Position numbers and translations under genes: made by a program | Shown: one piece after another, positions 1-32,000 of the stretch | How positions within the stretch are numbered: position 1 is the stretch's first letter | Layout: every line of letters begins with the position of its first letter | The notes under the pieces: model-generated | Told to the model about the DNA's origin: nothing | Database searches by the model: none | The model's input: the letters and a program-made list of their open reading frames with translations, nothing else | Assembly: GCF_019464535.1 (NCBI RefSeq) | Contig: NZ_CP080507.1 | Location: forward strand, 90,001-122,000 | DNA from: Horticoccus luteus | GTDB taxonomy: Bacteria > Verrucomicrobiota > Verrucomicrobiia > Opitutales > Opitutaceae | Direction of reading: 5' to 3' | DNA length: 32,000 nt

Positions 1-999
1 GGTTTCAGCTACCAGTGGTATTTCAACGGGCACGCTCTCGTGGGCGAAATCAACGCTTCGTTGATCTTGCACGCGATCACGCTCGCGCAGGCGGGCCACT
101 ATCGCGTGGAGATGACGAGCTCGGGGGGCGCCGTGGCGAGTGAGGAAGTGACGCTGACCGTCGGCACGCCCTCGAGCGCGGGGCGGCTGACCAACCTTTC
201 GGTGCGAGGCAAGGCGGGCGTCGGCGACGAGACGTTGATCGTGGGTCTGGTTGTGAGCGCAGGCGGTCCGGGCGCGCCGGGTGGCAAGCCGTTTTTGGTG
301 CGCGCGGTGGGGCCGTCGCTCACCGGCTTGGGCGTCGCGGGTGCGCTCGTGGATCCGTCGTTGACGGTGTATTCGGGCACCACCGCGATCGATTCGAACG
401 ACAACTGGGGCGGAGAGGCGGCGCTGGTGTCGACGGCGGCGCGGCTCGGTGCGTTTGCGCTCACGGGGCCTGACAGCAAAGACGCTGCGATTCGCGGCGA
501 AGCGGAGGCGGGCGCTTACACGCTGCATGCCACGGGACAGGCCGGCGGCATCGTGCTGGCGGAAATTTATGATGCGGCGGAGACGTTCGCGGATGTGAGC
601 CCGCGGCTCGTCAACGTGTCCGCGCGCGCGGAGGTTGGCACGGGCGACGATGTGTTGATCGCGGGCTTCGTGGTCAGCGGGAGCACGCCGCGCACGGTGT
701 TGATCCGCGCGCTGGGACCGCAGCTCGCGCAGAGCGGGGTCACGGGTATGCTCGCCGATCCGCAGCTCGCGATTCACGCGGGCAACGCGGTGGTCGCACA
801 GAATGACAATTGGAGCGACGCGACCAACGCCGCCGTGATCGCGACGACGAGCACGACGGTCGGGGCGGCCGCCATGACCAGCGGCGCGAAGGATGCGGCG
901 GTGCTCGTGACGCTCGCGCCCGGCGTTTACACGGCAGTCGTCACGGGCGTGGGCCAGACGACGGGCGTGGCACTCGTGGAAATCTTCGACGTGCCGTAA
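1..999 (+). CDS. Surface/secreted repeat protein, 5'-truncated at the window edge (Ig-like domain followed by two ~135-aa modules)
   Basis: Frame 1 is open from base 1 (GFSYQWYFNGHAL...AGHYRVEMTS, an Ig/I-set-like pattern), so the GTG at 40 is not the true start. Two internal modules follow, each of the form N[LV]S-R...G-G...LI-G-VV...L[IV]RA-GP-L...DP-L...NDNW...KDAA...G-YT...EI[YF]D. A hairpin terminator follows the stop. Confidence 0.8.
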   Translation, partial: GFSYQWYFNGHALVGEINASLILHAITLAQAGHYRVEMTSSGGAVASEEVTLTVGTPSSAGRLTNLSVRGKAGVGDETLIVGLVVSAGGPGAPGGKPFLVRAVGPSLTGLGVAGALVDPSLTVYSGTTAIDSNDNWGGEAALVSTAARLGAFALTGPDSKDAAIRGEAEAGAYTLHATGQAGGIVLAEIYDAAETFADVSPRLVNVSARAEVGTGDDVLIAGFVVSGSTPRTVLIRALGPQLAQSGVTGMLADPQLAIHAGNAVVAQNDNWSDATNAAVIATTSTTVGAAAMTSGAKDAAVLVTLAPGVYTAVVTGVGQTTGVALVEIFDVP

Positions 1000-1094
1000 G
1001 ACTCACCGGCTCCGCACCGGCGTGGCGTCGCGATCGCGCGGCGTCCGTTGGAGCCGGGCACCAGCAGACACCACCGCTCCTCTTCGGAGGAGCA

Positions 1095-1135
1095 CCCGCC
1101 GCGCGCTTAGACCCGCGCGGCGGGTTTTTGCTTTT
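1095..1135 (+). terminator. Rho-independent terminator
   Basis: Perfect 11-bp stem CCCGCCGCGCG / CGCGCGGCGGG (1095-1105 / 1114-1124) followed by TTTTTGCTTTT. Confidence 0.8.
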
Positions 1136-1282
1136 CGGCCGCGGCAGATTACAACGCGTTGCCTATTCCAGCTCGTGGGGCGCCGCACCTACGTAGGAGC
1201 ACGCATGGCAGCCGCGGCCGCTCCGCGGTATGATCGACGCGAACTCTGCCGCCCAACTTGGCGACGTGGGTTCGCATTTCCT

Positions 1283-2692
1283 ATGGGTTCAAAACTCTTC
1301 CTCTGGGTGCGGTCTGGCCGGGGCGTCGCCGCCCTCGCGCTCGGCGCCACACTCGCTGCCGCCAGCGTGTCGCAGGCGACCATTCATGTTTTTCGGCCGC
1401 GCGCGGATTATGAAGTGTCGACGACGAACATCCCGATCGCGTATTTCGCCACGGAGTCGCAGCAAATTTCGACGGCCTTCTTAGGACCGTTCACCCGGGG
1501 AATTCGCATCGAGGCCCAGTCTGGCACGGTGTGGGTGTCGCCGCAGCAATCGGTGGCGATCGCGAGCACCGCAAAGATTCCGCACTACGACCCGTTGACG
1601 AAGCGATTCGCGGCGGGGGAGTTGGTGGATGGGGCGAGCTTTCAAAATGCGGGCAGCGACTACCTCGCATATACCAGCACCAGCGAGTTCACGATCGGCG
1701 AATCAGCTTATCTGGGTTTCAGCTTCATCGCCGCGGGACCGGGCCGGAATTTCGGCTGGATGGCGGTGGAGCGGGTGGCCAACGGCGTGATCGTGAAGGC
1801 GTGGGCCTATCAGGATCAGCAGGAAACGCCGATCGCCGCGGGGGCGGAAACCGACGTGGCGCCGGCGGCGGAGGGCGGGCACCTCACGAATCTCTCGGTG
1901 CGCACGGGCGCCGGCGTGGACGCGCAGACATTGATCGTGGGCTACGTCGTGGGCGGGGCCGGGACGACCGGCGGAAAATCGCTGCTCGTGCGCGGCGTCG
2001 GCCCGGCGCTCGGAAACTTTGGCGTGACGGGTTTCGTCGCGGATCCGGCGATCACCGTTTACGCGGGCAACACCGTGGAGGCGACGAATCAAGACTGGGC
2101 GGGCGATGCGCAAGTGACGGCGGCGGCGGCGCGGCTCGGGGCGTTTGCACTGGATGCGCAGAGCAAGGATGCCGCATTGCTCGCGACGAGCGCGGCCGGT
2201 GCGCACACGCTGCACGTGACGAGCGGCGTCTACGGCGTGGCACTCGCCGAAATCTACGATGCGGCGACCAGCTATACGGCGACTGATGCACGCTTGATCA
2301 ACGTGTCGGCGCGTGCGCAGGCGGGCTCCGGCAACGAGGCGTTGATCGCGGGTTTCGTGATCGGTGGCACGACCAGCCGCACGCTGTTAATCCGTGCGGT
2401 CGGGCCGGGGCTCGCGGGATTTGGGGTAGCGAACACGCTGGTGGATCCGAAGCTGACGCTCTTCGCGGGCAACACGACGGTCGCGGAGAATGACAACTGG
2501 AGCGAGGCCGCGAACGCGGCGACGGTTGCACAGACAGCGGTGACAGTCGGAGCGTTTGCGCTGACGGACGGCTCGAAGGATGCGGCGATCCAGATCACGC
2601 TCGAGCCGGGAGTCTATACCGCGCACGTCACGGCTGCCAGCGGCGGCGCAGGCGCGGCGTTGGTGGAAATTTACGAAGTCGCCGTGCCCTGA
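1283..2692 (+). CDS. Secreted repeat protein, paralog of the upstream gene (novel N-terminal domain plus the same two ~135-aa modules)
   Basis: In-frame ATG at 1283 gives a signal peptide, MGSKLFLWVRSGRGVAALALGATLAAASVSQA. The C-terminal half aligns module for module with CDS 1..999 (LTNLSVR...LVRGVGPAL...DPAITVY...NQDW; RLINVSARA...LIRAVGPGL...DPKLTLF...NDNW). Confidence 0.8.
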   Translation: MGSKLFLWVRSGRGVAALALGATLAAASVSQATIHVFRPRADYEVSTTNIPIAYFATESQQISTAFLGPFTRGIRIEAQSGTVWVSPQQSVAIASTAKIPHYDPLTKRFAAGELVDGASFQNAGSDYLAYTSTSEFTIGESAYLGFSFIAAGPGRNFGWMAVERVANGVIVKAWAYQDQQETPIAAGAETDVAPAAEGGHLTNLSVRTGAGVDAQTLIVGYVVGGAGTTGGKSLLVRGVGPALGNFGVTGFVADPAITVYAGNTVEATNQDWAGDAQVTAAAARLGAFALDAQSKDAALLATSAAGAHTLHVTSGVYGVALAEIYDAATSYTATDARLINVSARAQAGSGNEALIAGFVIGGTTSRTLLIRAVGPGLAGFGVANTLVDPKLTLFAGNTTVAENDNWSEAANAATVAQTAVTVGAFALTDGSKDAAIQITLEPGVYTAHVTAASGGAGAALVEIYEVAVP

Positions 2693-2726
2693 AGACACCA
2701 CGATTTTACCAAGGTTGAAAAGCACC

Positions 2727-2762
2727 AGCCTGCCGCGCGCCGAATGCGCCGGCGGGCTTTTG
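2727..2762 (+). terminator. Rho-independent terminator
   Basis: GC-rich imperfect stem AGCCTGCCGCGCGC / GCGCCGGCGGGCT with loop CGAAT, followed by a T-run (CTTTTGACTTT). Confidence 0.6.
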
Positions 2763-2949
2763 ACTTTCTATAGCAAGGCAGGCGGCGTGCTGGGCGTGCC
2801 GAGGAGACAGGGGACGGTCGACGCTGTGTTCGATGTTTGCCGCGAACGCCGCGCACAGTGTTCGGCGGAGTGGCGTCGCGCTCCACGGGAGCCCTGCTGG
2901 ATGCCAATTTCCGCTTGCTGTCCGTTTTGAAAAAAATTTCGTTCCCGCC

Positions 2950-3579
2950 ATGCACCAACTTGCCGGATTTCGCGCTCTTCGCGCTGTTCTGTTAGGAGCA
3001 GTATTGATCGTCGGGAGCGTTTCGCCTCTGCGCGCGTTTCTTCCTCCCTCTTTTGATGCCAGCATAGCGGTCACCGGGGGTTCTGGATCGCCGCAGACGA
3101 TCACCGTGCCGCACACGTTCGCATTCACGTTGGCGGAGGATTTTACGGGCTATAGTCTATTTCTGGTCGATTTTACCGCATATTCTTCCGCCCCGGCGGG
3201 AATGATTGACGGCGCCATCACCCACGGCACAGGAATGACATTCCTGGCGTCGACGAGCGAGATCTCGTCCGGAGTGCAGGTATATGCCGCAGACTCCTAT
3301 TTTGGAAATCAGTCCTTTGCCGTCGAGTTCGCGTTCGACGATGCAGTTAACTTCGTTGCGGGCACCACCTTGATGGTGACGGCTGGTTCGGTTACGACGG
3401 ATGGAGCTTTCGCCACGAGCGCGCCGGACCGGACAGGCGCTTTTCATTTCTCGGTGACAGATGGCAACGGACACTACTTTACGCCGACGGCGGCCGCGAT
3501 TCCCGAGCCGTCAACCTACGCAATGTTGTTGGGCGCCGCGGCGTTGGGGTTGACGTTTTGGCGCCGGCGGCGGGCCTGA
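2950..3579 (+). CDS. PEP-CTERM sorting-domain protein (small secreted protein)
   Basis: The C-terminus IPEPSTYAMLLGAAALGLTFWRRRRA is the canonical PEP motif plus TM helix plus Arg cluster. ATG at 2950 gives the signal peptide MHQLAGFRALRAVLLGAVLIVGSVSPLRA. The region is visibly less GC-rich than its neighbours. Confidence 0.85.
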   Translation: MHQLAGFRALRAVLLGAVLIVGSVSPLRAFLPPSFDASIAVTGGSGSPQTITVPHTFAFTLAEDFTGYSLFLVDFTAYSSAPAGMIDGAITHGTGMTFLASTSEISSGVQVYAADSYFGNQSFAVEFAFDDAVNFVAGTTLMVTAGSVTTDGAFATSAPDRTGAFHFSVTDGNGHYFTPTAAAIPEPSTYAMLLGAAALGLTFWRRRRA

Positions 3580-3603
3580 GACCCGAATTTCCCGCGTTTG
3601 ATT

Positions 3604-3634
3604 AAGCCGAAGGTTTAGTCCTTCGGCTTTTTTG
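3604..3634 (+). terminator. Rho-independent terminator
   Basis: AAGCCGAAGG / CCTTCGGCTT stem followed by TTTTTG. Confidence 0.85.
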
Positions 3635-3767
3635 TGGAACGGGGAGATCATAGTGAACGGGTCACACTATGATTGCGACAGATTGACGTTCACCGGCGGC
3701 TGAAACCGCCTCGTTGACGACGTGCAGACCGCGAGGCCCGCGCTTCAACGGAGAACGTTCCGGGAAC

Positions 3768-4247
3768 TCAGAGTCGGAAGACGATTTCCTCGATCGTCGT
3801 GCCTTCCGGTAGATCGAAAGATTTCTTTTGAACCGGCGTGAAGCCGGCCTTCCGCAGAACCTGGATCGAGGCCGAGTTGTGCTTCGCCACATGGGCGCTG
3901 AGCGGGCGCGTGGTTTCGTCGGCAAGGAATTGCGCGAGCGCGGCGCTCGCGATGCCGTGGCCCCAGAATTCGCGTCCAATCCAGTAGCCCACCAAGCGCT
4001 CGGCGCCATCGGTCCAAGACCCAATGTTTCCGGCCACGCCACCGTCAGCCAGAATGGTGCGGAGGGTGCAGGCAGGGTTGGCCATGATTCTTGCCCAGTG
4101 CGCCATAAACGCGTCGCGATCCCGTGATTTAAACGCCGCCATGCGCACCGCCTCCGGATCGCACTGATGCTCGAAAAGGATCGGCAGGTCGTCGGGGCGA
4201 ACTTCGCGCAGAGAAACCTTCGGCGGAATGTGGGTTGCAGGGTTCAT
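3768..4247 (-). CDS. GNAT family N-acetyltransferase (RimJ/RimL-like)
   Basis: 159-aa ORF. LREVRPDDLPILFE...VGYWIGREFWGHGIASAAL...HNSASIQVLRKAGF is a typical acetyl-CoA-binding GNAT core. Confidence 0.85.
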   Translation of the reverse strand: MNPATHIPPKVSLREVRPDDLPILFEHQCDPEAVRMAAFKSRDRDAFMAHWARIMANPACTLRTILADGGVAGNIGSWTDGAERLVGYWIGREFWGHGIASAALAQFLADETTRPLSAHVAKHNSASIQVLRKAGFTPVQKKSFDLPEGTTIEEIVFRL

Positions 4248-4593
4248 AGTTCGAGCAAGCAGGCTCCGCAGAAGGTAAACCCCGGGGAGTTAGTCATCCC
4301 AAGTCGAAAACGAAGATTGGCCTGCTTTGTTGCCGTCCGCAGTCGCGCCGCTGCGCGCGCGCCGTCCGCCGTCAATGCGGAATCGGCTGCGCGGCTGGAT
4401 TTGAAAACAGGTTTCGTATGGTGGCACTTCGGTTGACCAACGGGCGCGGTCAAGTGAGCGCTCGAGGCGCTCGAGTTCTGCACAACGGCGAAGTCGTTCT
4501 GCTCATGATCAACGGCCTCGGGCTGCATCACCGGTGCGAAAGGTGAGACCTGCGCTCGACGTGCGGGCGGCGAGTTAATTCCATCCACGCGCA

Positions 4594-5511
4594 ATGAGTC
4601 ATTCTCCTCTTCGCCTCGCCGTGGTTGGTTATGGAAACATCGGTCGTTCTGCCGTGGAAGCCGTTCAAGCTGCGCCCGACATGGCGCTGGCCGGCGTTGT
4701 TCGCCGGGCCGCGACCGCTCCCCAGTCGCTGCCTGCCGAACTCGCGAACATCCCCGTGGTGGCGGATGTCGTCCAACTCGGCCGCGTGGACGTCGCGCTG
4801 CTGTGTGGTCCGACCCGCAGCATCCCCGAGACCGCCCCGCTTTATCTGCGCCAAGGCATTCACACCGTGGATAGCTTCGATATTCACGGCCAAAAGCTTT
4901 GGGATCTGCGCCAGCAACTCGACGCCATCGGCAAACAACATAACAGCGTCGCCGTCGTCTCGTCCGGCTGGGATCCCGGCAGCGACTCGGTCCTGCGTGC
5001 GCTGCTGCTCGCCCTCGCACCCAGCGGCATCACCTACACCAACTTCGGTCCCGGCATGAGCATGGGGCATTCGGTGTGCGCCAAATCCAAACCCGGTGTC
5101 GTCGATGCGCTTTCGATGACGATTCCCACCGGCACCGGCGTGCATCGGCGCATGGTTTACGTGGAGCTCGCACCCGGGGCCGACTTCGCGGCCGTGGAGC
5201 AGGCGATCAAGACGGATGATTACTTCAGCAACGACGACACGCGGGTCTTCGCCGTGCCGAGCATTGCCGCGCTCAAGGACGTCGGCCACGGCGTGTCGAT
5301 GCAGCGCAAAGGCGTGAGCGGCGTGACGCACAACCAACTCTTTGAGTTTCGCATGACGGTCAACAACCCCGCGCTCACCGCCCAAATCATGGTTTCCTGC
5401 GCTCGCGCCGCCGCTCTCCGCCTGCGACCCGGGGCCTACACGATGCCGGAAATCGCGCCCATGGATCTGCTCCCCGGCGAGCGCGAGCATCTGGTGAAAA
5501 CCTTGGTGTGA
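4594..5511 (+). CDS. ddh: meso-diaminopimelate D-dehydrogenase
   Basis: LRLAVVGYGNIGRS...PDM.L.GV..RR...SSGWDPGSDS...FGPGMSMGHS matches the Ddh family along its whole length, including the Corynebacterium Ddh pattern VAIVGYGNLGRS / STGWDPG / WGPGLSQGHS. Confidence 0.9.
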   Translation: MSHSPLRLAVVGYGNIGRSAVEAVQAAPDMALAGVVRRAATAPQSLPAELANIPVVADVVQLGRVDVALLCGPTRSIPETAPLYLRQGIHTVDSFDIHGQKLWDLRQQLDAIGKQHNSVAVVSSGWDPGSDSVLRALLLALAPSGITYTNFGPGMSMGHSVCAKSKPGVVDALSMTIPTGTGVHRRMVYVELAPGADFAAVEQAIKTDDYFSNDDTRVFAVPSIAALKDVGHGVSMQRKGVSGVTHNQLFEFRMTVNNPALTAQIMVSCARAAALRLRPGAYTMPEIAPMDLLPGEREHLVKTLV

Positions 5512-5721
5512 TCCGATCGCGGCCAGCAAGTGCGGCCGGATGGCATCAGGTCTTGAGGTTTGGGGTTCGGAGCCCTGACTTATTGAAGCGCGCATATTAT
5601 ACTGACGCAGTGCGGCTCGTCCGTGCGCTCCGCGCGCGGTGGTGGGTGGAACGACTTCGCGCCCGAGCCGCGCGCGGAGCGCACGGCGCACCTGTTAGTC
5701 TGCTAAGCGTGCGTCGATAGG

Positions 5722-6240
5722 CTACGGGGCCCTGCGGCGGTCCAAAGCCGTTTTGATCGCTTGCAGGTAATTGGGGTGCCAGAGTTCGTGGTCTGCGTCA
5801 GGGACGACAGTGTAGGTTTGCTGGCGGTAAAAGTCGCGAACCGCTTCGGCGCGACGGTGCATCTGCTCGTCTTCGAGAGCGCCGACCAAAATGTCGGCTG
5901 ACGTGTTCGCGTTGCCCGCGCGGTAGGAGATCATCCAGCGCTCGGGCTCGTCATCATCCTCGAGGAAAAACGGCGCGATCGAGCCGAGGATTAAATGCCG
6001 GGCGCGCAGCGCGCCCAGGTGCGCGTAGAGCGCGCCCAGCGAAAAGCCCATCACGACTTTGCCCTCTGTCTGCGCGTCGACCTGGGGAAATATTTCCGTC
6101 GAGCCGAAGGGCGGGTGCCCGCCGGCCATTTTGAGGTGCACAAATTCCGTCTCCCAGCCGGCGGCGTGCACGAAATCGACAAACGGTTGGAAGCGGCGCT
6201 CGGCGTCAGGCATCGGCGGGACAATCGTCAACAACGGCAT
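5722..6240 (-). CDS. Small alpha/beta-hydrolase-fold protein (uncharacterised)
   Basis: 172-aa ORF with the nucleophile elbow GFSLGA and a C-terminal Asp-His pair (PDADHELWHP). GC3-rich coding frame. Confidence 0.6.
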   Translation of the reverse strand: MPLLTIVPPMPDAERRFQPFVDFVHAAGWETEFVHLKMAGGHPPFGSTEIFPQVDAQTEGKVVMGFSLGALYAHLGALRARHLILGSIAPFFLEDDDEPERWMISYRAGNANTSADILVGALEDEQMHRRAEAVRDFYRQQTYTVVPDADHELWHPNYLQAIKTALDRRRAP

Positions 6241-6506
6241 GGGCCGAAGTTTGGCACGGGTGAAAAAACGTCAACCGGTGGCGTTGGTCGAGCGGGCATA
6301 ACTTGGAGCGGGCGTTGCACCCGAGACGGGTGCCGTCCCCGGACCTGTGATCACCGGAGCCTGGATTTCGCACCCGGACTTCGGGCATGGCCGCAGAGTG
6401 CGCGGCAGATGCGAAACGCTTACGCGTTCCGCTAACGACAACGGAGCGCGCTTTCGAAACGCTCACGCGCTCCTCTAGTGGGGACAGAAAGCGGGTGTCG
6501 GCGCGT

Positions 6507-7514
6507 TTACTGCGCGTCGCGGAGGGCTTGGGCGAACTGGCGGGTGACGGCGGTGAGGAGCGCGAGGCTGTCGCGTTGATACACTTCGGGATTCGCGATC
6601 ACCGCGTAGTGGCCGCTGTGTTTGCCGCTGGTCGCGGTCGTGGCGCTGCCCGAGAGGAGCGAGTCGAGCAGGGCGCTCATCTGCAGGCCGGTTTCATCGG
6701 AGGGGTTTTTCGCGAGCTCGCGCGACTCCTGTACGTAGTCGGCGCCGGCGGTGACGTCGGCTTTGAGTTTCAACATGCCGCCATTGGTTTTGGCCGGGGA
6801 AAACACCGTGAGGTCGGCGCTGTTGATATGGAGCACGTTCTTCCCTTTCACATGGGCGCCGAAGAAACTGTTGGAGGCTTCGAGGTCGGCGTATTGCACT
6901 TTGAAGCGGACGAACACGAGCGCTTCGCCGCGTTCGCGCGCGATGTGGATCAGCGGGGATGTCTCGCTCAAGGCGGCGGTGGCGCCGGCGCCGAAGAGGG
7001 CGCGCTGGCCGGCGGTGAACCAGCGGTTTTTCGTGCCGTTGCCGGCAAAGCCGGACATGAAGTTGTCCTTCACTTCGACGCCGGTCGGGGCGTCCTTGGT
7101 GATGCCGGCGTAACGCGCGTCGGTGTCGACCGTATCGTGCGGCAACACTTCGAAGCCGTTGGCGGTGAGTTCGCGTTCGACGATCGCCTGCATCTGATCG
7201 GCAATTTGCTGGAGGACCTTTTCGTCGATCAACAAATGCGATTCGAGGTGGGAGGACTTGAGGCTGTCGCGGGTCTTCTTCGTGACCGAAGCTTGCGCGG
7301 ACGATTCGAAGGCGACGGCGACGAGGGGCACGATGACTTTGTTCACGCCTTTGAGGTAGCTGCCCTGGCCCATGTTCGGAGAGGCGACGTGGCCGGGGAT
7401 TTCGCCGCGGTCGTCGAGCGGGATGGTTTTCAGATCACCGATCAGATGTTTGCGGGCGTGCGCGAGCGGCGCGGCGATCAGCGCCAACGCGAGGGGGAGA
7501 ACGAGGAGTCGCAT
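6507..7514 (-). CDS. Secreted hypothetical protein
   Basis: Internal ATG at 7514 gives the signal peptide MRLLVLPLALALIAAPLAHA. Amino-acid composition is balanced (K, N, S, T), unlike the Gly/Arg/Glu-rich antisense ORF 6387..7565. I recognised no family. Confidence 0.65.
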   Translation of the reverse strand: MRLLVLPLALALIAAPLAHARKHLIGDLKTIPLDDRGEIPGHVASPNMGQGSYLKGVNKVIVPLVAVAFESSAQASVTKKTRDSLKSSHLESHLLIDEKVLQQIADQMQAIVERELTANGFEVLPHDTVDTDARYAGITKDAPTGVEVKDNFMSGFAGNGTKNRWFTAGQRALFGAGATAALSETSPLIHIARERGEALVFVRFKVQYADLEASNSFFGAHVKGKNVLHINSADLTVFSPAKTNGGMLKLKADVTAGADYVQESRELAKNPSDETGLQMSALLDSLLSGSATTATSGKHSGHYAVIANPEVYQRDSLALLTAVTRQFAQALRDAQ

Positions 7515-7682
7515 AGTGGCACGAGTAACGGCGAAGGGCGGTCGCAAAACAACGGCGCGAGGTGAATCGGCGCTACGTGTTCCTACGTAAGCAGGCGCCG
7601 CCGGTCCGCGCGGGCCGGGCGCGGAGGCGCACCGCGTGGAAGACTGGCAAAGCGCGGCGCTCTGTGTCCTCTGTGTAAGCCT

Positions 7683-8723
7683 GTGACTTCGGAGCCGAAC
7701 TCTTTTCCCCCGGATGTGCGCGACCGGCTGCACCGGCCGCTGCGCGATCTGCGCATTTCGGTGACGGACCGGTGCAACTTTCGCTGTCCGTATTGCATGC
7801 CGAAGGAAGTGTTTGGCGCGGGTCATGCGTTTTTGAAGGATCCGCAGTTGATGAGCCTCGGAGAACTGGTGCGCATCGCGGGAGCGTTTCGTGCGCTGGG
7901 CGTGGAGAAGGTGCGGCTGACGGGCGGCGAGCCGTTGTTGCGGGCGGATGTGCCGGATCTCGTGCGGGCGTTGAAGCAGGAGTTGGGCTTACCGGATGTG
8001 GCGCTGACAACGAATGGCTGGATGCTCGAGAAGCGGGCGGCGGCGCTGAAGGCGGCGGGCTTGGATCGTGTCAATGTGTCGGTCGATTCACTCGACGAGG
8101 CGCGGGCGGGGCAGTTGAACGGTCTCGGATTCAACGTGGCGCGAGTGTTGCGCGGGGTCGATGCGGCGGCGGCGGCGGGGCTGCCGGTGAAGATCAACAC
8201 GGTGGTGCAGCGGGGCGTGAACGACGGGGAAGTGCTGGCGCTCTGCGAATATTTCCGGGCGCGCGGACACACGGTGCGGTTCATCGAGTTTATGGATGTG
8301 GGCAACACGAACCACTGGTCGGCGGAGCGCGTGGTGCCGGCGCGCGAATTGGTGGCGCGCATCGCGGCGCAGTGGCCCCTGGAGCCGGTCGGGCCGGCGT
8401 ATCGGGGTGAGGTGGCGGCGCGTTATCGCTACGTCGACGGCGCGGGCGAAATCGGCGTGATCAGTTCGGTGACGGAGCCGTTTTGCCGGGATTGCCACCG
8501 CGCGCGGTTATCGGCGGACGGGAAGCTTTATACCTGTCTCTTCACTTCGCTGGGACACGATGTGCTCGGGCGGCTGCGCGGCGGCGCGAGCGATGGCGAG
8601 ATGGCGGAGTATCTGGCGGGCATCTGGGGCGCGCGGACGGATCGCTATAGCGATGAACGCGCGGAACTGCTCGCTGCAGGCCAGACGCGGCCGAAGGTGG
8701 AGATGAGTTATATCGGCGGGTGA
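7683..8723 (+). CDS. moaA: GTP 3',8-cyclase MoaA (radical SAM, molybdenum cofactor biosynthesis)
   Basis: LRISVTDRCNFRCPYCMP is the CxxxCxxC radical-SAM cluster. LTGGEPLLR and the C-terminal CxxCxRxRLSADGKLYTCLF second-cluster motif are also present. Start is GTG at 7683. Confidence 0.92.
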   Translation: MTSEPNSFPPDVRDRLHRPLRDLRISVTDRCNFRCPYCMPKEVFGAGHAFLKDPQLMSLGELVRIAGAFRALGVEKVRLTGGEPLLRADVPDLVRALKQELGLPDVALTTNGWMLEKRAAALKAAGLDRVNVSVDSLDEARAGQLNGLGFNVARVLRGVDAAAAAGLPVKINTVVQRGVNDGEVLALCEYFRARGHTVRFIEFMDVGNTNHWSAERVVPARELVARIAAQWPLEPVGPAYRGEVAARYRYVDGAGEIGVISSVTEPFCRDCHRARLSADGKLYTCLFTSLGHDVLGRLRGGASDGEMAEYLAGIWGARTDRYSDERAELLAAGQTRPKVEMSYIGG

Positions 8724-8758
8724 AGCCGTGGGGCGGCGGGCGCGGACCCGGCCGAAGA

Positions 8759-8785
8759 ATGCGGGGTGAGGGCACCCCACCCACA
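8759..8785 (+). repeat. REP-like hairpin repeat, copy a (variant with CACCCCAC right arm)
   Basis: ATGCGGGGTGAGGGCACCCCACCCACA lies in the moaA-GH2 intergenic region. Confidence 0.8.
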
Positions 8786-9035
8786 GGAGGAAGGAGCGTG
8801 GCGAACGCAGAACGTCTTTCGATGAGGGCGACAGCGCGTGGTGAAAGAGAACGCGGGGCGGGAGGTGTGGGCGCCTCGCCGACAGCCGACAAGGCGCGGT
8901 GGGTGGCCTGTGACGTTGCCGTCGGCTTCGCGACACGCGCGGTGCCCTTGGTCGGAGGAATTTTCGTTGCGGCGGGTCGACGGCGCGGCGAAGTGGGCGG
9001 GGACATTATTTGGTCACGTTTCCTCTTTTTCTCCC

Positions 9036-10910
9036 ATGGCCACGCGTTCTCTTCCCCGCCCCGAATATCCACGTCCGCAGTTCGTGCGGCGCGACTGGCT
9101 CTGCCTCAATGGCACGTGGCAGTTTGAGATCGACCAGGGCGACAGTGGCCTCGATCGCGGGTTGCGCGAGGGGCCGCTGAAGAGCCGCATCGTGGTGCCG
9201 TTTTGCCCGGAGTCGAAGTTGTCGGGCGTGGAGAACACCGATTATCTCAACGCCGTCTGGTATCGTCGGGAGTTTACCGTGCCGCGCGGGTGGGCGGACC
9301 GGCGCGTGCTGCTACACTTTCAGGCGAGCGACTACGACACGTTTGTGTGGGTGAACGGGCACGAGGTGGGGCGGCACCGCGGCGGCATGACGCCGTTTGC
9401 ATGCGACATCACGGACGCGGCGCCGGCAGGCCGAAAGGCCATCGTCGTGGTGCGGGCGCGCGACAACGCACGCGAATCGATGCCCTCGGGCAAGCAGTCA
9501 TGGGTGCACGGCAACACGGGTTGCCACTACACGCGCACGACCGGAATCTGGCAGACGGTGTGGCTCGAGCCGGTGCCGCGGCGCGCGGCGTTGCAACGAC
9601 CCAAGATCACGCCGGATCTGGCGAACGGGCGCTTCGTGATCGAGCAACCGGTGAGCGGCGCGCAGGCGGGCCTCGTGTTGCGGGCGCGGTTGAGCGATGC
9701 GGCGGCCTTGGTGAGCGAGGCGACATGCCGCTGCGGCGAAGGATTTTATCCGCGGCTGGATCTTCCGGTGCCGGCGGCGCGGCGGCGGCTTTGGTCGCCG
9801 GAGGATCCGTTTCTCTACGACGTCGCGCTCGAGTTGGTGGACGAAGCGAGCGGCGAGATCGTCGATGCGGCGCAGAGCTACGCGGGGTTGCGCAGTGTGT
9901 CGATTGATGGCTACGCGGTGAAGCTCAACGGCCGCGCGGTGTTTCAACGGCTCGTGCTCGACCAAGGGTATTACCCGGACGGCATTCTCACGGCGCCGAG
10001 CGATCGGGCGCTGGTGCGCGACATCGAGCTCGCCCTCGCCGCGGGATTCAATGGCGCGCGGTTGCACCAGAAAGTGTTCGAGGAGCGGTTTCTTTATCAC
10101 GCGGACCGGCTCGGTTATCTGGTGTGGGGCGAGTTCAGCGACTGGGGACTGGGCGGCTCCGAGCCGGTGCGCGGGTGGCAGCAGCAGAGCGACGGCACGG
10201 TGGTGCGCGGCGGCAACCACAACGGCCAGGAGGCGCCGGTCTCGATCGTGGCGCAGTGGCTCGAGGCGGTGCAGCGCGATTTCAACCATCCGAGCCTCAT
10301 CGGGTGGTGTCCGCTCAACGAGACATCGCGCCGGCCCGATGAACGCATCACGCATCACGACGACATCATGCGCGGGCTCTTTCTCGCGACGAAGCTGGCC
10401 GACAACACGCGGCCGGTGCTCGATACCTCCGGCTACTCGCACACGGTCGCCGAAACCGACATCTACGATTCGCACGATTACGACCAAAACCCGGACACGT
10501 TTCGCGCCCGGCATGAGGCGTTGCTGCGCGACGAGCCCTATGTGGCGGACAACATCTGGACGAAATCGCCGGCGGCGTGGCCGCGGGGCACGCCGTATTT
10601 CGTGAGTGAGTTTGGCGGCATCTGGTGGAATCCGCGGGCGCGCCCGGGCGATCCCTCGTGGGGCTATGGCGACCGGCCGAAAACCCTGGAGGCGTTTTAT
10701 ACGCGCTTCGAGGGGTTGTGCGCGGCGCTGCTCGAGAACCCGCGGATGCTGGGCTATTGCTACACGCAGTTGACGGACGTTTATCAGGAGCAGAACGGCA
10801 TCTACTTTTTCGATCGCAAAAAGAAATACGACCTAGGGCGGGTGCGTGCCGCGCAACAACGGATCGCCGCGGTGGAGCGCGCGCCGGGCGGGGCGGTGAA
10901 AGGAAGATGA
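9036..10910 (+). CDS. Glycoside hydrolase family 2 protein (beta-galactosidase/glucuronidase-like), no signal peptide
   Basis: The GH2 sugar-binding domain signature NAVWYRREFTVP...LLHFQASDYDTFVWVNGHEVGRHRGGMTPFACDIT is present, followed by TGIWQTVWLEPVP and a TIM barrel with NHPSLIGWCPLNE. ATG at 9036 (MATRSLPRPEYPRPQF) is preferred over the upstream ORF extension. Confidence 0.85.
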   Translation: MATRSLPRPEYPRPQFVRRDWLCLNGTWQFEIDQGDSGLDRGLREGPLKSRIVVPFCPESKLSGVENTDYLNAVWYRREFTVPRGWADRRVLLHFQASDYDTFVWVNGHEVGRHRGGMTPFACDITDAAPAGRKAIVVVRARDNARESMPSGKQSWVHGNTGCHYTRTTGIWQTVWLEPVPRRAALQRPKITPDLANGRFVIEQPVSGAQAGLVLRARLSDAAALVSEATCRCGEGFYPRLDLPVPAARRRLWSPEDPFLYDVALELVDEASGEIVDAAQSYAGLRSVSIDGYAVKLNGRAVFQRLVLDQGYYPDGILTAPSDRALVRDIELALAAGFNGARLHQKVFEERFLYHADRLGYLVWGEFSDWGLGGSEPVRGWQQQSDGTVVRGGNHNGQEAPVSIVAQWLEAVQRDFNHPSLIGWCPLNETSRRPDERITHHDDIMRGLFLATKLADNTRPVLDTSGYSHTVAETDIYDSHDYDQNPDTFRARHEALLRDEPYVADNIWTKSPAAWPRGTPYFVSEFGGIWWNPRARPGDPSWGYGDRPKTLEAFYTRFEGLCAALLENPRMLGYCYTQLTDVYQEQNGIYFFDRKKKYDLGRVRAAQQRIAAVERAPGGAVKGR

Positions 10911-10936
10911 TGCGGGGTGAGGACACCCCGCCGACA
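10909..10936 (+). repeat. REP-like hairpin repeat, copy b (overlaps the GH2 stop codon)
   Basis: GATGCGGGGTGAGGACACCCCGCCGACA. The TGA stop of the GH2 CDS is 10908-10910. The repeat is followed by the extension AAAAGAGCAAGGCGGGCG. Confidence 0.85.
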
Positions 10937-11004
10937 AAAGAGCAAGGCGGGCGTGTCGGTTGCGCGGGAGACTGATAAGTGCGCCCAAGAGGTGCCGGGA
11001 AAAG

Positions 11005-11034
11005 TGTGGGCGGGGTGCCCTCACCCCGCGGATC
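11005..11034 (-). repeat. REP-like hairpin repeat, copy c (the only inverted copy)
   Basis: The top strand reads TGTGGGCGGGGTGCCCTCACCCCGCGGATC, the reverse complement of the family consensus. It ends 4 nt from the stop of the RAYT-like gene. Confidence 0.85.
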
Positions 11035-11037
11035 GGG

Positions 11038-11496
11038 CTAACGGAAAGCGAGCCGATGAACCTCTCCCTGCCACGGCCAGGTATCGGAATGAGGCACGAG
11101 TGCGGCACGCACGGGATTCGCGCGAACGTAGTCCCATTTGGCGGTGTAGGATTCGGCCGAGCGCAGGAGGTGGTCGAAGGTGTCCGGCTGCCAAAGCGGC
11201 GGGGGAAAGCCCAAGTGAACGGCAAGCTGACGCGACGAAACGGATTTCCACATTTTCAGCCACGCTTCTCGGAGACGCGCGCCGTGAGTGGCCGGCTGGG
11301 CAAAAAGGTGGACGTGATCGGGCATGAGCATGAATCGTCCGACAAACCAGCCGTCACGTTCGGCTGAGGTCGTCCAAAGATTGAGCAGGACGCCGAAGGC
11401 TTCGGCGTTGGCGAGCAGCGGACGACGGTTGGCCGTGCAAGCGGTGAAAAAGTAAAGAGGCGGATGCGCGAGCGGGGTGACGTGGGGCAGGCGCAT
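11038..11496 (-). CDS. rayT: REP-associated tyrosine transposase-like protein (IS200/IS605 Y1 HUH family)
   Basis: PLYFFTACTANRRPLL forms the N-terminal strand. The HUH motif is MPDHVHLF and the catalytic Tyr motif is WDYVRANPVRAAL. Size of about 152 aa fits the family. I start at ATG 11496, because the ORF-track start at 11535 lies inside REP copy d. Confidence 0.8.
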   Translation of the reverse strand: MRLPHVTPLAHPPLYFFTACTANRRPLLANAEAFGVLLNLWTTSAERDGWFVGRFMLMPDHVHLFAQPATHGARLREAWLKMWKSVSSRQLAVHLGFPPPLWQPDTFDHLLRSAESYTAKWDYVRANPVRAALVPHSDTWPWQGEVHRLAFR

Positions 11497-11517
11497 GACT
11501 GAGAGCGGATGGGCAAG

Positions 11518-11545
11518 GATGCGGGGTGAGGGCACCCCGCCTACA
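11518..11545 (+). repeat. REP-like hairpin repeat, copy d
   Basis: GATGCGGGGTGAGGGCACCCCGCCTACA lies 22 nt upstream of the RAYT ATG. It is followed by AAAAAAGGAGGGCGGGCG. Confidence 0.85.
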
Positions 11546-11583
11546 AAAAAGGAGGGCGGGCGTTAGGTTTGCGCAGCGAGCAG

Positions 11584-11618
11584 CGGTGCACCCCGCCGAC
11601 AAAAGAGCAAGGCGGGCG
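11584..11618 (+). repeat. Half REP (right arm only) plus extension, copy e
   Basis: GCGGTGCACCCCGCCGACAAAAGAGCAAGGCGGGCG. The left arm is degenerate. The right arm plus extension is identical to copy b. Confidence 0.65.
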
Positions 11619-11632
11619 CAGGCGGGATGTCG

Positions 11633-12829
11633 TTAGGGTTGCGCGGCGAACCAGCGTTGGGCGGCGGGGGTGGGGGCAGGGATTTTTTTCGGCAGGCCGC
11701 CGTGGCGGAGCGAGTCCGTGGCGGCGCAGCCGGCGGCGACGGATTCGCGCGCGGCGAGCGGTGAGGTGTCCGTCGCGCCGCCGTCGCGGGCGAAGCGGAC
11801 GAATTCATCGATGAGTTTCGGATCGGCGCCGCCATGCGTGCCGCGCGCGACGGGGATGCGGTGCGTGGCGTCGGCGCGCGCGGGGTAGCCTTGGTGGCGT
11901 TGCGTCCACACGCGGACTTCGGTGCCCCGTTCGCCGTTGCCGAAATTTTCCAGGCGGCCGGCGGTGCCGATCACCGTGTAGTTGCGCCAGTAATCCGGCG
12001 TGAACATGCACTGCGCGTAGGTGGCGAACACGCCGTTTTCGAGGCGCATCTGCATGGTGCTGATGTCTTCGACGTCGATGTGCGCGTTGAGCCGGCGGTT
12101 TTTGGTCGGGGGGAAACGCGTGTAGTCGATGTCGGCCTGCGTGAGGCGGCGCGGGCCGCGAGTCGCGGGGAGGCGGCCCGGGAGATCCGCGGCGAGGGTG
12201 AGGCCACCGAGGGCGTTGACGAGCCGGCTGTAGCCGCCGCAGAGCCAGTGGATGATGTCGATATCGTGCGCGGCTTTTTGGAGGAGGAGGCCGTTGACGT
12301 AAAGGCGCTCGGCGTGCCAGTCGCGGTAGTAGAAGTCGATGCCGTGGCCGACGAAGTGGCGCACCCAGCAGGCTTTCACTTCGCCGATCGCGCCGTCGTC
12401 GATGAGCGCCTTCATTTTGCGCACGAAGGGCATGTGCCGCATGTTGTGGCCGACGTAGAGGCGGGCGCGGTGTTGTTGCGCGGCGCGGAGGATGCGGTCG
12501 CAGCCGGCGAGGGTGAGCGCCATGGGCTTTTCGAGAAAGACAGCGAGCCCGCGGGCGAGCGCGGCGAGGGCGTGCTCTTCGTGCAGGAAGTCGGGCGTGG
12601 CTATGATGACGGCGTCGAGGTCGCGGCCGAGAAGGTCGCGGTAATCGGAGGTCGTGAAAATATCCGCGCCGAAGTCGGTGCGGTTTTGCGCGAGCGCGGC
12701 GGGGTTGGAATCGCAGCAGGCGACGACGCGCGCGCCGCGACCGGGGCGATGCGCGAGGCGGCCGAGATGGCCGCCGCGGCCGCCGGAGCCGATCTGGCCA
12801 ATGAGAAGGTCGTCGGAAGTTTTCTTCAT
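11633..12829 (-). CDS. Gfo/Idh/MocA family oxidoreductase
   Basis: ATG at 12829 gives MKKTSDDLLIGQIGSGGRGG (Rossmann GxGxxG). ACCDSNP...DAVIIATPDFLHEEHALAALARGLAVFLEKPMA is the family signature (EKP). Confidence 0.88.
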   Translation of the reverse strand: MKKTSDDLLIGQIGSGGRGGHLGRLAHRPGRGARVVACCDSNPAALAQNRTDFGADIFTTSDYRDLLGRDLDAVIIATPDFLHEEHALAALARGLAVFLEKPMALTLAGCDRILRAAQQHRARLYVGHNMRHMPFVRKMKALIDDGAIGEVKACWVRHFVGHGIDFYYRDWHAERLYVNGLLLQKAAHDIDIIHWLCGGYSRLVNALGGLTLAADLPGRLPATRGPRRLTQADIDYTRFPPTKNRRLNAHIDVEDISTMQMRLENGVFATYAQCMFTPDYWRNYTVIGTAGRLENFGNGERGTEVRVWTQRHQGYPARADATHRIPVARGTHGGADPKLIDEFVRFARDGGATDTSPLAARESVAAGCAATDSLRHGGLPKKIPAPTPAAQRWFAAQP

Positions 12830-12986
12830 GATGAGGCGAGGGAAGCGGGTATGGTTGGCACCGTGGCAGACGCGGCGAGCGGAAAGGGCGGCGGCGAGGG
12901 CGTTGGCGTTGGGGGCGAAGGGGGACGGGCGGGCATGGTGACGAACGGCCGGGCGGCGGAGCGCAGGGCCCGCCGAAGAACAACGT

Positions 12987-13760
12987 TTACGCGGCGGTGG
13001 GGCGGTGGCGGCGGCGGTAGTCGAGGGGTTTGAGGCCGCGGGAGCGCGCGGCGAAGGCGGCGTAAAACGGCGCGGCGGAGGAGAAACCACTCTCCATCGC
13101 GATATCGAGGACCTTGAGATCGCTGGTGATGAGGAGACGTTGTGCGTGCGAGATGCGGAGTTGGGTGAGATATTCCCAGACGCTGACGCGGCAGTGCTTT
13201 TTGAAGACGCGCATCAGGTATTTCGGGTGGAGTCCAACCGCCTCGGCGATGGTGGGGACCGCGAGAGGCTCGCGGTAATGTTCGGCCATGAATTGCGTGA
13301 TCCGTTCGATTTGGCCGCTGCCGGCGGCGTCGGCGCCGGGGAGGTGGCGGCGGCCGCGGCGGGTGGGTTGTTCGAGCGCGAGCCGGTGCAGGCGGGCCTC
13401 GAGTTCGAGCAGGAGCACGCGGCGGCGCGCGGGGGTGCCGCTGTCGAAGTCGCCGACCCAGCGCTCGAGCTGGGCGCGTTCGCCGGCGGCGGGTTGGCCA
13501 AGGATGATCTGGCCGCTGAGCAGGCGATGCGCGAAATCGCCGGGCAGATTCCATTGCAAGAACCACGGCAACGGGAGCGTGATCCACACGCCTTCCCCGA
13601 TGATGCCGGGCGGCACGGTCTGGTGCGGCACGCCCGCCCAGAGCACGGCAAAACGGTTCGCCGGAATCGTCGCCACGGCGCCGCTGTGAAAGTAGGTGAC
13701 GGTGCCGTCGTCGAAGAGAAAGTTGATCTCCACGTCGGGGTGGGTGTGGGGCAAAGCCAT
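12987..13760 (-). CDS. AraC family transcriptional regulator (cupin N-domain plus HTH_18 C-domain)
   Basis: The C-terminus has a dual HTH (IAEAVGLHPKYLMRVFKK...YLTQLRISHAQRLLITSDLKVLDIAMESGFSSAAPFYAAF). The N-terminus is a cupin (LPHTHPDVEINF...WAGVPH). The start is uncertain. ATG 13760 is chosen, GTG 13778 is possible, and the ORF-track ATG at 13940 would translate through REP copy f. Confidence 0.85.
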   Translation of the reverse strand: MALPHTHPDVEINFLFDDGTVTYFHSGAVATIPANRFAVLWAGVPHQTVPPGIIGEGVWITLPLPWFLQWNLPGDFAHRLLSGQIILGQPAAGERAQLERWVGDFDSGTPARRRVLLLELEARLHRLALEQPTRRGRRHLPGADAAGSGQIERITQFMAEHYREPLAVPTIAEAVGLHPKYLMRVFKKHCRVSVWEYLTQLRISHAQRLLITSDLKVLDIAMESGFSSAAPFYAAFAARSRGLKPLDYRRRHRPTAA

Positions 13761-13868
13761 GCGGCCGGCGCCGTGCACGCGCCAGACGCGGAAACCGAGC
13801 GTTTTCTGATGGCGGGCAGGGGCGGAGCGAGCGGTGGTGCGGGTGGCGTCTGGTTTGCGCGCGACGGA

Positions 13869-13896
13869 GATGCGGGGTGAGGTCACCCCGCCCACA
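13869..13896 (+). repeat. REP-like hairpin repeat, copy f
   Basis: GATGCGGGGTGAGGTCACCCCGCCCACA lies in the divergent AraC / dioxygenase intergenic region. Confidence 0.85.
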
Positions 13897-13967
13897 GGGG
13901 AAGAGGGCGAAGGAGAGCGGGAGGGAGACGGGCGGGGCATGGAGTAACTATTCGAGATAAAAAGCGG

Positions 13968-13994
13968 GTTTTACGGGAAGAGTTTTCGGAATAG
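13968..13994 (+). promoter_or_regulatory. Candidate AraC-type operator (two adjacent direct half-sites)
   Basis: GTTTTACGGGAAG (13968-13980) and GTTTTCGGAATAG (13982-13994) lie in an unusually AT-rich patch just upstream of the dioxygenase ATG at 14013. Confidence 0.3.
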
Positions 13995-14012
13995 GCACGT
14001 TATGGTCAACTC

Positions 14013-14927
14013 ATGGCTGAGCTTCGTTATCATCCCCACAACACCCTGCCTCCGAAGATCGAACATCCGGAGGCGAAGATTCCCAGTGAACTCGACGAGT
14101 ATCTTTTTGATCTCAACGGGTTCGTGATTCTCCGCGGCGCCTTGTCGCCGGAGGAAGTCGCGGACGCCAATGCCCGCATCGATCAGATACCGCGCTCGCT
14201 GCCGCGCGCGGGCTGGCATGGCTGGGTGCAGCGGGAGGATCATCCGGAGCACCGCGGCATCAGTTACCAGCAGGTTTACGAGCTGGGCGGCACGTTTGAG
14301 CGGATGATCGACCATCCGAGCTGGATCAATTACGTGCAGCGGTTTGTGGGCGGGCAGGACACGTTCGACTACCATCACGGGCCGCTGTTCATCGACGAGA
14401 ATTTCTACACGATCCGCGGACCGGGCGAAGCGATTCCGTTGCACGCGGGTGGGCACGACAGCTGCAAGCGGATGAGTTTCCACTATCACAACGGACGGTT
14501 TCAGTGCTCACAGATCAACGTGCTGACGGCGTTCACGGATATCGGGCCGGGCGACGGGGCGACGATGGTCATTCCTGGGTCGCACAAATCGAACGTCATC
14601 CACCCGGAGTTTCTGAAGAAGCGCGACAAGAACGAATGGGGTGATGGCGGTGGCGGCTCGGTCGACGGCGTGGCCGGCGCGATCGAGGTGCACATGAAAG
14701 CGGGCGATGCGCTCGTGTTCGTGGATGCGACCTGCCACGGGTCGGCGAAGCGCGTGAACCCGGGCGAGCGCAAGATCAGCGTGTATCGCTACGGCTCCTC
14801 GTGGAACCGGACGCGCTGGGGCTATCACGCATCGCCCGAGTTGCTCGCGCGGCTCAACCCGTTTGCGCGGAAGCTCGTGCATCCGCAGGACTACGTGCGG
14901 CCGCCGGGGACACCCGCGCGCTGGTAA
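14013..14927 (+). CDS. Phytanoyl-CoA dioxygenase (PhyH) family Fe(II)/2-oxoglutarate oxygenase
   Basis: LFDLNGFVILRGALSPEEV is a PhyH-type N-terminus. The H-x-D facial triad is in IPLHAGGHD, followed by MVIPGSHKS and a distal His in ATCHGS. Confidence 0.8.
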   Translation: MAELRYHPHNTLPPKIEHPEAKIPSELDEYLFDLNGFVILRGALSPEEVADANARIDQIPRSLPRAGWHGWVQREDHPEHRGISYQQVYELGGTFERMIDHPSWINYVQRFVGGQDTFDYHHGPLFIDENFYTIRGPGEAIPLHAGGHDSCKRMSFHYHNGRFQCSQINVLTAFTDIGPGDGATMVIPGSHKSNVIHPEFLKKRDKNEWGDGGGGSVDGVAGAIEVHMKAGDALVFVDATCHGSAKRVNPGERKISVYRYGSSWNRTRWGYHASPELLARLNPFARKLVHPQDYVRPPGTPARW

Positions 14928-14960
14928 GGCGCGGCGCGCGCGTGAGGTTGGATTTTGCGA

Positions 14961-14991
14961 GGGCGGACCGAGAGTGGTCCGTCCTTTTTTG
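14961..14991 (+). terminator. Rho-independent terminator
   Basis: GGGCGGACC / GGTCCGTCC stem (one G-U pair), loop GAGAGT, then TTTTTTGT. Confidence 0.8.
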
Positions 14992-15383
14992 TCGGTGCGC
15001 AGGAAGGGGCCGATCGAGGGTCGAGCGACCGGCTGACCAGTCGGCGGCGCGCTCCGCGCGCGGCTCGGGCGTGGCGTCACTCGGCAAACCACCGCGCGCG
15101 GAACGCACGGTCCACTGGGCGACGGAGAGGGTCTGACAATCGCCCGCGATTGACGCGGATTTACGCGACTGGCGGGGCAGATGTGGCGAGCCGAGGCTGC
15201 GGCGCTCGGCCTGCGTGATCCGAAAACTCCCGGCGAGACGTCGAGAGTCGCACGCGCGAACGCGTGAGCTCCCCGGGCGACGGAGGCGACCCCGGCAGTT
15301 TCCCCCGAGTCTGCGCTGGAAATGCCGCAGTCTTCCGTTGCGTTCGTGAAGGTGAAACGTAGAACCCGCGTTTTCACCTGCGC

Positions 15384-18300
15384 ATGTCTTCCGCTCCCCG
15401 CCCCGCCTCTGCTCCTTCCCTCCGGCCGATCAAGAAATTGATGGCCGCCAATCGCAGCGAAATCGCGGTGCGGATCTTTCGCGCCGGCACTGAACTGGGG
15501 CTGCGCACCGTCGCGGTTTTCGCGCAGGAAGACCGGTTGAGCATTCACCGCTACAAGGCGGACGAGGCCTACCAAGTCGGCATCGGCAAGGGGCCGGTCG
15601 CGGCGTATCTCGACATCGACAGCATCGTCGCGGTGGCGAAGGAAAAAGGCGTGGACGCGATCCACCCCGGTTATGGTTTTCTTTCGGAGAACGCGGACTT
15701 CGCGCGGGCGTGCGAAAAGGCGGGCGTGATTTTTGTGGGGCCGCGAGCGGAACTGCTGGAGATGATGGGCGACAAGACGGCGGCGCGCGCGGTGGCGAAG
15801 CGGGTGAAGGTGCCGGTCCTGCCGGGCACGGAGGAGCCGGTGAGCGATCGCGATGAGGCGATGAAGATCGCGAAGACGATCGGGTTTCCGCTCATCATCA
15901 AGGCGGCGTTTGGCGGTGGCGGGCGCGGGATGCGCGTGGTGCACAAGGCGGCGGATCTGGCGGCGCTGCTGGACGAGGCGCAGGGAGAAGCGGGGCGGGC
16001 GTTTGGGAATCCGGCGGTGTTTCTCGAAAAATACATTCCGCGGGCGAAGCACATCGAGGTGCAGATTCTGGGCGACCGGCATGGCAACGTGATTCACCTG
16101 CACGAGCGCGACTGCTCCGTGCAGCGGCGGCACCAGAAGGTCGTCGAAGTGGCGCCGAGTTTTGGTTTGCCGGAAAAGATCATCAGCGAGTTGTGCGAGG
16201 CGGCGGCGCGGCTGGCGCGGGAGATTCGTTACGACAACGCGGGCACGATCGAATTTCTCTACGACCTCGACCGCCACGAGTGGTTTTTCATCGAGATGAA
16301 TCCGCGCATCCAGGTGGAGCACACGGTGACGGAAGTCATCACCGGGCTCGATCTGGTGCGGGCGCAGATCTTGATCGCGCAAGGCCACGCGTTGCACTCG
16401 CCGGAGGTCGGCATGCCGGCGCAGGACGCGGTGCCGCGCAACGGTTACGCGATCCAGTGCCGCATCACGACGGAGGATCCGGAAAACAAATTCGTGCCGG
16501 ATTACGGGCGGATCCTGGCGTATCGTTCGCCGGGCGGTTTCGGACTGCGGCTCGATGGCGGGATGGGCTACGCGGGCGCGGTGATCACGCCGTTCTACGA
16601 TTCGCTGCTGGTGAAGAGCATCACGAGCGCACCGAGCTACGAAATCGCGATCCGGCGGACGCTGCGGGTGTTGAGCGAGTTTCGGATTCGCGGAGTGAAG
16701 ACGAACATCCCGTTTCTCGAAAATCTCGTCGCGCATCCGGCGTTTCGGACGGGCGAGACGACGACGACGCTGATCGATACGACGCCGGAGCTGTTCAAAT
16801 TCAAGCCGCGGCGCGACCGTGCGACGAAGCTGTTGAACTTCCTCGGCCATGTGATCGTGAACGGCAACCCGCACGCGAAGGGTTATCGGCCGGAGAAGCC
16901 GTTGCTCGCGGCGGCGGCGCCGGCGGCGGGTCTGGGCGAACCGCCGCGCGGCACGCGGCAGCTCCTGCTCGAACTGGGGCCGAAGAAATTCGCCGAGTGG
17001 ACGTTGAAGCAGAAGCGGCTGCTGATCACGGACACGACGTTTCGCGATGCGCATCAGTCGTTGATGGCGACGCGGGTGCGCAGCTACGACATGCTGGCGT
17101 GCGCGCCGGCGGTGGCGCACCACGCGGCGGGGCTCTTCTCGCTGGAAATGTGGGGCGGGGCGACGTTCGACACGGCGATGCGTTTCCTGCACGAGGATCC
17201 GTGGGACCGGTTGCGCGAGCTGCGCGCGAGCATCCCGAACATTTGCTTTCAGATGCTGTTTCGTGGGGCCAACGCGGTGGGCTACACGAATTATCCGGAC
17301 AGCGTGGTGGCGGGATTCGTGAAGCACGCGGCGGCGAGCGGCATGGATATTTTCCGGATTTTCGATTCGTTGAACTATCTGCCGAATCTGCGCGTGGGCA
17401 TGGAGGCGGTGCAGGACACGCACGCGGTGTGCGAGGCGGCGATCTGCTACACGGGCGACATTCTCGACGCGCGGCGGGACAAGTTCGGCCTGACGTATTA
17501 CGTGAAGCTGGCGCAGGAGCTAGAGCGGATGGGCGCGCATTTTCTCGCGATCAAGGACATGGCGGGCCTGTGCCGGCCCTACGCGGCGCAGAAACTCGTG
17601 AAGACGTTGCGCGAAGAAGTGGGGCTGCCGATCCACTTTCATACGCACGACACGAGTGGGATCGCGTCGGCCTCGATTTTGCGCGCGAGCGATGCGGGCG
17701 TGAGTGTCGTCGATCTCGCGCTGGCGTCGATGAGCGGGAGCACGGCGCAGCCGAACTTGAACTCAATCGTCGCCGCGCTGCAGCACACGCCGCGCGACAC
17801 GCAGCTCGAGCTCGAGCAGTTGAACGCGTTCTCCGATTACTGGGAGCACGTGCGCGGATTTTACCGGCCGTTCGACACGGCGCCGAAGACCGGGTCGGCG
17901 GAGGTTTACCTGCACGAGATGCCGGGCGGGCAATACACGAATCTCAAGGAGCAGGCGTCGGCGATGGGCATGGCGCATCGCTGGCCGGAGATCGCGCGGA
18001 CCTACGCGGAAGTGAATCAGCTTTTCGGCGACATCGTAAAGGTGACGCCGTCGTCGAAGGTGGTGGGCGATCTGGCGTTGTTTCTGTTTTCGCGCGGCAT
18101 CAAGCCGGCGGATGTGGTGAACCTCGAGCCGGGCGCGACGCCGTTTCCCGAGAGCGTGATCGATATGTTGTCGGGCGGACTCGGCTGGCCGGAAGGTGGC
18201 TGGCCGGAGCCGATGTGGCGCGCGATCCTGGGCGACGCGGCGTTCAAGGCGGCGAAGGCGAAATACGCGGCGGCGACGAAGGCGAAGAAAACCGGACGCC

Positions 18301-18932
18301 TGAGTGCGAGTGCGGCGGCGGCGAAAGCGGCGGTGGGCGCGGCGGAACTCGCGAAACTGCGCGCGGAACTCGCGGAGAAGCTGCGGCGCGAACCGACGGA
18401 GGATGAGTTGTATTCGCACCTGATGTATCCGTCGGTCTTCGCGGATTTCACGAAGCACCAGCGGGAGTTTGGCGACGTGAGCGTGCTGCCGACGCCGGCA
18501 TTTTTCTACGGGTTGAAACCGGGCGAGGAAATTTCGGTGGAGATCGAGGAAGGCAAGGTGCTCATCATCCGCTTGGTGTCGGTCGGCCCGGCGGACAAGG
18601 ACGGCCGGCGGACGCTGAGCTACGAGTTGAACGGCATCGGGCGGGAGGCGTTCATCACGGACAAGAGCGTGGCGCCGAAATCGAAGGCGCGGGCGAAGGC
18701 GGATCTGGCGGACGCGTTGCAAGTGGCGGCGCCGATTCCGGGATTGATCGTGGTGCTGTCGGCATCGGTCGGCGCGAAAGTCACGAAGGGCGACAAGCTC
18801 TTCATGATGGAGGCGATGAAGATGCAGACGACGGTTTACGCGCAGGCCGATGGCGTGATCGCGGAAGTGCACGCGGCGGTGGGCGACACGGTCGAGGCGA
18901 AGGATTTGATCGTGAAGCTGCGGGCGGGCTGA
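15384..18932 (+). CDS. pyc: Pyruvate carboxylase (single-chain: biotin carboxylase + carboxyltransferase + biotinyl domain)
   Basis: 1182 aa. The N-terminus is a biotin carboxylase ATP-grasp domain (IHPGYGFLSEN, EMNPRIQVEHTVTE). The centre is an HMGL-like carboxyltransferase (DTTFRDAHQSL, HFHTHDTSG). The C-terminus is a biotinyl domain with EAMKMQ. Confidence 0.95.
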   Translation: MSSAPRPASAPSLRPIKKLMAANRSEIAVRIFRAGTELGLRTVAVFAQEDRLSIHRYKADEAYQVGIGKGPVAAYLDIDSIVAVAKEKGVDAIHPGYGFLSENADFARACEKAGVIFVGPRAELLEMMGDKTAARAVAKRVKVPVLPGTEEPVSDRDEAMKIAKTIGFPLIIKAAFGGGGRGMRVVHKAADLAALLDEAQGEAGRAFGNPAVFLEKYIPRAKHIEVQILGDRHGNVIHLHERDCSVQRRHQKVVEVAPSFGLPEKIISELCEAAARLAREIRYDNAGTIEFLYDLDRHEWFFIEMNPRIQVEHTVTEVITGLDLVRAQILIAQGHALHSPEVGMPAQDAVPRNGYAIQCRITTEDPENKFVPDYGRILAYRSPGGFGLRLDGGMGYAGAVITPFYDSLLVKSITSAPSYEIAIRRTLRVLSEFRIRGVKTNIPFLENLVAHPAFRTGETTTTLIDTTPELFKFKPRRDRATKLLNFLGHVIVNGNPHAKGYRPEKPLLAAAAPAAGLGEPPRGTRQLLLELGPKKFAEWTLKQKRLLITDTTFRDAHQSLMATRVRSYDMLACAPAVAHHAAGLFSLEMWGGATFDTAMRFLHEDPWDRLRELRASIPNICFQMLFRGANAVGYTNYPDSVVAGFVKHAAASGMDIFRIFDSLNYLPNLRVGMEAVQDTHAVCEAAICYTGDILDARRDKFGLTYYVKLAQELERMGAHFLAIKDMAGLCRPYAAQKLVKTLREEVGLPIHFHTHDTSGIASASILRASDAGVSVVDLALASMSGSTAQPNLNSIVAALQHTPRDTQLELEQLNAFSDYWEHVRGFYRPFDTAPKTGSAEVYLHEMPGGQYTNLKEQASAMGMAHRWPEIARTYAEVNQLFGDIVKVTPSSKVVGDLALFLFSRGIKPADVVNLEPGATPFPESVIDMLSGGLGWPEGGWPEPMWRAILGDAAFKAAKAKYAAATKAKKTGRLSASAAAAKAAVGAAELAKLRAELAEKLRREPTEDELYSHLMYPSVFADFTKHQREFGDVSVLPTPAFFYGLKPGEEISVEIEEGKVLIIRLVSVGPADKDGRRTLSYELNGIGREAFITDKSVAPKSKARAKADLADALQVAAPIPGLIVVLSASVGAKVTKGDKLFMMEAMKMQTTVYAQADGVIAEVHAAVGDTVEAKDLIVKLRAG

Positions 18933-19115
18933 ACGGGGGGCGCGGCTGCGTCGTCGCCGGGACGCCCAGTCAGCGCAACGCTGCGGAGCGCGGCACCGTC
19001 ACCGCTGGTCAACCACGCAATGTGGGCGCAATGAAGTTTTCGCCGCGGCGAAACGCGAGCGCCGCTTCGGTTACGCGCGGCCAGTCGATGGCGGGGCGCG
19101 CGGCGGATTCCGTGG

Positions 19116-19757
19116 TTACGGAGAAGTCGCGGGGCGGCAGAGGAGGTAGAGCCACATGGGCGTGCCGTCGGGCTGGCGTTGGACGGCGCCGGAGAGCGCG
19201 TCGAGGCCGGCGGCGGCGATTTGGGCGCGCCACCACTCGACGGGTTTCACGGTGAGGTGCAGGGGCGCACCGATGACTTTCGGGCCGAACGAGTCGGGAA
19301 AGAGGGCGATGCCGAGAAACACACAGCGCGTCGCGGCGAGGCAGAGGTTGCGCAGCACGGCGGGCACCTTGTCCGTGGGAATGTGTTCCATGACATCGGT
19401 GCAGACGACGGCGTCGTTGGGCGTGGGGAGGGCGCAATCGTCCCAGAGGCAGCCGGTGGTGAGCAGCGCGGCTTCGCGGCCCGCGAACCAAGGGTCGAGA
19501 CAGTTGCCGGCGATGTCGAACCCGCGGATGGAAAATTCGGCGGCGTGGCGCTCGAGGATGCGCTGCATGAATTTCCCGGAGCCGCAGCCGGCGTCGAGGA
19601 TCGAGCGCACGCCGAGGGTGCGGAATTGGGCGGCGAGATGCAGTTTTTCCAACGCATGCAGGCCGGGCGAGAAGCGGCGGTAGTCGTCGTGCCGCCACAT
19701 GAATTCGTATTTGGCGCGCTCGTGGTCGGACGCGGTTTCGGCGGGAAGAGAGAGCAT
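19116..19757 (-). CDS. Class I SAM-dependent methyltransferase
   Basis: Motif I is ILDAGCGSGKF and the post-I acidic residue is in GFDIAG. VVCTDVMEHIP is also present. Start is ATG 19757 or the upstream GTG/ATG at 19829/19823, which would add a very basic extension. Confidence 0.75.
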   Translation of the reverse strand: MLSLPAETASDHERAKYEFMWRHDDYRRFSPGLHALEKLHLAAQFRTLGVRSILDAGCGSGKFMQRILERHAAEFSIRGFDIAGNCLDPWFAGREAALLTTGCLWDDCALPTPNDAVVCTDVMEHIPTDKVPAVLRNLCLAATRCVFLGIALFPDSFGPKVIGAPLHLTVKPVEWWRAQIAAAGLDALSGAVQRQPDGTPMWLYLLCRPATSP

Positions 19758-19897
19758 GAGACGGGAAATGAAGCGGCGATGGAAGCGATGGAATCGGCGA
19801 CGAAGGCGGGTCAGTCGAAGCATCGGCACACGCGGCCCGGAGCTTGAGCGCGATCGGCGTCCGGCGCGCGGAACATGGCGGAAGGAAGCCGCGGCGC

Positions 19898-20049
19898 GCG
19901 TTGGCGGGCGCGGGGATGGGACGGGGGCGCGGGGTGCATTTCCTCATTCGGCAGGCTGCGACCAAGCGCGGTGGAGGCGGCGAAATGAGGGTTAGATTGT
20001 CGGGATGCGTAACGAGAAATTGCAGCCTAATAGGTTGCAATTGTCTTGG
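19898..20049. repeat. Diverged direct repeat, copy A (paralog of 22681..22799)
   Basis: There are three collinear blocks shared with copy B. GCGTTGGCGGGCGCGGG matches 17/17, ATTC[G/T]GCAGGCTGC[G/A]ACC matches 16/18, and TG..(A/C)CCTAAT.GGTT.CA...TC.TTGG matches 19/29. Confidence 0.7.
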
Positions 20050-20078
20050 GCGATGGGACGGACAGATGTGAGGGCGAG

Positions 20079-20098
20079 GTGGGCACGCAGGTGCCCAC
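20079..20098. terminator. Perfect hairpin downstream of the DUF3160-like gene (possible terminator)
   Basis: GTGGGCAC-GCAG-GTGCCCAC lies 50 nt beyond the stop at 20148. There is no U-tract on the bottom strand and only GTTTCGAATT on the top strand. Confidence 0.3.
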
Positions 20099-20147
20099 GT
20101 TTCGAATTGGTCAGGGCGCGCGGCCGCCCATGAGCCAACGACGCGGA

Positions 20148-22604
20148 TTACGGTTCGCGGTAGGGTTCCAACCAAACTGCCCTCGGTGGGGGCGTGGGCC
20201 GGGCGAGTTTGGCGCGCCATTCTGCGTCGGTGAGGCGCGTGGTGGAGTGGTCTTCGTAGTAGGGGATCACGGCACCGGTGCAGAGGATGTCGCGACCGTG
20301 CCACGGATAGAGCACGTAGAGCGCAGCCGGACGGCCGAGGGCGGCGGCGAAGGATTCGTCGTGCGCCGAGTCGCGGGCATACTCGGCCCAGCGAGGGACA
20401 TCGTCCTCAGGTTTATAGGCGTCGCCAAAGTAGCCCAACACATAAGCGAGAGTCGTCCCATAGGACTTGACGAATTGCGCTTCCTCCACGTTCCAGTTGC
20501 GTTGCCGGAGTTGTTTTTGAACGAGCGTCTCCAAGCGAGCGACGAGGTTTTGCAGCGCGGTCCACCGGGCGGAGAGCAGCATGAATTTCTTGTGACCCTC
20601 AAGCGGCGGGAGTGGTTTGGATTCGACGTCGGCAGCGGAGGCGCGGAGCCCGGAGGCGAGGCGGGCAATGAGCGCGAGCCGGCGGGAGGGAGAATCCGCC
20701 CGACCTAGTTCAGAGACCGATTCCAACAGCTCGTCGGGCAAAGTCTCGCTCCCAGGAAAGTCGAGGAAGGCGCCGTAGGACGCGGCTAACGCGTCTGGGG
20801 ATGACCATTCCCGCCCGCCGGTTTCGCGACCGGCGCGAATTTCCAGGGCGACCGCTTCGAGCATGGTCGCCTGCCTGCGATAAGACGCCGCGAGGCTCGC
20901 GCTCGTGCGCTCCAGTCCACCGGCGTCGGTGAGTTGTTCGCGCGCGGATTGGAGGAAGACGCTGAACCGGCGAAAGAAAGTGGGGTTGGGCTCGATGAAT
21001 CCCGCCGGCAGTGAATGGATGCCGAGCGTGCTGACCGCGATTTTGCTTTGCAGCGTAAAGGTGTGATGCATCTGAGCCCAGCCAGCGAGAACGGTCTGTG
21101 CGGATTTGGCGGACCAGGCTTCACCGCTCATGAACGGCGGCGCTTCCGGATCGGCGGGCGAGAACTGCGCGGCAAGAAGCCAAAGGTAGCTCTCGTAAAG
21201 CGAGCGGTCGGCACCGGACGGATCTGGATCGTCCAAATTCAATCGGGATTGCACGTCGGCGCGGAGCGTTTGTCCGAGTCGGTCGCCGTCGGCGGCAAGC
21301 TGGCGGGTCATCCAAGTCGAACCGAGCAGAGCTGGAATCTGGCGGCTGTCGGGAGATTGCTGGTGATCAAGCAGGCCTTGAAAGATGATGGTGTCGGGGA
21401 GCAGCGCAGCGACCAGGACGTGAAAAGGTGCGAGGGTCTCGTTGCGAGGGGAGGGAAGCTGGAGTGTATCACGCACACGGCTGCGGAGCGGCGGCAATTC
21501 GGTGCGGGCCCGGGCGAGCTGCTCGGCCCAGCCGCGGCCGGAAGGGACGGAGTCGAAATTCACCAGCGATCCGGCGTCGACGAGGGAGCGATCCTCCGGC
21601 GGGGCGATCAGATCGAGATAGTTTTCGAAAAAGCTGTGGCCGAAATTGGACTTCGTTCGCGCAGCGTAGCCGAGCAGCGCGATGGCGCCAAACTCCTGAT
21701 CGCGCTGAACACGGAACGGCACCGATTGCAGCCACCGGACGGCGCGAAAGTAGTCGGCGAGCACAGGATCATCAGCGTAAAAACCGACCGGCTTCATACG
21801 GCGGTAGTCGAGGGCGACGAACTCTGGTTGCGTGGGCGCAAGCCAGGCGGGCAGTTGCACAGCTTCGGAGGCGCGAATGAGGGCGACCTCCGCGGAGATG
21901 TCAGCGCGCACGGCGGGATCGAAGCGATCCAGCGGCGTGCCCAGAATCACCAAGGCGGGACCGACGGCGCGTTGCGCGAAAGCCCACGCGGGAGCCAGAT
22001 CGGCCGCTGGGAACGGTGACCGGCCAAGCAGGATCCGGACTTGGGCGAGGACGCGTTCCAATTCGCCGCGGAGTTGGTCGGCACGGCTGAGTTCGAGATC
22101 GCGAAACGTTTCCTCGAAAAGTCCGTGAAACGCATTCAAGAGCGAGTCACTGGTGATGAAGGTTGGGGTGCGCGGCGAAGTATAGAACTCGAACATCTGG
22201 CGGTGCTCGCTTCGACCAAGAAGCAGGCCGTGGGCGGCGAGGCGGTCTCGGCCCGGCGTGGTGAGGAACAAGCGCTTCGCGGCGACGATCTGCCATTCGT
22301 CTTGCGGCAGGGCTTCGGGAAGGGGTGCCTCCGCTTTGGGCGCCGTGGCAGCGCGTTCGCGAGCGCCGACAGCCACGGCGATGGCGTGCGATCGGCGTTG
22401 GTCGGGCGTCAGCGAGTCGTCCCACGCGCGCCAGTCGACGATCCAGCGGTCGAGTGCGGCGTCGCGCTCCGGGGCGGTGAGTTGAGCGATGTCGGGGAAC
22501 CCCGGCTCGGACGGAATCGCGGGGGAGGCGGGAGCCGCCCGAGAAGAGGATAAAAATACGGCCAAGGATAAAAACAGCATGCAACGAGAGAGCGCGCAGG
22601 GCAT
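20148..22604 (-). CDS. Large secreted protein, DUF3160-like
   Basis: ATG 22604 gives a signal-like N-terminus, MPCALSRCMLFLSLAVFLSSSRAAPA. From memory, FITSDSLLNAFH, LDYRRMKPVGFY...YFRAVRWLQ, LAGWAQMHHTFTLQSK and GAVIPYYE resemble conserved DUF3160 blocks. This needs HMM confirmation. Confidence 0.7.
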   Translation of the reverse strand: MPCALSRCMLFLSLAVFLSSSRAAPASPAIPSEPGFPDIAQLTAPERDAALDRWIVDWRAWDDSLTPDQRRSHAIAVAVGARERAATAPKAEAPLPEALPQDEWQIVAAKRLFLTTPGRDRLAAHGLLLGRSEHRQMFEFYTSPRTPTFITSDSLLNAFHGLFEETFRDLELSRADQLRGELERVLAQVRILLGRSPFPAADLAPAWAFAQRAVGPALVILGTPLDRFDPAVRADISAEVALIRASEAVQLPAWLAPTQPEFVALDYRRMKPVGFYADDPVLADYFRAVRWLQSVPFRVQRDQEFGAIALLGYAARTKSNFGHSFFENYLDLIAPPEDRSLVDAGSLVNFDSVPSGRGWAEQLARARTELPPLRSRVRDTLQLPSPRNETLAPFHVLVAALLPDTIIFQGLLDHQQSPDSRQIPALLGSTWMTRQLAADGDRLGQTLRADVQSRLNLDDPDPSGADRSLYESYLWLLAAQFSPADPEAPPFMSGEAWSAKSAQTVLAGWAQMHHTFTLQSKIAVSTLGIHSLPAGFIEPNPTFFRRFSVFLQSAREQLTDAGGLERTSASLAASYRRQATMLEAVALEIRAGRETGGREWSSPDALAASYGAFLDFPGSETLPDELLESVSELGRADSPSRRLALIARLASGLRASAADVESKPLPPLEGHKKFMLLSARWTALQNLVARLETLVQKQLRQRNWNVEEAQFVKSYGTTLAYVLGYFGDAYKPEDDVPRWAEYARDSAHDESFAAALGRPAALYVLYPWHGRDILCTGAVIPYYEDHSTTRLTDAEWRAKLARPTPPPRAVWLEPYREP

Positions 22605-22680
22605 GGCTTGACGACAGCGCCGGACGGCGGCCCACGCAAGACGGAGAGATGGCGTGCGCGAGCGGAAAGGGGGCGAACGT

Positions 22681-22799
22681 GCGTTGGCGGGCGCGGGCAA
22701 TGGGGCGGCAGAATTTTGGGAGGAATTCTTTATTCTGCAGGCTGCAACCGGCCGAGGCGCACAGACTAAGTGTCACCTAATCGGTTACACTCTCCTTGG
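22681..22799. repeat. Diverged direct repeat, copy B (paralog of 19898..20049)
   Basis: It has the same three blocks as copy A, in the divergent intergenic region between the DUF3160-like gene (-) and the DUF2157 gene (+). Relative to A it lacks about 28 nt between blocks 2 and 1. Confidence 0.7.
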
Positions 22800-22978
22800 A
22801 ACGAAAAACACGGGCGGGTGAAGGCGAGAGTCGGATGGGATCGGAGGTCCGCATGAGGGAGAGAGCGCTGGGACGGGGATGGAGCGGAGGGACGGCGGAT
22901 GTCGGCGGGTCGGGAGCGAGGGGAGCGGCGCAAAAAGCCGGGCTTGCGAGCGTCGTCGCCGCGATTAGGAACGGTGGC

Positions 22979-24166
22979 ATGTCGTTCGAAACGCGTTTGC
23001 GGAAGGAGACGCCGCGGTGGGTGGCGGCGGGCGTCGTGACGGCGGAACAGGCGCGACGGATCGAGGCGTGGCATGCTGGGAACGAGGGAGCGGCGGCGCG
23101 GCGGTTTCTGGGCGTGCTGACGATGCTGGGCGGGGTGTTGTGCGTCGTGGGACTCGCGTTGGTCATCAAGGCGAATTGGGAGCACGTGCATCGGTGGTGG
23201 AAGCTCGCAACGCTCGTGGTGCTGCTCGGCGCGGCGTATGGGTTTGGCTTTGGGTTAAAGGAGGGGCCGCGGCAAATGGGGCGCACGGGCGGGGCGTTAT
23301 TGATGGCGGGGTGCGGGCTGTTTCTTCTCGGGATCGTGCTCGTGGGGCAGATTTATCATTTGAGCGGATTGGTCGGCGACGCGGTGGCGTTGTGGATCGC
23401 CGGGATTGCGGCGGTGCCTTTTCTCACGCGGACGCGGGGAACGTTTTTCGTGCTGCTGCTCGCGGTGGATGCGTGGGTGTGGAGCAGTGCGGTGGAGCCC
23501 GGCGGGCGGTTGACGGGGCTCGCGGGCTTGCAGGGAAGCGAGGAAATGGCGCTGTTGTTTTCGCTGCTGTGCCTGTCGCTGGCGTTGTATTGGAGCGCGG
23601 CGTGGTGGAGCGCGCGGTGGCGGTCGTTTGCGGCGATGCAGCGCGCGTGGGCGTTGATCGGCGTGGGTGCGACGGTTTACGCGGCGGGATTTTTTCATAA
23701 CGAATGGGTCGTGCGGTCGTCGACGTTGCTGGCGGAGCCGGCGGCGGTGGGGGTGGGGCTGGTGCTGCTGGTAAGCGCGATGGCGGCGCGCGTGGATTTC
23801 GCAGGCTGGCGGAGGTTGTCGCCGTGGTTGCTGCTGGCGGCGGTGCCCGCGGCGATCGCGGTCGGGGGATTTTTCGGGGAGACGACGCGCGTGGTTTGCG
23901 CGTGGTTGAGCAGTGGGGCGTTGGTGCTGCTCGGGGTGTTCATGGCGCGGGCGGGATTGCAGGAGGAAAAGCCGTGGCTCGTGAATGCGGGCATTGGATT
24001 CATCGCGCTGACGATTCTGACGCGCTATTTCGATGTGTTTGCATCGATGCTGGACCAAGGGCTGATGTTTCTCGTGAGCGGCGTGGTGGTGCTGGGACTG
24101 GGCTGGGTGCTGGAGGGGCGACGGCGGGTGTTGTTGCGCGCGATCCGGCAGGGAGGTGAAGCATGA
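22979..24166 (+). CDS. DUF2157-like polytopic membrane protein
   Basis: ATG at 22979 gives MSFETRLRKETPRWVAAGVVTAEQARRIEAWH, a soluble N-terminal helix typical of DUF2157. About 10 hydrophobic helices follow. It is followed by, and overlaps (ATGA), a GDYXXLXY gene, which is the usual genomic partner. Confidence 0.7.
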   Translation: MSFETRLRKETPRWVAAGVVTAEQARRIEAWHAGNEGAAARRFLGVLTMLGGVLCVVGLALVIKANWEHVHRWWKLATLVVLLGAAYGFGFGLKEGPRQMGRTGGALLMAGCGLFLLGIVLVGQIYHLSGLVGDAVALWIAGIAAVPFLTRTRGTFFVLLLAVDAWVWSSAVEPGGRLTGLAGLQGSEEMALLFSLLCLSLALYWSAAWWSARWRSFAAMQRAWALIGVGATVYAAGFFHNEWVVRSSTLLAEPAAVGVGLVLLVSAMAARVDFAGWRRLSPWLLLAAVPAAIAVGGFFGETTRVVCAWLSSGALVLLGVFMARAGLQEEKPWLVNAGIGFIALTILTRYFDVFASMLDQGLMFLVSGVVVLGLGWVLEGRRRVLLRAIRQGGEA

Positions 24167-24675
24167 CGCGCGCGCGGTGGCTGATCGTGGTAGTGGCGCT
24201 GCAAGCGGGCTATCTGCTCGCGTGGGCGGGTTATCACGAGTGGGCGCGGGCGACGGGACTGGTGGTGCGGCTGGAGACGGCGCCGGTGGATCCGCAGGAC
24301 CTCATGCGGGGCGATTACCTGGTGCTGCGTTACAAAATCAGCGACGTGGCGGTGCCGTGGAGCGAGCCCGAGGAGGGGGCGAGAGCGGGGCGCGACATCT
24401 GGGTGACGTTGAAACCGAAGGAGGGATTTTACGTCGTGGACCGGGCGTCGTGGACCGCGCCGACGAGTGCGACGGCGGGAATCGTGGTGCATGGGCACGT
24501 GCGCGGACCGGCGGTGAAGCGCGAGATGCGCGTGGATTATGGGATCGAGAAATATTTTGTGCCGGAGGGCAAAGGAACGCCGCGGTTCAAAACGATGGTC
24601 GTCGAGGCGGTGGTGGATGCGGACGGCGGGATGGCGATCAAGCGCGTGCTGGTGGACGGGAAATCGTATCCGTAG
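24163..24675 (+). CDS. GDYXXLXY domain-containing protein
   Basis: There is an N-terminal TM helix (WLIVVVALQAGYLLAWAGY), followed by the literal motif PVDPQDLMRGDYLVLRY. The start overlaps the upstream stop (ATGA at 24163-24166). Confidence 0.85.
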   Translation: MTRARWLIVVVALQAGYLLAWAGYHEWARATGLVVRLETAPVDPQDLMRGDYLVLRYKISDVAVPWSEPEEGARAGRDIWVTLKPKEGFYVVDRASWTAPTSATAGIVVHGHVRGPAVKREMRVDYGIEKYFVPEGKGTPRFKTMVVEAVVDADGGMAIKRVLVDGKSYP

Positions 24676-24745
24676 AGCAGGGCGGGGCGCGGGGAGAGGT
24701 GACGGTCGGCTTGCATCGGATAGGCGGAATAGCAGTGTGAAGCGC

Positions 24746-26101
24746 ATGAGATCGGCGCGCTTTTTGATTCTCGTCGCAGTATTTCTCTGGCGCACAGTTT
24801 CAGGTCTGGCAGCGGGAGCACCGGAGCAATTCGTGCACGACGGGCGCATGGCTGAGCTGCAATCGGCGGCAGCGCTGTCGGCGGACGATCAGCTTGAGTT
24901 GGCGCTGGCGCTCGATGAGCGCGGGCGGGCGGAGGACGCGGCGACGCATTACGCGGCCGCGGCGCAAGGTAATATCGGGGCGGCGGAGCTGCGGCTGGGC
25001 GCGATGACGGAGGTGGGGCGCGGGGTCTCGCAGAGCTACGAGGAGGCGCGGAGTCATTATGAACGAGCGGTCGCGCTGGGTGTGGCGGAGGCGAATTTGC
25101 GCTTGGGGATGCTTTATCTGGAAGGCTGGGGCGTGAAAGCCGATCCGGCGGCGGCGGAACAGCACATCGCACGCGCGGCGGAGGCGGGGTATGTTCCGGC
25201 GCAAAAAATCCTGTCGGACATGTTCTTCACCGGCGTGGCGGTGAAAAAGGATCTAAACCAAGCGCTGGCTTGGGCGGAGAAGGCCGGCGCGAAGAGAGAC
25301 CCGGAGGCGTTCACGCGCATCGGCCTGGTGCGGCAGGCAGCGGTGAAATTGCCGCAGGACCTGCAGCTCGCGCGGGAATGGTATCAACTCGCGGCGGAGC
25401 AGGACTACACGCGCGGAATGCTGGCCATGGCGGCGACGTTTCTGCGGCCGAATGCGGACAAGGCGTCGATCGAGATCGGCTTGCGCTGGCTGGATCTGGC
25501 GGCGGAAGGAGGGAGTCGATCGGCCGCGTTTTACCGCGCGGGCGCGTGGTTGCGTGCCGGGCCAGCGACGTCGGCGGCGGACAGCGCGAAAGCGCGCGCG
25601 CTGCTCGAGCAAGCGGCGATAGCCGGCGAGCCTTCCGCTCTTGAGGTGTTGCAACTGGAGACTGCGGACCGGCCGCTCGCGGCCGCGTTTGCCTATGTCA
25701 TGAGGGTGCCTTTCGAGGAACGCTATGTGCAACGGCTCGCGAGGACGGCGCCGCCGTTGACGGCGGGCACGCGCGTTCCACAGCCGATAAAAATAGTGTC
25801 GCCGCTTTATCCGCCGGCGCTCCGGCTGCAGGGTATGGAAGGCAACGTGCTGGTGACGTTTGTGGTCGATCCGACGGGGCGGGTCCGAGACGCGCATGCG
25901 ATCAAATGCACGCATCCGGGGTTCGCGGAGGCCGCGGAAATAGCGGTGGCGCAGTGGCGCTTTGCCCCGGGAGTGAAGAAGGGCCGCGTTGTGTTTGCGC
26001 AGCTGGCCGTCCCGGTCGAATTCAAGCTCACCGACGTCGCGAAGACAGGCCGTGGGTCACGCTCAAACGCGCGCGAGCAAGCGGTCGCAGACGAGCAGTA
26101 G
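24746..26101 (+). CDS. Sel1-repeat protein with C-terminal TonB domain
   Basis: The signal peptide is MRSARFLILVAVFLWRTVSGLAAG. Multiple Sel1 repeats are present (LRLGMLYLEGWGVKADPAAAEQHIARAAEAGYVPAQ...). The C-terminal TonB_C is SPLYPPALRLQGMEGNVLVTFVVDPTGRV...AVAQWRFAPG...VPVEFKL. Confidence 0.8.
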   Translation: MRSARFLILVAVFLWRTVSGLAAGAPEQFVHDGRMAELQSAAALSADDQLELALALDERGRAEDAATHYAAAAQGNIGAAELRLGAMTEVGRGVSQSYEEARSHYERAVALGVAEANLRLGMLYLEGWGVKADPAAAEQHIARAAEAGYVPAQKILSDMFFTGVAVKKDLNQALAWAEKAGAKRDPEAFTRIGLVRQAAVKLPQDLQLAREWYQLAAEQDYTRGMLAMAATFLRPNADKASIEIGLRWLDLAAEGGSRSAAFYRAGAWLRAGPATSAADSAKARALLEQAAIAGEPSALEVLQLETADRPLAAAFAYVMRVPFEERYVQRLARTAPPLTAGTRVPQPIKIVSPLYPPALRLQGMEGNVLVTFVVDPTGRVRDAHAIKCTHPGFAEAAEIAVAQWRFAPGVKKGRVVFAQLAVPVEFKLTDVAKTGRGSRSNAREQAVADEQ

Positions 26102-26983
26102 GCGGGCGCGGAGGGGTTCGCCGCGGGTGGTGAAGGTGCGCTGGCGGGCTTCGTAGTCGGCACGGCCGGCGGGGGTTTCGATGGGAATGGGTGCGTAGCC
26201 GAGGGCGCGGAGATCGTAGGGACTCGCGCGCATGTCGACTTCACGGATTTCGGCGGCGAGCGCGAAGCAGTCGGCGATCAACTCGGACGGCGTGAACGGC
26301 GCGAGTTTGAAGGCCCACTTGTAGAGATCCATGTTGGCGTGGAGACAGCCGCGTTGTTCGTGTTGCGAAACGGTTTCGCGCGCGGGTTGCAGGCGGTTGA
26401 GCGGGCGGGCGGGCGGAGTGAAGAAGCGAAACGCGTCGAAGTGCGTGCAGCACAGCGCGCTCGACTCGACGATGCGCGCGAGCTCGGCGGGCGGGAAGCG
26501 CAGGGGATGATTGTTGTGCCGGATCTCGTCCGGCGTCTGGCGGTAAACCATCGCCCATTCGTGCAGGCCGTAGCAGGCGAAGAACGCCGGACGGGATTGC
26601 ATCGCGGTGAGCAAATCGCGGAGCCACGCGACGAAGGTGCGGCGATGGGCGGGGAGCGCGGCGAGGTTGAGGGCGATGCCGTCGGCGGTCGCGTGATAAC
26701 CGGGCCAGCGCAGAAATTCACGGGCGCCGTCGCCGGCGAGGATCACATCGGGGCCGGGATGCCAGCGGCGGAGCCACGCGGGGCGGAACGCGTAGTAGTG
26801 AAAGAGGAAATCGAGGACGGGATGTTTCTCGCCGCGGGCGGCGCGGGCGTGATGCGGATCGGTCCACGCACGGACGCGGGTTTCGTGGGCGGATTGGCGG
26901 GCGCGCCAGGCGGATTCGGGAAGGAGGATGGGCGCGGAGGTGGCGCGGGGTGGAACGATGCGGGGTGAGGGCACCCCGCCCAC
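26063..26983 (-). CDS. Conserved hypothetical protein (family commonly auto-annotated '3-methyladenine DNA glycosylase')
   Basis: Strongly conserved-looking blocks are HPVLDFLFHYYAFRPAWLRRWHPG, GLHEWAMVYRQ, THFDAFRFFTPPARPLN, CLHANMDLYKWA and DMRASPYDL. The start is uncertain. There is no ATG between REP copy g and the conserved core. The candidate GTG starts at 26983 and 26974 lie inside the REP, and the ORF-track ATG is at 27124. Confidence 0.7.
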   Translation of the reverse strand: MGGVPSPRIVPPRATSAPILLPESAWRARQSAHETRVRAWTDPHHARAARGEKHPVLDFLFHYYAFRPAWLRRWHPGPDVILAGDGAREFLRWPGYHATADGIALNLAALPAHRRTFVAWLRDLLTAMQSRPAFFACYGLHEWAMVYRQTPDEIRHNNHPLRFPPAELARIVESSALCCTHFDAFRFFTPPARPLNRLQPARETVSQHEQRGCLHANMDLYKWAFKLAPFTPSELIADCFALAAEIREVDMRASPYDLRALGYAPIPIETPAGRADYEARQRTFTTRGEPLRARLLLVCDRLLARV

Positions 26984-26984
26984 A
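26957..26984 (+). repeat. REP-like hairpin repeat, copy g
   Basis: GATGCGGGGTGAGGGCACCCCGCCCACA overlaps the 5' end of the CDS above. Confidence 0.85.
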
Positions 26985-27144
26985 GGAGAGGGCGGAGGGG
27001 CAGAGGACGCGGATGAGGCGGAGAGGAAATTGGACGTGGGCGTTGGCGTGCCGAAGAGAGAACGAGAAAGAGAAAGTGGAACGAGAAAGATTTTTTCGAG
27101 GGCGGCGGTGGGTGGGGCGCGCACTGGAAGCGCGCGGGGCGCGA

Positions 27145-27172
27145 GATGCGGGGTGAGGGCACCCCGCCCACA
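27145..27172 (+). repeat. REP-like hairpin repeat, copy h (first of a tandem trio)
   Basis: GATGCGGGGTGAGGGCACCCCGCCCACA. Confidence 0.85.
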
Positions 27173-27189
27173 AGGAGGACGGATGCGGC

Positions 27190-27217
27190 GATGCGGGGTG
27201 AGGGCACCCCGCCTACA
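27190..27217 (+). repeat. REP-like hairpin repeat, copy i
   Basis: GATGCGGGGTGAGGGCACCCCGCCTACA starts 45 nt after the start of copy h. Confidence 0.85.
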
Positions 27218-27226
27218 AGGAGGAGA

Positions 27227-27261
27227 GATGCGGAAAGCGGCGGGAGGGCACCCCGCCTACA
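27227..27261 (+). repeat. Degenerate REP, copy j (left arm disrupted)
   Basis: GATGCGGAAAGCGGCGGGAGGGCACCCCGCCTACA keeps the 5' GATGCGG and the right arm plus the CTACA tail. Confidence 0.6.
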
Positions 27262-27286
27262 CGGAAGGGGGGAGGAGCGGCGCGGG

Positions 27287-29221
27287 TTATTTGGCCCAGT
27301 CGACGGGGACCGCAGGGGGGAAGGTGGAGGAGAGTTCGCGCGGTTGGCCGTCGGTGAGGCACTGGTGCACGGTTTCGATGATTTCGACGACGTGCGCGGC
27401 ATGGGCGCCTTGCGCGCGGTGCGGGCGGTTTTCGCGGATGGCGTGGGCGAGCTCGATCACGCCGCGGCCGAACTCGGTGCCGGGCGTGGGCACGCGGGCG
27501 GGAAGCACGGGCGTGCGGCGGTCGCCGTCTTCGAGGCGGCTGAACCAGATGGGCGAATCGAAGGCGGCCCAGGAATCGAGCGCGAGCATGCCTTGGTCGC
27601 CGTGGACTTCGAGGCCGTGCTGGCGGGTGTGGCCGCTGACGTAGAAGTTGGCGGTGACGCGGGCGCGGAGGCCGTGGGCAAATTCGATGATCGCGCAACT
27701 CCAGTCGGGTGTGGTGAAGCTGTAGGGCTGGCCGTCTTTGGTGACGCGGTGGGGATGGATGAGGCCGCCGGCGGCGGTGACGCGTTGCGCGGGGCCGAAC
27801 CAGGCGCTGAGGAGCGTGAGCGGATACACGGCGACGTCGAACATCGGGCCGACGTCGTAGAAGGGTTTCGGATTCGGATGCCAGGTTTCGATGCGGCCCC
27901 AGTTGACCTCGGCGTAAGCGATGCGCGGCGGGCCGATGAGGCCGTCGCGGACGAGTTTCCACGCGGTCTGCTGGGCTTCGCCGAGCCAGGTGATGGGCGC
28001 GGCGCTGAGGCGAAGATTTTTGGCGGTGGCGAGGTCGACAAGGCGTTGGGCGTCGGCGTAGCGCGTGGCGATGGGTTTCTCGCTGTGCACGTGTTTGCCG
28101 GCTTCGAGGCAACGGGTAATGACTTCGACGTGGGCGTGGTGGATGGTGAGGTTGACGACGACGTCGACCGCGGGATCGGCGAGGACTTCGTCGAGCGTGG
28201 CGTAAACGCGGCCGGCGGAATATTGGTCAACGAAGGCCTGCGCGCGCGCGGGATCGAGGTCCTGGGCGCCGATGATTTTCACCTCGGGGTAGGATGCGAG
28301 GTCGCGGGCGTAGGCGCCGGAGATGTTGCCACAACCGACGATGGCCACGCGCACGGGTTCGCCGGCCGGCGCGGCGGACTGGCGGCCGGCGCGGAGCCAT
28401 TCCTGCACGAGCGGCAGGGAGGCCTGGAGGTCGGCGCGCGGGTCGGCGTCTTCGGGTTCGTGTTCGAGGGTGATCGCGCCGCGGTAGCCGAGCGAAGGCA
28501 GTAGTTTCACGAAGCGCTCGACGGGGACGATGCCGGCGCCGAGGCGGCAGGTTTCGTGGCCGAGGTCGGCGAAGGGCAGACCGGTCTTCGCGGGGCGCGG
28601 CGCCTTCACGTCCTTGAGGTGAATGTGTTTCAGGCGCGGCGCGAGGGCGCGGAGGGCTTCGACGGCGTCGAAGCGCTGCGTGCCAAACCAGCCGGTGTCG
28701 AGCGTGACGCCAATGACATCGGCATCGCCGGCGCCGAGGCGGGCGAGGAGTTCGGCGGGGTTTTTCTCGGGATGATTTTCGAGGCCGAAGACGAGGCCGA
28801 ATTCGCGGAGGGTCGCGACGAGGCCGGCGCGATCTTTTCCGAGCAGCGCGGTGGCTCCGCCGAGGACGGGAATGTGCAGATCCTGGCAAAGCCGGCAGGC
28901 GGCGCGGAATTCCGGGAGCGTGTGGCCGAAACTGCCGGCGTAGGACGTGACGCGGAGCTGGCGTTGGGCGAGGAGGCGGCGGGCGATGGCGATGTGTTCG
29001 GGCGTGGCCCACAGGAAATGCAGATGAGCGGTCCAGAGATCGATCGCGGTGAAGCCGAGCGCGGTGACTTCGCCGAGCATTTCATCGAAGCGGGCGGCGA
29101 AGGTATCGAGGGGGGAGAACCACGCCTGCGCGGCGGCATCGCCCTGGCCCCAGCCGTTGGACATGCGATAGCCGAGTTGGCGGGCGACGAAGTTGGCGGT
29201 GGTGAAGGAGATTTGGTTCAT
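27287..29221 (-). CDS. Fusion protein: sugar phosphate isomerase/epimerase (xylose-isomerase-like TIM barrel) + Gfo/Idh/MocA oxidoreductase
   Basis: The N-terminal half has TIM-barrel motifs (GFTAIDLW, FGLENHPE, LKHIHLKDV, ITLEHE). The C-terminal half starts VRVAIVGCGNISGAY and carries CLEAGKHVHSEKPIA, the EKP signature. Confidence 0.85.
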   Translation of the reverse strand: MNQISFTTANFVARQLGYRMSNGWGQGDAAAQAWFSPLDTFAARFDEMLGEVTALGFTAIDLWTAHLHFLWATPEHIAIARRLLAQRQLRVTSYAGSFGHTLPEFRAACRLCQDLHIPVLGGATALLGKDRAGLVATLREFGLVFGLENHPEKNPAELLARLGAGDADVIGVTLDTGWFGTQRFDAVEALRALAPRLKHIHLKDVKAPRPAKTGLPFADLGHETCRLGAGIVPVERFVKLLPSLGYRGAITLEHEPEDADPRADLQASLPLVQEWLRAGRQSAAPAGEPVRVAIVGCGNISGAYARDLASYPEVKIIGAQDLDPARAQAFVDQYSAGRVYATLDEVLADPAVDVVVNLTIHHAHVEVITRCLEAGKHVHSEKPIATRYADAQRLVDLATAKNLRLSAAPITWLGEAQQTAWKLVRDGLIGPPRIAYAEVNWGRIETWHPNPKPFYDVGPMFDVAVYPLTLLSAWFGPAQRVTAAGGLIHPHRVTKDGQPYSFTTPDWSCAIIEFAHGLRARVTANFYVSGHTRQHGLEVHGDQGMLALDSWAAFDSPIWFSRLEDGDRRTPVLPARVPTPGTEFGRGVIELAHAIRENRPHRAQGAHAAHVVEIIETVHQCLTDGQPRELSSTFPPAVPVDWAK

Positions 29222-29291
29222 GGGGAGGAAAGCGGAGCGAGTAGCGGAGTGGTAAATATGGAGTAGGGCGGGTGCGTGGGGCGGGCGGCCA

Positions 29292-29319
29292 GATGCGGGG
29301 TGAGGGCACCCCGCCTACA
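29292..29319 (+). repeat. REP-like hairpin repeat, copy k
   Basis: GATGCGGGGTGAGGGCACCCCGCCTACA lies between the beta-mannosidase stop (29335) and the fusion-gene start (29221). Confidence 0.85.
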
Positions 29320-29334
29320 GGGGAATGGCAGTTA

Positions 29335-31893
29335 TCAGGCGGCGGAGTCGGCGAGGGTGCGGGTTTGGAGGGCGCGCAGGAGAGCGGGGCGGGTGACTCG
29401 ACGGTGGAAGTGCACGCGGACTTGCTTCGGTTCGTCGGGATAGAGATCGAAGAAGTTGTCGCTGGCGAAATGCGGAAGGCCCGGAAATTCGAACGCGAAG
29501 CGGTGTTGGAAAACGGGCGAGCGCACCGTGAGCAGCGCCTCGGTGGGCGAGACCAGGCGCAGGCTCACGCGAGGCCGGGCGCGGGGCAGCGCGACGAAGC
29601 GGGGGACGGTGAGGAAGATCGTTTCCTCGCTCACGCAGACGGCGTCGAGGTCGAGCGCGATGCGGAGGTAAACGTTGTCGCGACCGTAGCGCGCGAGCAG
29701 CGCGGCGAGATCGAGGGTGTGCTGGCGGATGCTTTCGCCGTAGCGGAGCGCGACGCGTTTTTTTCCCGCGAGGAGGATGCGTCCATCGACGTGAAACAAA
29801 TCCCAGCGCAAGGTGCCGCGGGCGGCGGCGGGGGCATCGTAAACGGTGTAGAGGTGCACTTCGCGCACGGAGGAGCGGCGGTAGTTGCCGATGACGGTGC
29901 TCTCTTCGCCGGGGACGTGGGCGCTGACGAGCGCGGGGGCGAAGTAGCGGCGCGTGGCGTAGTGGAGCGCGCGCCAGCGGCCGTTGAATTCGATCGAGCT
30001 GGCGGAGGTGACGGGCCAGCAGTCGTTGAGCTGCCAGTAGAGCGCGCCCATGCAGCGCGGCATCTGGCGGCGGTAATGTTCGACGGCGACCTGCATGGAG
30101 AAGGCCTCGTTCAACTCGGAGAGGTAGCAGAGCGCGTCCTGATTTTTGGGGTAACGATAGAGGCGGGAAACGTAGTCGAGGACGATCTGGTTGCCGGCGG
30201 GATGTTTCTGATGGTTCTCCATCACGGGGCCGAACACGTTGTTCTGGCCGGGCGGGCAAAACGTGGCCTGGGCCTCGGGCGAGGCGAAGGCTTGCATGCC
30301 GAATTCGGAGACGAAGCGGAACTGCCACTTCTCGTATTCCTTCACGGAACGGCCGGCGTGCCACACGGCCCAGAAATGGGTGTCGCCGCTGATCTCGCCG
30401 AGCTTGGTGTCGGTGTAGTCGTTGCTGCGGCCGTCGCCGCGATAGGGTGACGTGGGCCAGTAGGGCGTGACGCCGTCGTGCGCGGCGACGGCGGCGGGGA
30501 GCGCGTCGTGGAAGAGCGCGTGGTAGTTGCGGCGCAGATCGGGGGAGGCCTGAAGGGCGTCCCAGTTGAGCGTTTCGATTTCGTTGTTGCCGCACCAGAG
30601 GGCGAGGCAGGCGCGGTGGCGGAGGCGGCGGATTTGGGCGTCGGCCTCGGCGCGGACGCTGGCGACAAAGGCGGCGTCGCCGGGATAGAGGACGCAGGCG
30701 AACATGAAATCCTGCCACACGAGCAGGCCGAGTTCGTCGCAGAGATCGTAGAAGGATTCGTCTTCGTAAATGCCGCCGCCCCAGACGCGGAGCATGTTGA
30801 GGTTGGCGGCGGCGGCGGCGCGGGTGTCGCGCGCGTAGTCGTCGCGCGTGAGGCCGGCGACGAGGATGTGCGCGGGCACCCAGTTGGCGCCCTTGGCGAA
30901 GAGCGGGCGGCCGTTGACGACGAAGCGAAACGATTCGCCCCATTGGTCGGCGCTGCGGTCGAGCGCGAGGGTGCGCAAGCCGATGCGTTGGGACCATTGG
31001 CCAAAGGCGCGGCCGTCAGCCTCGAAGGCGGCGACGTGGACGGTGTAGAGCGGTTGCGCGCCGTGGCCGTTGGGCCACCAGAGTTGCGGCGCGTCGAGGG
31101 CGAGCGTGAGCGTTTCGGCGGGGCCGCGGAGCTCGGCGACCGTTGTGCCGTCGAGGGCGATGGTAACGTGATAGGTGACTTTCGGATCCGGGCGGGCGAG
31201 TTCGGGGGTGAGCGTGAGGGTGACGGCGGTGGCCGCGGCGGGAGCGGAGGCGCGGCGGCGGGGGGCGGACGGGCGGGCGTCGGAGGTGGGAGCGTGGTGC
31301 TGTGCGACGCGGACGGACTCGAGGCGGTTGGTGGTCCAGGCTTCGAGGCGGAGGTCGCGCCAGATGCCGGCGGTGAGGAGGCGAGGCGCCCAATCCCAGC
31401 CGAATTGGGACGGTTGCTTGCGGAGGACGGAGCCGCGGCCGACGGCGTCGTTGAACTCTTTCGGCTGATGTTCGGGGCGCGTCGCGCGGACAGCGGCGGC
31501 GGCGCTGGCGAAGACGATGCGCAGTTCGTTGCGGCCACGGCGGAGGTGGGCGCGGACGGATACGCGCAGCGGGACGAACATGTTGTCGGACGTGGCGACG
31601 CGGCGGCCGTTGAGATAGACGGTGGCGAGGGTGTCGAGGCCGTCGCACACGAGATCGATTTCCGTCTCGGCGAGCAGGGGGGCGGGCGCGGTGAAGGTGG
31701 TGCGATATTCCCAGTCGCGCTCCTCAATCCATTGGAGGGAGAGCTCGTTGGTGCCGAAAAAGGGATCGGGAATGAGGCCGGCGCGCTGGAGGTCGCGGTG
31801 AACGCAGCCGGGGACGGCGGCGGAGTGCCAGCGGGAGCGTTGGGTGGCGTCGCGGAATTGCCAGGCCGCGGAAGCAAGGGGCAGGGTGGTCAT
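29335..31893 (-). CDS. Beta-mannosidase (GH2), no signal peptide
   Basis: ATG at 31893 gives MTTLPLASAAWQFRD...W.SAAVPGCVHRDLQRAGLIPDPFFGTNELSLQWIEERDWEYRTTF, the classical beta-mannosidase N-terminus. ALWCGNNE (acid/base) and FVSEFGMQAF (nucleophile region) are also present. Confidence 0.9.
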   Translation of the reverse strand: MTTLPLASAAWQFRDATQRSRWHSAAVPGCVHRDLQRAGLIPDPFFGTNELSLQWIEERDWEYRTTFTAPAPLLAETEIDLVCDGLDTLATVYLNGRRVATSDNMFVPLRVSVRAHLRRGRNELRIVFASAAAAVRATRPEHQPKEFNDAVGRGSVLRKQPSQFGWDWAPRLLTAGIWRDLRLEAWTTNRLESVRVAQHHAPTSDARPSAPRRRASAPAAATAVTLTLTPELARPDPKVTYHVTIALDGTTVAELRGPAETLTLALDAPQLWWPNGHGAQPLYTVHVAAFEADGRAFGQWSQRIGLRTLALDRSADQWGESFRFVVNGRPLFAKGANWVPAHILVAGLTRDDYARDTRAAAAANLNMLRVWGGGIYEDESFYDLCDELGLLVWQDFMFACVLYPGDAAFVASVRAEADAQIRRLRHRACLALWCGNNEIETLNWDALQASPDLRRNYHALFHDALPAAVAAHDGVTPYWPTSPYRGDGRSNDYTDTKLGEISGDTHFWAVWHAGRSVKEYEKWQFRFVSEFGMQAFASPEAQATFCPPGQNNVFGPVMENHQKHPAGNQIVLDYVSRLYRYPKNQDALCYLSELNEAFSMQVAVEHYRRQMPRCMGALYWQLNDCWPVTSASSIEFNGRWRALHYATRRYFAPALVSAHVPGEESTVIGNYRRSSVREVHLYTVYDAPAAARGTLRWDLFHVDGRILLAGKKRVALRYGESIRQHTLDLAALLARYGRDNVYLRIALDLDAVCVSEETIFLTVPRFVALPRARPRVSLRLVSPTEALLTVRSPVFQHRFAFEFPGLPHFASDNFFDLYPDEPKQVRVHFHRRVTRPALLRALQTRTLADSAA

Positions 31894-32000
31894 GCGGGGG
31901 AGACGAAACCAAGTGTTCAAACACGTGAGGTGCAACCGGCCCAGCCGAAAGGAGTGAAAATGCGAGGGAGCGGGGTGAGACGGAGAGCGGGAAGGAGCGC

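Follow-up and report, generated by a model that had tools for sequence, protein, structure and literature searches.

The locus described here is very probably a REP-RAYT unit, or 'REPtron', of an Opitutaceae (Verrucomicrobiota) chromosome, in which a hairpin repeat that is dispersed through the surrounding DNA is the cognate REP of the RAYT encoded beside it. The family of the protein, its conserved residues, the inverted REPs that enclose its gene, the recurrence of this layout at related loci, the dispersal of the repeat and the co-variation of hairpin and RAYT are all directly observed. The same interpretation had been put forward in a preliminary description, and it is upheld by a RAYT family model, by the match to PDB 4er8, by the conserved residues, by the GTRG-tagged REPs and by the repeated layout. 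The locus thus adds to a known kind of system, GTAG/GTGG REPs of Opitutus terrae and RayT-annotated relatives being already on record. Its value lies in providing a well-resolved REP-RAYT pair from Verrucomicrobiota, since the examples that have been studied are almost entirely gammaproteobacterial.

The RAYT gene and its product

The stretch of DNA analysed (the window) is 32 kb long. The RAYT (TnpA-REP) gene lies at 11038–11496 on the minus strand, with an ATG start and a TAG stop, and encodes a protein of 152 amino acids in which the Y1 hallmarks noted previously (YFFT, DHVHLF and YVRANPV) are all present. A mechanical list of open reading frames puts the start further out, at a GTG at 11535, giving 13 codons more; these extra codons are almost certainly non-coding, and read through the upstream repeat, REP d. 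No recorded protein matches either form exactly, whether of 152 or of 165 amino acids. For annotation this matters in that over-long RAYT ORF calls routinely take in the REP upstream of the gene. Alignment assigns the HUH motif to H61-V-H63, the catalytic tyrosine to Y123 and a metal ligand to N127.

The curated NCBIfam model NF047646 (REP_Tyr_transpos) matches the protein with 83.8 bits against a cut-off of 80, over profile positions 11–145 of 146. In contrast, the IS200 equivalog model NF033573 gives only 18.4 against a cut-off of 55 and Pfam Y1_Tnp (PF01797) 19.2 against 23, both below threshold. The best relative of solved structure by sequence is PDB 4er8 (E = 3.6e-7), which is E. coli TnpA-REP bound to a REP. 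When a predicted model of the protein (pLDDT 94.5) was used for a fold search, the best match was again 4er8_A (E = 1.7e-8, TM 0.68, 153 aligned columns, full length), with the IS200/IS605 TnpAs ranking below it at about 120 aligned columns. The C-terminal part of the TnpA-REP fold is absent from IS200 TnpA, and the model is closest to TnpA-REP with this C-terminal part included.

Across 38 homologues of 47–68% identity, eight residues never vary: H61, H63, Y123, N127, W102, Q103, D108 and R112. The HUH, Tyr and Asn residues align with the HUH, Y115 and N119 of E. coli TnpA-REP (HmH and dYiyiNP), and W102, Q103, D108, H109 and R112 match the GTAG-contact residues W94, Q95, E100, H101 and R104 of the E. 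coli protein (PMC6006769). The replacement of Glu by Asp at the E. coli E100 position is typical of subclasses 2.5 and 2.7 (PMC6006769). The curated family model, the best structural relative by both sequence and fold, and the conserved catalytic and GTAG-contact residues together identify the protein as a RAYT; sequence and modelled structure support its assignment to the Y1 HUH endonucleases, within the TnpA-REP/RAYT family, with this activity predicted. Relatives of the protein already carry the annotation RayT.

REPs around the gene and across the window

The REP has a G+C stem of 8 bp that closes a 4-nt loop, and its 5' foot bears the tetranucleotide GT[A/G]G. The bottom-strand sequence of the copies is GT[A/G/C]G followed by GCGGGGTG-CCCT-CACCCCGC, and then usually ATC; the preliminary description had given ATC for every copy, and while its tetranucleotide and hairpin stand, copy c continues instead with GGATC. 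A search of the 32 kb with GCGGGGTGAGGGCACCCCGC, allowing up to three mismatches, gives 11 matches, which fall at 10 sites, whereas shuffled sequence gives an expectation of 0.01; this confirms that the hairpin is scattered through the window. All 10 sites are intergenic, and intergenic DNA makes up roughly 13% of the window. An isolated REP hairpin folds at −10.9 kcal/mol (z = −4.3). The tagged strand, TGT(A/G)GGCGGGGTGCCCTCACCCCGC or in a longer form 5'-TTGT(A/G)GGCGGGGTGCCCTCACCCCGCATC-3', is the candidate recognition sequence on single-stranded DNA.

The hairpin copies b, c (inverted) and d and the half-copy e, previously placed around the gene, were all located. An inverted pair with outward-facing tags encloses the RAYT gene. 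Its 5' member, REP d (11518–11545, motif match 11521–11540, minus strand), reads TGTAG-GCGGGGTG-CCCT-CACCCCGC-ATC on the RAYT coding strand, and 21 nt separate its end from the ATG downstream. Its 3' member, REP c (11005–11032, motif match 11010–11029, plus strand), reads TGTGG-GCGGGGTG-CCCT-CACCCCGC-GGATC on the plus strand, and on the coding strand is thus seen in the inverted form (hairpin-CCAC), 8 nt past the stop codon. REP b (10909–10936, motif match 10912–10931, minus strand), which has a GTCG tag and the loop TCCT and lies directly against the GH2 stop codon, makes with REP c a tags-inside inverted pair with a 68-nt spacer, and the two can fold as a single long hairpin (−36.9 kcal/mol, z = −4.9). 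REP e (about 11575–11618, minus strand) is a degenerate half-copy without the loop and part of one arm, and has no REP hairpin.

Besides the enclosing REPs c and d there are eight more REP copies in the window. Dispersed copies, each on the minus strand, are found at 8758–8785 (GTGG tag on the minus strand, between the MoaA-like and GH2 genes), at 13869–13896 (between the divergent AraC-type and PhyH genes), at 26957–26984 (intergenic) and at 29292–29319, 20 nt downstream of the stop codon of the gene at 29335–31998. Three further REPs (27148, 27193 and, in degenerate form, 27237) follow one another head-to-tail with a 44–45-nt period, in an array that occupies 27141–27286 on the minus strand, just downstream of the stop codon of the gene at 27287–29260. 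The only inverted pairs in the window are the one that encloses the RAYT gene and b/c; the other REPs are mostly same-orientation singlets or head-to-tail arrays. In a scan of 10700–11800 no intrinsic terminators and no sigma-70 promoters were detected; the hairpins are not followed by T-runs, implying that the REPs are not intrinsic terminators. An Rfam scan of the window gave no family match.

The 30-mer CACCCCGCCGACAAAAGAGCAAGGCGGGCG is identical at 10924–10953 and 11589–11618, as had been reported, and at 11533 there is a third copy, which has 4 mismatches. It had also been thought to bracket the whole cassette, but it marks no cassette ends; it belongs to a unit of ~57 nt that is present three times and in which the 3' end of the adjacent GFO/IDH/MocA gene is echoed. 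One 57-nt extended unit (U3, 10909–10965, minus strand) consists of REP b, CGCCCGCC..TTTTGTCG and the echo GCGCAACCGACA of that gene end, and holds the first 30-mer copy. A second 57-nt extended unit (U2, 11518–11574, minus strand), 84% identical to U3, consists of REP d and the gene-end echo GCGCAAACCTAA. The remaining one (U1, 11575–11650, minus strand), which holds the second 30-mer copy, is the true 3' end of the GFO/IDH/MocA gene (stop codon 11633–11635) followed by the degenerate REP e. The 30-mer was therefore rejected as an element terminus or cassette boundary, its place within the triplicated unit and beside the gene-end echo pointing to local duplication.

Homologous loci and REPs across the Opitutaceae

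The genes around the RAYT gene (MoaA-like, GH2, GFO/IDH/MocA, AraC and PhyH) are ordinary metabolic neighbours, and no tnpB is present among the window ORFs or the neighbours of the RAYT gene. The 32-kb window has one RAYT copy, with no second copy of the gene in the DNA examined. RAYT homologues at six related loci (L023, L044, L045, L048, L049 and L160) are preceded, at 13–25 nt, by a GTRG-hairpin and followed, at about 10 nt, by a hairpin-CYAC. At three others (L171, L172 and L173) the RAYT homologues, of about 50% identity, are accompanied by variant cognate hairpins, and L171 also has a head-to-tail REP array. The hairpin-gene-hairpin layout is thus found in all nine further homologue loci examined, with different neighbouring genes. 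Compensatory changes are seen at six of the eight stem pairs in sequences preselected as perfect hairpins, and the hairpin sequence co-varies with the RAYT lineage. The genomic context of the RAYT gene differs between genomes, which implies that over long periods the gene has not been strictly immobile.

The REP motif occurs in 40 stretches from genomes and in at least 120 from metagenomes; RAYT genes number only 3 (window, L023 and L160) among 161 REP-selected stretches, 2 of the 3 being in the 159 stretches counted besides the window. Across 171 related loci (968 kb), the GT[AG]G tag is present on 230 of 245 perfect hairpins, and tags-outside doublets number 74 versus 4 tags-inside doublets and 5 tandem pairs. 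The spacers of the doublets cluster at 12–13 and 27–28 nt in these loci, and in both respects the doublets resemble REPINs. A genome scan found the exact REP 24-mer in many Opitutaceae metagenome-assembled genomes, none of the carriers matching the REP density of the window. Many REP copies are identical over 24–28 nt, both within and between genomes, and one REP core is identical across several Opitutaceae genera, in which the RAYT is down to 56–68% identity. Two loci with an identical RAYT protein (L045 and L046) differ by an 88-nt REP-doublet indel, indicating recent REP turnover. Comparison of the window with L001–L003 (98.8% identical) revealed no gain or loss of REPs, the differences being SNPs only, of which one falls in the REP b stem.

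Relationship to known systems

A close counterpart is the 'REPtron' formed by E. coli TnpA-REP (RayT/YafM) and REP/BIME (Ton-Hoang 2012, PMC3333891; Messing 2012, PMC3479197), which belongs to subclass 2.2 of Quentin and Group 2 of Bertels. Common to the two are the full-length Y1 HUH fold, the HUH/Tyr/Asn set, the W-Q...H..R tag contacts, own REPs on both sides of the gene, a GT[A/G]G tag at the hairpin's 5' foot and the absence of tnpB. Against this, identity is only about 20% and the host belongs to a different phylum. E100 of the E. coli protein is D108 here, DHLH is DHVH and YIHYNP is YVRANP. In E. coli the stem of the REP is long and bulged, and binding depends on the bulge; the REP described here has a perfect stem of 8 bp and a 4-nt loop.

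A second point of comparison is provided by the short-REP RAYTs of Pseudomonas and Xanthomonads (Bertels Group 3, Quentin subclass 2.5; PMC3116915, PMC5581495, PMC6006769). The protein resembles these in its length (152 amino acids against a median of 151), in its WQ motif, in the Asp at the E100 position and in Y..ANP, and the REP foot plus stem, at 12 nt, falls in their reported range of 10–13. The tags-outside inverted doublets with fixed spacers found across the Opitutaceae loci are also like Group 3 REPINs; unlike these, the window REPs are mostly singlets or head-to-tail arrays. There are differences, too, in the protein motifs, since subclass 2.5 has DH[LF]H and YI[VI]ANP where DHVH and YVR-ANP are found here, and [ND]HVH is the signature of subclass 2.7 (PMC6006769). 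By comparison with the published signatures, length, WQ, ANP and short REP fit subclass 2.5, and DHVH and YVR fit subclass 2.7 better.

GTAG/GTGG-tagged REPs have also been reported in Opitutus terrae PB90-1 (Di Nocera et al. 2013, PMC3733652), and these share with those of the window an Opitutaceae host, short GTAG-tagged hairpins, a predominance of GTGG in one family and an arrangement in dimers or groups. O. terrae was not among the genomes with the exact REP 24-mer in the genome scan, and the peptides of its published intragenic REPs GTAG-17, -18 and -19 matched no frame of the REP hairpin. REPtrons have been reported for most GTAG-bearing species (PMC3733652), and TnpA-REP subclasses are catalogued in Cyanobacteria, Bacteroidetes and other phyla (Quentin et al. 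2018, PMC6006769). The earlier remark that REP/RAYT systems are poorly described outside Proteobacteria was thus overstated.

Proposed mechanism and alternative explanations

By analogy with E. coli TnpA-REP (PMC3333891, PMC3479197), the RAYT would bind single-stranded DNA at the REP hairpin and its 5' GTRG and would cleave nearby, at or next to an inverted REP or in the linker. Cleavage would give a 5'-phosphotyrosine link through Y123, with the metal held by H61, H63 and N127. Rejoining of strands could then lead to REP singlets or doublets being excised, copied or tandemly amplified at a low rate, while the RAYT gene itself would not be multiplied. The E. coli enzyme needs a stem mismatch, however, and since the stem here is perfect the details of recognition may differ. 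In addition, most REPs in the window are not in the inverted doublets that are thought to be the mobile unit.

Could the locus instead be an autonomous insertion sequence of the IS200/IS605 type, with the hairpins as its subterminal ends and the 30-mers as boundaries or a target duplication? The Y1/HUH fold is common to the RAYT and to the TnpAs of IS608 and ISDra2, these elements likewise have subterminal hairpins with a 5' guide tetranucleotide and a single-stranded DNA substrate (the latter, for the RAYT, by analogy), and the gene is flanked by inverted hairpins and by an identical 30-mer on either side. Yet the 30-mer is part of a triplicated unit with an echo of the neighbouring gene end, and IS200/IS605 elements are not known to make target duplications. 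The hairpins that flank the gene are dispersed without it, at 10 sites in the window and at hundreds of loci, and the gene is present as a single copy, with no identical gene-plus-flank duplicates in the DNA examined. A full IS200/IS605 element with tnpB had been named as the alternative in the preliminary description; tnpB is absent and the IS200 models failed where the RAYT model passed. This identity, which we consider highly improbable, was rejected on these grounds. Likewise highly improbable is the idea that the adjacency of RAYT and REPs is coincidental, the hairpins having been spread by recombination, slippage or another enzyme and being dense here by accident. REPs are indeed dense throughout the window, and slippage could give head-to-tail arrays such as those at 27141–27286 and in L171, but the same enclosing layout recurs at RAYT homologues in nine further loci with differing neighbours, and hairpin sequence and RAYT lineage vary together.

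It is also unlikely that the system is a relic, in which the RAYT has been kept (for another host function, or under tight auto-inhibition), the REPs are no longer moved, and the fossil hairpins serve as mRNA 3'-end protectors or protein-binding sites. Such a state would agree with the lack of REP polymorphism between the window and L001–L003, at about 1.2% divergence, and with the auto-inhibition of E. coli TnpA-REP (PMC3479197). Most window REPs lie directly downstream of stop codons, in agreement with the reported preference of REPs for 3' UTR positions (PMC3733652), and the GC3 of the RAYT gene (0.70) is lower than that of its neighbours (0.78–0.86), compatible with low expression. Nevertheless, the catalytic and tag-contact residues are invariant in a clade whose divergence reaches about 50% identity, and the identity of many REPs over 24–28 nt points either to copying that still goes on or to strong constraint. 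Recent rearrangement is shown by the local triplication around the RAYT gene and by the 88-nt indel of a REP doublet in which L045 and L046 differ, and hairpins without T-runs are not intrinsic terminators. The shared REP core and the compensated stem variants in sister RAYT lineages offer a convenient natural series on how hairpin and tag are read by a RAYT; apart from this usefulness of the clade, the biology is as expected.

Orientation of singleton REPs

The orientation of singleton REPs tracks local GC skew, a relationship that is confounded with gene strand. In same-direction gene contexts, 20 of 23 flanking genes are on the C-rich strand, so that replication and transcription are nearly fully confounded, and only in the window are the two decoupled. 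The bias hints at a strand-specific mobilisation linked to replication. Activity on single-stranded DNA at the replication fork has been shown for IS608 and ISDra2; to our knowledge, fork-linked single-stranded mobilisation has never been shown for REPs. If replication-linked, the bias would be in-genome evidence that the RAYT drives the gain or loss of REPs at the fork, on single-stranded DNA. The identical REP core across Opitutaceae genera, despite RAYT identities of 56–68%, would extend the idea of long-lived, vertically inherited REPINs. A joint reading, in which singletons are oriented to the replication strand and such REPIN populations persist beyond Gammaproteobacteria, is possible but rather doubtful. 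The polarity of the bias would tell strand-biased insertion from strand-biased removal; among the singletons, the hairpin-CYAC form is on the G-rich strand (the lagging-strand template) and the GTRG-hairpin form, which the RAYT is predicted to recognise, on the opposite strand.

The transposase and its gene

The preliminary description took the minus-strand gene at 11038-11496 to encode a Y1-type transposase of the RAYT group, embedded in its own hairpin repeats (REPs). The observation is real and this interpretation is right: the protein passes the curated RAYT model, cognate REPs lie around the gene, and the layout is repeated at homologue loci. The model in question, NF047646, an NCBI curated equivalog for REP-associated tyrosine transposases, gives 83.8 bits against a cut-off of 80, and the IS200 equivalog model fails (18.4 against 55). 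A profile match to the 152-residue protein is obtained with the RAYT model and not with Pfam Y1_Tnp, for which the score stays below cut-off (19.2 against 23). The sole clear relative by sequence among solved structures is Escherichia coli TnpA-REP, 4er8 (E = 3.6e-7; residues 15-143 aligned). The same structure heads the PDB matches to an AlphaFold model built from 38 homologues (pLDDT 94.5), aligning over its full length (4er8_A, E = 1.7e-8, TM 0.68); the ISDra2, IS608 and IS200 transposases rank below it and align over only ~120 columns. Together with the conserved HUH, Tyr and Asn residues, these matches bear out the RAYT/Y1-type identity.

An alignment of 38 sequences, with 47-68% identity to the query, leaves H61 and H63 (the HUH motif), Y123, N127, W102, Q103, D108 and R112 invariant. 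Their E. coli equivalents in the 4er8 sequence alignment are the HUH motif, Y115, N119, W94, Q95, E100 and R104, which serve catalysis, metal binding and GTAG recognition according to Quentin et al. (PMC6006769). Because the catalytic and GTAG-recognition residues are invariant, the enzyme looks intact and under purifying selection.

The reading frame opens with an ATG at 11496, closes with a TAG at 11038 and codes for 152 residues. A mechanical ORF list starts instead at a GTG at 11535, adding 13 codons translated from a repeat copy, and a repeat-derived N-terminal extension is also found in several database homologues. RAYT ORF calls often begin within the upstream REP (11497-11535 in the window, and the homologues P0032, P0061, P0104 and P0008), producing peptides such as MGGVPSPR and MRGEGTPP. 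These REP-encoded N-termini are a systematic start-codon miscall and lie outside the true protein.

The REP hairpin in the window

Allowing up to three mismatches, the 20-mer GCGGGGTGAGGGCACCCCGC has 10 sites in the 32-kb window, where shuffled sequence would give 0.01. On the tag-bearing strand the REP consensus is (T)GT[A/G]G-GCGGGGTG-CCCT-CACCCCGC, and ATC usually comes next in the window copies. Re-reading the sequence confirms the region and the four surrounding copies as first described. Copy b (10912), whose tag is GTCG, lies against the stop codon of the GH2 gene upstream; copy c (11010) is inverted and lies 8 nt beyond the RAYT stop codon; copy d (11521) ends 21 nt ahead of the RAYT ATG; and e, at about 11575-11618, is a degenerate half-copy. 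A single hairpin folds with -10.9 kcal/mol (z = -4.3), and the inverted b/c pair can fold into one long hairpin (z = -4.9). Gene placement from GC3 periodicity and Pfam puts ~13% of the window outside coding sequence, and all 10 sites are intergenic; most have a stop codon no more than 40 nt upstream. The window hairpins lack a T-run on their 3' side and so are not intrinsic terminators, and no Rfam family matches the repeat. Between two minus-strand genes, at 27141-27286, three REPs, the third degenerate, follow one another head to tail every 44-45 nt; this is unlike related genomes, where inverted doublets dominate.

The preliminary description also saw a 30-mer as bracketing the RAYT cassette. 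Its copies at 10924 and 11589 are indeed identical, but they do not mark the ends of an element. A third copy, with four mismatches, lies at 11533, and the 30-mer is part of a ~57-nt unit that occurs three times on the RAYT strand (11650-11575, 11574-11518 and 10965-10909) in the order GCGCAAnC(n)TAAC/GACA, then CGCCCGCC..TTTTGT(A/C)G, then REP. In the first unit GCGCAACCCTAA is where the oxidoreductase gene really ends (..AQP*), and the REP is degenerate; the second and third echo the last codons and stop of this GFO/IDH/MocA gene (GCGCAACCCTAA) and continue into a REP. RAYT lies between the second and third, and among the compared loci the unit is absent beyond the window and three 98.8%-identical contigs (L001-L003). 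The simplest reading is that a segment comprising gene end and REP was duplicated locally, with RAYT and REP c between two of the units, in a manner resembling tandem BIME amplification in E. coli (PMC3333891).

An insertion sequence is ruled out by the surroundings, which comprise a MoaA-like radical-SAM protein, the GH2 glycosidase, the GFO/IDH/MocA oxidoreductase, an AraC regulator and a PhyH dioxygenase, with no tnpB at the RAYT locus in the window. L001-L003 have the same arrangement and differ by SNPs alone, including one in the REP b stem. Loci L044 and L048 share the order hexapeptide-repeat protein, class I tRNA synthetase, RAYT, acyltransferase, EPSP synthase, and the homologue P0115 has a single identical context in all four places among those listed, of 17 contigs. 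The neighbours differ among the window, L045, L049, L171, L172 and L173; the position of RAYT is kept within sublineages, not family-wide. A 12-nt in-frame indel at window position 10897 sets the C-terminal part of GH2 apart from that in L001 and L002. Elsewhere in the window, several direct repeats (417-996 against 2107-2683, 70-72% identical, spaced 1687 nt) lie in two adjoining plus-strand coding regions and probably represent paralogous genes or domains in tandem.

Association of RAYT with REPs across loci

The association of RAYT with REPs is systematic. At six loci (L044, L045, L048, L049, L023 and L160) a GTRG-hairpin lies 13-25 nt upstream of RAYT on the coding strand and an inverted hairpin-CYAC, its opposite-strand form, ~10 nt past the stop codon; RAYT therefore sits inside a doublet with its tags outside. 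The window has the same layout, the gene being enclosed by copies d and c. Stem variants at L045 are GCGGGACG/CGTCCCGC and GCGGGGCG/CGCCCCGC. Beside RAYTs of ~50% identity, the cognate hairpins are GGAG + ATGGGGTG-CCCT-CACCCCAT at L171, GGGG + ACGGGGCG-CCCT-CGCCCCGT at L172 and GTAG + CCGGCATC-GGT-GATGCCGG at L173. When 11 hairpin variants are aligned, six of the eight stem pairs have changed on both sides; since these variants were preselected as perfect hairpins, their 100% pairing is uninformative by construction, and the informative evidence is the compensated variants beside diverged RAYTs.

Only three of the 161 stretches selected for REPs hold a RAYT gene, namely the window, L023 and L160. 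L045 and L046 encode an identical RAYT protein (P0036) and differ just upstream of the gene by an 88-nt indel (L045 5780-5890, L046 2904-2925), which consists of one REP doublet and is bounded by the 26-nt direct repeat GCGGGACGGGGTCGTCCCGCCTACAG; this difference shows recent REP turnover. The L171 homologue (52% identity) has head-to-tail arrays on both sides (2850-3015 and 3545-3725), each of four to five GGAG-tagged hairpins in one orientation with a 35-36-nt period; the upstream and downstream arrays are one compensated stem pair apart (ATGGGGTG versus ATGGCGTG).

The 225 protein homologues come from Verrucomicrobiota, mostly Opitutaceae, and many already bear a RayT label from JGI or NCBI. 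The exact 24-mer REP is present in 40 stretches of GTDB representative genomes (Lacunisphaera, Nibricoccus, Opitutus and other Opitutaceae) and in at least 120 metagenome stretches. Across 171 loci (968 kb), the foot tag is GTGG (161) or GTAG (69) in 230 of 245 perfect hairpins, and ~60% of REP copies are paired. Inverted doublets with tags outside number 74, with spacers peaking at 12-13 and 27-28 nt, against only four tags-inside and five head-to-tail pairs, a layout that matches the REPIN architecture of Pseudomonas (PMC3116915). The 24-mer is also found unchanged in MAGs assigned to Kiritimatiellia (L017, JAOZSS010000035.1) and Gammaproteobacteria (L036, CAWERO010000004.1), which could reflect mis-binning or transfer.

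Mechanism and known relatives

Family membership, an intact active site, a cognate hairpin, its dispersal and its co-variation with RAYT lineage are established for this system. The E. coli enzyme TnpA-REP, a monomer, recognises the REP hairpin plus its 5' GTAG on single-stranded DNA and cuts at CT dinucleotides, at the inverted REP or in the linker, to give a 5'-phosphotyrosine; strand rejoining is possible, and the enzyme is auto-inhibited and Mn2+-dependent (PMC3333891, PMC3479197). The RAYT of the window would be expected, by analogy, to use the same chemistry through Y123, H61, H63 and N127. Hairpin recognition must differ in detail, however: a mismatched stem is required in E. coli, and the stem here is perfect. 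In this respect the system resembles short-REP subclass 2.5 (Bertels Group 3), with which it has in common its length (152 versus 151 aa), the WQ motif, Asp at the E100 position, Y..ANP and a REP foot-plus-stem of 12 nt, whereas its DHVH motif better fits subclass 2.7 (Table 1 of PMC6006769).

GTAG-tagged REPs and REPtrons were known by 2013 from Opitutus terrae and other non-proteobacterial phyla (PMC3733652), and TnpA-REP subclasses were charted across phyla in 2018 (PMC6006769). The kind of system is already known, and a current curated model recognises the protein. The gain is modest: a REPIN-forming RAYT clade across Opitutaceae, a natural series of hairpin variants with compensated stems and, further, a possible replication-strand bias of REPs.

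Is REP orientation tied to GC skew, and so to the replication strand? Such a bias is not reported in the REP literature compared, and we regard it as a lead, not a result. At 63 other loci the orientation of singleton REPs tracks local GC skew, the hairpin-CYAC form lying on the G-rich strand (Mann-Whitney p = 0.0025), with concordance in 25 of 33 singleton-REP loci at |skew| >= 0.06 and in 8 of 20 at |skew| < 0.03; relative to the flanking transcript, the orientation bias is weaker (26:18). At these 63 loci, however, skew is almost fully confounded with gene strand; the two are decoupled only in the window. Here the plus strand has a very strong positive skew, between +0.10 and +0.30 per 2 kb for the greater part of the window but lower at 2-6 kb (two of the first three 2-kb blocks have +0.007 and +0.076), and this applies equally to stretches of plus-strand and of minus-strand genes. 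Nine of the 10 window REPs present the hairpin-CYAC form on the G-rich plus strand. The window skew is slightly higher where genes are on the minus strand, which suggests that coding strands in this genome are relatively rich in C.
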